DNA of 63,590 nt, counting the filler. It is 15 parts of 15 records of this genome, joined end to end, with 100 filler letters (N's around TTAATTAATTAA, not from the genome) between each part and the next. Parts side by side here need not be neighbours in the genome. Positions count along the whole stretch, not along the records: positions 13,911 to 16,935 come from SRR15195285_8378; 14 more parts are not named here. The stretch is one strand, 5' to 3'. Both the position numbers and the translations under genes were made by a program. The notes beneath the pieces are model-generated. The model searched no databases. It was not told the origin of the DNA and saw only the letters and a program-made list of their open reading frames with translations. Each line of letters starts with the position of its first letter. Position 1 is the stretch's first letter. Shown one piece after another: positions 1 to 63,590 of this stretch.

Positions 1-890
1 TGATTCTCACGACCGCTGGCGCAACCTTCTCTGGAGGCGCAGAGCTAGTAGTGACAGACGAGCTGCGCTCAGTCCCAGCGACGACCTACGGCACCTCGAA
101 GCGGATGGCGGAGTTGCTCTTGAACGATTACTCTCGCAAGGGCTTCATCGACGGAAGAGCGGGGAGGCTCAGCAGCGTCATTGTCCGAGCTGGCTCACCG
201 AACGCTGCAACTACCGGAGCGTACTCGTCCGTAGTTAGGGAACCGCTCTCCGGTGCGAATTGATCCGCCATCATTCATTTGCAGTGATGATTGAGATGCT
301 ACGGCATACATGTAATCCCGCGCGCCTTTCAGTCCACTCTTCGACTTTTGACGTCGGCACACGTTGGTGGCAGGGGTGGACATTGAACTCCCGATTGCTG
401 ACAACGTGGGTCACGCGGTGTGTGGCCACCGCGGCGTCGTGACCAATCTTCTGCTGTTGCATGAAGCAACGCCAGAGAAGATGTCAGAATTCGGACTAGA
501 GCGATGCACCAACATGCCCTCTCGTGAAGTCACACTCGGTGAGCTTGCGACTGCAATGAAGGAGATCGCTGCTGACGCTGCTGGGTCTCTCGGGAACATT
601 TCGTACAGCGTGGATGAGGAGTTGTCTGCGATCGTTGACGGCTTTCCAAAGAAAATTGATTCCTCTCGTGGGTGAGTGGCTTGATCCTCGTTGGTAGCAC
701 CTGAGTCTTGCGGCACGCGCGGTGCACACATTCTGAGTCTATAGTTTGGCGACCTGACAGGGAGCAGCTGCTCGGCATGCTGCCGTGCGACGACGTGAAG
801 TCACTGATCCGCCAGTACATGGAAGACTTTCCGGCAGCTTTAGTAGAGGAGCTACAGGTAGTCGGCGCAGAGGTCGGAGCGAGATTGTGA
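1..890 (+). CDS. NAD-dependent epimerase/dehydratase (extended SDR), D-erythronate dehydrogenase DenD-like; 5'-partial, 3 exons
   Basis: YGTSK catalytic motif, then ELLLNDYSRKGFIDGR..RL and NAA...SSVVREPL typical of DenD/YgbK-type SDRs. GT-AG introns 253-373 and 672-760 join ORFs 51-263, 364-675 and 708-890 in frame. Ends ...VGARL*. Confidence 0.8.
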
Positions 891-1100
891 GTAGTGCTGA
901 GAACGAACGCCAACACGTTGAAGTTGGAACCTTTGTTTGGAATTGTTGTACATGGAACGACTGTTTGGAATCACCAACACCAACAATGGAAATCCGCCAC
1001 CTTTGACTGAGCGATAAAGGAACAGTGTCAACAGAGGCAGAACGTGGGGGAAATCCGATATCCAATCTCATGAGATTTTAGCTACTTCTGCGACTTAACA

Positions 1101-2726
1101 CTACTGCACCCCGGAGCGACGGGCTTCCGCGTTTTTCTTTTGCAGCGCTGCTGCTCGATCGAAGTCGACATAGTTGATGATGATGCAGGACAGTACGTTC
1201 CACACCGCTCCGAACGCCATTACGGCGATGTAACCGTACTTCGAGTACCGATAAGTCAGCAAAGATTCGCCAGCCCCCACAGGCCCGCCACCGCCCAGCC
1301 CGTCCTCCATCTGGCCAAAGAAGTACAGTGCCAGGCCACCTGTAATCGGCCCGACCGTCGTACCAACGAAGGCTGACACGCCCCATACGCCCAGAAACTT
1401 CGCAGCCTCCTGTTTGTCCGGCAGCGTGTCGATCGCGATCGCGAAGTCCACGGCAACGAAGCAGCCGTTGCACACGCCCCACACGAAGCCGAGCGTCATG
1501 ACCAGAGTTTCGCCTGAAAAGAATGGCATGAAGAGGTAGATTGCGCCCATGCCTAAACATGCCATGTAGACGAGCGGTTTGCGGCCCCAAGCGTCGGAGG
1601 CGAGGCCGGACGGATACGCGGAAATTGCGGACCCGGCCTGCGCGTATACTGCGATCAGTGCAGTCTTTGCCATAAAATCCTGAATGCGCCCGTTACCGTG
1701 GGCGTCGGCCACACAGTCTTTATCGTAGGGCGGGCCGCAGATCACCAGATCTCTGAAGAAGTACTGCAGGAAGGCCATCGTTGAGATACCGCAGTAGTAC
1801 ATCGTGCGCGACATGGTTACGATGAAAAAGTCCTTGTGGAGCGTCGGCGAAACGAAGAAGCACTTCCAGATGTCGTCGCACATGACCGGCGGCAAGCGGT
1901 CTTTCGTGATGGGGTTGCGTGTTTCCTTGGCAGCTGCGATCGTGACGAATGTCGTGATGGCGATGACCGGAATGTAGTAGTAGTACATCGAGCCAATCGC
2001 ATCTTGCACTGGAATATCAACAGGTAGGAAGTGCAGAGCCCCCTCCTTCCCGTCAAGATCTGTCGTGCGGCCAAAGCCGCCGTCTAGCGTTCGGAAGACA
2101 AGGAAACCGATCAACGAGCCGAGGAGCATGAGGACCGCCATGACCCCGTTGGCCTGGCCAGTCTGGTCAGACGGCACCATATCGCTGATGAGCGATCCAA
2201 GCGTCTGGTTCTGAACGTTGAACGCGGCCATCGCGACCAGAAACGCCAGAATATACAGCACCTCGCCCCACATGTGCTTACCAGTCTTCCCGCCGAAGAG
2301 CGACGAGCTGTCATCCGCGCTAAGGCTGCCGTCGCCGTCGCCGCTGCCCATGCTGCCCATGCTCCCGTCATCGTCATGCGGGTGGAACATCCCGTGGCCG
2401 ATCCACATGCACAACAGTGCAGGGATCGTGAACACTGTCCCCGCGAGCAGGTACGGGCGGCGGCGCCCCCAGGACGACTGGCACCGGTCACTGTAATAGC
2501 CCGCGAGTGGCCCCGAGAACTGCGAGATGCCGCTCACGAAGAGAAGGAATGTCATCATGATCGCGTTGTTCGCCGGCTCCATGTACCCCGCCTCGGCGGG
2601 CAGCATGATCAGGCCGAAGTTCGAGATGAGCTCGCCGTACGCAAACCCAAAGGCGAGCAAGCCGAACATCGCGCATACTGGGAAGGGCTTCGCCTTCCCC
2701 TCCTGCAGGAGCAGCCCCTCCTCCAT
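1101..2726 (-). CDS. MFS transporter, SLC45/SUC (sucrose-H+ symporter-like) family
   Basis: 541-aa single-exon ORF, about 12 hydrophobic segments, GYYSDRCQSSWGRRRPY and GLASDAWGRKP loop motifs, ISDMVP and AIDTLP motifs. Confidence 0.85.
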   Translation of the reverse strand: MEEGLLLQEGKAKPFPVCAMFGLLAFGFAYGELISNFGLIMLPAEAGYMEPANNAIMMTFLLFVSGISQFSGPLAGYYSDRCQSSWGRRRPYLLAGTVFTIPALLCMWIGHGMFHPHDDDGSMGSMGSGDGDGSLSADDSSSLFGGKTGKHMWGEVLYILAFLVAMAAFNVQNQTLGSLISDMVPSDQTGQANGVMAVLMLLGSLIGFLVFRTLDGGFGRTTDLDGKEGALHFLPVDIPVQDAIGSMYYYYIPVIAITTFVTIAAAKETRNPITKDRLPPVMCDDIWKCFFVSPTLHKDFFIVTMSRTMYYCGISTMAFLQYFFRDLVICGPPYDKDCVADAHGNGRIQDFMAKTALIAVYAQAGSAISAYPSGLASDAWGRKPLVYMACLGMGAIYLFMPFFSGETLVMTLGFVWGVCNGCFVAVDFAIAIDTLPDKQEAAKFLGVWGVSAFVGTTVGPITGGLALYFFGQMEDGLGGGGPVGAGESLLTYRYSKYGYIAVMAFGAVWNVLSCIIINYVDFDRAAALQKKNAEARRSGVQ

Positions 2727-2994
2727 CCCCGCAGTCAGCGCTCACGCAATCACTGCGGCCACCGCCGCCACCTCCGATCCCCTTGGCCGTGACGGAGCGA
2801 AGCACAGTGGAAAAACCAGCCCTACCCCCTCCCTCCCTCACCCTCACCCTTTGCCACCCTCACCCACCACCTCCTCCAGCCGTTACAACGGTCTCGATTC
2901 AAAAATTCAAAAATCAGGCGACCACCAGGGGCAATTTCAGGGCCTTCCCGTCCCACGTCAACAGCACCTTCACGGGCTGGCTCAGAATTCAGTC

Positions 2995-3091
2995 CACTGA
3001 CGGAGTCACAAACTACCCAAATTCCTTAGTGATCTTCGGAAAAATGTAGCGACTCGAGGTGGGAAACGGGAGTGAACTGCATTTCTCAGTG
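2995..3091. repeat. Candidate short dispersed repeat with CACTGA...TCAGTG inverted termini
   Basis: 6-bp inverted ends. Its right end CTGCATTTCTCAGTGA (3077-3092) recurs exactly at 20526-20541 on another contig. No clear target-site duplication. Confidence 0.35.
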
Positions 3092-3324
3092 ATCTTTCTT
3101 GTTTTCCAACCGACATGCCGGCGGCGGCTCAGCACCTCACGATCCGATCCACATTCGACCGTCGTCATTCTCACGACTGACTCATCATTGTCATTCGTCA
3201 TTGCGACACTGCCCGGGAGCTGCCGGTGAGCTGATGAGAATTTCAGATCAGGCAGGATTTGGAATCGCAAATCCTGCCATCAATTAACTAAACAAATATG
3301 TCCTCTAAACAAAACACTCGCCGC

Positions 3325-3424
3325 NNNNNNNNNNNNNNNNNNNNNNNNNNNNNNNNNNNNNNNNNNNNTTAATTAATTAANNNNNNNNNNNNNNNNNNNN
3401 NNNNNNNNNNNNNNNNNNNNNNNN
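3325..3424. other. Artificial contig-joining spacer (N44-TTAATTAATTAA-N44); 14 copies in the window
   Basis: Same 100-nt linker with all-frame stops starting at 3325, 7598, 10706, 13811, 16936, 20411, 26398, 32347, 37094, 42100, 45228, 49792, 56857 and 60126. Confidence 0.98.
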
Positions 3425-3955
3425 GCCGTCTCCATCGAATCGATAGGAGCCGCGGCGGCCGCACCCAAAGCGGCAGCCTAGAAGCCATAGCGACTACGAA
3501 TTCGTACTGTACGACTGCATGGCGATCCGCATATAGATGGCGGAATCGACCAGGGTGAATAAATGACCACCTGTCTCGTCCGTGGGTCTAGCCCCCTCCA
3601 ACGTAAGACCAAAGGCCTGACATACTCGGTACGTAGACTCACAGCCCATGTCACAATCATGGTCACAATCAACGCAAACACACACAATCTGGGCACTGCG
3701 AGCGCTGACAGACTAACCTTCTTCGGCTCCATCGATATTTGAGTATAGGAATTCCTATGCGCGACGCAGCGCGAGTGTGGTTCGATTCGCGTTTTATTTG
3801 ACGGGGCCCAGGGGGCCGGAATGGGGGATTGACGGCAGAAATTCGACGCCACACAAGAGAGCTGAACAGCGGCAGGACGGATCAACTGGTTGAAAAGTAC
3901 CTCCAGGATGGTAGAGGCTACTGACTGGCCAGTCTGAGCGTTACGTCTACTGTAT

Positions 3956-5086
3956 ATGCCGGTCCAGTGCGCGGCTGGGTGCCGCCTCATGCAGGGTGTC
4001 GTGGGCCTGACGCTGTTCACGCCCTTGGCCCTCGCGGTGCGCCGGTGGCTGCCGGCAACAGTGGTGGCGCATGGTGCGATGGTCTTCGCGCAGGTGATCT
4101 TCGGTGCTGGCACTGTATTAGTAGGTGGAGATATGGCAGCACATCCGATAGACCCCGTAGTGTTTGCGCTGATACGGGAGGCCCTGGCTGGGCTCGTCCT
4201 AGGCATCGCGGCCGCGGCCTTGGAACGCACGCTGCCGGAGCGACGAGACCTTCCAAGGGTTTTCGCCTGTGGGGTCGCGGTCTGGGCAACCAATCTGCTC
4301 TTTATCTTCGGTGTGCAGATGGTGTCGAAGGCAAACGCTGCCGCCGTAGGGACGCTTATGCAGCCGTGTCTGCCGATCGTTGCCACGCTGCTCTCCATCA
4401 TGCTGGGTTATGAGAGATCGACACCCAGCAAGATAGGTGGGATTGGAGTGGCTATCCTCGGTTCAACAATCGTTGTCGCGTTGGGGGAGTTTGAGAACGA
4501 TTCGGCACCATCGACTGGTGGCGTCACCGACAAGGCGCTGCTGACGCACGGGACGCTGACACTGCTGGCCCAAGCTTTCACGAACGCTAGTTATATTTTG
4601 CTCCAGCGTAAGCTGTTGCAGCCGCCGCGGAACTTCCCGGTGCTGACTTTGACCGCTTGCGGCTTCTTAGTGGCTGCCGTGTGCATGCTAATGTTCAGCA
4701 CCATCACGCCAGGTTGGAATTCGTCTACTGATGAAGGAGGCTGGAACCTTCCCGAGGAAGCATGGCTGCCGATCGCGTACTGGGTGTTCGCGGGAAGCTG
4801 CGTTGGCTACAGCTGCAACAGCTTCGCGAACACGGTGTTGTTCCCGAGCATCCTGACTGCATATCAGTGCCTGCAGCCTCTGGTTGGCGTGGTCTTTGCC
4901 TTTCTCTTGCTGGACGAACCGTTGGCGTGGCGAGATGCAGCCGGACTGCTCATTATTGCTGGCTTGTTTGTCACTAGTTTCGGTGCCAGGAAGGAGGACG
5001 CGTTGTTACACCGAGCAGAGGATTCCCGTGACTCGAACTCGAGTGACGAGCCGCTTCTGGAACATGAAGTGTCAACAGCTCCATGA
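3956..5086 (+). CDS. EamA/DMT-superfamily transporter (WAT1-related/nodulin MtN21-like); start uncertain
   Basis: About 10 TM segments in two EamA halves; IDPVVFALIREALAG, MQPCLPIVATLLSIMLGYE..KIGG and AYQCLQPLVG motifs; acidic dileucine tail (DEPLL). Confidence 0.85.
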   Translation: MPVQCAAGCRLMQGVVGLTLFTPLALAVRRWLPATVVAHGAMVFAQVIFGAGTVLVGGDMAAHPIDPVVFALIREALAGLVLGIAAAALERTLPERRDLPRVFACGVAVWATNLLFIFGVQMVSKANAAAVGTLMQPCLPIVATLLSIMLGYERSTPSKIGGIGVAILGSTIVVALGEFENDSAPSTGGVTDKALLTHGTLTLLAQAFTNASYILLQRKLLQPPRNFPVLTLTACGFLVAAVCMLMFSTITPGWNSSTDEGGWNLPEEAWLPIAYWVFAGSCVGYSCNSFANTVLFPSILTAYQCLQPLVGVVFAFLLLDEPLAWRDAAGLLIIAGLFVTSFGARKEDALLHRAEDSRDSNSSDEPLLEHEVSTAP

Positions 5087-5329
5087 TCACGTCCAGTTTC
5101 ATTGAATGCACATTTTCTGACCTACTGACCATAGACGGCGTACTGCAACAGAGCTGTAGTACGCAGCTGCTGTGACGTGCACACGTGTGTTTTGTCGCCC
5201 TAAACGATCGCTTGGCTGGCACATGCAGTAAACTCAGTGTTAGTTGCGGCCGATGGTGACGGCAGCCAGCCTCTTGTGCCTGCGCGCGTGCTCCCCAATA
5301 TCAAAGACTCCGAATCGATTGCCGGCCGC

Positions 5330-5682
5330 TCAGCCTCGTTGGATTTTCGTTCGCGAACGCACATCATCACAATGCAACCTGTCCGAATCGCAGGATGGTA
5401 TCAGCAGTAGCCGAGGCACTGGGAATGGAAACGTTGAACCGTCACATAAAGCAGTGCTCGGACGATTACAGCCGCAGAAGACGCTGATTAGTACCAGCAA
5501 CAACCCCAACCACCAGCCATTCCAGCCTTTCGACGGTCCATCTTTGCAGCGCTCACCACTGAAACCTGTGCCGCACTTGCACGCCAACCCGTATGGGAAT
5601 GAAACTGAGACGGGCACTGGCACACACTCGCCACCGTGACCACATGGATGTGCAGTGCAGACACTCGGCCCTGGCCCTGGCT
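5330..5682 (-). CDS. Exon of a small EGF-domain single-pass membrane protein (gene model incomplete)
   Basis: Reads PGPGPSVCTAHPCGHGGECVPVPVSVSFPYGLACKCGTGFSGERCKDG (six-Cys EGF pattern) followed by hydrophobic WWLGLLLVLISVFCG. I could not resolve the start or upstream exon. Confidence 0.5.
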
Positions 5683-5917
5683 CTGAGTGTTGAGTGACGT
5701 GACAGTGGGACGGATATCCGTGTCGTAAAAAACAGGTTCACGATTGTAGTGGTGCGTGGAGGAACGCTCGGCGAAGACCAACCGCGCGCGCGCGCGCACG
5801 CTAGGGGTGGGTGATGGTGGCCACAGTGGTGGTAGGTTGCAAACACCACCCAATAAACAGATGCATTGACGATGATGCCTGTGGAGACCCCGAAAATAAG
5901 GCCATGCAACTGAGAGG

Positions 5918-6047
5918 CTCTGTTTGCAGTTCTCAGGCAGCGTGCAGCCCGCGGGATGCTAAAAGTCCTCTACTCATTGCACAGCAATGGTGAAGATTGA
6001 TCCCGCGGTGAGCTACACGCCGCCGTCATTGACTGCGCAAAACAGAG
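5918..6047 (-). promoter_or_regulatory. SECIS-like element in the 3'UTR of the ADP-ribosylglycohydrolase gene
   Basis: Helix I CTCTGTTT/AAACAGAG plus GCAGT/ACTGC. Core ATGAC (6029-6025) opposite TGAG (5935-5932). Helix II GGCGGCGTGTAGCTC/GGGCTGCACGCTGCC fully paired (with G-U). Then GCGGGAT/ATCCCGC. Starts about 45 nt after the TAA stop. Confidence 0.8.
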
Positions 6048-6091
6048 GCGACACCGCAAGCCGACGTCTCGCACAGACAAACCCGAGCTGC

Positions 6092-7183
6092 TTAGAGCTC
6101 TGATTTCTGCATCGCACCCTCCAGCCCCTTGATGTATCGTTCGATCTCCATCTCGATCGCGTCGTGGTTGTGGAGGCCTGTCTTCAGATGTGTGGGGATC
6201 GCGGCCATGCCACCCGCCGCACCATAAAGCGCGCCTAAGGTCGCTCCCCTGGCGACGTTCTCGCCACCTGCGTTGGTGGACGCAAGGAGTCCCTCCTCCA
6301 TCCGGTCGTACTTGTACGCGAAGTACATAAGCGCCGGGAAGGAGGAGGGCAGATATCATGCAACCATGGGAGCTCGACCACGCGCCGCCTGGGCAATGTC
6401 CAAGCCGACAGACGCTGCTGCCGTGGCGACCGTCTCCTTCAGATCGCCCCCGGACGCAACGCCCGTCAGCATGGCTGCATACACCTGCGCGTACTGAGGC
6501 AGAGCGTCGGAGCGCCGCAGCAGCGTGACCGCAGCAGCCGCGGAGGCATTCACCTTTTCCTCTCCGCCCACTGCTGCCGCCGCGAAAATCACGGCCGGCA
6601 GGTTTACCAGCCCGTCGATAGTGTCAACGTTGTGCTGGTCGTTGTCGGGGCACTCGTCCAGAGGCTTGCCGTTCTCGCGATTGGCGAAAAACATCCGGTG
6701 GCACGTGCCTGCATAGGTGTCGTTGTGCGAGTCAGGTGTTGTCATCAGTCGAATGTAGCGATCCCGCACGTCCTCGCGGTTGAACTCCATGTTGCTGTCC
6801 GACAGCGACGCCATGAAGCACTCTCGAGTGATCGTAAGCTCAAGCGTGTTCTCGCCGGCCTGCATTCCGCGGTGGTAGTGATAATTGCCGCCTCTGGCCC
6901 AGTACTTGCGCTTGCCGTGCAGGATCACGTCGCCCACGATCGTTCCGGCGTTTGAGCCGCGCCCGCCGCCGCCGGTGTTGCTGAGCGACATGATCGACCC
7001 CGGGAGCTTCTCCTTTGGTGCCTCGTACTTCGTAATGGAGCCGAAATCGCGCGCCAGCTGGTCCAGGCTGTAGTACCAGTGCACCGGCATGGCAAGCGCA
7101 TCGCCGATATGCATACCCCAAAGCGCCGCACGGACGCGGTCGAGGTCGAGCGCCACAGCGCCCGGTGCCCCGCCGGAGGCCAT
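6092..7183 (-). CDS. ADP-ribosylglycohydrolase/crystallin J1 family protein; predicted selenoprotein (in-frame TGA at 6356-6358)
   Basis: GDALAMPVHWYY, GENTL and NAGGENVARGATLGALYGA family motifs. ORFs 6356-7252 and 6092-6328 share a frame and are separated only by a TGA (PMVA*YLPSSFPALMYFAYKY), with no intron needed. First in-frame ATG is at 7183. Confidence 0.88.
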
Positions 7184-7764
7184 CGCCAGCGTCGCCAGCC
7201 GACGCGCCACGGAACCGTGCGTCCGAAGAATGGTCGCCGAGGCTGGCGCCACCCACCTCGTGATGTGCCACCGCGACTAGCACGAGGTACGCGCGGGGTA
7301 TATCGAGGATCCTATATGGGTTGCTCGCGCGCGCGCGTGCGCCTCCCGCGCGCACGCGACCGTCCGCGCCTCGTGGCGGTGCTACCTGCTATGATACAAT
7401 ACTAAATTGTCTACTAGTATAATCCGTATCCCTGGATTTAGTGCGGACTACAACTTACCGTACTCTTCATGAGTTCTAGCTAGACGAGAGTACGTGTGGT
7501 CAGGAGCGCACCGCATCGCATCGGCTGGCGAGGTGCTGAATCTGGTTCCCTAATCTCAAATCTGGGACCAGCGCACCTACGATATAGCCCGAAATCANNN
7601 NNNNNNNNNNNNNNNNNNNNNNNNNNNNNNNNNNNNNNNNNTTAATTAATTAANNNNNNNNNNNNNNNNNNNNNNNNNNNNNNNNNNNNNNNNNNNNGGC
7701 CGGCTGGATCGAGCTGGTGGGTTCGGTTTCACGGTGGTGGGGGCTCTGCAGCGGGGTGGTTGTG

Positions 7765-10323
7765 ATGGTGCGGGGGGTGGCGGCGGCGGTGTGCTGCGTG
7801 GCAGTCGCGGTGCTGGGCGTGGTGGTGCGACCCGTGTCGAGCAGCGAGGCGGAGCAGCATGACTACTGCATCATTGGTGGCGGGCTGGCGGGTGTGCAAC
7901 TAGGTTACTTTTTTGAGCAGGCGGGGCGCGATTACGTGATTCTCGAACGCGGCGCAGCAGCCGGCAGCTTCTTCCGGCAGTTCCCGCGACATCGCAACTT
8001 GATCTCGATAAACAAGCGGCACACGGGTCGCGGCGGCTCCGCGCTGGCGCTTGAGCACAACCTGCGCCACGACTGGCACTCGTTGCTCACAAGCGTGGAA
8101 TCTGGTGGTGTGGAGGAGGACACGCTCTTCCACAAGCTGACCGATGAGTTCTACCCGCACGCTGACAAGCTCGCCGACTACGCTGAAATGTGGGCTGAAC
8201 GATGGGCGCTGAACATCCGCACAGGAGCGGAGGTCACGGCAGTGCGCCAGTCCCAGCCGCACGGATTTGAGCTGAGCGTCGGCGGAAGCGCCGCATCGCA
8301 ACTCTCTTGCCGTTGGGTTGTAGTGGCATCCGGGCTGTCTACCCCGAACGTGCCAGATATACCTGGACTAGAGGAGAATTCTGTATCCTACAATGATATG
8401 CCCACGGCACGTGGTTTCTACGCAAACAAAACTGTAGCGATCATTGGCGCAGGTAATGCAGGCTTCGAAACCTTCAAGGCGGTAATGGCTGACGCGGCGT
8501 ACGTGCACATCCACGGTCCATCGCATATCCGCATGGCATGGGAGACTCACTATGTCGGCGACCTCCGGAGCGTGAACGTCGTACCGTGCGTTCCTGCAGT
8601 CTTGTGTAGTCTGAGCGATAGCCGCCGCGTCCGCGTATGCTCGTGCTGCAATACTGCTCTTTCAGCTGCTCATGCTGCGGAGGTTTGGTCTGTTGCAATA
8701 GGGTGGACAACTACCAGCTAAAATCCCAGGACATTCTACACCTACCGAGCCCAGTCGGTCTGACGAAAGAGACCACGGTAGTTGGCATCGAGACCATGCC
8801 AGATGGAAAGGAAGCGGTGTGCATGAAAGACGTGAACCACGACAAGATGGTCCAGTGGCTGCATAAAGACGAGATTCCACCGCATTTGAGGGGTGTTCAG
8901 ACGGGCCACTCGTTGACATTTGAGGAGCGGTTCCGCAATGTGGATCGCTACTGCTACGATGTCATCATCCGCTGCACTGGTTTCCGCTTCGACACAAGCA
9001 TCTTCGAGTTTCCTATTGCAACCGACGGCGGGCGCACCGGGAAAAAGTACCCGCAGCTCACTGCAGAGTACGAGTCTACATCAGCAACGGGCCTCTACGC
9101 AGCAGGGACGCTCGCGCACATACGTGACTTTCGGCGTTCGTCTGGTGGGTTTATCCATGGCTTCCGGTACACAGCCAGGGCGCTCTTCAAGCTGCTTGAA
9201 CAGAAGAACCATGGCGTGCCGTGGCCACGAGTCGAGGTGGTGCTGGATGAGCGAAGTGAAGAGAGTGCAAATAGCGGGTGGTTTGACAGCGACCAAGCAC
9301 ACCCAACGCAGACTCTGACGGAGAAATTGACCGACCGCATGGACAGCTCGTCTGGTCTGTATCAGATGTTCAACGAGCTGTGCGACTTGGTGATAATGCC
9401 ACGCGCACGCACGCGATACGAAGCGACAGTGAGTGGGGACGCCCTGAAAGCCGAGTACCTGGAAGAGGTGCCTATCGATCTTGTATCTACGTTCGTAGAC
9501 GCAGACCGTGAGTACGTATTGCTGACGATGGAGTACGGCCCTGATTTTCACGGTCACGAGCGTGGTACGTGCTGCAATGGCTCATTGTCTCTTTGCTTGT
9601 CATGGATGAAACTGGCTAAATCCTGCTCACCACTTGATGGCAACCGTCTCGTGTGCGTTGCAGTTCTGAGGCAGGAGAGAGTGTTCCACAACTTTGATCC
9701 AGCGAAAGCCCACAAGTCGCAGTTCCTTCACCCGATCTTGCGGTACTATGCACCCGACGTGCAATCCAGTGCCGAAGGCGGCGAGACGGCGGCTCATCAT
9801 GTCCTCGAGTGCGCACAAGCGAGCATGCCGCCCCTACTCGTGCTCTTTCTGTGTCTTTGGGTGACCAGACCGTTGCGGCTTGTACTGAACCCTTTTTGTT
9901 TCGTGGCTGTTGTCTGGCAGGGATACGTACACAAACTTTAGCAACCCAGTTTTGCACGTCGCGCCGATGGCGAAGTTCCTTGAGCGTTTCCGTCGGCAAC
10001 CCTTGTTACATGCAGACCAGCCGCTGCCAACGCGGTGGGCAGAGGTCGCCCCGAGGCAGCAGCTGGCTGCTGACTTCCAGCCTGGGACGACGAAGACCAG
10101 AAAGCATCACAGAGGAAAGAGCACAGATTGGCAGACGGCGAAGAGTGGCAAGCCAAGCTCGACGAGCGAGACCAACGAGAGCAGCCAGGCGCATCGACCA
10201 AGCCCTGAGAGTCTAAAGGCGCGCGAATTGAAGGACCTGCTACGGGACCGCAATCTGGACACGCGAGGCACGAAGGCTCAGCTAGTGAGCCGACTTGAGG
10301 CGGCTTACAAACTCGAGCTGTAA
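7765..10323 (+). CDS. FOXRED2: FAD-dependent oxidoreductase domain-containing protein 2 homolog with C-terminal SAP domain; 4 exons
   Basis: Signal peptide, DYCIIGGGLAG FAD motif, FPRHRNLISINKRHTG..NLRHDWHSLL, ETHYVGDLRSVN, DNYQLKSQD, SGGFIHGFRYTARAL. SAP consensus LKARELKDLLRDRNLDTRGTKAQLVSRL. Ends KLEL. Confidence 0.88.
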
Positions 10324-11014
10324 CCTGCGGGGTGAGCTGGGCCCATGAGAAAAAGAATGGCTCTTGCGCTCTGATATTGATGCGTCTAGCCCAGCTGGAC
10401 TAGTCTACATGATCAAGGGCACTCCGCAGAGTTTGAATATTGACAGCTCCATTTGCTTATGATTCTGCTTGTGACCAGCCAGACCTATCATAACCATCAG
10501 TTGCTTTTGTCTTTCTTCTTCCCACGTTCGCGGAGTTTCTGCTCAAAGTATCGCCACAGCACGCTGAAAAGCATCGCGGAGAATCCGTTGGAAAGAATCT
10601 TGGTACCAAGACCGCGACCAAGCAGTCCCCACACACCATCGCTCTGGATGACTGGTCAACAAAGCGAGCCATACACAGTGGCAGCAGCAGCAGCAGCAGC
10701 AGCAGNNNNNNNNNNNNNNNNNNNNNNNNNNNNNNNNNNNNNNNNNNNNTTAATTAATTAANNNNNNNNNNNNNNNNNNNNNNNNNNNNNNNNNNNNNNN
10801 NNNNNGTCTGTCTGTCCGTCTGTCTGTCTGTCTGTGTCCCCGATGCATCATGTGTGTGGTTGTATACATGTGGAGCCATGTCAGAGTGGCGGGAGTCTGT
10901 CTCGGGAGACTGTCTCACAACCTGTGGTTTGACGCCGTAGAGATCACAGGACGGATCAACTGGACGCCGTCTGATTGGTGCGGCTGATCCTCTCTCGTGC
11001 ACCACGCGCTCGCG

Positions 11015-13810
11015 ATGCCCTTCTGGGGGATGGGTGGCACCCATGCGAGGCTGAAGAAGGAGAAGAAGATCGCACTGCAGGGGTACGGCCACTTTGCTTC
11101 TGCTTTTGCTTCTTCTTCTCCTGCTACCAGTAGCCATCGAGTGCTCTGAGCAACGGGGCCGCTTGGTTGGAGCAGGTACTTGGCGAAGCGTGGTGGTTTC
11201 CACAGCGCGTTCCAGCGGCGATTCTGTGTGCTAGCAGACACGACGCTGTACTATTTCAAGACCGAGAAGGACTCAGAGCCTGCGGGCCGCATCGACCTCA
11301 ACAGCTATACGCTGGGCAACGCTGAGGACGAAAAAGGATTTTCCTTCAAGCTGACCCCAAATGGTAAGGGTGACCCAGCGGATACGAAGAACAAGAACCG
11401 CACGTGGGTACTGCAGGCAGAGAACCGTGAGGGCTTGGTGTCGTGGGCGGAGGCTATCGAGCATGCCTTCGTTAGCCAGTACGACGAGGGCGAGAAGAGC
11501 CAGGCCAAGGCGCTGTTCACGACATTCCAAGTGCCGCTGCAGTCCTTCAACATGCTGGTGCAGGTTTTCCTACCCGGTGCTGCAACTAACAAGCTGACGC
11601 TGCCATATGAGATGGTCCGCCACACGCCGTTGTGTGAACTCAAGCAGATCTTCTATGATGACGCCTTGAAGAAAAATCTGCTCCCCAAATCAGGTGTAGA
11701 TCAGTACCACCTTAAAGTAGCGGACACCCATTTGGTCGTAGCCGATGACGCCATGCTGTCGCTGGACGACTTTCTAGCGCCGGAGACTGAAGAGCATTAT
11801 ATCAACAAGACCAAAAAGCCACGCTTCGCAATTCGCTTCAACCTGCATCAGACGATGGAGACTGAATCTGAGCTAGTGCTGGAACGGATGCACTGGAGCA
11901 GTGACACGAAACACACCGCGGGCTGGCTAAACAAACAGTCGTCCAGCATTTGGGGCGGTTGGACGGGGCGCTATTTCACGATTCGTGACGCGGGGTTGGT
12001 GTTCTTCAAGCAGGAAGTGGACACAGGAAAGGCTGTCACGGACCAGTCGCCCACTGGCATCATCCCGCTGGGAGCTGCCACTGCTGTAGAGCAGAGCAGC
12101 AGCCGCACCAGGTATGAAAATACCTTCGAGGTCACGACGCTAGACCGCACGTTCGGGCTGCAGGCGCCGACCTATGATGACCTTCTTATGTGGCTGTACG
12201 CAATTGGTGAGTTGAAGCGTTCAGCAATCAACAGGAAACTAGCTCCGCCGCCGCCCGAGGATGAGCTGCTGGCGATTTTTTATGCTCTGCTCGAGCAGTG
12301 CGACCTAGACGCTGAGGCGAAATCAGAACTTGTGGGTATGGATGACGATGAGAAGTGGATGTGGGTGCAGGAAGCAAAGACTGAGCAGCAAGCGCACGCC
12401 GTCAAGTTTGGATCTGCAGAAGCTGCCAAGATGAGGTCAGAGGCCGAGACCACTGTGGCATCGCTTGCCGAGCTGACAAGCATGAAGCCATCGGATGTTG
12501 AGGATGAAGGGGTTGAGCGAGTCCGGAATGTTCGCATAAAAATCTCAACGACATCACCTGGATGGGTCGCGCAGTTTTGTGGTGCCAAGGGTGGAAACGT
12601 GCTCATGAATCTTGCCGCGCGCGAGGTGCGGAAGGCTCAGAACCCTGCGTTAGGCTATCCAGACGAGGAGCTTGTCGACGAAGTCGTAGTCTGCCTAAAG
12701 TACCTCATGGAGAGCGATGTTGGACTTGAAGAGTTGATGGGTACTTCCGAGCTTGCCAAGTTGTTGCTGCGTATCATCGAACACATCGACACGTCCGCTC
12801 AGCAGGCGCTAGAGTTACTATTCGCTATTTGCTGGTATCGGCGTGAGGACAAAAGGCAGGTCGGGCACGATATGATTGTTGATGCTACAACGCTGCATGT
12901 GGATCGCTATTCGCTGTACCTTGACGTACTGGATCAAGCCCTGCTGCCGACTCGCGACCCAGACGAGGAATCTGATAGTGACGAGGAGTACGAAGAGGAT
13001 TGGGACATCGGATTGCTGACAGTCGGTCTGCTGCTAGTGAATGCAATCTGCAATACGCCGCACTCTGTAGACACTCGTGTCTCAATACGCACCGAGTTTG
13101 TCCACTGCGGCGCCCTGGACACCATGGACCATCTGATGGAAACGCTGCCTCTGGAAACTGCTGGAGACTTGATCGAAGAGATCACTGTGCTGCACCGAGA
13201 GATAGCTGATTTCAAAAAGCAGATGAAGCTAGATGAGGCGCTTGTGGCTGATCAACACCCTGCGAACTACATGCACGGAAAGGCGATGGAAACCATCGAG
13301 TCAATCTCCGTTCACCTGCACGGGAAGACAGAAATGTCGAACTTTACGAATATCCTGGAGTACTTGTCGTTGATCCCGATGGATGGTGTGCTCAGCCATG
13401 GCATGTGGGAGTCGGTTGAACACATGGCCTACCAAGTCATTGTAAAGAACGAAGCACCTAAAAAGGACGTCAAGCTGCGGTCGACCGGCCAATCAATCTC
13501 AGACAGCCTTGCTCGGGGCGAAGCTTCTCTGGTAGCTGAGATGCAGCGCACTGGCGATCTGGTCTCTGAGCTCACCACTAAGAACAAGCAACTCATCGCA
13601 ATGCTTGAAGCGGTTGGCGTCGAGGTAGACCCTTCACTAAAGCACGACGGCGGCAAGCCACCGGACGCAAAAAAAGCAGCGGCACTGCTAGAGAAGGTGC
13701 AGAAGCTTACAGTAGCGCCTGCTGGCGGGCAAGCACCCGCTCCTCCCAAACCAACTGGCGGTGCAACACGTGGGCCACCCGCACCACCGCCGCCACCACC
13801 GCCGCCGCCT
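11015..13810 (+). CDS. Formin-like protein: two PH domains, GBD/FH3 and start of FH1; 3'-truncated
   Basis: Exon 1 MPFWGMGG..IALQG splices to YLAKRGG..FQRRFCVL (PH1). AGWLNKQSS..WTGRYF marks PH2. PPPPEDELLAIFYALL..DDEKWMWV, WVAQFCGAKG and LVNAICNTP..RVSIRTEF match diaphanous GBD/FH3. Polyproline at the contig end. Confidence 0.8.
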
Positions 13811-14167
13811 NNNNNNNNNNNNNNNNNNNNNNNNNNNNNNNNNNNNNNNNNNNNTTAATTAATTAANNNNNNNNNNNNNNNNNNNNNNNNNNNNNNNNNN
13901 NNNNNNNNNNGCAGCAGCAGCAGCAGCAGCAGCCTCCGCAGCCGCCGCATGGGCCTGACGTTAGTATAGGTAACGCAACCGTAATAGTGTTGGTGTAGGT
14001 AGTGCTGTACTGTAGATGGCACGGATGTCTTGTGCCCAAACATGTACAAAGAACTACAGTTCGCAATGCAAGGTCTGTGATTGTGTACCTGACAGGTACA
14101 GACCAATGCAACTCTCTCTTCGGTAGTAGCACGACCATGCAATTGCACAACTACCATCCATTGCAAA

Positions 14168-15584
14168 TCACAGCTTGGCATGGTGGCGACTGTGGGTTGT
14201 TGTAAAAACGTTCATCCCTGAATACCCGGAGTAGTACGTCGGACAGGTTGCCGCTGTTAACTCCCACGCCGCTTCAAACGCAGCCACCACGGCGTCACTC
14301 AGTGGACCGCTTCCTGCACCGACGCAAGCATTGAGATTCTCTTCCAGCTGTGCTTCTGAAGATGCACCGAGAATGACCCCATCACCTTTGGCTGCGTCGA
14401 GCAACGAGTGATGCATGAGCCACCGATGCGCGGCGTCTTGCACAGCAATTGGCCCACCGTCGCAGGACTGGCAGGCAGCGTGGAGATTTCTCAGTGCCGA
14501 CAGGTAAGCTGGTCGCCAGTAACGCGCGGTATATTCGTGTCCAATCTTCATTGGTCCAGCTTGGGTCGGGTCGAACCGTCCACCATCACGCGGAGGATCA
14601 CTTGCTATCTCGGCACCGCTGCCGTCTGTTGCCGAGGGTTGCATGTCGGTGACCGCTGCGGCGCGTTTATCCGTGAGCAGTCCTCCGGCAAGCAGGTTGA
14701 ATGCGTAAAATCGCATACCACACTTCCGCAGAACGGGGAATAACTCTTCGGTGGCACGAGTGACTGCATTGTACATGCCTTGGTAGACAGTAGGTTGGAT
14801 CCATCCATGCTCCTTGGTGATGTAGTAGATCTCCATGACCTCCCACGGAGCGAAGTTACTCAAACCAAACTCCAGTAGCTTGCCCTCCTTGTGCATGGCT
14901 GCGAACCGCATAAACGCCACGGATGAGTTGTACCGCTGTGCTGGTCAAACGTTAGCGCGTACAAAAAGAGATGGGAGTTCGCACCGTCGACAGTCTGCAG
15001 CGTCTCACGAATCGGCGTATTGCTGTCCGGGGCGTGCAGATAGAACAGGTCGACACAGTCCTTGCCGAGCGCCGCAAGCGAGGTCTTCAGCTGCCGCCGG
15101 ACGTTGACGGCATCCAGCGATTCGTCCCACTCTGCCCACGGGTTCGCCTTCGTCGCGATGTGCAGCCGTTTCCCCACCACCGCAGCCTCGCTGTCGAACA
15201 GAGCCCCGAGAATGGCCTCCGTGGATCGTTCGACATCGTCCTCGGCGGTCTCATCGGTGAGACGGTTCGGCATTTGATACATCCCTGCTCCAGTGAATCA
15301 GAGCCTTCTTGAGCAGTCGCCAAGAAACAGTGCACACAGAACCCCAGCACGTGAAATAGTAAGATGACCTATGCAACACCGTGCTCAGGATTGGGTGGAG
15401 AAACGAAGCTACTGGCGGTATCGACCTGCAGCATGCCAGCAGCAGGCAGTGCGGCAGCGAAGGCCTGTAGCATTTGCTTGGCCGTGGCTTGGGTCGCCTG
15501 GCCGCCGACTGTCATAGTGCCCAAAATTACACTCAGCTGATGCCCCCCTGCAGGTGGTGGTGGCGGTGCCACTAATGGCCCCAT
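14168..15584 (-). CDS. Aldo-keto reductase, AKR7 (aflatoxin B1 aldehyde reductase)-like; 3 exons
   Basis: ILGTMTVG, spliced DTARMYQ, IATKANPW, VDLFYLHAPD, FGLSNFAPWEV, PTVYQGMYNA, LMHHSLLD..GDGVILGASS. Ends HHAKL (PTS1-like). Confidence 0.9.
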
Positions 15585-15793
15585 CACCTCGAGAGAAGCC
15601 CCCCCCCCCAGGCGCTGCCGTTTCGGCAACTTCCGTCGTTGCCGCGCCGGCGGTGTTTCGCGTTCAACGCAACGCACATGCATGGCGCATGTATGTTGAA
15701 TGCTGCTACTAGTATGCATGCACGAGGGCTCCTCCCGCCGCCGGCGCGGCGCGGTCCGTCCGTCAGTCGCAGCTCGCTCACTCCGAGTCACGG

Positions 15794-16597
15794 ATGGCTG
15801 AGGGTGGTGGGCGTGGCCCTCCCGTGTGTCTGAGCACGTTCCAACAGCGCTGCTTCGCGCTGGTTCGGCGCATTCCAGCGGGCAAAGTCTCAACCTATGG
15901 CGCTGTCGCGGCCGCGCTGGCTGAGATAGAGGGTACGGAGAAATCAAAGAGAGTGGACCCTTTGGCCACGTCGGTCCTACCGTCCTGGCGCTGCTGTGTT
16001 CCGCGCATTAGTACGGAAATAACCCTTGTTTTCGTGACACCGCCGTGAACTGATTGTGCCGGGCAGGAACTGAGAGTCGCGGCGGCTCAGGCTGTGCGAG
16101 GGCGGTCGGACAGGCGATGCGACGCAATCCATTGGCGCCGAGCACAGGCTGCGAGGACCCGGTGCCCTGACAGCGGGTCATCGCGTCGACTCGCTGGCTG
16201 GGGGGATTCAGTGGTACCTGCATACGCCGTGGAGCCTCCCCCTCCCTCCCTCCGCTTTTCTCTACGTTTCTAGTGCTACCTGGTTAGCTCTGCATTGGAA
16301 TTGCGTGCTGTTTTGACTTCTGTGGGCTCAAGGTTGCTATTTGCCGGAGCAGGTAGCTGGGGAGAATCGGCGCCGTCGGTGCTGAGGAAGAGGGATCTTC
16401 TGGTGGCCGAGGGCGTGAAGTTCGATGCGGATGGACGGGTTGCCAAACAGTCACTACATATTTTCGTGGCGACGGAAGCAGACCTTACCACGCGTTCAGC
16501 TAAGAGCAAGGGCAAACCGCCCGCGAAGTCGACTGTCAGCAGCCGCACCATCGACAAGCATGCCAAGCGTGCCAAATCTAAATCCAGCAGGCAGTAG
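15794..16597 (+). CDS. MGMT: O6-methylguanine-DNA methyltransferase (MGMT/Ogt); predicted selenoprotein with TGA (16168-16170) at the active-site Cys
   Basis: Exons 15794-15932, 16067-16213 and 16353-16597 (GT-AG, phases match) give TFQQRCFALVRRIPAGKVSTYG..ARAVGQAMRRNPLAP..PVP*QRVIASTRWLGGFSGSW..KRDLLVAEGVKFD. The stop sits at C of the PCHRV motif. Basic C-terminal tail. Confidence 0.88.
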
Positions 16598-16641
16598 GAA
16601 TCATCCTGCGTTCTCCTAGCCATGCCGGCTGTGACTGCAGG

Positions 16642-16710
16642 AGCGATGCAATGACGGCTGGGCCAGTGCGACTCCCAATTGATGCACACCAGCCCGAGCG
16701 AAACGTCGCT
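16642..16710 (+). promoter_or_regulatory. SECIS-like element in the 3'UTR of MGMT
   Basis: Helix I AGCGATG/CGTCGCT. Core ATGAC (16651-16655) opposite CGAG (16695-16698). Helix II GGCTGG/CCAGCC plus GTGCG/TGCAC. Starts about 45 nt after the stop and shares CAATGACGGC with the element at 5918-6047. Confidence 0.68.
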
Positions 16711-17530
16711 AGTCATGACGTCGAGCGCACCGCAGCCAGACGTACTAGGAGACCTTCTGATGCAATATAATTATGAATGTGATACTGTAACTATGTGATG
16801 TGGCAGTTGTAAAGCTGACTGAAAAAATAACCTGACAACGGTGCCATTGCAGTGCATCATGGTTCATGGATTGCTACCCATGCGTGGTGGCAGGATCCCA
16901 ACATTCATACTTGAAGCCCTTCACCTTACTTTTCANNNNNNNNNNNNNNNNNNNNNNNNNNNNNNNNNNNNNNNNNNNNTTAATTAATTAANNNNNNNNN
17001 NNNNNNNNNNNNNNNNNNNNNNNNNNNNNNNNNNNCTCAAGCCACTCCTTGGTGGCAAGCCGAGGCGCAACACCAGCCGTGCAGATGCATCGGAAGACAG
17101 CAGTATATTGTCAGAGTCAGGACGTGACCTCAACCCACTACAGTCCAGCAGTCGAAGAGATGCAACACACGCGACGCCCAAAGCGGCTTACATAGGCAGC
17201 GATCTTGCTGCGAGCAGCGGTGCGCATGTGGATTTTGGAGAAGGCGTACCCCGTGACTCAACAGAGGCAGGCGCGCAAGATTTCGCGCTGAGTCCAGCAA
17301 CTCCGAGTGAACAGCGGCAGTAGAAAGGTGTATGTTCCAGGTGTATACTCGATGCGCATGGAATCTCGCTTGTCAACTAATAGTAGCAGTACTAGTACAA
17401 TCCCAAGCGACGGGCAACCGAATGCCCGGTCTCGCTTGCCAAAGCACTCAACCGATCTCTATATCGCACTTGTCAAGCTGCAGTGCGTATACCGGTCAAG
17501 ACAATACTTGGAAAGCAATTTTCATTGCAC

Positions 17531-20410
17531 TCACGCGCGCTTGGCATGTTCGATATCAATCAGTGCTGCGTACTGCTCCGCCTCCTGCAACGGAACCGCA
17601 CACCTCAGAGTGTCAACACCTCGTGTCGTGTGCCGCGCGCACAGCTCGAATGTATGCATGCGTGCGTGCGTGTGGCGGCAAATGCTCACTGTCGTCATCC
17701 CTGCCGCCTCGGCATGGTGCGCAATCGTTTTGTAGGCCGCAACCATCGCTGCAAAGTCCGCCGCTGATGCGCCTTCAGTTAGAGCTGCCATGTCCGCCAC
17801 CTTTCGTTTGTACCAACGCACCAAATTCTTGTGCGTTTTTGCGCGCTGATCGAAAATCATCTGGTGGTAACGAAGCTGCTGAGTTTCGACCGAAGCAAAC
17901 ACTATACGTTCTCCGTCACTGTCACAGATCACGAAGAGGAAGAGATTAGCCACAGGTGTGGGGGTGGAGGCGTAGAGCATAGATCACAGATACATCAGCG
18001 CAGCGCTGCTTACCTTCTCAGGTATGGCGCGTCTGTGTCCGGATCCACGTTCCTTGCAAGAAAGTCAATATGCTCAGCCACGACGGCGGTCTGGCCTTCG
18101 TCCTGTCCCGAAGCATCTGAGTACTCCATCACCCACTGTTTGTTGAGCAGCATCGGATGCAGCTCCCGGAGCACAGCCGTGGCGACGTAAGGTTCGTCGA
18201 CCTCCTCGGCAGTATCCGACGCCAATACAGCGCAGACCTGCAATGTGAATATCCTGCGGTTGCAGCAAGAGCAGTGAGCGCGCATTGCAACTGTACGATA
18301 AAACAGCATCACGGGTAGTGACCAACGAATGCCGGTGGAGCAAACGGATCTCACCTATCGGCACCGACTGCAGCAGCAGACCTCGTGCGCTTGGCGCGGG
18401 TTGTCGTTGAAGCTGTCGTCGGCAAGGGAGGGGGTGCTCTGCCCTGATCCTGGTCTGTCGTGGGCTCGCCAGGAACTCCAGGCACTTCAGGTACCATCGC
18501 ACCAGCGGCACCGCCACCATCCATGTAGTTCTGTGTTTCACCGACGAGACTCTCGGCTGCCTCAGGCGCCGGCGTGTCAAACCATTGGATTTGGCTGTAG
18601 GCGATCCAGTCAAGATCGGACCACTTCTGTGGCTTCGAACTCCCGCCAGAGCGATGATTGCTGGCCTCCAACGCTGCAGCGCCAGTGTAAGCTAATCCGG
18701 CATCCAACGGCGGAGGATCAAGCGTTACGACGATGATACAGTGCACTTCTGGCTGACGCAAAAGTTTCTTTGAAGAGCACAGTTTGTAGAGTAGGGCCCA
18801 GCCCTCATGTGAGAGTGCATCCGCACGCTCTACCACGTAAACCATGCTGCGCAACGAAGCTGGATCCGCGATAAGTTTGCTCAGCTCTTTGTTGTTGCGC
18901 GTGTGTCGTCGGATAGTCTCCTTCCTACGCTGCTCAATCTGGTCCTCATCATCGGTTTCCTTGTCAATCTCAGATTCCAATTCTGGTGCGATTGGAACGT
19001 GGCATCGATCCATCGGTTCCTGCATTGCGCGTCGGTTCGAGTTCTCAATTGCCTCGAAGAGTGGGTCCAACTGCCAGTGACCCGCGATATCGGTCTGTGC
19101 CACAACCACTACACCGCGCCCTTTCTTTTTCTTCATCTGGGTTTCCTGGGATTGGTCCAATCGACCAAGCAGGCGGTCTAGCTGACCCTCCCACTCGGTG
19201 ACGCGCTGATTATGCGCAGCTAGTTTCTGCCGTAGCCTCTCCTCAAGCGACCGAGTGTCTTCCCCAGGCGCGTGCGGTACGTACGACACAAGCTCTTCCT
19301 TAAATCCCTTGAATGGCATGGGTCGAGTAACGGTGAATGAAATCCCTTCGCACACATCAAGCGTGGCTCGGTCGCACAGAATGCCCCCAGTCTCTTTTAT
19401 TAGCTTGCATGTCATCAACCGAGCTGCGAAATTGACATGTGAGCCATGCATGGTGTACTCGGAGCGGATACGTCCGCCGACACAGCCAATCCACACCGTA
19501 CCAGTTGTAATACCTATCGCAGTTTTAAATGTTGGTTGTCCCTCTGGAACAGGGATTGAAGTGATGGAACGAACCATCTCCAGTGCGGACAGCACCGCTT
19601 GATTCGCCTGATCGAATGCGATGAGCATCGAGGTGCCCTTGTCGTCTGAGATGACGCGAGTCAACGTGCCATCGTACTTCTTGAGGATAAGCTGCACCTG
19701 CGAAGTAATTGCTCCAAGTTCCATCACTGCCACTTCACCCTCCTGAGATTCGTAGTCGATTCCAATCAATCGACAGAATGCTGTGCTGATCGTTCTATGC
19801 TGCGCTACGGTAGTCAAGCCAGCCTGTACCTGCTCTACGACAGGTGTCGCAACATACTGCATGAGGAGGTTTGCCAGCATATCCCGCTTCTTCTCGCCTT
19901 TCACTGTTTCCCACGGTCTGATGAACTTGGGGACCTTGGTTGGACCGAGATACGTCATCAACAAGTAGTTCCCACTCGGAAGCTTTTTCTTGCGCATATC
20001 AATTCCTTTGACTAATTCATGGGCTTCGAACGAGAGAGCAACCTCGCCTGCACCCGCGTCTTCATCAGCTTTGCGAACTTGTCCCATCACGGGCCCATCA
20101 ATTAAGTACTCCCATTTGCCAGCAACCCCACCGACATGGTATCCATAAACCATCCCAGCCCCAATCGCAACATGGATGTTGAGCTTGGCAACAAGTTCGC
20201 TGATTTCGTCCTCGAACTGTCGTTCCGAGGCTCGGGCAACAACGTCCCGCTGCCGGTTGGTCATCTCCACGCTGACCCGGATGGCCTGTCCAGTTGCCAA
20301 GGCAAGAGCCGAGTAATTGTAGTCCAGATCCTTCTCTAGGTCCACGTAGTCCTCAGCTTGAAAGACTGCAATGACGCAGTCACCCGCAAATTTGATCACA
20401 TCACCTCCAC
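17531..20410 (-). CDS. Class III nucleotidyl cyclase, soluble adenylyl cyclase (ADCY10)-like; 5'-truncated, 3' end uncertain
   Basis: GGDVIKFAGDCVIAVF (first cyclase domain); ISDDKGTSMLIAF, GITTGTVWIGCVGG..RSEYTMHGSHVNFAARLM (second domain); further spliced exons near 18255-18013 and 17920-17690. Confidence 0.8.
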
Positions 20411-20665
20411 NNNNNNNNNNNNNNNNNNNNNNNNNNNNNNNNNNNNNNNNNNNNTTAATTAATTAANNNNNNNNNNNNNNNNNNNNNNNNNNNNNNNNNN
20501 NNNNNNNNNNGGTCCGCGGCGTCTGCTGCATTTCTCAGTGAGTTCTATGTATAATCCTCCACTTACCGTTGCCGCAGGTCCGCTCCCGGGGCTGCGTGCC
20601 TTAGCCTGCAGGGGTCGAAGATCTCGCCGCTACTAGTAGGACAGGGGGGATACTAGTAGGTCTCG

Positions 20666-22681
20666 ATGCGGCTCCGTCAGCCCTACCGCCATGCCAGCCC
20701 TACGCGGCTGCTGCTGCTGCTCTGTCTGAGCTGGTGCACGCAGCTGGGCGCGGATGAGACGCCGCCACTGTCGGTGCTGCCGGACTCGCCGAGGCCCAAC
20801 CGCCGCTACTGGAGATGGGAGGAGTTCCCGCCGGCGGAGCTCTTCGAAGGCTGCGCCCCGTCGCAGATTTGGAAGGTGGAGGTGAAGGACGAGGCGGCGC
20901 GGCGGGTGGCGAAGGCGGTGGCTGAGCTGGCAGCGCTGGAGATGGAGGCGGCGGTGGCACAATGTGAAGAGGGCGTGGAGAACCTGCGGGCGTCGAGCGA
21001 CAAATGCGAGAACGACGGTGTCGCCAGCGCCGCCGAGGTGAGCTGCGCGGGTGCTGAACAGGGCCCCACTGACGAGGACGGCGCGGGCTGGAATTGCGGT
21101 GTCGGCCTGCGACGCGCCGTCGCCGCCAGCTCGACGATCGACTTTCTCTCTCTGGAACCACGAACAGATGCCACGTGCCTGGTGCCAGAGGCGCAGCCGG
21201 GCCTGGAGACCGAGCCCGTGGAGCCGCTGACCTGCAGCCAGCTTGTGCCTGCAACAGAAGCCGACGGGCTGTGGGAATGCACCGAGCTGTGCGTTTTCCG
21301 TCAGTGCGGGTACACGTGCGAGTACAACGATTTCACTGAGGAGATGAAATGCGCGTGGGACCTGCAGCCTTGCACTGCAGCACAGCAGTGCTCCTCGGCC
21401 GACCTGAGCGGCGAGGAGGAGCACAGCCGCAGCAACTGCGAGGCCATACCACAGGGTAAGGGCACTACGTGCGTCTACACCAGCGGTTCGGCGGCAGCGA
21501 TTCATTTGACGTGTGTTGTACTTTTCTTGGGCTTCGTCGCGCTGATGCTTAGCAGTATGGTGCCACTCATCAGTAAGCCCTGGTGGCCGCCGTTCCAGGA
21601 GCGTGGCGCCGTCCTGCTGCTGCTCAACGCAGTCAGCTCCGTTGTCTATGCATGGGCAACGTTGGTCACGGATCATCACGCGCCAAGCTGGCTGCTTGGT
21701 GGTCAAACGGACGCGCGACTTTGGCTCAGCTGGTTGCGTCTGGGCTGTGGCTTCGCACTGTGGCAAAGCACCGTGGCGGTGCGATTGCATGCGATGGGTC
21801 AGCTGTATTTGCACGATGCCGAACCGCTGTTTTGGGCGATCAAGCTAATCCAGTATCTGATGCCCTGGATTGTGCTCTGTGCCATGACCACTAGTACTGA
21901 TGATCCGAAGATTACATTGTCAGCTGGTGTCATCCTGTTGTCTTTCTTCTCTTTTTTCCACTGCATGTATCTCGCGGCGCCGTTGCTCAAGCTCAGGGAA
22001 ACGCTGCCTGAGGTGAAGCTGACGGCCGGCAGCGTTACTGCTGGCCTCCTCAACACCTGCTGGATCTATATTGCCATCGATCAGGAGTCAGACGATGGCT
22101 GCAGCGAGGCTGTGCCTCTGCCATGCACTCCATCCGATGCGCGCGCCACAGCTTCGGCCAGGCGATTCTTGGGCACAGTCTCGACGGTTGTGCTCCTCGC
22201 GGTACACTGGATTGGTGTGGTTGGACCGTTGCTGCTAGAGTACGCGCGGGGCGACGCGAAGTTTTTGGAACAATTCGAAGCACCACCGTCCAAAAGAGAG
22301 CCGGACTATGCAGGGCCTGTGGAGCCAGAAATTCCGCCAGACTTCGAGGACGAGGCCGATCGAGAGACCAGACGACTGCGCGAGCGCGGGGCAGAACAGA
22401 ACGATGGCGATGGCAATGGGGAGACAGAGGCAGATGGAGACGCTATCCAGAAGAAAAAGAAAGGGTTGGGGTCATCATTTAGCAACCTCCTGGCCGGCGC
22501 TACGGCCAAAGCTGGTGGCCGACGGCGGTTTAGAAAGAAACAGCGGGACATCCGCGTTAACGGCCACAGCTATGATAGTGACGGAGTGGCCTTGCCGCAA
22601 CTTGAAGGAGGCCCTCTGCGAACAGAAGGCGCGCCTATCGACAGAATTGTTGTGAGAGGAGGCGAAAAGCTTGGGGTCTAA
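20666..22681 (+). CDS. 7-transmembrane receptor-like protein with Cys-rich ectodomain
   Basis: Signal peptide, Cys-rich acidic ectodomain, seven hydrophobic segments between about 21490 and 22240 (WWPPFQERGAVLL after TM1), charged cytoplasmic tail. Confidence 0.6.
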   Translation: MRLRQPYRHASPTRLLLLLCLSWCTQLGADETPPLSVLPDSPRPNRRYWRWEEFPPAELFEGCAPSQIWKVEVKDEAARRVAKAVAELAALEMEAAVAQCEEGVENLRASSDKCENDGVASAAEVSCAGAEQGPTDEDGAGWNCGVGLRRAVAASSTIDFLSLEPRTDATCLVPEAQPGLETEPVEPLTCSQLVPATEADGLWECTELCVFRQCGYTCEYNDFTEEMKCAWDLQPCTAAQQCSSADLSGEEEHSRSNCEAIPQGKGTTCVYTSGSAAAIHLTCVVLFLGFVALMLSSMVPLISKPWWPPFQERGAVLLLLNAVSSVVYAWATLVTDHHAPSWLLGGQTDARLWLSWLRLGCGFALWQSTVAVRLHAMGQLYLHDAEPLFWAIKLIQYLMPWIVLCAMTTSTDDPKITLSAGVILLSFFSFFHCMYLAAPLLKLRETLPEVKLTAGSVTAGLLNTCWIYIAIDQESDDGCSEAVPLPCTPSDARATASARRFLGTVSTVVLLAVHWIGVVGPLLLEYARGDAKFLEQFEAPPSKREPDYAGPVEPEIPPDFEDEADRETRRLRERGAEQNDGDGNGETEADGDAIQKKKKGLGSSFSNLLAGATAKAGGRRRFRKKQRDIRVNGHSYDSDGVALPQLEGGPLRTEGAPIDRIVVRGGEKLGV

Positions 22682-22836
22682 CAGACCATTGCACTACTAC
22701 GCCTTGTGTCACAGAATTTCACTGGCCACTGGCCAGTGGGGCAACAGTGGCTGCCACTCAGACGACCTCGTGCTCGAGTGGTCACCGTCTCGAGCTTTAC
22801 GCTAGTTTAGACAGGTTTAGTGCGAACGATGACAAC

Positions 22837-25232
22837 TTAAACATTATTAACATTATGGACATTATTCAAATAACTCTTCAGACCTGTAAGGGAGACGTTT
22901 CTCGTCGCCGCAGCCGCTGTGTGCGCCAGCACCGATCGAGGTCTGTCCGACCATCGATCTCTGCACGACCGTCTGCTTATCCATGTCAGTGGGACAAAGC
23001 ACAGAAAGAGCCCGGTGCGTGTGCCCTCTGCATGCCTGCTTTTTTGTGCAACACTCGCATGTTTTTGGCGCCGTGGTCGTGAACGCTTCAATAGGCGGCC
23101 TCAGACTGAGACTGCTATACCTCGTCCACGTCCTTCGACAACAGGTCTGCAGCCCCCGTGAAGCGATCGTCGCTCGTCAACTCACCCAGGTTGTTGAAGA
23201 GGTTTATGAGAATGAAGCGTGTCGTGTCGATATCATACTTTTCACGCTCTGCTTTCTCACCGTCTAACCGAATGATGTCGTCGGTTAGCTGCAACACCAT
23301 AGCACATGGTTAGAGTTGTACAGGGCCAGCGTGTGTGATCGCTGAGCTGCACAACTGCCCTAGCCAGTACTCGCCTGCTCTTCGAGTTCTTCGCGGTTTT
23401 TTATTGCTCGTTCTGAAATCGACCCTGCCCCCGTCTCCTCACGCTGCCGCCTGGCTCTCTGCTCGCGATCTAATACCATAATCTTCAACCGCCTCTCACG
23501 CTCCAGTTCCACAGTCTTCTCTTCCCGGATCGTTTCCTCAAACGCTTGCCCAATGATGACCATCGGCAATGCCAAAACCATAATGCCCGCCTATAATTAA
23601 TCAGAAGTCAGCACGCGGTGCACATCACGGCTTGCTTTTGTCTCGCCGCAAGTGCAAGTAAGCCGACAGTACAAATAATAGCGGGCAAGGTTGCTTACAA
23701 TCATGCAGAATCCACAAACAAGCTTCCCTGCTGACGAACTGGGGTAATGCTCGCCGTACCCAACCGTTGTCATCGTTGCCATGATGAAGTACGTAGTGAT
23801 GGGGATCGATGTGAACGGCCGGATATGGCATCTCATTGGCTCTTTTCCAGGCCATTCAACGTCGGTGCACGACCGACAATCGCTGTCTGTGTAATGCGGC
23901 TGCGAGGGATCGCAAGGGAAAACCTCACCGGCCGTCTCATTGCCCCCTACGCAGTCGCCCAGCCGATCGACCTGCCTCACCACGCTCGCTCCAGTCTCTG
24001 GCGCGGAGGTGCAATTCCATAAGTTACCCTTGCAGTGGTCACACCCGTCACCAAATTCAATAATGGTGTCCCATTTCACAGCATCTTTCCCCAGCTCGTC
24101 AACAAAGCCCCAGCACTCGGGGAATCCAGCCTCCGTAAAACACGCCTCGCTCTGTGGATTGTACTCAACGAGGTAAAGAGTTGCACCAAAACACGCGAGG
24201 TACATGAAAAGCAAGAAAACCAGCAGCAGTAACCCCTCGCGTGCTCGATAGTAGCCCCATACAAACAACTGTAGCTCCCTTAAAAACGTGCCAGCCTTGA
24301 GCAAACGAAAGACTCGCGCCAATCGTGCGAGACGCACGACGGCCAACCCAGTGTTGCCTCCGAAGGCTATCTCGAACCACCACGGCGCAACGGAAATGAA
24401 ATCCACAACGTTGAGTGGCTTGACTATGTAAGCCCAGAACGAACGATTTCTCCTCGGACGGTACGTGCAGAACAGCACTCGCAGCCCATACTCGGCAGTG
24501 AAAGTGAGAATCACCACAGCTTCAATTAAATGAAACGCGTTGACAATAGCCGTTGCTTCTTCAACTGTGGTGCCCCAGTCCTCGCAGCATCTATTTGTGT
24601 CGGCGTAGCCCCACATCGCGGCCTTGGCAGGATCCGCACACGGTCCCAGTGGAGGATGGGTTTCGGCTATCAGACAAAACGAGCTGATAATAATCATCGA
24701 CATGACACTCTTCCCGACGATATTAGCAACTAAGCCGCTCTCAGGCTCATCCAAGAGGATGAAAATGGCCTGCATACAGTTCTCAGGTGTATATTCGAAG
24801 CCCGCTGCCCGTGCTTGCTGGTCTAGCTTATCCTGCATATCGTCTTCGGTGACTTTGTTCGAAGAGGCATACAGAGAATTCTCTGCCTCGACAGCCCAGG
24901 CCCTGCATTGCACCGTCATCCCCGCAAAATGAGCAACACTGCGGCTCGGCAAAAGGGTCGGGAGAAACGGAAGAGAGCAAATGCGTGGCGCACGAGGCCT
25001 CCGCGTAGTCCACCGGACCTCCTGGCTTCTCAACGATCGTAGGGGTGCTGTCGTGACCCTTGAGAAATGGGACTTTAGTTAAAAGGCCAGAAGAAGAAGT
25101 ACTGCTACTGGGCTTCGCGGGCTCCGCCTCAAACGACGCTACAGCCAACATGCCTTTTGGGGTGTTCCTTGAATCGTCATCATCGTTCTCAAACGACGCG
25201 ATGCCCGCATCAACTGATGGCCGACGCGCCAT
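22837..25232 (-). CDS. Voltage-gated K+ channel (Kv-like, 6TM); multi-exon
   Basis: PLNVVDFISVAPWW (S3), VRLARLARVFRLLK (S4), FTSIP..MATMTTVGYGEHYP (pore with GYG), GIMVLALPMVIIGQAF (S6) in the next exon. Confidence 0.9.
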
Positions 25233-25719
25233 CTCTTCTGGCTGCTGAGCAGCCTTGCTGGCGACCTGGTCCGCCCAGGAGTGCTCTTTGCTCCGCCAGA
25301 CAGCAAGGTTGCAGATATTCTGCCGTACTGTAGCGAAATTGTGTAACGCGGGCCCAGCTACAGCACGTTCGGCAGGCCAGGAGCCTACTCGTCGGCGCCG
25401 GCCGGACTCATCTGCAGCTGTGCATCTGGCTGCCGCTGTGCCGACCCCACCTAGTGGGGCGGGGTGCCCTCGTGTACAATCCGGACGACACTGGTGCAGA
25501 TCTTCTGGTGACGTATCAGCCCAGGACAGTAGCTCGCCGTTGTCGCAGCGCGCCCCGGGGGCCGGGTGGGCGCAGGACCTGGAACCAGCAAGACTACCCC
25601 ACCGAGCAGACGCTGCTCGGCGCCACGGATCGAATGGACCCCGGATCGGACGTTCACTTCTCCCAGCCGAGTTTGCTGATGCGATTTGTGTGGAGCATGA
25701 GCACTGGCGGCATTATTAT

Positions 25720-27260
25720 ATGTAAGTACTGGACTACCGGTACTCAAGTACCGGTACTCTGAATCATAACTCTCATCAATGGATGTACTAGTACTACTAC
25801 TATTATAGTGTGGTACTATACTCAGCTGATAGTACCACTACTATTTATAGCATTGTAAGAAATTCATGCCACTACCCTCACGTACCGGTACAGGATTCGC
25901 AGCGCAAGTACAGTAGCTGTACAGCACAAAATACGGCTGGGTAAATCGAAAAGAAAAGTTGTACTGTACTACTGAATGTGGTACTGCTAGATCTCAGAGT
26001 ACCATTTGAATGAAATGGTACTATTATAGATTAGTATGTCCTCAAGCACACGTCTGATGCCGACGTACTGTACTATGAATAGTACTGGTACTGTACTAGT
26101 ATACTACTACTGTGTGCTTACAGTTTGGTCAAACTGTTTGCCCCGTACCGCATTCATGTATAGTACTAGTACATGGTAGCTGGTACTTGAGTACTACTAT
26201 CCGTAGCCGTACTACTATTGATAGTACTACTGTACAGCCGTAGTAGTGGTATACGTATACTGTCATAGCAGGCTTCATACGACTAGTATGGTGGTTCAAG
26301 CGCCGGAAGATGCAGAGGGGTCCAGCTCCGACCTGAACAGACGATTCTTTCGTCCTGTACGTGTACATGTAATTAGAGTCTCTCAGTTTCAACTTACNNN
26401 NNNNNNNNNNNNNNNNNNNNNNNNNNNNNNNNNNNNNNNNNTTAATTAATTAANNNNNNNNNNNNNNNNNNNNNNNNNNNNNNNNNNNNNNNNNNNNTAG
26501 AGATTTGGTATTTATTGGTAGAGTGTTTTACCACAAATTACTCATCTGGTTTAATGCACTCCGGCGCTTCATTGTAGGTACTGGTAGTGCTACACACGCT
26601 GGTTGTAGCAAACGGGTACCGTACCATTTTTTAAAAATGTACTCTACATGTACTGGTACGATGTACCGTACTATTCGAATACTAGCTAGTAGTAGAATTC
26701 GAATACTGTAGTACTAGTACATGTACCAATGTACGGTAGGGATCCCTACTGTACAGTACGCTCTAGTTCTTGTGTTTGTCTGTTTCCTGGACCGTCATCG
26801 CTCATCGTATTCACCGTCACCACTCGCTACGTGTACTATTATAGTACGGTATTACATGCACATGTACATCATACTGTACTATAATGGTAGAACGTGTACA
26901 CTATCACATTTTTTTTAAAATAGTACCCCAAACGACTAACGTTGATTGCAAATGGATGACTGGATGTGATGCAGCTGTACACGTACTACTAGTAGTAGCA
27001 ATCCTACTGATCTACAAGTATACTAGTATGTACCGGTAGCTACATGTACTATCAATAGTAGGAAGTTCCTTCTCATAGTACTGTACTACATGTACCTGCA
27101 CATGTATTACCTACTTGCATATTTTAACGGTGTTAAAATACCACAGCTGTACAGCTGTACAGCAATGCAACTGGACGTCCGTACTACTAGTAGCTAGCTA
27201 GTACTATGAATAGTACACGTACAGTACTAGTACTCAATGTACTGACATGATACATGTATC
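25720..27260. repeat. AT-rich low-complexity intergenic DNA dense in GTAC/AGTACT/ACTAGT/TGTACA short palindromes (ends of two contigs, spacer between)
   Basis: Visible motif density. No credible ORFs. Similar patches near 7400-7500, 13940-14130, 37620-37680, 50340-50440 and 56690-56856. Confidence 0.75.
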
Positions 27261-27475
27261 TGTATCGTATAATAACAATGCCGCTCACTGCACGATTAAC
27301 GTGCGTGGCATGACGGTGGCTGCGTGCGTGACGCCGTGACCGGTGATGCCGTGGCTGGTGTACACTGCTACTGGGAGGCTCGGTAAACGACGGGCTCGAT
27401 AACAGTGTGCGTTGGTAAGGCCGGCGTGCTGTGGCAACGCTCACCTGAGGACTAGGAGGACGTGTGCATCCTGCG

Positions 27476-30400
27476 ATGCTGTGTGACGGTGAGCACACCA
27501 CTGGCGTCCCGCTGGCATCACACGGTGTGCCTGATGCAGAGCAGGTTTCGTTGGGGATCGAGAAGGCCAAGCAAGCTGAGCGGCAGGAAATCGCAGCCCA
27601 TGGGGGGATTGAAGATCCATCGTCCCCCCACGGAGCGTGGAGTCCCTCGGCACGTCGCAAGGAGCTTGGCACAGCAACGGTAGATTTGCTATGGTTCGAA
27701 GCAAAGGTTGGGCGCGAGGCTGAAGTCGACATGGAACGCAAAGGCAACTACCTCGATTTTTGGAAAAAGTACCAAGACGAGGAGCCAGAGATCAACCTTG
27801 GTACTCCGTCATATACATGGGGGCTCATTTTTGACCTGCCACCGAGCGATGAAGTCAAGTATGCTATGGACGACGAGGGCGGAAGCGCCGAGAGGCAGGC
27901 GGAGTTAAGAGCGAAATTTGATGATGGTCTCGCCCCGCAGTTTATGTGTGCCGAGTGTGTGGAGCTGGTGAGTCGGTTCTGGGCAGCAGACTTGTCCTGC
28001 AAGATGACAAGATCCACGAATGGGAAAGAGGTGCACGTATCAGTGGGAGCATCGTACGAAATACTAGTTGATGAAGCAAACTTCTTGAGGCCGAACATGA
28101 GACTAATCAATACAAAGGGTACCGCTAGATTTCAGTCTGACAAATTGTCACATTACATGCCATCAGTGTTTGACGAGCCCGAGAGAGCCACTTGCTTCTC
28201 TTCCGCGTTGCAGCAACAGCTTGTTGTCAGTCGCATGGAACGACTGGCGGGAGTGCATCTGGATGAGCGTGTGAACTTCTTGGATCGAGATGAAGGGATG
28301 GAACTCATCAAGAATGATATTGAGCACGGGCGCACGATCCTCGCTAACCGTGTTCGAGAGCTGCTGTCTACGCATGGAGCGTATCGGCCAGGTGGAGAGA
28401 AAATCTTTGGCGCGGAAGTAATTACACTTGGGAAGCAATCAATCGCTGACCCTCATTTCCAGTGCAAACCTCCCCACAACCTGTCTCGAACAGAACAAGC
28501 GGCGTTGAAAGCAGAGGAGCAACACATGATGCAGGTTGGTTTGCATGCAATGAAGTATGAGGAGATCGAACGTGCTGTTCAGGTGCTCTCCGAGTGGACA
28601 TCAAAATCTCCGGGTAAGGAGGAAGCATTCACGGGTTCGTTGACCTCATATTTCCCGCTTCACCATGCAGGCGAAGTTGCGTACCTCCGGCATAATTGGG
28701 GGTCGTTTAGACTGCTTCTGCAACCTGTGATTAAAGGGAAGTCACCCGAGGGGCGTGATACAGAGAACTATTTCCGTACACCGTTGTCAGACAAACACCC
28801 CTCGCTGTTTTGGCTGCCCATCGATACGATTCGTGACTACTTCGGCGATCACGTTGGCTTGTATGCTGAATGGCTAGGTGTGTATAGTAGATCACTGGTG
28901 TATCCGGCCCTCTCTGGAGCCATGATCCAGGGTTACCAGATGTACCAGGACGATGTTACAGTCGACAACAACATGCTGATGATCCCATACAGTGTATATC
29001 TTTGCGTCTGGTCCGCCATGTTTAACGTGCGGTGGCTACGACGTCAGAACGAGTTGCAGTTTCTCTGGGGCAGCGAAAACGTCGAGCAGCAGGCCCCGAT
29101 ACGAGCTGAATTTAAGGGCATCCTTGTTATCGACGAGGTTTCTGGGGCAGAGGAGATGGCATATTACAGCCTATGCGCCCGAGTAACCCGACTAATGCTT
29201 TCTACTTTCGTTAGTTTGCTGTGTGTTCTCGTTGTGATCGTGAGCGCATTTACGGCAACAACAGTGCGCTACATTGACGCTCCACACCCGAACGATATTT
29301 ACTGCCAAGAGTACCTCGCGGGGCCCGACTCGAATCTTGCAAATGGCACACTGGACAACATTGACGAAATCATTGATGGTATCTTGGTGACTAGACATGT
29401 GGATGGGCAGCAAATAGTCCGATCTTTTGACAACTTTACGGCCATTGTCAAAGTTGAAGGAATCGACACGCAAGAAGACTGTCGCTCGTGGGCCGAAGGC
29501 AACACAACTGAGTTCGAGGCTCTAGTGGATGGCGTTATGGTCACACACCATGTTGATGCAAATATGATAGTACACACAACGTGGATCGATGGCTGGGAAG
29601 CAGGCACAACCGATTTTGACAAAAAGAAATGGGAATATCTCAGCGCGGCTTTGAACACAGCATTCATTGTCATTTTTGGAATGCTGTACGAGTCCATTGC
29701 TGTAATGATGACCGACTGGGAGAATCACCGCACTCAAATCGAGTACGATAACCAGCTCATCCTCAAGAACTTCGGCTTCCAGTTTGTAAACAACTACTTT
29801 GTGTTATTCTACATTGGCTATATGCGGCAGCTCGACACCCAGCCGCTGTGTGATTTTATCGGAGCAGATGTTTGCCCAGAGGTTGCTGTTACCGAGTGCA
29901 AAAATGGCACATGCTTAGGCCAGGTACAGACAAATGTGATTGCAGTCTTCACAGTCAAGACTGTCATCGCACAGACCCGTGAGCTCTTACTGCCTTACTT
30001 CAAGGCTGCAACAAACAAAACCAAGAACATACTTGGAGTGGTAAGACTGCAGGACGCAGTACACGACGCCACTGCGACTGCTATGCAGAAAATGATGATG
30101 CCTGACCAAGTGCAAAATATGCTGAACTTGGACGACGAGTCCGTCGCACATTCTAAGAAGGAGCGGGAGTTCCGTGAGGAGATGGCGCTCCGGATGGCGA
30201 ACCACCTCAATGCAGACACTACAGAAGCTACTGAAATCGAAAAACAGTCGTATCTTCTGGAGTATGACTCGACGTTTGATGACTTCAACGAAATGGCGAT
30301 CCAGTTCGGATATCTTGCTCTCTTCTCGCCTGTGTATCCACTTGCGCCGCTCATGGCTTTAGCCAATAATATCCTGGAGATTCGTATCGACGCGGCAAAA

Positions 30401-31108
30401 CTGTGCTCGGTCTGCCGCCGGCCCGAGTGGCGGCCACAGGCCGATATTGGAAGCTGGTTTACAGTGATGAACCTCATTGGCTTTGCTGCGGTCATGACCA
30501 ATGCGACAATGATTACGTTCGTCGGCAAGCTGCTAGCCAATACAGATGAAATGCGGGATGGCGGCCTCAATGCTCGTGTCAAGTCACCCCACCTTTGGGT
30601 CGTGTCGGTTGGCATGGAACATGCGCTGTTTCTGCTACGTGTTATTGTCCTGACAGTGGTGCCTCATACGCCTTCGTGGATTACCACTGTACGCAACCGA
30701 CTTCAATGGTTCGAGAATCAAGCCAAGCCTGGCCATCAGATCAGAGCTGAGCAGGGTCTGCAACGAGCCTTAGAAGCTGAGTTAGAGCAAGCGGATAGCA
30801 ACAACAACAGTGATGGACCCGCCCGGGAAGTAATACAAGCAAAGACCCGGAATGCAAATATTCACCTGCACATGAAGGCCCGTCGATACGGGAAAAAATT
30901 GCAGCCGGACAGCCTCGTTGGTGTAGACCAAAACGCGGAGCCAGAGTCAGGGATCGACCCAGGCCTGGCGATTCCAGCCCCAGAGCCGCAGGCGAAAGGC
31001 AAGCAGAACGAGCAGGCCAAGGGTACAGCGGACGCTAGGAGTGGAATGGTGAAGGTGACCAACCCGTTGCAACTGTCGGATGGAAGTGACGAGGACGAGA
31101 CCGAGTAA
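27476..31108 (+). CDS. Anoctamin/TMEM16 family channel or scramblase
   Basis: YFPLH, LPIDTIRDYFGDHVGLY, TDWENHRTQIEYDNQLILKNFGFQFVNNY, DDFNEMAIQFGY..LAPLMALANNILEIRIDA, QADIGSW. An upstream exon cannot be excluded. Confidence 0.93.
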   Translation: MLCDGEHTTGVPLASHGVPDAEQVSLGIEKAKQAERQEIAAHGGIEDPSSPHGAWSPSARRKELGTATVDLLWFEAKVGREAEVDMERKGNYLDFWKKYQDEEPEINLGTPSYTWGLIFDLPPSDEVKYAMDDEGGSAERQAELRAKFDDGLAPQFMCAECVELVSRFWAADLSCKMTRSTNGKEVHVSVGASYEILVDEANFLRPNMRLINTKGTARFQSDKLSHYMPSVFDEPERATCFSSALQQQLVVSRMERLAGVHLDERVNFLDRDEGMELIKNDIEHGRTILANRVRELLSTHGAYRPGGEKIFGAEVITLGKQSIADPHFQCKPPHNLSRTEQAALKAEEQHMMQVGLHAMKYEEIERAVQVLSEWTSKSPGKEEAFTGSLTSYFPLHHAGEVAYLRHNWGSFRLLLQPVIKGKSPEGRDTENYFRTPLSDKHPSLFWLPIDTIRDYFGDHVGLYAEWLGVYSRSLVYPALSGAMIQGYQMYQDDVTVDNNMLMIPYSVYLCVWSAMFNVRWLRRQNELQFLWGSENVEQQAPIRAEFKGILVIDEVSGAEEMAYYSLCARVTRLMLSTFVSLLCVLVVIVSAFTATTVRYIDAPHPNDIYCQEYLAGPDSNLANGTLDNIDEIIDGILVTRHVDGQQIVRSFDNFTAIVKVEGIDTQEDCRSWAEGNTTEFEALVDGVMVTHHVDANMIVHTTWIDGWEAGTTDFDKKKWEYLSAALNTAFIVIFGMLYESIAVMMTDWENHRTQIEYDNQLILKNFGFQFVNNYFVLFYIGYMRQLDTQPLCDFIGADVCPEVAVTECKNGTCLGQVQTNVIAVFTVKTVIAQTRELLLPYFKAATNKTKNILGVVRLQDAVHDATATAMQKMMMPDQVQNMLNLDDESVAHSKKEREFREEMALRMANHLNADTTEATEIEKQSYLLEYDSTFDDFNEMAIQFGYLALFSPVYPLAPLMALANNILEIRIDAAKLCSVCRRPEWRPQADIGSWFTVMNLIGFAAVMTNATMITFVGKLLANTDEMRDGGLNARVKSPHLWVVSVGMEHALFLLRVIVLTVVPHTPSWITTVRNRLQWFENQAKPGHQIRAEQGLQRALEAELEQADSNNNSDGPAREVIQAKTRNANIHLHMKARRYGKKLQPDSLVGVDQNAEPESGIDPGLAIPAPEPQAKGKQNEQAKGTADARSGMVKVTNPLQLSDGSDEDETE

Positions 31109-31212
31109 TCAGACCAAATCAGTTTTTCATACAGCAGTACGCTTGCGCCCGGCAGTTGCAGTTAGACACTACGAAACAAGCCAGATCAACCGAGTGCAGA
31201 ATAGAACTTCGT

Positions 31213-32346
31213 CTACTCATCTGATTTGAGTCTCTTCGCTGAGGCAGTCTCCTGCTCATCACTGCCACTGCCAGCATCTCGCTTACACTCGGAAGACACA
31301 TCGCTGCATGCAAGCGTGGCTGCGCTTTCGCTGCTCTCGCAAGTAGCTGAGGTCTCGGCGCCGCAGTTGTCCGTATCCAGATTGGGGCGTTTGCGCCCGG
31401 TAGCAGTACTAGTGTGCTCCGCGACACCTCCAAGCGCGAGGCCCGTGTCCGCAGCAACTGCCGCAGTGCCTGTGGTGGTAGAAGGCGAGGTTCCCGCTAC
31501 CGGTGTTTCTGCTGCTGTCTCTTCCGCTGCTGGCTTCGGAAGAGCGCATTTGTTGCAGACGATACGGAAGCCATAATTCACGTTGCCGCAGTTGACATCG
31601 GCACAAACCCAGTCGTTTGCCCCAACGCTGCCTTGTAGCCCCACGCCCATCCCCGCCCCACCTGCACCAGACGTAGCATCGGCTGATGGCGGCGGCTTCG
31701 GCTCTTTGCATTTGTTGCACGCGGTTCGGCTGGCGTAGTTGTGGTTCCCACACTTCACACACCCCCAGTCGCCAGCCCGCACATTCGCAGCACCTGCGAT
31801 GCCAGCAGTGGCAACACTAGCTGAGACGGAAGTGGAGCTGGCAGACTTCTCCCGGCCACACTTGTTGCACTGATGTCTGGAGGCAAAGTTGACGTTGTTG
31901 CAGCCGCTGGGCCCGTCGCATAGCCAATCGCCTGGCCGCAGCTGCTTTACGCCATGCGCGGCCGCGGTGAGACCTTTCGGCGTTGCGCAGCGGTTGCATG
32001 CCTGTTTAGAGGCGTAGTTGTGGTTAGAGCAGACCTGGCACAGCCAGTCACCAGGGCGCATGTCGACGCCACGGCCGCCCGCGCCATGCGCCGGGGTCCC
32101 ACCAGTCATGCTTACCACTGCTGCCGCCCCCATCCCGCCAACACCAGCCAGCTGTGCACTCGCTGCGCCCCCCCAGGCTGACGCTGCTGTGCTCTTCGGC
32201 AGCTGACAGCGGTAGCATACCGCACGGCTCGCGTAGTTGTGGTTTGAGCAACCTGGGCATATCCAATCGCCGGGCCGCATGTTGCCCGCCGCCGCGCCAC
32301 CCGCCACGCCGCCACCCGGCGGCGGCTGCTGCTGCTGCTGCTGCTG
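31213..32346 (-). CDS. RanBP2-type zinc-finger repeat RNA-binding protein (5 fingers); probably 5'-partial
   Basis: Five (G/N)DW-x-C-x2-4-C-x3-N-(Y/F)-x5-C-x2-C repeats. C-terminal NLS-like GRKRP...SAKRLK. Confidence 0.88.
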   Translation of the reverse strand, partial: QQQQQQQPPPGGGVAGGAAAGNMRPGDWICPGCSNHNYASRAVCYRCQLPKSTAASAWGGAASAQLAGVGGMGAAAVVSMTGGTPAHGAGGRGVDMRPGDWLCQVCSNHNYASKQACNRCATPKGLTAAAHGVKQLRPGDWLCDGPSGCNNVNFASRHQCNKCGREKSASSTSVSASVATAGIAGAANVRAGDWGCVKCGNHNYASRTACNKCKEPKPPPSADATSGAGGAGMGVGLQGSVGANDWVCADVNCGNVNYGFRIVCNKCALPKPAAEETAAETPVAGTSPSTTTGTAAVAADTGLALGGVAEHTSTATGRKRPNLDTDNCGAETSATCESSESAATLACSDVSSECKRDAGSGSDEQETASAKRLKSDE

Positions 32347-32446
32347 NNNNNNNNNNNNNNNNNNNNNNNNNNNNNNNNNNNNNNNNNNNNTTAATTAATT
32401 AANNNNNNNNNNNNNNNNNNNNNNNNNNNNNNNNNNNNNNNNNNNN

Positions 32447-35400
32447 GCGGAGGCAGAGGCCAAGGCGGCGGCGGAGGTGGTCCAAGATGCTGATCAAGCC
32501 ACAGCGAAGCAAGACCTCGACGCGGTGCTGGAAGCAGCACAAGCCGCCGGAGTGGAGTGGATGCGGTCGAAGATTATGTACGTCGGCGACGGCCGCGCGG
32601 GCAAGTCCCACCTGCACAAGAACGTCGCGGGCGAGCCAGTCCCCGCAGGGACCGCTCTGGCGAGCACCGTCGGCATGGACACCATGACCCTGGAGTGCCG
32701 GAAAATGCAGGCCGGCGGATCCGGTGGGGCGTGGGCACAGTACAAAAAGCAGGAGGACGTCGGAGAAGTCGTGCTTGCCCTGGCGAGCGCGAGCGCCATG
32801 TACGAAGAGCGAGGAGCGCTCGCAACGACCGCCGGCAGCATCTGCGACGGCGACAGCGTTGACACGTTGCTTGCCCGCCCCCGTACCCGCGACGCAGTAG
32901 CCGCGGCCGCGGAGTGCGGCACGACCCTGGCGAATACTCGACCGCCCGGCGCGGCCGGTTCGGAGCGGCGGATACAGCAGCCGCCTCCGCCGTCTGGAAA
33001 CGAGGAGACTGTGGTCCGAACTGCGGCTTCGACCAGCGACCCGCGGCCATCTCCGGGTCCGACAGATGTTTCAGTTGCCGTGTCCGCTGAGCCCGAGCCT
33101 GCAGCGGAGCCGGACCTGCAGTCGGAGCTGGAGCCAGAGCCGGAGCCGGAGGACGCACAGCCTGCCCGTGTGCCGGCCCCGCGCGTGAGCCGCACGGAGA
33201 TGGAAGCTGTCATACGCATGATCCCGGGCTGCGCGAAAGTCCTCGACGCTCTCATCCTGGAGGGCTGGGACCTGGGAGGACAACGTGTCTTCATCACGCT
33301 CCACCACCTCTACATGACGAGGTACAGTGTCTACTGCGTGCTGTTCGACATGCGGCAGCTCGTGCCGAACGCCGACAGGCGTTTTCCTGGCGCTTTCCCT
33401 GGTGTTCCAGTCGGCGTGTCGCCTACCACGCATGCGCTGTCAGTCCTGCGGTTCTGGCTCAACTCGATCGTGGTCCACACGCGGGACGAGAGCGGCCACT
33501 GTGCGCCGCTGGTCATCGTCGGCACCCATAAAGATATGGTGCCGTCGGCGCAAGACCACCGAGCCATTTCTGAGTTGCTGCATGAAACATTTGCCACACA
33601 CCCCGCAAGGCAGAGCCTCCAGTACAACCGCGAGACGAGTGCTGATCCGCGTGATGGAGGGCAGAAAACGCTGCTTTGGTTCTATCCGCTCGACAACTTG
33701 AAAGGTCCCGCGGATCCTGTGTTCAATGCTTTCCTCAAGACTGTAGAGAATGCAGTGCGCGAAGAGGACTATGTACACCGCCGCGTGCCTATTCCATGGT
33801 ACCGGATGTATGATGCGCTGCAAGGCGTGCTTGCCGCGAAGCGGCCCACACTGCCCTTCGCGCGAGCGGTTGAGCTCGCACGCGAGGCAGGGCTCCCGGT
33901 CTCCCCGACTCTCACTGTCGAACAAGAGCTGCGAGCGGAGCTTCGGTTTCTGCACCAGCTGGGCGTCTTGATGTACTTTGATGAGCCCGGTCTCGACGAC
34001 ATCATCGTCCTCGATCCTCAGTGGCTGGTGACAGCGGCAACCAAAATCATCTGCGAGTTCAGCATCCATGTTTTGCCTGAGCACGAGGCTGCCATAAAAC
34101 AAATGCCCAGGAGATGGAACGCGCTGGAGAAGCGTGCCGAGCTGAACACCGAGTTGCTGGCGCCTCTCTGGGCAGATCATGACGAAGATGCGAAGCGGCA
34201 GCTTCTGCAGCTCATGACGAAGTTCGGGCTCATCACACCACAGCGAGACCGCTCAGTCTTCCTGGTGCCGTCACTGCTACGAGACGCCAATTGCGACGCG
34301 CTGTACACCCAGGCTGCCGCTGCATGCGCCGCCAACGGCTCAAAGCACACGGCATACTTCGTCTTCTGCCTGCGCGATCACCAAGGCAAGGCTCTCATTG
34401 GCGACGATGCGCCGTGTAGCATGGAACAATTGGTTGAGGATGGATTCTTGCCGCACGGGCTCTATCCACGTGTGGTCGGCAAGTGCGTCGCTTGGTCACA
34501 GAGCACACACGGAGTGGCTCCAGTGCTCAGCAGCAGCACTTGCATCTTTGCATTCGGTGGTGACCGCTTCATGCTGAACGAATTGCCAGACAGAAATGCG
34601 ATTCGGCTCGTGCTGTTCCAAGACAACGTGGTGGCATGTGAGCGTGTGGCGGCGCTGATCAAAGATGCTCTCGCAGAGTGCATGCCACATCTCTGTTACC
34701 AGATCATGCTTCCGGCACCGGCTCTCGATCCGACTGCTGTGGACGCGACTGGTTACCCCCCCCGCGACGACGGATACATGGTCCCGCTCGAGCTGATTCG
34801 TGTCGCAGCCAGCACTGAAGGGAGCGCTAGCGGGCTATGGACCGGGCACAAACACTCGCTGCAACACGAGCTGCAGTCAGAGTATTCGCTGTGGCTTCCT
34901 TCTGTCGGGAAGCTCCAGAGTTACGATATCATGCTCAGCTACCGCCATAGTGCCAAGCTTGACACCGAGTGCGTGCTTAAGGTCACCGATGGCTGCGGCA
35001 GCGGCACGCCTGACTTTCTGTTCGGCAATAGCCGGCGGCGGCTGCATGTGTTCCTGGACAGGATTCGACTCTCGATGGGCGCCCCTTTTATTAAGGACAT
35101 CATGGAGGCCATGCTACACTCGCGTGTGGTTTGCCCCGTCATCTCTGCCGCTGCGACCGAACGGATGGAGGGCATGGTGCCACCAGCGCAGAGCAGCAAA
35201 GTCGTACTTCTCAGCTCGTCGCCTGGCGTGGACATTCAAACGCCACCACGGAATGTGATGCAGACTCTAGAGGACCTGTGCAAGAGCAAGACGGGAATCT
35301 ACATGGGCTACGACTGGAAGGGCTCGACGTCTGCCAGCCCCGAGGACGAGGACGAGGCCCGCAAGAAGAAGGGTATGCCACCTATTGACTGGTCCTGCAA

Positions 35401-36673
35401 CGAGGAAGGCAACCCCGCCAGCGTCGATACCTCACAGTGGTGCGTGAGCTTCAAGTCCAAGATCAAGTCGCAGCTCGTGCTCTTCGCCCAGATGCCAGGC
35501 ACGACGGAGATTGAGTGCGACACGATTGACGGCGGCCCCATTTCTCAGCTCGAATTGCGGATCATGCCACAGCTGTTGGAGGAGGCAACACTCGATATGC
35601 AATCCAAAAACCTGCCGGTGCCCAAAATGTACATCAAGCGGCGCCACACCGTCGACGAGTTCGTGGCAGAGTACGGCTCGCCGGCGGATATCCAAGCCTT
35701 CGAGGCGCGCTATCACACGAAGATCAATTGGCCGCGACAGGCTGCTGAGAAGAGTCGCGGTAGCAGCAGCACAGGCGCGTTGGACCTGCTGCTGGTGGAG
35801 TGGGTGCTGGCGATAGAGCTGGAGCGGCTTGGACGCGTGCTTACCGTGCTGCCGATTCTGATCGGCGAGAGGACAGGTGCGTGCTGTTAGTCGTAGTTAG
35901 CTATTTGCGACACACTTGCTGGTTTGTCTCGAGAATATGGCGTAGGATTTCAGCTATTTTGTTTGTTTGATGGCGCAGGTACTGGTGGCATGCTCAATTT
36001 CTTTGCCCTCGATGCCAATGGCAAGACCATCCTTCAGCGCCTGCCAGACATCGTGCCCACCAATGAGATTCAGGTCGTCCATAAGTTTCTGCTGGAGCAT
36101 GGACTCACGCCTTCCCCCGAGCTGTCGACACGAACTGTCCGCGAGGTGGTCGAACTTTTGACAGACAAGTTTCTATGCGTCCACACGTGGGACCTGTGCG
36201 GGGATGGGCAACTCGACCTGCATGGTGCTCAGGTCAGTGCACCAAACCCCGCTGTGGCCACAAACTCAGCCACTGGTGAGATGTACATGTTCGAGCAGTG
36301 CACTTTGCAAGTGGCCAAGGCCACAACGGACACCCTGGCACGCCGACCCGAGGTGGCGGAGGGCAGTGCTACCACTAGCCAACCAGCCACCACTACTCCT
36401 GAAAGTGGACAACCTGGGACACCCGCGGAACCACCAGGTCCACCAGAAGGTGTGCCACCCACGCAGTCCTCTGGCGTAAACACTTGGAGCAAGGAGCAGC
36501 TTGTCGCATGGCTACGTGACGTGCAGAAGCTCGGAGATGTGGCTGACAAGGCAGCGGAAGAAGGTGTGGACGGTGCGACGGCTTTGGTTATGGACAAGGA
36601 CGATTGGAAAGAGCTAGGGGCGTCCGGGGTGAAGGCTTCGAAAATTATCGCCCAGTTGGGCAAGCTTGTGTAA
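32447..36673 (+). CDS. Roco-family protein: Roc GTPase, COR, TIR-like and SAM domains; 5'-truncated, one intron (about 35877-35978)
   Basis: G1 VGDGRAGKS, STVGMD, G3 WDLGGQ, G4 VGTHKD; COR LRFLHQLGVLMYF..IVLDPQWL; TIR YDIMLSYRH..VFLDRIRL..DLLLVEWVLAIEL..VLPILIG; SAM VNTWSKEQLVAWL..GVDGATAL..DWKELG. Confidence 0.85.
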
Positions 36674-37737
36674 AACAATGGAGTAAGTACTGAGGAGTAA
36701 GTACTGAGTTCGTGTGATTCTCTACAACATCAGATATAGGCAGCCATTGGCTATTCTGTCTCACTTCGGCTGCCACTACCACCTTCGGTGCTTTCAGCTC
36801 TCTGCTTGCCTGCTAAAGTGGTACATAGTTCGGCAGTTGGTGCCAACTGGTGGGCGCGACCTCGATAGGAATCCTGCAAAATCGCCAAGGAGAATAATGC
36901 AGCTCTTTGCGAAGGATCGGATGTGGGAGTAGGACAGCAACAATGCAGCAGTCGAGAGGCGGGGTCATCCCACAAACTTTGTCGGATCTTCTATACCAGT
37001 ACAGTAGTCGATATAGAAGAAAGAAGATCCGACAAAGAAGCCCGAATGGGAGGGTTCGCTAATCTGTAATCAAGGCCAAGCTGTAATGTGTAANNNNNNN
37101 NNNNNNNNNNNNNNNNNNNNNNNNNNNNNNNNNNNNNTTAATTAATTAANNNNNNNNNNNNNNNNNNNNNNNNNNNNNNNNNNNNNNNNNNNNACACACA
37201 AGAAAAGGGCTGACGCGACACCCTCGCGAAAACATCCCCTAAGGTCGAATGGAGCTTAGATCGGTTCATCACCTGAGGAGGCGAGTCCAAACTGCTGAAG
37301 TCGCGCCTGACGCATTTCCTCCTCAGTGGGCTCAGAGGAGGCTGGGAGTGTGCTGTCCACTGCCACTGCTGGCTCCAGCTCATCGTGTGTGGGGACTCGG
37401 GCACGGTCCTGCTCAGCCACCTCAGCGTATTCGCGGTCGTGGTCGGCAACCAGTTGCATAGCTGCAACTTGAGACGGGGTGAGGGGTGGTGCTGGTGCCA
37501 CTTCCACTGGCCACAAAAATGCGTAACCATTTGTGCCGCCAGATAGATCGCGTGCTGGCGTATGAATAGTAGGAATTCCGATAATGCAATAATGCTATCT
37601 GGATATTCAGTTTAGATAGTAGGAATTCCAATTCATATTCGAATAGTATACTATCAGTAGTGTACTGTACAGCTGTACACACTGCGCTGAGCCTTGAGCG
37701 CGCCGGTGGCCACAGCACAGCAGCGATCGATTGCCAG

Positions 37738-37862
37738 AGCTGAGCGCCGTGCTGAGCGCCGTGCTGTGCGCTAGAGCTGAGCGCTAGAGCTGAGCGCCGT
37801 GCTGTGCACCAGAGCTGAGCGCCAGAGCTGAGCGCCAGAGCTGAGCGCCGTGCTGAGCTGGC
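37738..37862 (+). repeat. 12-bp minisatellite (GCTGAGCGCC-GT/AGA)n upstream of APC5
   Basis: About ten imperfect tandem copies visible. Confidence 0.85.
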
Positions 37863-37932
37863 TGGCTGGCTGGCCACTGTGAGCACGAGGCGCCGTCCGC
37901 CGTCGCGCTCAGTGTGGGGATTGACGAGCCTG

Positions 37933-40900
37933 ATGCTGGACCCGATCTCGTTTCTGACGCCGCACAAAGTGACGCTGTGTGTGCTGGTGCGGCTCTCTGT
38001 GCAGCATGACGACGTCAGCGACTCGGAGGGGGAGCGCCAGAGCTGGCTGGAGCTCGCGCTGTACCTGGTGGAGGAGGTGCGCTCCTCCGCGCAGTACTTC
38101 GAGAAGTCGCTCGATGATGTGCTGCTCGATCTGGCCGAAATCGACGGAGATGGGGTGGTCGCGCAGAGCCTGACGGACGAGCTCGACAAGATGGACTCGC
38201 CTGATGCGCTCTTCTCATTCGTGCAGGTGTCCGTCAAGGAGGTGATTGGCGACGCCTCTCCGGTCGAACGTAACTCGGTGTTCGACGTATTTATCCGCAA
38301 AGTAATGTTGAGCTTCCACTCGATGCCTTTCGAGCGCTTCGCGGCACTGTACACCGACCTGTCGGCGTATAATCAGGCAGCAAAGGAGGTTGGTATGGAG
38401 GAGGACGGTCAGGAAGTGGAGCGACCGCCGCCGCTCTCCGTGGACGATCTCCACGCGCACGTGCACCGCGAAGCACGCTTGCTCGAGGCGTCAACCGAGC
38501 CGTTGGCGCTTGATCATCTTGAGACAGACATCAAGGCGATGATGTGCGTCACTGGCCCCTCTCGTCTGGCTCTGTTCTGTTCTGCTGAGTTCTGCTCTGT
38601 TCTGTCTCGTGCCACAGGCGTCTGGCCGAAAAGGTCCCCAAAGTACTCTACCTTCGCTTTCTCCGGGCAATGCACAGCCGTGATTTCGCCCAGGCTCTGG
38701 ACGATCTGCACCGGTACTTTGACATGTTTGCTACAGGAGGCATTAACGTGCAGTACGCTGCGCTCAACCTCGCTGCGCTCCACCTGCACTTTGGTCACCT
38801 GGAGGAGGCGATGCATGCCATCAACGAGACCGTACGGGTAGCGCAGCAGTCAAATGATGCGACCGCTCTAGCGTTCGCTGTGGCGTGGCTTTTACGCGTG
38901 GTCCAGGCGCAGAACGGTACCCGCACGACGCGCAGAACTGCGAGCCATGACGCAAAGGAGGAGGAGCGCATGCTCAGGCGGTGCTTCTCTTGTGCAAGTG
39001 AGGAAGAGCTACCACACCTGGTACGACCGATTATCGACTGTTTGATATGCTGCGATATGTCTGGGCTGGTTGTTCGTGCCTCGATCCACAACTGTGCGTC
39101 GCGTCTCATGCCAAAGTGTGCTGCGTGTGCTCGAACCCCCATAGGCGTGTATCACTGCGCTTGCTAGTGGCAGGCATGTTCTCACGGTCGGGGTACCAGG
39201 GCCCACCGGTAACCAGGCTGGAACAGAGGGTGATGCAGTGGAGGTGACGATGGCAGCTCTGCCAGCTGCGGCCTGGGCATGTCAGGCGGCTGCTCGTCAC
39301 CATGCTCGACTAGCGCTGCAAACGGCTCAGTCGCTACCAGCAGCAGAAGGCGATTTTTCATTGGCAGGTTTATCAACGGCAGGCAGTCGGCACGGCGCCT
39401 CGGCAAATGGTTTTACTGTGGCGCTATGGCACCACCTCGGGCACACTACCCTGGCGCATGCTATGGCCTCGCTCCAGCTGTCGCACTACTCTGACGACGG
39501 TCTTCGACAAGACACAGTTAGTGCTGCATGCTTAGTCGCTACCCAGTCTGCCGCGCGTGCGGAGTTTGGCAAATGTTTTGCAATGCTGAGGGAGGCGTTT
39601 ACGATTCTACCCGCACCAGAAGCGCTAGTGCCTCGAACTGTGCTTTCGGTGATGCATGCGCGATCACTTGCGAGATCAGACCTTGGCATGGCGAGTGCAG
39701 CGGTCGGCGAGCTCCTCGCCCTGTCAGCATCCTCTGTGAACGCACCGCATGCTGCGGAAGCCCTCGTCGCTCAAGCTCAAGTGCGGAATTCTTCTTGATA
39801 CCGAGGCATATTTCCTTTGTTTTTCCTTCTTGCAGTTCACACGCAGCGAGATTGCCGTTGCTTCGTACTTGATTGCTGACGTTGTTTCTCTTCGAACACC
39901 GCGCCCCACAGGTGACGCTGGAGGCGAACAAGCTGCAGCTGGCCTTCAGGCAAGCAACGGAGCTCTTGCACCTTCACCGCTGCCGAGGACAGACTGCGGA
40001 GCTCGTGCCAGTGCTGCTGCTCTTGGGCGAGCTGCATCAACATGCCGATTCGCCAGTCGCAGCTCTCCCACATGTACTCTCCTGCCTCAGCCTGTGTGAC
40101 GTCTTCTCGATGGAACTCTACCGATGTGAGCAACAGGCACCTTGCTGCTAGTATGCGAATGCGTTTTAAAGTGTGAGCGCGTGTGTGTGTTTGTGTCTCA
40201 TGACTGTGCAGGCTATGCGATCGTCATGCTGGCGGAAATTCAACTGAGGCTTGGCGCTGCAAGTGCCGGGTTACAGCTGCTGCATGAGTCCCTGCCACTG
40301 CTCTTGGAGCAGGCTCCATATGCACTTCAGGCACATGCCCTTCTAGTGCTAGGAAATGCGCGCCTTTCCCTGGCGAGCCAGGCTGTCCAAGAGGTGGACG
40401 CCCAGGCGAGGGTGGCGGCGGCAGCGGAGGCCCTGGAGCATTCGTTGAAGATCTTTCTGCTGATTGAAGCCTACCGACGCGCAAAGGAGGTCCGTGGACT
40501 AGGGAATAGACAAAGCAGCACGTCCCCACACAGACCAGATAGCCATGCGGCGCACACATGGACCAATGTTGCGAGTTGTGAAACGATTTCCGAGCGAATA
40601 CTAAGCAACTGCTGCTGCTTGGACTGATTGGAGTAGGTTGCATACCTGCTCGCCCGAGCGTACCACAGCCTCATGACATCTAAGGCGACCGTTGAGAGTG
40701 GTGTGATGCCAGTGATTAACGGAAAGAAATTGAGTCTGGATGATGTGCGCAACGCTCGGAACCGAAATGCTGCAGAGGTGCGATCACTTGCTGCTATCTT
40801 GCAGACGACCCGTGATGCGGATGGCAAGCGCGCCGCAGCCGCAGCAGCGGCCGTCGCGGCGGCGCAGGCAATAGCAAGGGATGAAGATGATAGCTCGCTG

Positions 40901-41089
40901 AGCGGTAGCGAACGTCGGGCAAGCAGCGCCAGTGCGCTGGACGTCGGCGCGTTAGAGGCTCAGGGAGGCCCATCTCACGTCCGTGGAGTGTGCGAGTTCC
41001 TGCTGGGAAACAACCAACATGTTGATGACTCCTTGGATGGAGAGAGTTGGATCAGCGCTGCATCGAATGAGATGTCCATGATGGGGTGA
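37933..41089 (+). CDS. APC5: Anaphase-promoting complex subunit 5; multi-exon
   Basis: FLTPHKVTLCVLV, NSVFDVFIRKVMLSFHSMPF, ALDDLHRYFD..QYAALNLAALHLHFGHLEEAMHAINETVRVAQQSND, ALPHVLSCLSLC; ORF pieces join through GT-AG introns. Confidence 0.9.
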
Positions 41090-41271
41090 AGAAAGCTGAG
41101 ACACTACGTATTGGTTGAAGGCTGGGCTTCTGTCAGAGTGGCACAATGGAATTTGAACAGCGGTGCTCACAATCATACGCAGTCAGTGCCATTTTTCCGA
41201 ACAACTGTTCGAGCACGATAATTATCGCTCCCCTCAGATGGTTGTGCCCACTTTAGACAGAGGGATAGCCA

Positions 41272-42003
41272 TCAGAGCTGGTACGATTGCAATCGCTCAG
41301 ACCACTCGACCAGCTGCTTTCTAAGTCTCTCTCGTTCTCCAAAAGGAACTGCTGGATGCCAGACGTCTAAGATCAATACCAGTCGCACGGCGTCTTCGTC
41401 TCCCGCCGCTGGAGTCGCAACGACCTCGTGCCGAAAGGAATCGTCAAAAATTAGGGGCACACCAGCCTCCCACCGACGCGTTTGGTCGGCGACTGTCAGC
41501 TCATACCGCCCAGGTGGGACTAGCAATGGGAAGTGTAACCGCAGGCGCGCGTTCGTTGGTCCACAATGCGGCCAAATGTGCGTTGAACCACGCAGAGCTG
41601 AAAGCCGGGCCAGCTGGATGTCGACGCCATTCTTCGTCTCGCCATGTGTAGCAGAGGTCAGCGCATGGTGCCTTCGCAGTACCTCGCAAAGCTTCGGCAG
41701 CAACGGCCTGAGGCTGCCACCGTCGCCGCAGAGCACCGAGTCTAATACTCCGCCACCCATCGGCACGAGACCGGCTTCGGTCCACTCCCCACCGTCATGC
41801 ACACCCTCTTGATTACGCTTGAAGCAGCCTTCGTTAATGCCTCCCGCCGAATTCGTGTCACAGTCCCGTGAGCTCAACAGGGCGGTCCCTTCGGTCTGCA
41901 GCAAAGACAGATTGATAACTAGGTCTTCCACCAAAAGCTGTAACTGTTCCGATACCGATGACGCTGAAGTCCACCACGGTGTCGTTTCCATACCGGAGTA
42001 CGC
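41272..42003 (-). CDS. Aspartyl/asparaginyl beta-hydroxylase-like 2OG-Fe(II) oxygenase, C-terminal exon; 5'-partial
   Basis: STHIWPHCGPTNARLRLHFPL, WEAGVPLIFDDSFRHEV, RLVLILDVWHP. Confidence 0.9.
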   Translation of the reverse strand, partial: AYSGMETTPWWTSASSVSEQLQLLVEDLVINLSLLQTEGTALLSSRDCDTNSAGGINEGCFKRNQEGVHDGGEWTEAGLVPMGGGVLDSVLCGDGGSLRPLLPKLCEVLRRHHALTSATHGETKNGVDIQLARLSALRGSTHIWPHCGPTNARLRLHFPLLVPPGRYELTVADQTRRWEAGVPLIFDDSFRHEVVATPAAGDEDAVRLVLILDVWHPAVPFGERERLRKQLVEWSERLQSYQL

Positions 42004-42199
42004 TGCAGCAAAGTGCAGAAAAACAGCGACAGTCAAGTCAAACAGCAGTCAAGTCAAGCAGTAGCAGCAAGCAGCAGCAAGCAGCAGCAGCAGCAGCAGN
42101 NNNNNNNNNNNNNNNNNNNNNNNNNNNNNNNNNNNNNNNNNNNTTAATTAATTAANNNNNNNNNNNNNNNNNNNNNNNNNNNNNNNNNNNNNNNNNNNN

Positions 42200-45197
42200 G
42201 CGCAGTCGCATCGTGGCACGCATCGCGTCGAAGTGTTCATAGTAGGTCCAGACGTATCGATCACATGCTGGCTCACAGTGGGTCCTGCGTGAACCAGTCC
42301 AACACGCCAGTTTCAAAGCAGTCACACGCTGACTCGAAAACAATTCTGCGCGGAAAGAAGGCTGGTTTGAAATTGTGGTTGGCACTCACCGCAAGATCGG
42401 AGAGAATGTCCCGAACTGCAGCCACCTCAAAAGCATCTCCGAACCCGTGGAGTTGTTCGGGTTTTCGTCGCCAGGGTATAGTTTTGGCACGGTGCCTGGG
42501 ACAGGCTCGTAGCCTGAATATCCTCCGTTGTGATTGCCACCAATGTCATGACTCCACCTAAATATTCAAAAACGGTTGACATCGATTCAAATTTAAGTGC
42601 TCTGTCGATTCAAGTTTATCAAATATTCCCCACAACACGATTCATGGCCTCTCGACGGATACAGATTTGAGAACATGAATCTCAACGAGCAACGAGCAAA
42701 AACGGAAGAGGCTCATTCTAACGCAACTCACCAGCCAAACAGCACGTTCGAAGAGGTCGGCGTCATAACAGCTTGGAACTCAAGCGTGCCATAAGACTCA
42801 AATGTGTCGCCAGAGAATCCAAGTCCATCACGCTGCTGCCCAAGGCCGCCATAACGTGCAAGGATTACTGGACGCTCGCCCAAACTGCGTTTGTGCTCTG
42901 CGAACATCCTGTTCGACCACTGAAGCGACGCTGCCTCTTGTTGTGACCAACCACTAATTTCGGAGGCACCTCCGGGATAGTCCAGCCACCAGTAGTCGGC
43001 TGTGCCTTTGAGAGGTTCGGCGTTGACAATATATTTGAAGAAATTGTTGACGTAGCTGACGTTGTCCATGGTACAGTTGATGGTCCAGTTAGCCGCAATG
43101 CGCGCGTCTGAATAACCCATAGCCTTCGCCATCATAGGATACTGCTCTTGGCAGTGATCGATTCCATTTTGCATGTGAACGCTCAGGATCATCTTGATCC
43201 CTTCACTGTGCACCTTGTCGAAGAAGCGCTTCGGATTGGGAAATAGCGTCCTATTGAAAGTGAAGCCGTCCCATCCGTTGCATCCACGACCAGGTGGTGC
43301 TGTGCCCTTCTTGTCCGGCCCAAGATCCGAGATTGCGTAGTCAATGTTGTGCCATGGCACATCCAGAACGCCCACTGACAGGGGTATTCCATACTTGGTG
43401 TAGTTCTCGATGATTGTGCCTTCATATGTGTCTTCACCGTACGGATAATATCGCGAATACCAGATACCAAGAGCACTCAAAGGAGGCAGTGACGGAGCAC
43501 CGCCAACTGACGCCCAGTCTCCAAGAGCTTGAGTATACTCCAGGCCAGATGCAAGCAGGTATAGATCTTCCATATCGACGTGGTTGTCTGCCCGTGTAGA
43601 GGGCGGGTCAAACCACTGGAACGAAGATGAGCCAGGCGGCGGAGTGGGTGCAAGTCGAGTGGCGTTCGTGTCGTTGACAATCACGAAGCCGTTTCTAGAT
43701 ACCAGTCCCTGACCCCAGACTTGATGGTACTGCTGCACGCAGTCCGGTGGATGCGAGTAACAATCAAGCCCACCTTCGAATGAGGGACCTGTGGCACACA
43801 AAGAGACCCGTGGCATGCAAGTATATGGGTCAACTGGCGCCGATCTTAATTTTCATGGCGTAAATAGTGGAGCAGCTGCGCGCACCGTGGTTCATCGTCC
43901 CGTTGAGATTGGCAGGCTCTGGCATGATGCGGGCGACAGAGCTAGGCCGCATGTCTGGAGGAGAGGAGTCATGGCCCGAAGTCCATGTGCTGTGTGGTGC
44001 AACAAGCAGTCTGACTTGAACTTCACCTCGCGAGAATCCGTTGTCACACTTTTGATTGTTACTTCGGTGTGTAAGCTGCAGTGCATCCGTCGTAACTACG
44101 GTGGTCGAACCGTTCTTTGCGACATGAAAAGCAGGAACAGGTAATTTGCGGTTGATCACAGCAAATGAGGCACGGTCGTCAAACTTCCCACTCGTACTGT
44201 ACTCCATGCGTACCAGGCGCGTAGTGAGAATTGAGAATCGTGCACAACCGCTTTTTACCATGACACTTGGATCGGCGGCAGGATCACTGTGTGAGGACAC
44301 ACTTCCGAGCATAGAAGACATGGTCTCATCGTCTGCTTTCAACGGTGCGATGAACGGCACCTGACGTGATAGCTTCAACCCACCTTTGCCATCCAGCTCA
44401 TACTCAGAGTTCGGTTTGACTTGGCCTTTCGTCAGCGTTCCATCGACCGAAAGCGTCAAATCGATCGACACGGATGAGATGCCCACAACGCCGACAACAG
44501 TGTTGTGCTCTGTAGCAGTCAGCACTCGCACGCCTCTGGTAGCGGTGAACAGCTTTTTGCCATCACATGATCCGCTGAACTCAGATTTCTGAGCCGCCAT
44601 GGTGAACACATGTTGTCCCAAAGTCTGCGTAAAAGTAGACGTCGCAAGTTTACGACCTACGATGGATGCATCAGACCACAGCAGCACGCCATCCTCCGCT
44701 CGCGGTTTGATGCCACGGGCGTACGTGTTATACTCAAGCACAGACAACAACGCAGGACCGTAGCAGTCGCCAGGGCCTGGTGCCGCAGAAGGGGTGCCGT
44801 TGAAGGGTGCTGGGTTCCACTGCTGGGGAAACCGATAGCCCGGTGTTTTTTCCACGGCGTCCTGCAGCTTGGCCCCGAGCAGTGTGACCTCTGTGTGGTA
44901 TCCATAGTTTTCGAGGGCTCGAACCGCCCGTTGGTATGTTAGACCCTCCGATGGTCCGCTCCAGCTGTTGCGCGGAAGACCTGGACGGAACTTCGGGTCA
45001 TTTGCTGCAATAGAAGGCAAAGGAAAAGGCGTCCAAAACTCCGAAGTATTCCGTAGATGTCTAGCAACGAACGTGTCCGCCATTTGCTGGCTGAAGACAC
45101 CATGCCACATCGCACGCAGATTATTGTGCACAAGGACATCAATCACTTGATCATTTCCATCAATGTCGTAACAAGCACCTTTCTCTTCGACCCACAA
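42200..45197 (-). CDS. Glycosidase fusion: C-terminal part of a GH63/MGH1-like (alpha/alpha)6 domain in frame with a GH31 alpha-glycosidase; partial at both ends
   Basis: EFWTPFPLPSIAANDPKF..NSWSGPSEGLTYQRAVRALENYG (MGH1-like); then ARFSILTTRLVRMEYS, LGIWYSRYYPY, LDVPWH, WWLDY, GFSGDT, WSHDIGG, LRWLQFGTFSPILRTH (GH31). Three GT-AG introns keep the frame. Confidence 0.85.
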
Positions 45198-45410
45198 GAC
45201 GCGATGCGTGCCACGATGCGACTGCGCNNNNNNNNNNNNNNNNNNNNNNNNNNNNNNNNNNNNNNNNNNNNTTAATTAATTAANNNNNNNNNNNNNNNNN
45301 NNNNNNNNNNNNNNNNNNNNNNNNNNNCGAAGATAGCTGCGTGGAGGCGGACGAAGAAAGCTGCGTGGAGGTTGACGGCCCCCGCGGCTGTGCGCGGAGA
45401 GCAGCGAGCG

Positions 45411-46106
45411 ATGACCACCATCCGGCGCTTCACGACAGACGACATGTTCCAGTTCAACAACATCAACCTGGACCACCTGACCGAGACCTACAACCTGAAC
45501 TTCTACCTGCAGTATCTGGCCCAGTGGCCGGAGTACTTCCTCGTGCACGAGGCGCCCGAGGGACGGCTGACGAGCTACGGTGAGGCGCGCCAGGGCCTCT
45601 GCGCCTCGCCTACTGCCGCGCATACACCCCACCGGCGCGCGGCCATTGTTCGCAGTTATGGGCAAGGCTGAGGGCTCACCGCTCATCACCGACAAGATGC
45701 CATGGCACGGGCACGTTACCGCAGTGACGGTTGACCCAGACTATCGGCGACTCGGCCTTGCCGACGGCCTGATGCACGGCCTGGAGGAGATCTCCGAGAA
45801 GACACACAACGCGTTCTTTGTCGACCTGTTCGTCCGCGTCTCAAACACCGTGGCCGTACGTGCGCCCGAGTACTTTCGCCGCTTTACAGGTTTGCAGGTG
45901 GCGGAACCTAACCGCATGTGTTTCACGCGCAGATCAACATGTACAAGAAGTTTGGATACAGTGTGTACCGTCAGGTTGTGGGCTATTATTCCGGTCCAAA
46001 CTCTGAGGACGCCTACGATATGCGGAAAGCTCTGCCGCGAGACACGCAGAAGCGCTCCACAATTCCGCTAGACCCATTGGAGGTGCTACCTAGTGAGGTC
46101 GACTAG
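45411..46106 (+). CDS. NAA20: N-alpha-acetyltransferase 20 (NatB catalytic subunit); 3 exons
   Basis: MTTIRRFTTDDMFQFNNINLDHLTETY..YLAQWPEY, MGKAEG..WHGHVTAVTV, FVDLFVRVSN, YSVYRQV..EDAYDMRKALPRD; introns 45580-45655 and 45856-45932. Confidence 0.96.
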
Positions 46107-46232
46107 CCAGGGCGCCTCGGGCAGGTGCGCAGCTCGGGGCGAGTACAGATATTTACGGCACGGATAATAGTAGCTGGTCAAGAAATTTTTGCATTATTGA
46201 TAAATTGGGGATAGTCGTCACATCCATCAATA

Positions 46233-49200
46233 TTACGGTAGCCGAAAGCCGTTGTTCATGCCCTGCTCGGTGGTCGGCGTGCCTGGCAAGATCGTCTCGC
46301 CGTCGCCGCTCACTCCCATCGCTGGATCGATGCCGAGCTGACTCGCCATGGCGTCCAGTTTCTGGTTGAGCTGCGCCGACAGCGTATCGACCTGCTGGGT
46401 AATGAGCTGCGCCATCCTTGTTTCCAGCTTCTGCAGTTGACTCGCGCTCAAGCTCGCACCGGCAAATGCAGACGGTTGACCTGACGAAGCAGACGCCAAC
46501 CTGGAGATGGGAGGACTCATTCCCAAGCTTCCCATCATGCTAACAAGCGACGGCGACGCCATGCCTGGCGAATCCACGTCGTTGATCCCGGGAGCTGCTG
46601 ACAAAGTTTTCTTGATCATCGCTGCCTCCTGCAGCTTTAAGCCCTTCGTCTTCTGCTTTGTTCCCATCTTCTTGCCTGCCTTTGAGATACGTTTGATCCG
46701 CAAAGCTAGCTCTGGATACCTTTCCCGCAGGTCTGCGATGTCGGCAGCAGTAAGGAAGCACAGCTTGCTGTCTGTCATGGCTGTGATCGTCCGTGTCCGA
46801 ACCTCCGAGCCCGTGCTGGCGTCGAGAATTGGTACCTCGCCAAAAAATGCACCGTCACTCAGAAAGCCCAGCCTTTGTCCGTGCTGTGTGACCTCAAGCT
46901 CGCCAACCATGAGCATATACATCTCGTTGCCAGTTGAGCCCTCTTCAAAGATCACCTGCTGCTTTACTGCGATCATCGGCTGAACTGCGCCGCACAGCGC
47001 CCCAAGAATCTCCTGCGAAAGCTCGCGAAAGATGGGGACCGAGGCCAGAAACTTGCCGTAGAGGTGCGTGCGAAAGTTGTCGCGCATTGCCGGCGGCATG
47101 TCGGCAAGAATTTCCGCCTCCGAGCATTGTGCTTGAACCTTGAAATGGTGCCGAAAATAGTTCAAAGCATGGCTCTGTTTCACGCGAGGCACGCGATGGG
47201 CCGTCATCCATTGCTTGATACCGCGGAGCTTGTCTGTGACCTCGCGCTCATGGCCACTCATGCCAATGAGCAAGGCGGACATCACACCTGCGACCGCACC
47301 GTCTATCATAACCATCATCATGTAGGCGAACACAGCAGTCATACGCTCCATGTTTGTGTTGCCGTTCCCATCGAGAGCGTTGAACACGTAGTACATAGAG
47401 GAGATGAATCTTGTCGATGTCGACACAACCATGTCGTTGCCATCCTGGTCAGACCACGGCTCGAGATACACCCAACCGACAACTTGTACGAGTTGATCGT
47501 TCTCCTCGTATCCTTCGCTCCCGATCTGATAATAACCAAGGTTTTCCGGAGTCGGGCTATTTCCGACCGAATACCAGATGCACGTAAGAAAGTGAGCGGT
47601 GAACATGATGATTGCAAGCATGGAAAGGATGCCCATGTACTCCTGCACCACCATGAGGTTCTCGTACTTCTGCATAATGCGTTTGAGACGCGCCAGCCGA
47701 AGCATTTTAGACAGCTTTAGCAAGCGCAGACTCTTCAGGGCCTTCAAATTGTCGGGGGATGCGGTGTCAGTCTCGCCAGCGGTACTGCCTGTAGCATCCC
47801 TCAAGGCCGCCTGCTCGATAGCATAAGAGATATGTCCAACGGGTATGCAGCTCACGAAGTCGATAGGAAACCATCCACGCATGTAGCTCTTTGCTATTGT
47901 TCTCGGGTTCGTTTCTCTTACGCCTTTCGTGTTCACAAATGCAGTCCTGAAGTTCAAGACTAAGTCTACGATAAAGTAGACATCGACGAACGTGTCGAAC
48001 CACCACGCGAATGACATGAATTCCACTGTGACTTCGAACGATGCTCGTAAAGGCACCGTGATCGAAACGTACAATAGAAACACTATCTGCACCAGATCCC
48101 ACACGACAGAGAAGGTACTCTCTGGGTCACGGATCCACTTAGGAATCGGCGGCTCCCCAAATAAGCTCTCTGTATGTCCGTAAATGTCATGGAGGTCGCC
48201 CCACTCTTTCTTCATCGCAGCCATCACCCACAGCCGAGGTCTCAGGAAGTTCCACAAATCAGGTGCAGGCCGTTGTTTTGTCAGCTTACTGTGCTTTCGC
48301 ATAGGCTCCAGTACCGTGAAGCTACCACCTGACCGTGTTCTCGAGTCGCCAGCGGAGGGGCTGGCTGGGGGGCCTGATTCGTCCTGTGGCAGTGCCCCGC
48401 CGATTTGCGACAATTTGTGTGAAAAGTACTCAGGTAGCACTGGCGCATCCGCCTCCACCAGTCCCATTCGGTCCTTCCACCACCTCTCAAAATCGGGGAA
48501 CGTGATCCCTTCTGCCTTCATGGAGCCCTCAGGTGCACCCAGCGTCATATCATGCCAGTCCATGTCCGCGTCATACTCTGGTGGCAGAAGCATCAGCAGC
48601 TTCTTACACCGCTTGATGAGCTTCTGCACTTCCACATAGTCCAGCGTCCCTGAGCGATCGGCATCCATCCTCTCGAACAACGATTTGACCTCGAGCCGGT
48701 GCTTCCTGCGCTGTGCACCCATTCGGATATTGTAGACTTGCACAAACGCGCCAAACCCGACTTCTCGTTCGCCATCACCTGAAACGAAGGCGGTCTTGTC
48801 GTCGGTTCTGCCTTGGTTCATGATCTGGACATCCATCCAGATGTCGTCGAAGGACCAGTTTGTCTTCAGCTGTGTGTTCAAGGACTTGATTTCAGCCTCG
48901 TCGAGGAAACCGTTGCCATTGGTATCCGCCGCATGCCAGATTGAGTACAGCGCTGCACTAGTTGGGTGCTGCTGCGGAGAGATCACAGCTCGCTCGACCT
49001 GCACCGACGAGCAGCGAAGCTGTTAGCCGCCAACGGACAGAGCGCAGCCGCTGGCACGCGGGAGCGGGCGTACATCAGCTTGATGGTACGAGTACGCAGT
49101 CTTTCGTGGACTGGGCGTGGGGGCCCCCAGCGCCAGCGCGGCGTTGACCGCAGCCTGCCGAGCTTGGGGGCTGGCGGCACCGTCGTCGTCGGAGTTGTCG

Positions 49201-49400
49201 TCCTCCCCTAGTCCTTCGCCCAGGTCCACCAACGGCCGCAGACATGCGGTGTGAACGCTGCCCCGCCTCCCTTTTCTTCCCCGAGGGCTAGGCCCTTTTG
49301 AAGTCACGGGCGGCGCACTATTTGGTACTTGTACCATGTCTTCGTCGCAATGCCTATCGCCGTCGTTGCCAGCATCAGTCAACTGCTTCCCAGCCGACAT
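46233..49400 (-). CDS. CNBD-containing (KCNH/HCN-like) 6TM channel with N-terminal EF-hands and atypical pore; 2 exons
   Basis: EF loops DTNGNGFLDEAE and DADRSGTLDYVE; WDLVQIVFLLY, DLVLNFRTAF, YMRGWFPIDFVSCIP, S4 LRLLKLSKMLRLARLKR; CNBD LSDGAFFGEV..RTRTITA. Confidence 0.85.
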
Positions 49401-50585
49401 CCCGCCGAACCTCTCCAGTCCGCACGCCCCGCTACCCTCCCACTACCCTCCCAGCAGCTCCTCCACGCTCTCCATCCCTCCCAAACTGCCCCTGCTTCTG
49501 GAGGGGACCACCGCTGCCGTCGATCGCTGTGGTGGTTGATCTCTCTCGCCTCTGCGCAGCGCTACGGCGGTTCCATTTGGTGGCAACCGCCAGTGCAGCG
49601 TACCCGGTTCCGTCCGGACAACCGCAATTCAAGTACTAGTAGTCATATTGCATTATGGTACTCAATTGTATTGTAATTAGCACGAGTTTTGGCGAACCAG
49701 TTTGCGTGAGCGAACCCCTCACGCCTTCGCCTACTGCATGATGGACAGAATGACCTCTTGGTAGGTTGCGCCCCTGTACGTGAACGTAAAANNNNNNNNN
49801 NNNNNNNNNNNNNNNNNNNNNNNNNNNNNNNNNNNTTAATTAATTAANNNNNNNNNNNNNNNNNNNNNNNNNNNNNNNNNNNNNNNNNNNNGTACACCGT
49901 TCCGTATCCTATGCGCAAGCCCACTTGTTCTCAGGTAGGGTGTCACAAAGCGCCCAAAGCTGCGCTTCGTAGCTTCGGTGTGGTGGTGGTATAGGGGGCT
50001 GTGCTGTGTGCTCACGCGGGATAGGAGAGGGTGTGAACAGGCGTGACGCCTTGTTTAGCATATGTGAGTTGTTTACAAAACATTAGAACATGATTGATAT
50101 CGCATGTGGCATTGTTTTGTGGGAGACCAGTATATCATCATGTGCAGAGCCAATTTCTTAAATGGTTGGTGCTCGAGATCGCACGCTTTCGCGTTTCGGG
50201 GGACAAGCCCTCAACGCGCTCCAGCCGCGGCCAATCGGCAATGCACCCGCCGGCGCCGCCGGATCGGCGGTCGCGATGTGACAGGCAGCCCGCTTTCTTC
50301 GAATTTGCAATTTCAGTTTACACGAGCCTATAGATCTAGCTAGTGAGTTTACTATTAGTACAAACTACTTGAATCTTGTACCCGGTAGCGGGCCGAGCGG
50401 TACAGTACCGAGTAGGATCCTACGGTACCCGATAATCGTAGGAATTGCTATGCCGCAGATGCTACCGGCGGCGCGCGGTGGGGCGGCCGGTGCGCGGCGG
50501 TGCGTTTGGATTGAATTTCACACCGCTCCGCTCGTGCGCTGCCCTGTGTTCACAGCACGCCGAGGCTCGCGAGCTGCTGTTCAAG

Positions 50586-53267
50586 ATGCGCTGGGCTGCC
50601 GTGAGCACGCTGCTCTTGCTGGGCTGCGTTGCGCAGCATGCGTGGGCGGATGAGTGGGAGGAGGATGATGAGGTCGTGGTCGAAGAGGATGTGCCGGAGC
50701 AGCCGGTGGATCCAGCGGCCGAGGCTCGAGCGAACCACGCGCGGATGCACGGCGCGCCGCAGTGGGCCAACGACCCCGAAGTTCTGGTGAGTGTGAGGAA
50801 TGCGACGCCGTTCACGCGCAGGTGTGCTGATATTTTGGCGTGGTCCGTAGGCCGTGATGGAGGAGCCCAGGGTCAAGGAGCTCCTCGAGACCATGACGAC
50901 GCGCGAGGGTGCCGAAGCCGCCGGGAAGTAAGTGTCGTGACTCAGCCCTCAGCCCGTTGCATCCGCTGCATCGTTTACCCACCAGCCGCTGAGACTCGTG
51001 ACGTACACCAGGACCATCTTCGAAGATCCAGAGCTTTCACAGAAATTCAGCTTTCTGCAGTCGGTGGGTTCCACGCGCATCTCTGCTCTCACCTTCACTG
51101 TCTCGAGTGTATTCTACGGGGGCGGACTAACACGCAACTGGACGATTGCAGCGCGGGGTGTTTGGGCCGCCACCTGGAGCAGGTGGCGGTGGCGGTGCGC
51201 CAGGTGGCGGTGCGCCAGGCGGCGGCGCGCCACCGCAAGAGGTGGCCGGCGCGGCCTTCGACTTCAATAAAGACGGCAAACTGGACCCGAATGAGTTCGT
51301 ACAGATGATCTTTCACCAGAAGCCTGATGCGAAAGACATGACGAAAGAGGAGCTCGTCGAGCTGTTCCAGGAAGTCGACACAGATCACTCTGCAGATGTC
51401 TCTGAGAAAGAGTACGATGCGTGGGTCGACAAGCAAAAGGAGGAACAGAACAAAGAGTAACTCGTCTTTCAAATCAAATGATGTCCAGCAGAGCGCCCCG
51501 CCTCAGATCGGCTCTTCGTCCTCACGCTTGTACGTGGCAATGCTAGATACGAAAAGATTGCCAATCAAGCGAGGGAAGAATATATGGGCGATCAAATGAA
51601 GCAGCTTGAGGAGCATCTGAAGATCTCGTGAGAAGACTTTGACAGGCATCGCCACTACGTCGTACCGCCTGCGCTACTATTTCCAAGCAGCAGCTCGGGA
51701 CGCAGCTGTCCAAAACTCAACCGAAACCTCGCTCGTCACCTGTGCAGGAACATGGATGCGGCAGAAAAGGGCCTGACCGAGCAGGTTGCGCTCGATGGTG
51801 GTTGGTTCACGTTTGGCTCGCTGGATGTGGATGAGGATGGATTTCAGGAGTACGCTGATAAAGTAGAGACTGAAAACAAGCGGGTTGAAGATATGTAAGC
51901 TTCGCTCCACACATATGCATCAGAATGGCTGCTCGATTCGTCTTTTCCCGCCGCGTGTTTACCTACATGTGCATCTGCAGCCTTCCCCACTGCTTGTCAA
52001 TACTGTCTACTGGTGTCTGCTTGCATACTGTAGGAAAGAGCAGATCGGTGACGAGACTTTTGACTTGATCAATATGCAGCTGACTGGCATGGGACGGCAA
52101 GGCATGGAAAAGGGCACCGCCAATACTCGAGACGGAGGCCTTGCGGCTGATGTTGCCAAATGCAAGCCGTTTGCAATGGACAAGACTGCGGTGACAAACA
52201 CACAATTTCGTCATTTCATCCGTGACACCAAATACAAGACCGAGGCAGAAGTATTTGGTTGGTCTTTTGTTCTTGAACTGCTGGCTTCAGAAGACACCAT
52301 CGAGCTAGTAGACGATAAGGAGAAAGGTCTAGGCCGTGTGAAGGACACACCCTGGTGGATGGGGGTGGAGGGCGCATATTGGCGTCGGCCTGAGGGCCCT
52401 GACTCGTCCATCAAGGATCGGGGAGACCACCCAGCCGTTCATGTCTCGTGGAATGACGCCGCGGCCTACTGCAAATGGGCCGGGCGCAGACTGCCTACCG
52501 AGAAGGAGTGGGAGTTTGCGGCGCGCGGGGGCTTAGATGGATCGGCTGGGAACGTTTATCCTTGGGGAATCGACCCATATGGAGCGCAGTGCAACTCATG
52601 GGAGGGCGAGTTTCCTCGCGCAAACTCCGAAGAGGACGGCTACACGGGGACCGCTCCTGTCGATGAATACGAGCCGAACGGCTACGGAATCTACAATATG
52701 TGTGGAAATGTGTGGGAGTGGGTGGATGGTGGGACGAAGGAGCAGCGCCCACTGCGTGGAGGTAAGCCTACGTGTGCCATAGTACTCAATGTGCGGTTTG
52801 CAGTCTGAATCACTCGAGTTCAACTCGAGTGAACTCGAGTGAAGTCGAGTGTCATATGGCCGTGTGACGTTCGACCTCATTGATGTGCAATGTGTACTCC
52901 AGGGAGCTATGTGGACACGCTAGAAGGCGCGTACAACCATGCGATCAAGGTCTCCACGCGGATGGAAAACACTGCCGACTCCGGTGGTGCAAACACTGGC
53001 TTCCGGTAAAACACGAACAGCCACGCTGACATTAGATCCCACGGTTGCCTCCGCCCGGTGGACCGCCTGTGTGATTGTTTTAGGGTTCTCTTGCGCAGCT
53101 AGACTAGAAAACGTGTTGTATGGTGGGGTCCACAGTTGTAATCGAATTGTGCGCGCGCGTGCTTCAGATGTGCCATGTCACTGAAGACGCCGAGCAAGAC
53201 TGAGCGCAAAAAGAAGAACAAATCAAAGAAGAAGAAAAGGGAGGCAACTGCACGGGTAGAACTTTAA
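50586..53267 (+). CDS. SUMF2: Secreted/ER protein with EF-hand pair fused to an FGE-sulfatase domain of SUMF2 (pFGE) type; multi-exon
   Basis: Signal peptide; EF loops DFNKDGKLDPNE and DTDHSADVSEKE; phase-consistent exons lead into QVALDGGWFTFGS, VTNTQF, HPAVHVSWNDAAAYC, RLPTEKEWEFAARGG, GNVWEW, RGGSYVDTLEGAYNHAIKVSTRMENTADS..GFRC. Ends RVEL. Confidence 0.75.
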
Positions 53268-54185
53268 TCTTTGTGGCAGATCTATCATACTCGTTTCTCC
53301 GTCTGGGTGCGCACATTGCATGTGATCCGATAAATCAAATGATACTCGAAATGATGAAGCTTCAGTGCACACGAATGGGTTGTTGCAAGTGAGTGCAAGT
53401 GAAATGTTCCCCAACCACCCACCCAGTCGACCGCATTAACCACCCCGTTGTTAGCGCAAGGCGAGCCGTTCGGCGCCATCAGGTTGTTTGCCCGCTCTCG
53501 CCTGTTCCACACAGTTTGGCCAACACTTTCTTCCCCAATGATGCCAGAATAGCCTGGAATCGTCACCCGATATTGATCAGGGCCGTGCCCAACCCACCCC
53601 GGGCAAGTATGCCCTAGGGTATACCATTAGTGCCTGGGTAGGGTAGAGCCTGCATTCCGGTATCGCCACACACGCACGTGAGTCGTGGTGCCACCACCCG
53701 CCCAGCCGTGGCGCCGCGCGGGGGCACTTGGCGCCGTTTGTGGCGGTTTCCGCTGTTCGCTAGCGAAACTGCAACAAACGGTGATCTGCTTCAATCTGGT
53801 CCGCACAAAACTGCCGTATCTTCACCTTCACACTATCATCTTTGTCTGCATATCTGGTCGTAAATACATAAGGAGGGGAGACAACGAAGTCCAGGATTCA
53901 ATTTGTCTTGGTTCCTTGGCTGGTGCAGATACTACTTCCCACCCAAGTTTAACGAGGATTATGGCGAACCGAGGAGCACTTTGCAAAGAAACTGCGGCAC
54001 ACTCTGAGATCTTCACGCGCGAATACTCAATGGCGACCGTGCAACTTGACTGCAAAGCCTGGAAGAGAACTATCACACAGAAGAACTAAGAGACAAGTAG
54101 TTGCTCAGGAACGTCAAGCAATCAACAATATAATGTGTCAAAGACAACGTTGGAGTGAGGGCTTTGTTGACTCTACACACACTAC

Positions 54186-56459
54186 CTAGGGGGTCGCAGA
54201 GATCGAATCCTTAAGATCTAGCATCTCCTGAGCGATTTCTTTTTGCAGCCCCAAAACTTGTGCATTTAGGTCCTCCAACTTCTCAAATCGCTCTTGTGTG
54301 CTGGTTCCTGCCCGTCGGCGTAAGCTGGGGCGGCGTGTGTAAACCTGCGACACGGCCATCCTCACAGCAGCGTCAATCGTCGACGACCGCGTACGTAGTT
54401 CTTGCAGCGATGAGTAGTTTAGCGACTGCACCATACATGAGCTGGAGGCGCAAATTGCGGACCGTGTGCGTGGAAAATGCTTGCCGTTCTCGTCAATGGT
54501 TAGAACCGCGAGCTCCCCAAAGAAATCAAGCTCTTGCAGCTTACCAAGATTTTTGATCCCGCCTGACTGAAACGTCGTTCCTGGCTCAAACGTCGTCCCA
54601 GACTCAAATGTCGTACTGGTACGGGTTGTGTGCTCGCTGCGCTCAATCCGCACCGCACCTTCAGTGATAATGAACATCTCGTCACCGAGGTCGCCCTCAC
54701 GCATAATATATGTATCCCGAGCCGCTGCGCTGTCTTTCCCGGATTGTTGCGCTTGCTGCGCAATGCCGAACTTCTGTGCTTGTAGCTTGCAGCAAATCAT
54801 AATGAGATCGTCCATGTCCACATCCCAGCAGAACGGTATCTTGCTGAGAATTCCACGTTTGCCCGTCTTGTAGTTGTGGATATATCCCAGCTCGGTCGCT
54901 AGCTCGCGCCTCATGGCCATCGGTAGATCGACAAAATGCTGTTCGACGGGGGATGCTGTTCCCCGCTCTGCATAGAGTGTGCGATAAAAGTTTCGAATCT
55001 TGCGTGTGAGCCACGGAGGAATGTGGCGTTCATGCAAGAACCCATGCACAGCCCCAATTGCATCAGCACGTGCCTTTTCCGCCGGGTTGGAGTGAGCGAT
55101 CATGTCCGCGACCTGGCCGATAACCACTGAGGTAACGAAGGTGCCCAGCATGGCCGACACCAACGTCATCACTTGTTCGCTGAGCTGCCCGGCCCTGTAC
55201 ACAGGATCTGCAGTTTGGACTTTGACAATAGACATGGCCGACCAGAAAAAACTGGCAAAATACAAGGAATCATAGTCCTCGTTGGATGTATCGTTGAATC
55301 TAGCTTGCACCCAACCGTCTGCAGTACCATCCGGCTCGGTGCTACCGTCGCCACAAAAGTACCAGCCACAGCACGACCAATGGCTTATAGTTCCAACCAT
55401 CATCGCCATCTTGCCGACTCGGATGGACGTGTTGCCGTACAGCTCCTCTTCCCAACGCTCTAGCAGCCGCTTGATCCTGACGAGGCGAAGCAGCTTCAGC
55501 AAGCGGAATAGCCGCAAGATCCGGATGCCCTTCGTCGACGAAGAACTTTTCCCATCGTCACTTGTGACGAACTCAATATAGCCGACCGGCAAGCAAGACG
55601 CAAAGTCAATCAAGAACCATCCCCTCAGGTAGTTGAAAGCGATGTCCGTTTGAGTGTGTAAGATGTCGCCGTCTGGGGTGATGACGGCCGTCTTGAAATT
55701 CAGGAATATATCAACCACAAAGTAGATGTCCAGCCCTACATCAATCCAGAACCAGAAACTCCACAAGATAACTCCATCGTCAAACCCGATTCTGTACGGT
55801 AGACTGAAGGCGATGTACAGTAGGAACATTGCTTGAGCAAAATCCCATTTGCCACGAAATCTTGCAGTCGGTGAGATCATGCTGCCATCTTCTAGCGCAG
55901 CTAGTGCCAGTTGAAACGGATCAGTGGTGGAGGTTTCCACTCCAGATTGCGCATCCCACCACTCCATCAACTCGGAGCCACTGCTAGTTTCCTTCAGCAT
56001 CACGCCGAGCTGATCTCCCAGTTTGAGCTGGAGGCTGACCTCCAGGATGGCGCGGAGATGGTCCTCGGTAATCGGGCTGTGCCAGTCTGGTTTTTGATCC
56101 GCATCCTTCGGCAGACTCGGCGCCACAAAGCGACGTTCGAAAATATCCCTCTCCGGATTGAGTTTAAATTTGTCGCCTTTATCTTGCCTGGTCATCCTGC
56201 CCTGCACGGCTCGGAGCACCTGATCAAAAAAGTTCTCTGACGCTGCGGGGTCGGCCAGCTGGTTCTCGGGTTCAAGGCATTCGGGTGTGAGGGCAGACCT
56301 GCGCCCTTGTCTTGCAGGGTCTGCGGAGGGAGAAATCCCGCGATTCTCAACCGCTGGATAACCATCGCCACCCTGAGGCGACAGTGCTCCGTCACTGCCA
56401 TCCGAACCCAGTGGGTTCACGAATCTCATTTCGCCAGACATAACCGTGGCGCTGAGCAA
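54186..56459 (-). CDS. Second CNBD-containing (KCNH/HCN-like) channel with atypical pore
   Basis: WDFAQAMFLLY, DIFLNFKTA, YLRGWFLIDFASCLP, S4 IRILRLFRLLKLLRLVRIKR; CNBD IMREGDLGDEMFII..FFGELAVL..RTRSA. First ATG is six codons into the ORF. Confidence 0.85.
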   Translation of the reverse strand: MLSATVMSGEMRFVNPLGSDGSDGALSPQGGDGYPAVENRGISPSADPARQGRRSALTPECLEPENQLADPAASENFFDQVLRAVQGRMTRQDKGDKFKLNPERDIFERRFVAPSLPKDADQKPDWHSPITEDHLRAILEVSLQLKLGDQLGVMLKETSSGSELMEWWDAQSGVETSTTDPFQLALAALEDGSMISPTARFRGKWDFAQAMFLLYIAFSLPYRIGFDDGVILWSFWFWIDVGLDIYFVVDIFLNFKTAVITPDGDILHTQTDIAFNYLRGWFLIDFASCLPVGYIEFVTSDDGKSSSSTKGIRILRLFRLLKLLRLVRIKRLLERWEEELYGNTSIRVGKMAMMVGTISHWSCCGWYFCGDGSTEPDGTADGWVQARFNDTSNEDYDSLYFASFFWSAMSIVKVQTADPVYRAGQLSEQVMTLVSAMLGTFVTSVVIGQVADMIAHSNPAEKARADAIGAVHGFLHERHIPPWLTRKIRNFYRTLYAERGTASPVEQHFVDLPMAMRRELATELGYIHNYKTGKRGILSKIPFCWDVDMDDLIMICCKLQAQKFGIAQQAQQSGKDSAAARDTYIMREGDLGDEMFIITEGAVRIERSEHTTRTSTTFESGTTFEPGTTFQSGGIKNLGKLQELDFFGELAVLTIDENGKHFPRTRSAICASSSCMVQSLNYSSLQELRTRSSTIDAAVRMAVSQVYTRRPSLRRRAGTSTQERFEKLEDLNAQVLGLQKEIAQEMLDLKDSISATP

Positions 56460-57261
56460 CGAGGCTTCTAGACACGCGAGCTACGCCCATCGTACACAGG
56501 GGAGGACCCGCCGCTGGTGTGCATGCGCACTAGGTCGCACACACCAGCACAGCTAGCAGCTGCTTAAATCGGTGCCGGCCCCGACGCGTGACACGACTAC
56601 TCACTCGCTGCACTGCAATCTGCATGCGTCTTCTCTCGCCGTCGCGGCGGCGGCGGACCATCGACGACACGACGCATACGGAGCCAGATGGTAGTAGGAA
56701 TTCCTACTAGTATATAAAATTGTACGATTGTACAGTACTTTTTCAACCGAACACATGGTACAACGTACTATTCATAGTACTAGGAGTACTGGTATAATAC
56801 TAATGGTACATTCTATACAGTACAGTAAAGAAAGTACATTCGGTACATACGAGCCGNNNNNNNNNNNNNNNNNNNNNNNNNNNNNNNNNNNNNNNNNNNN
56901 TTAATTAATTAANNNNNNNNNNNNNNNNNNNNNNNNNNNNNNNNNNNNNNNNNNNNAACCTGGGCACATGCATTTGAAGACCGGATTGTTGCTGGGGCGG
57001 CTCGCGCGCCCTGCGCAATGCTGCGATGCGGCGCGGGGTCTGTGCGCCCGCCGCGCGCGCGGTCGCGCGGTACGCCGGCGCGCCGGCGTATCGACGGAGC
57101 GAGGAAAGGCGGTCTAGCTTACGTAGAGCGCGCTCTAGAGCCGTAGTGGGTCCGTCGCTCGTGTAGCAAACTTGCCCGTGCCAGTCCGGGTACCAGTGCC
57201 GGCGCCAGTGGCCGTACAGCCAGCTATCCTGAGCGCTGCACGCAAGAGTAGCTGAGATCGA

Positions 57262-59909
57262 ATGAGTGTGCTGCTCCTTTTGGTGGGCAGCCTGTGCAGT
57301 GCATCGCATGTGGGACATGTGACAGCTGCTGGTGGTGCAGCACCGAAGGACAGCAGCGGTGCTATGGGTATCGCCGTGGATGAGGTCACCGTGAATATCG
57401 ACTGGGAAGAGAGCCTGGCTCAGACGGCCACGGCGGCAACCATCGAAGTGGATGTGATGCCATTCCTAGGCCGCACCACTTACGGTGGACCATTCAACTC
57501 CTACTACGAGGCACTCTCAAACTTGGGCTCCGAATACGTGCGATGGGATTCCCACTTTTTGTCTCATGGTTCAGCGCCTTGCATGGTGTGCATTGACCAT
57601 AGACCACCCGCGATCACGTTTTTGCAGGTGCGCTACGCGCCGTGGTTCCCCAACCCACGAGTTGTGGTGACCGAGCTCACGCCGCCAGACTGTACTGAAA
57701 CGAAGCCTGCCACTAACTGGAACTCGACGCTTTTTGACGGTATCATGAGTGACTTTATGAGTGCAGTCTGGTAATTGGCGGCATCGCCTCTGCCACGAGC
57801 TCAACAGCGGGTAGTGCCTCAGCCGCTGCCGCCGCATCTCCCTCCGCCACGTCAGCGCAGCGGGAACCTGAGCGCTTTCGTTGGCGTGTGTAGTGGGCCG
57901 AACGCGGCATCGGGCGCATGCAAGCTGGGCGTCGTGCAGCAGCTCTCAACGTGGCCAGCCTGGATGGTACGCAGATAATGGACTCCACCAATCCCGTGAT
58001 TGCTCACTGTGCCAGACTGCCGGTGCTGTCTGCGAGCGGATCTGCTGGTTACCCCCACGCCACGTTCTGTCAGTTCAAGGACGGTTTCAACGGCACACTT
58101 CCCCCAGAATGGGATACGATGGATCCCTTTTCCGATTACGGCAAGGGCTCGGAGCTGGTAGACCAGACGTGCGGACAAATGGCGGTACGGAGGCCAATGT
58201 CTTATTGCATGACTGTCATTTTCACAATTGGAATTCCCTGTGAACTGTATGCATGCGCCAGCGGTATCTTGGGCGAATTGTCGGATGGTACACAAACGGA
58301 GGCTTCCATGGTGAGATTATTTCACCACACGTCGCACCCCAAGACCTAGCTTACTTGTGATGTTCCAGACAGCCTAAACAGCGATGATAATGATGTCCTC
58401 GCAGACGAGTGCGGGCACTGGCACGCTAGCGGCCTTAAGTACAACTGGTTTGGTCTTTCTGTGCTGAACGAAGACGAGCATGCCCTAGCGCCTGATCAAG
58501 GCCAAATGTATACCATCTGCTTCGACGCCATCAAGGCTGAGGTGGCCAAGAACAATCCTTCCATTATCGCAGTCGGCCCCGAGCTGTGCTGGGTTTGCAC
58601 CAAGGACCCTTTGGATTACATGAAGTACTTCCTGAATGCATCGAACCATGATGACGGCCTCGCACCACCGATCACTTCCTATCACCACGGCATGTTCTGG
58701 CCCTCGGGCAAGTGGCAGAAGAAGACCTACTCTGGAGAAAGCGCACTTTTCGAGCAGTGGGATGCCTTTTACGAGAGCAATGTGTTGCTACTCGAGACGT
58801 GGAAAAAGGAGCTTAGTTCAGAGACCGAGTTTGTTTTGAACGAGTACGGAATGGCGCCAGTCTTGCTGCTAACGCTATCTTGCACAAGAACACTCCGCCT
58901 CCAAATTTGTGATTCCCCAAATTGTACCACCACCCCACGTGCTAACTGTTGTTGTGGCGCAGGTTCATCCCGTTCGTCAGCGATTGGTGCGACCTATCGA
59001 CTATTCCTGCTGGCATGGATCAGACAAAGTGCCCAAACTGGCAGGATCCAAAGACCTCCGGTACCAAGATCAACACATTTTAGCGATGAATTCATCACAT
59101 CTCTTGGCAGCGTCTGACGTATACATGTTGCTACAATGGCAGGCGGTGACCCGAATCTACAACACGCAAAGGGTGTTGCAATCAATCGCAAGACATTGGG
59201 CTGGAATGCTGCAGCAGCCACCTTTGCGTACGGATATGGCACACTGGCTACACTTGGATACAAGTTTGTAGGGCAAGACCAGCTGATCGGGGGAACGTGG
59301 CCTGGTGTGTCAATTCCCCATTGTGTACACACTGCATTGACCATTCTAGCATGTAATTCATGGTGCACATTCACTTGTAGACAATGAGCCAGCGGTGAGT
59401 TGCATGGACTGGCAGACGGGCCAGCCCAACAGCAAATATTGGTAAGGTCAAAACGGTGCTCACCAATCATGGTGGTCCGCGCGGAACAGCCGTCTCTTGG
59501 CTCACCACGTGGTGTGTACATGTACTCTCGTTTCGCACGCAGGGTCACGTCGTTGCTGGCCAAGACGGTCGGTGGTAAGCAGACCAAGACGATCCTCAAC
59601 TCGACGGTCAATGGGGAACCACGCGGCAACTCTTCTATTGCTTACGCCATGCCGTACCAGCTTGACACGCCAGAAAACTCCCGCGGCATGGTGCTTGTCA
59701 ACAAGCGGGGCGTGCCGGTCACATTTACCATTGCCGGCGCGACGGGGGGACTGGCATCTTGTGTTGACGGCAGCGGTGCGGGCGAAGATGGTCCAGGCTT
59801 TGCTCCCCCGATAGTGAAGCCCATCTCAGCAGAGGGCGAGCTTACCCTTGGTGCATACGGCGTGGCGGTTGTGACACAGCTGCGCGGAAAAGAGCATGAG
59901 GAGTTGTAA
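57262..59909 (+). CDS. Secreted/ER clan GH-A glycoside hydrolase (GH39-like); about 9 exons
   Basis: Signal peptide; YVRYAPWFP, acid/base SVLNEDEH, IIAVGPEL, nucleophile region EFVLNEF, DWQTGQPNSKYW, VLVNK. All junctions GT-AG and in phase. Ends HEEL. Confidence 0.7.
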
Positions 59910-60838
59910 AGATGCGTGTCAGCATACGGAACAGCAAGAAACTACCTTCAGGTAGTTCATATGTGTCCCAGATGTGGAGCAGATGGTGTGCGATTTCCTG
60001 TGAGTGGTTTCGATGAACTCTAGCGCTCGTTGTGGTTTTCATCAGCCTTGAGTTTTAGAACACGCCCCGCGCCCCCTAGATTCGGTTTTTTGTTGCAGGA
60101 GGATCACGCCGAGCCTCACCAGGACNNNNNNNNNNNNNNNNNNNNNNNNNNNNNNNNNNNNNNNNNNNNTTAATTAATTAANNNNNNNNNNNNNNNNNNN
60201 NNNNNNNNNNNNNNNNNNNNNNNNNGGGGGGGGGTCGGTATTCCGAGTTCGGACTTCAACCCCTCTTTTCCCTAAGACTCGGCCCTAGGGCTTAGGATAA
60301 ATAATCAAATTCAGAATCATGAATCGAAATAAGAATGCCCCCCCCCACCCCCTCGCCCCAAATTTCCTTGACAACCAGCAGTTCTTCAAGGTGGACACAG
60401 AGCAGCCATTTGACGCATGCATCAGGGATGTCCACAAGGCCGTTCAGCGATCAGTGGAAACGCTCGATATGGATGACCGTAAGCGTCTTGAATGCTTCGA
60501 CGGCGACTTGAACATGAAAACCAAAACCGGCACTTACGCCAATATTTTTGACAGGAAGGAATGGCCTGACGCAAACGATATATCTGAAAGTGTGCTCTCG
60601 CCTCGGCCTGAACGAGATGCACCTACTTGCTCGTGTTGCGCTAGCCGTTTCTAGACGAGGTGTGCCGAATACTACAAAGAGACCAAGAGTAGGCCAAAGA
60701 AGAACTTATCACGTGTGCATACAATCGGTGAGTCGCTTTTCCACGCTAGGTAGTCATCAATGAAGACATTCAACACGCACACAATCATGCACTCACTGAG
60801 GTCGCTTCGTCAAGCATCCAATTACTACATGTAGCTAA

Positions 60839-63283
60839 CTAGGCCGTTTGAAGGTACGCAATCCGCTTCCGGTTGGCCATAAGCGCTGGGATAAAATCAT
60901 CCAAGGCTTCCGGGTCGTCCATCAGTTCAAAGAGCTCCGGCTGCAGCTCCGCGTCACTGGCATCACCACCGAGCATCTTCTGCAGCGTCTTGGCGAGCGC
61001 TTTGGCCGCGTCGTCGTCCGTTGAGCCGCCACTGTGGCTGCTGGCGCCACCGCGCCCGAGCACGGCAGCGCACTCCGACACGAGCCAAGGGTAGTCTAGC
61101 GCTGCTGCAGGAACCGCCGGCTCCTCCTTGATGGGGCCAGCCTCAGCTTTCTGCTCCTCGATGCGCAGCTTCCGCTCCGCCTCCGCAACCTGTTTGTCGG
61201 CTTCCGCAAGCGCAGCCCTCGCTGCATTTTTGGCTTTCTTTTTCAGCTTCTGTTTCGGCTGCTCTAGCGCATCCTTTGCTTTCTTCTGCTCAGCCTTGGC
61301 CGCGTCCAGAGCCTTCTGGGCACCCGCGACTGCTGGATTAATGTCATCATCTCCAGTCTTGTCCGGGTCCGATTTGTCCGCGCCTGCCTCAGATGGTTGT
61401 GGCGTCGTTTCCGGCTGCGCACCTGGGTCTGGCTCCGGTTCTGGCTCCGGCTCAAGGACGCCGATCTCTCGCGTCCAGTCCCTATTGCCTGCCTCCTTCA
61501 TCTGCATTGTCAGTGTCTTCTTCTGGACCTTGCGACGTTCCATCTTACCGCGCCACATCGCCTGGAACTTGGAAATGATCAAGTTGAACCGCAACGGCCC
61601 GAAGATTGCGTTTCCTTTCTTCATCGCCAACTGTCGCTTGCGCTCCATGCGCCCGCGTTGGATCGCCTGCATCTGCGCAGCCGCCGCCTCTTCCTCCTGA
61701 GTGCCCTCCAGCCCAAGTGTGTAGGCAGGGTCGTTTTCCTGCCGCCACTCATCCGAGTGGACTGTGTCGACCGCCTGGCAGATCGCCCGCAGGCACTCCC
61801 GCAGCAGCACCTCCTCCTGTTCTGCATCGTCTGCCTGTGCTGCGTCAGCCTCAGCCTTTGCCCGCTCCTCTGCGAGGACTCCCTCGAATTCGAGAGTCGC
61901 CGCTGTAGGATCAAACGCAGGGCGCGGCTCCGCCCCCGTCTTCTCCGCCGGAGCTGCTTCATCATACTCGGCTTTCTTCGCGGCGACCCATTCGGAAAGT
62001 TTCTTCGTTGTCGCCGCTTCCTCCTCCGTGGCATAGATTGCGGAGAAGTTCTTGCGGCGAGGCCCTTCATCATCCTCATCCACAGGCTCGTACGCACCCT
62101 CGTAGGCCCTCCACAGCGCTGCTGCTCTCGCACGCTTCGCGGGAAGATCGCTCTTGGTGCCTGTCGCAATCACGAAGCTGTAGCTGCCATCCGCACCGCC
62201 GCGTCGGTAGCCGCAGACGGGATCGTGGTATGCTATCGATGACTCAAGCTCCCCGTCGTCTATGTAGACCGGCTCGCGAGAATCCACGTCGAGCTGGTGG
62301 GCGTCTTCCCACAGCTGTGCTGCAGCCTGCCGCTTCGCACTGAGATCGGGCACCTGCGAACTGCTGAGATGGACGCCCGCGGCCGCCGCCTCCTGCACTT
62401 CGAAGCCGTGTCGCTGCTCGGCCAGCCGAGCTTCCTTGCGAGGATGCCAGCGATTCAGTGGCGCTTGCGGCACGCTCCCATCTATCACGCGAGCCACCTG
62501 TCCGTCTAACCGTGTGGCCTCGCCAGCCCACGTCCCAACGCCCAGCCGCTGCTGCGCTTCCTTTGCCGCCAGCCACTGCTGCAGCTCCGGATCGGACCAT
62601 GCGGAAGCCGCGCGTTCCTCTTCGGCGGCCTTCTCGTACTGTCGCATGACCCGATGCTTGACCCATGGGTCCGGACGCTGAGGGTAGGTGCCCGCAGGCG
62701 CCATGTACGCACCGCGAGCGTTGCGCTTCGGCCCGCGGGTGTCGCGCGGCCTCGACTTGGCCCGCGCCCGTCGCTCTTCTCTCTCCAGCACGCCTTCGCG
62801 CGATGCGGGCCTCGAGCCGAACCACCCACGCACCGAGCCGGAGCCCAGGCTCAGGCCAGCGCTGTCTGTAGAGCCCGCGGTGTTTGGGCGCGTTGGCATC
62901 CCGCTGCCGGCGGAGCCTGGTGTGTTTGGGCGCGCTTGCGCCTCCAGCGCCGGCAGGGAGGTGGAAGAGCGCCGCACGTTGCTGCCGCCGCTCCGCGAGC
63001 TTTGGCGCCGTGAGCCGCGCGACGCTCCACGAATAGACAGCCGCCCCGCCAGCCGCATGGAACCTGTGGCGTTCCCCGAGGCACCACGGCTGCGGCTGAG
63101 GTGCGTTGAGCTCCGCGCCGCCCGGTTGGGCCGCGCGGCGTCTCCACCACGCCACAGCGCCGAACTCGCACCTCTTGCCCTGTCGAAGCTGCCGTTGTGC
63201 AGCGACATGCGCTCCGCCGTGGCGAGCGCGACAAAGTTGAAGGTCGGGTGGTTGTCCACCTTGCCCATCGTTGCGAGCGACAT
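60839..63283 (-). CDS. IQ-motif, low-complexity/coiled-coil protein of unknown function
   Basis: AAAQMQAIQRGRMERK and ISKFQAMWRGKMERR IQ motifs, EPEPEP tract, coiled coil. Likely ATG is 63283; the ORF track starts further upstream at a non-ATG codon. Confidence 0.65.
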   Translation of the reverse strand: MSLATMGKVDNHPTFNFVALATAERMSLHNGSFDRARGASSALWRGGDAARPNRAARSSTHLSRSRGASGNATGSMRLAGRLSIRGASRGSRRQSSRSGGSNVRRSSTSLPALEAQARPNTPGSAGSGMPTRPNTAGSTDSAGLSLGSGSVRGWFGSRPASREGVLEREERRARAKSRPRDTRGPKRNARGAYMAPAGTYPQRPDPWVKHRVMRQYEKAAEEERAASAWSDPELQQWLAAKEAQQRLGVGTWAGEATRLDGQVARVIDGSVPQAPLNRWHPRKEARLAEQRHGFEVQEAAAAGVHLSSSQVPDLSAKRQAAAQLWEDAHQLDVDSREPVYIDDGELESSIAYHDPVCGYRRGGADGSYSFVIATGTKSDLPAKRARAAALWRAYEGAYEPVDEDDEGPRRKNFSAIYATEEEAATTKKLSEWVAAKKAEYDEAAPAEKTGAEPRPAFDPTAATLEFEGVLAEERAKAEADAAQADDAEQEEVLLRECLRAICQAVDTVHSDEWRQENDPAYTLGLEGTQEEEAAAAQMQAIQRGRMERKRQLAMKKGNAIFGPLRFNLIISKFQAMWRGKMERRKVQKKTLTMQMKEAGNRDWTREIGVLEPEPEPEPDPGAQPETTPQPSEAGADKSDPDKTGDDDINPAVAGAQKALDAAKAEQKKAKDALEQPKQKLKKKAKNAARAALAEADKQVAEAERKLRIEEQKAEAGPIKEEPAVPAAALDYPWLVSECAAVLGRGGASSHSGGSTDDDAAKALAKTLQKMLGGDASDAELQPELFELMDDPEALDDFIPALMANRKRIAYLQTA

Positions 63284-63313
63284 GGTGGGGCGCGGCCGCT
63301 GGGGACCAGAGCG

Positions 63314-63479
63314 CTGCAACGCAAGGCCACCGCCGCCGCCGCCAGCGCCGGCGCGGAAAGCAGCACCAACAGCGTGCTGTTCTCGTGTGCGCCTGCCTGC
63401 AGCCTGCAACGCAAGGCCGCGGAAAGCAGCACCAACAGTGTGCTGTGCTGTGCTGTGCTGTGGCCTGCAGCCTGCAACT
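63314..63479 (+). repeat. Imperfect tandem duplication upstream of the IQ gene
   Basis: CTGCAACGCAAGGCC..GCGGAAAGCAGCACCAACAG(C/T)GTGCTGT..GCCTGCAGCCTGCAAC occurs twice. Confidence 0.75.
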
Positions 63480-63590
63480 ACCGGCGGCGTGAGCTGCTTC
63501 GGGACACTCCTCGACGACTGATCACTGGTAGACCGGCCAGCACATGAAACAAAACGCAATCCAAGATCATAAGAATTGCTCACTCAGCAG

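Follow-up and report, generated by a model that had tools for sequence, protein, structure and literature searches.

Selenocysteine among described alkyltransferases

In the ATL proteins (E. coli YbaZ/eAtl, S. pombe Atl1), Trp or another non-nucleophile occupies the acceptor position and nothing is transferred. Tables of prokaryotic selenoproteins list a selenocysteine (Sec)-containing methylated-DNA-protein-cysteine methyltransferase (PMC1976440, PMC2398784), and for GOS the second of these counts a single Sec sequence, compared with 2,879 homologues that have Cys. An algal selenoprotein family, MDP, was described in 2020 (BMC Genomics, PMC7539508); it is given there as SECIS-dependent, with Sec, Cys or other forms by lineage, and MDP appears as a blastp match for Picochlorum SENEW3 in another report (PMC11092101). 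A Sec form of the human enzyme, AGT C145U, has been engineered and shields E. coli against MNNG (Haruna et al., 2014, NAR, PMC4150793). According to the same study, human AGT H146N is active with either Cys or Sec, and N137A inactivates the enzyme with Cys while sparing its Sec counterpart.

We examined a gene in a 63,590-nt stretch of DNA (hereafter the window, meaning the whole stretch that was analysed) for which a first-pass annotation had proposed Sec at the active site of an MGMT-type protein. Our preferred reading, to which we assign a probability of roughly 0.7, is that the gene encodes a single-domain MGMT-family O6-alkylguanine-DNA alkyltransferase that uses Sec as alkyl acceptor via the UGA at positions 16168-16170. 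The annotation had cautioned that the family might already be known, and the prokaryotic and algal entries bear this out. Sec-containing MGMT is a kind of protein already known, to which the gene in the window adds a lost His and an extra Cys.

The algal MDP family resembles this gene in being a eukaryotic selenoprotein on PF01035; the comparison is by description only, and the excerpt of that report mentions neither a U-H or U-Q pair nor a Cys insertion (PMC7539508). Prokaryotic Sec-MGMT, exemplified by a bacterial genome in our searches (G046:C4), has Sec at the same catalytic column. Unlike the protein in the window, it has both AGT domains, keeps the His, does not have the insertion and would rely on a bacterial-type SECIS within the ORF, whereas the gene in the window is single-domain, predicted to be spliced, and carries Gln and an insertion. 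Human AGT/MGMT shares the domain, the Asn of N-P and the Glu of the His-Glu pair with the window protein. The human protein differs in its N-terminal domain and its natural Cys-His pair, and its Sec form is artificial, whereas the window protein would have natural Sec, followed by Gln, together with a six-residue insertion and a basic tail. ATL proteins are similar in size and likewise consist of a lone PF01035 domain with no N-terminal AGT domain; the column at issue is, in contrast, TGA in two strains and Cys or a stop in relatives, and Trp was never seen there. Classical AGT, Ogt and Ada-C proteins are recognised by the Cys-His of P-C-H-R-V, and the motif in the window is P-U-Q-R-V. By analogy with human AGT C145U and H146N, both of which are active, alkyltransferase function may nevertheless be kept.

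Gene structure

The host is best explained as an uncultured marine eukaryote, and the gene is taken as nuclear. All three exons lie on the plus strand. Exon 1 (15794-15932) begins with the ATG at 15794, codes for residues 1-46 and the first base of Gly47, contains the start of the DNA_binding_1 domain with ...IPAGKVSTYG..., and ends at a phase 1 donor (G/GTACGG). Intron 1 (15933-16066; 134 nt, GT..AG) has a branch-like CTGAT motif 13-19 nt before the AG. Exon 2 (16067-16213), between an acceptor CAG/ and a donor G/GTACCT, holds the domain core (ARAVGQAMRRNP ... P-U-Q-R-V ... LGGFSG) and is followed by intron 2 (16214-16352; 139 nt, GT..AG). Exon 3 (16353-16597) completes the domain with LRKRDLLVAEGVKFDADGRV, including the conserved Glu, and continues into a Lys/Ser-rich basic tail that ends at a TAG (16595-16597). 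Joined by script, the three exons give a coding sequence of 531 nt (177 codons) and a single-domain product of 176 residues. Only about 13 residues precede the domain; the N-terminal AGT domain is absent and no second Pfam family is present. A tRNA search of the whole window found none.

We infer both introns from the genomic reading and from relatives. One relative (P0006) has an uninterrupted ORF to which the spliced product aligns colinearly, and the predicted exon 2/3 junction (GGFSG/SWGES) is contiguous and in one frame in another (P0022). RNA-seq had been suggested as a check on the introns, and here the first-pass annotation gained nothing: among the RNA-library contigs, drawn from four runs that were all available as contigs, we found no spliced joint, and those that cross exon borders keep the introns (X8 record 9; X15 records 4 and 5). 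Coverage by the oligo-dT run (X16) is limited to 16404-16696, at depth 2. The unspliced contigs may be DNA carry-over; given this and the retained introns, the RNA contigs are no proof of transcription, splicing or an mRNA end.

An in-frame TGA at the acceptor column

In the spliced coding sequence the TGA at 16168-16170 (plus strand) is codon 81, set in ...NPLAPSTGCEDPVP-U-QRVIASTRWLGGFSG, and it falls on the column of the catalytic, alkyl-accepting Cys. Exons 1 and 2 both exceed the Pfam cut-off of 27 bits for PF01035 (DNA_binding_1), exon 1 with 28.7 bits over profile positions 2-29 and exon 2 with 33.3 bits over positions 31-65. When searched with HMMER against the PDB, the catalytic Cys of V-P-C-H-R-V in solved MGMT structures aligns to the TGA residue, with E-values that are weak (0.14-0.6) because the query is just 48 aa long. 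The spliced frame and these alignments agree with the first-pass placement of the TGA at the C of PCHRV. A MAFFT alignment instead put the Cys of the insertion on the catalytic column; we rejected it because V-P-U-x-R-V fits V-P-C-H-R-V, insertion-free relatives stop at V-P, and the HMMER alignment supports the TGA.

Were the TGA a genuine stop, the gene would yield an 80-residue N-terminal fragment and exon 3 would belong to something else. Gene callers behind the databases do predict just such fragments, but these callers can handle neither introns nor Sec. The PF01035 domain is split by the TGA (the match to profile positions 31-65 spans the codon), in the relative P0022 exon 3 follows in frame on the last part of exon 2, and no function is known for an MGMT fold truncated ahead of the active-site helix. 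We regard a genuine stop as the least credible reading of this codon.

In neighbouring genes TGA is an ordinary stop. An aldo/keto reductase gene on the same contig and an ORF with a cyclase domain both end in TGA shortly after their Pfam-supported domains, and TGA terminates 14 of the 28 ORFs of at least 250 codons in the window. Long ORFs of 900-1200 codons (up to 1219) contain no TGA at all, and TGG occurs 238 times in 12158 codons. These observations speak against decoding of TGA as Trp or Cys, whether under a variant genetic code of the nucleus or by reading through the stop codon, as does the neighbouring GLTP gene of 482 codons in a related metagenome locus (L001), which is free of TGA. 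Some protists are known to read TGA as Cys or Trp, and both in-frame TGAs of L001 sit on columns where homologues carry Cys, which would suit such decoding; we nonetheless consider it barely plausible for the gene in the window.

Strain variation and selection

A single base separates TGA from TGC or TGT (Cys) and from TGG (Trp, as in ATL-type proteins), and these are the codons that the first-pass annotation named as signs of an assembly error. Two further contigs have the TGA as well. One, a DNA contig (X1 record 1), is nearly identical and not independent, as it may stem from the source sample; the other comes from a second strain (X8 record 9). The latter spans 15791-16378 and differs at five places (four substitutions and one indel), all of them intronic: three in intron 1 (16004, 16031 and a 2-nt insertion after 15978) and two in intron 2 (16229 and 16250), with none in exons 1 and 2. 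Introns make up 273 of the 588 covered bases, and such a pattern would arise by chance with a probability of about 0.02. Five strain differences fall in exon 3, four of them synonymous and the fifth an Ile>Val change; the comparison shows purifying selection on the predicted frame downstream of the TGA.

The possibility that the gene is a pseudogene, or that a Cys or Trp codon was mutated or mis-assembled, might draw on the single-base distance to those codons, and on the fact that neither a canonical SECIS nor spliced RNA was found. Against it stand the TGA in the second strain, whose contig differs only in introns, the bias of downstream changes towards synonymous ones, exon-3 coding conserved down to 52% identity, and the seven protein clusters described below that end at the same column. 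We judge this explanation very improbable: the TGA is neither an assembly error nor a recent nonsense mutation.

Relatives of the gene

Seven clusters at 90% identity, known from protein sequences alone, end exactly one residue before the acceptor column (P0006, P0008, P0026, P0029, P0030, P0031, P0032). Their domain regions are about 60-70% identical to P0006. The continuation beyond the TGA is represented separately: of eight candidates, seven (P0019-P0025, E 1.9e-35 to 1.1e-6) are exon-3 ORFs that were predicted as genes of their own, 52-97% identical to exon 3 and with the invariant core LRKRD..EGV.FD.DGRV. Conservation of these homologues and the mostly synonymous strain changes uphold the earlier proposal that the frame runs on past the TGA. 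Aligned with genome contigs, exon 3 matched just two distant bacterial loci, and with viral contigs, none. Because gene calls end at the UGA or are split into fragments, the family is under-counted in catalogues of marine eukaryotes.

Both TGA and Cys counterparts, which the annotation had suggested looking for, were found at the acceptor column. The TGA occurs there, followed by conserved sequence, in the metagenome locus L001 and in the bacterial genome G046, where P-TGA-H-R-V lies in a two-domain MGMT; in G046 the 71 nt after the TGA have an uninformative fold z-score of -0.15. Eleven protein relatives carry Cys (P0004, P0009-15, P0018, P0033, P0034), and these Cys-His homologues provide the Sec/Cys pairing that is usual in selenoprotein families. 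Three of 15 matches in one of the protein searches (P0005, P0016, P0017) were repeat proteins and were dropped. A metagenome scan with the pattern ARAVGQAM returned 80 loci, of which 79 are Cys-His, mostly bacterial-looking, and the other is L001; the pattern is too general, and the insertion-bearing clade is not among its matches. With the TGA kept in a second strain and relatives ending at the same column, an MGMT-type protein with Sec as its alkyl acceptor is the best reading of this gene, and a very probable one.

A SECIS-like hairpin downstream

The annotation had also pointed to a SECIS-like hairpin after the gene. A stem-loop is indeed present in the predicted 3'UTR at 16642-16710 (plus strand), 54 nt beyond the stop codon, with helix 1 formed by 16642-48/16704-10, AUGA at 16651-54, helix 2 by 16656-61/16689-94, a mini-helix by 16666-70/16683-87, and GA at 16696-97. 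It is non-canonical and goes unseen by Rfam, and the case for a SECIS is weaker than the annotation implied. When all UGAN...NGAN pairs in the 338-nt 3'UTR were enumerated, the pair 16651/16696 was the best candidate. In SECIS elements conserved unpaired A's, or C's in some cases, usually lie in the apical loop or a bulge 10-13 nt after the UGA; this hairpin has no AA at +10-13 and shows a G-C-C-A bulge 8-11 nt after the UGA, with AA only at +23/24. Tandem GA/AG pairing in the core (UGAC/CGAG) is possible. Compared with the published core consensus UGAN/KGAW, with its tandem G.A pairs (PMC3753652), the 5' side fits UGAN, and the 3' C-GA-G departs from consensus at both flanking letters.

The SECIS-like fold has an energy of -22.1 kcal/mol, against -27.2 for the minimum-free-energy fold, and the z-score of the region is -1.17. 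At 16660 the strains differ by G>T, which disrupts one pair of helix 2 and is not compensated; on refolding, 6 bp and a one-base bulge are retained. In 15500-16930 and in 16599-16780, Rfam reported neither a SECIS nor any further family at E<=10, and the whole window gave none at the gathering score. A loose SECIS scanner, with thresholds chosen after the candidate had been seen, gave 10 matches in 127 kb on both strands, three of them at the candidate's own stringency. One such scanner match, at 18808(-) and with a start resembling the candidate's (AUGA-N-GGCUGGGCC), was discarded as a false positive because it lies inside the coding sequence of the cyclase-domain ORF.

Residues around the acceptor and the proposed reaction

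The annotation had noted Gln in place of the His after the nucleophile. The codon at 16171-16173 is CAG, at an otherwise invariant column: His follows the nucleophile in all 92 other sequences examined (the 79 Cys-type metagenome loci, L001, the 11 protein relatives and G046). HMMER alignment with MGMTs in the PDB places a six-residue insertion, S-T-G-C-E-D, at 16141-16158, with its Cys at 16150-16152, six residues before Sec. This Cys is present in 6/6 insertion-bearing sequences (the window, P0006, P0007, P0008, P0026 and P0029), and the Cys-His relatives do not have the insertion. Both the Gln and the Cys-bearing insertion appear to be peculiarities of this gene or of its clade. Other residues are kept in the alignments, among them the Tyr of T-Y-G and the Arg of A-R-A-V-G, which we take to be the counterparts of human Tyr114 and Arg128. 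The Asn of N-P and the Glu of A-E-G-V are kept as well, and correspond to N137 and E172 of human AGT (PMC4150793).

Under the preferred reading, a Sec alkyltransferase, the eukaryotic Sec machinery would recode the UGA, with the non-canonical stem-loop (16642-16710) as the most likely signal. The protein would bind DNA and flip out O6-alkylguanine like other AGTs, and the selenolate, already ionised at physiological pH, would accept the alkyl group irreversibly by a single SN2 reaction. The His beside the nucleophile would be dispensable, because Sec needs no activation, and may have drifted to Gln. The Cys of the insertion probably forms a selenenylsulfide with Sec, which would shield it from oxidation and make activity dependent on reduction, and the basic C-terminal tail is probably used for nuclear import or DNA contact. 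MGMT is a textbook suicide enzyme, and a natural selenium version would mean that marine protists bear the cost of a more reactive nucleophile even where each protein molecule is used only once. The engineered human C145U enzyme would have an equivalent in nature, and loss of the neighbouring His fits the view, backed by that enzyme, that Sec needs no activating residues. We know of no single-domain AGT that has been assayed in either a Cys or a Sec form.

Several of these features could also belong to a selenoprotein that is no suicide enzyme and acts, via Cys-x5-Sec, as a redox-switched ATL-like damage sensor that passes lesions on to excision repair, or as a multi-turnover dealkylase. The single-domain architecture is that of ATL proteins, the Cys six residues before Sec is invariant with a spacing that suits a selenenylsulfide, the His of the catalytic network is lost, and Sec in a single-use protein looks costly, as the annotation had argued, since each repair would spend one Se atom. 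Relatives without the insertion nevertheless have a stop (P0030, P0031, P0032, L001) or Cys at the column, so the conserved feature is the nucleophile and not the Cys pair. ATL proteins, moreover, are defined by the missing nucleophile, and to our knowledge no chemistry frees a protein selenoether of its alkyl group. In vivo, the engineered Sec-AGT carries out repair of the ordinary kind, and H146N is tolerated (PMC4150793). We consider a sensor or dealkylase unlikely.

The extra conserved Cys offers a handle on whether Sec-Cys redox chemistry was grafted onto DNA repair. As a speculative extension, which we would not favour yet think deserves some weight, the gene may represent a distinct eukaryotic clade of Sec-alkyltransferases marked by U-Q and by a selenenylsulfide between the insertion Cys and Sec, with redox-gated repair or Cys-aided discharge of the alkyl group. 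If so, repair capacity would be gated by redox state, or the protein would not be strictly single-use.

A fused relative with two in-frame TGAs

In the metagenome locus L001 an MGMT-type enzyme is fused to DUF3253, and the second of its in-frame TGAs lies inside that domain. A search of L001 positions 2600-3245 against Rfam gave only two chance miRNA-like matches. If Sec is inserted at the second TGA, DUF3253 would be a selenoprotein domain that has so far gone unrecognised and that is linked to alkylation repair.

An in-frame TGA at the acceptor column of an MGMT-type gene

We read the MGMT gene by hand from the sequence and then checked the model by script. Exon 1 (15794–15932, plus strand) and exon 2 (16067–16213) match positions 2–29 and 31–65 of the Pfam PF01035 profile, both above cut-off, and exon 3 (16353–16597) ends at a TAG stop (16595–16597). 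The inferred introns, both GT..AG and on the same strand, are 134 and 139 nt long. The predicted spliced coding sequence is 531 nt, and its codon 81 is TGA (16168–16170). Splicing is required because the PF01035 matches of exons 1 and 2 fall in different genomic frames. The predicted exon 2/3 junction is confirmed by homology to the database relative P0022, which reads across it as a single uninterrupted ORF (...GGFSGSWGESAPSV...). The exon 1/2 junction is plausible and less certain. Another relative, P0006, has an uninterrupted ORF with which the spliced product is colinear, and the linker at this point varies among relatives. Neither spliced joint was seen in any RNA contig examined. A 226-nt DNA contig from a public run (X1 record 2; 15837–16160) is ~89% identical to exons 1 and 2, with 85 letters replacing 222 between the two matches, where 88 nt would be expected without intron 1. 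It stops 8 nt short of the TGA and looks like a related species or paralogue lacking this intron.

In HMMER alignments with exon 2 as query, the TGA residue falls on the Cys of V-P-C-H-R-V in solved MGMT structures (M. tuberculosis, M. jannaschii and human entries), the placement proposed in the first-pass annotation. The alignment opens a six-residue gap for S-T-G-C-E-D immediately before P-V-P. MAFFT instead placed the Cys of this insertion on the catalytic column. We rejected that alignment: V-P-U-x-R-V fits the motif, relatives without the insertion stop directly after V-P, and TGA directly precedes H-R-V in a metagenome contig (L001) and a bacterial genome (G046).

TGA otherwise serves as a stop in this DNA. 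It terminates 14 of the 28 ORFs of at least 250 codons and is absent in frame from ORFs as long as 1219 codons. Two Pfam-supported ORFs end in it, a cyclase-domain ORF and the aldo/keto reductase gene that shares piece 13911–16935 with the MGMT gene. For Trp the codon is TGG, with 238 occurrences in 12158 codons.

Comparative evidence for read-through

Codon 81 is again TGA in a second strain, in a metatranscriptome-library contig (X8 record 9; 15791–16378). This contig differs from the window by four bases and one 2-nt indel, and all five differences are intronic, introns making up 273 of the 588 covered bases. Exon 3 of the same strain carries five differences, four synonymous (Val, Gln, Leu, Leu) and one Ile>Val; P0019 is the database protein of this variant.

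Searching 1.84 billion protein representatives in full by HMMER with exon 2 gave 15 matches at E<=1e-3. Three were dropped as repeat artefacts, nine are Cys-His relatives and three carry the insertion. Of the latter, P0006 and P0008 stop at ...P-V-P, a single residue short of the column, and P0007 continues into unrelated residues. With P0006 as query there were 12 matches: seven clusters end exactly before the column (P0006, P0008, P0026, P0029, P0030, P0031 and P0032), two within the insertion (P0027 and P0028), one is P0007 again, and two are complete Cys-His proteins (P0033 and P0034). The exon 3 search returned seven matches among eight candidates, all separately called ORFs downstream of the stop. 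They are 52–97% identical to the window and share an invariant L-R-K-R-D..E-G-V.F-D.D-G-R-V core, in keeping with the earlier claim that the frame beyond the TGA is conserved. A stop at one column across diverged relatives, with selection acting behind it, is the mark of a selenoprotein gene that standard gene finders have called wrongly. The stop in these relatives would be TGA, judging only by the window, L001 and G046. Selenocysteine at the acceptor site of an MGMT-type protein is thus supported, mainly by comparative evidence.

A candidate SECIS element

The only good stem-loop within the 338-nt 3'UTR lies at 16642–16710 (plus strand). It comprises a 7-bp helix 1, a 2/6-nt internal loop and a 6-bp helix 2, with AUGA (16651–16654) opposite GA (16696–16697), followed by a C.C mismatch before helix 2; above this helix are a G-C-C-A/A bulge, a 5-bp mini-helix and a 12-nt loop. 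The hairpin announced by the first-pass annotation is present, and its identity as a SECIS is partly confirmed. The 3' half of its core is C-GA-G, off the published consensus K-GA-W (PMC3753652), AA was not found in it at the usual SECIS distance, and the fold is not the minimum-energy fold of the region. Rfam gave no SECIS match in the gene region, its 3'UTR or the whole window. The strain difference 16660 G>T disrupts one helix-2 pair, and the refolded helix retains six pairs with a bulged U. A loose pattern scanner found 10 such elements in 127 kb, three at the candidate's stringency; by chance, one would fall on the correct strand of the relevant 300 nt in roughly 1–2% of cases, the thresholds having been chosen with the candidate already in view. 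We regard the hairpin as a probable, non-canonical SECIS candidate, at about even odds. Since it is non-canonical and lacks an Rfam match, the Sec-encoding call rests mainly on comparison. One of the three strict matches, at 18749–18808 (minus strand; AUGA-N-GGCUGGGCC, like 16651), was rejected as a chance false positive because a guanylate/adenylate cyclase-domain ORF (18351–20462) contains it within its coding sequence.

Active site and predicted mechanism

The alignments show that the residues defining DNA binding and the pocket of the active site are kept: Tyr in T-Y-G, Arg in A-R-A-V-G, Asn in N-P and Glu in A-E-G-V. The replacement of the His after the nucleophile by Gln, noticed at the outset, is unusual: His occupies this position in all 92 other sequences examined (79 Cys-type metagenome loci and L001, making 80 loci, 11 protein relatives and G046). 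In ada ogt E. coli, human AGT whose residue 145 is Sec gives protection against MNNG. The H146N mutant is as active as wild type with either Cys or Sec, and N137A abolishes the activity of the Cys enzyme while sparing that of the Sec form (Haruna et al., PMC4150793). These engineered proteins are experimental precedent for a selenolate acceptor in the AGT fold and for a dispensable adjacent His, which fits the U-Q pair of the MGMT gene product. By this precedent the mechanism would be ordinary single-turnover SN2 transfer, with the O6-alkyl group passing onto selenium instead of sulfur.

All six insertion-bearing sequences (the window, P0006, P0007, P0008, P0026 and P0029) have the insertion Cys, six residues before the Sec position (eight in P0029). 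It may form a selenenylsulfide that protects or gates the Sec. The Lys/Ser-rich C-terminal tail shows little sequence conservation among relatives and retains its basic character, which suggests a role in nuclear targeting or non-specific DNA contact.

Source and genomic setting

About 15 contigs of 3–7 kb each are chained in the window through 14 linker sites (N44-TTAATTAATTAA-N44) within 3325–60225, so genes flanking a linker need not be neighbours. The aldo/keto reductase gene (PF00248; 14168–14944 and 14860–15297, minus strand) is divergent from the MGMT gene. An apparent 44-nt GT..AG intron with a CTAAC branch motif (14941–14984, minus strand), read by hand, would link its overlapping ORFs and is very short next to the introns of the MGMT gene (134 and 139 nt). 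Coding regions for eukaryotic proteins occur on other pieces, among them a formin-like ORF in which Pfam finds PH, Drf_GBD and Drf_FH3 domains. The region 15700–16900 is present, at least partly, in 19 public runs from 16 studies, all labeled as marine, seawater, aquatic or surface metagenomes, and we therefore assign the DNA to an uncultured marine eukaryote. In two runs from one study (X8 and X15), the contigs part from the window immediately upstream of 15791, which is three bases ahead of the ATG; their loose ends look like the upstream sequence of the window carrying an indel (15753–15793). A structural difference between strains in the 5' leader or promoter seems a likelier cause than a spliced leader.

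Relation to known selenoproteins and further candidates

The suspicion that the family may not be new was well founded, as it is listed for both prokaryotes and algae. A Sec-containing "methylated-DNA-protein-cysteine methyltransferase" appears in a table of known prokaryotic selenoproteins (PMC1976440), and the GOS table for pfam01035 gives one Sec sequence and 2,879 Cys homologues (PMC2398784). In algae, "MDP" is listed among 42 selenoprotein families and is not one of the three novel ones; the Sec motif turned non-Sec in some lineages (Jiang et al., 2020, PMC7539508). A blastp match to MDP is reported for Picochlorum (PMC11092101). Neither MDP nor Sec-MGMT comes up in the searched passages of Lobanov et al. 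(2007, PMC2375036) or Liang et al. (2019, PMC6627142), and literature searches linking selenocysteine to O6-methylguanine, SECIS and algae returned no paper. The evidence supports a new member of a known selenoprotein family: the in-frame TGA is confirmed, its reading as Sec supported, and the SECIS and splicing putative. The two active-site peculiarities, U-Q and the Cys-bearing insertion, are possibly clade-specific. We found no paper describing either; published MDP sequences, held in supplements, lie outside this comparison, and the variant may or may not be new relative to them.

Among the 150 PF01035 matches listed (375 further; 301 genomes of one phylum), one bacterial two-domain MGMT has a single in-frame TGA, at the catalytic column in P-TGA-H-R-V (L083; G046:C4:249100-250200, minus strand). 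Conserved sequence continues after the TGA, making it a candidate prokaryotic Sec-MGMT; folding of the following 71 nt was uninformative.

A single-exon ORF on the 30% GC contig L001 (2091–2819) has two in-frame TGAs, one at the acceptor column (P-U-H-R-V, 2289–2291) and one after ...G-K-T-C (2625–2627). The remaining 426 nt yielded no SECIS, and DUF3253 is mentioned in no paper that our literature search found. Read through, the ORF matches DNA_binding_1 (96 bits) and a complete DUF3253 (PF11625; 75 bits, profile 3–80 of 81) that spans the second TGA, and it may be an MGMT-DUF3253 fusion with two selenocysteines. The neighboring 482-codon GLTP gene contains no TGA, and P0015, a Cys-type relative, breaks off at the same G-K-T-C point.
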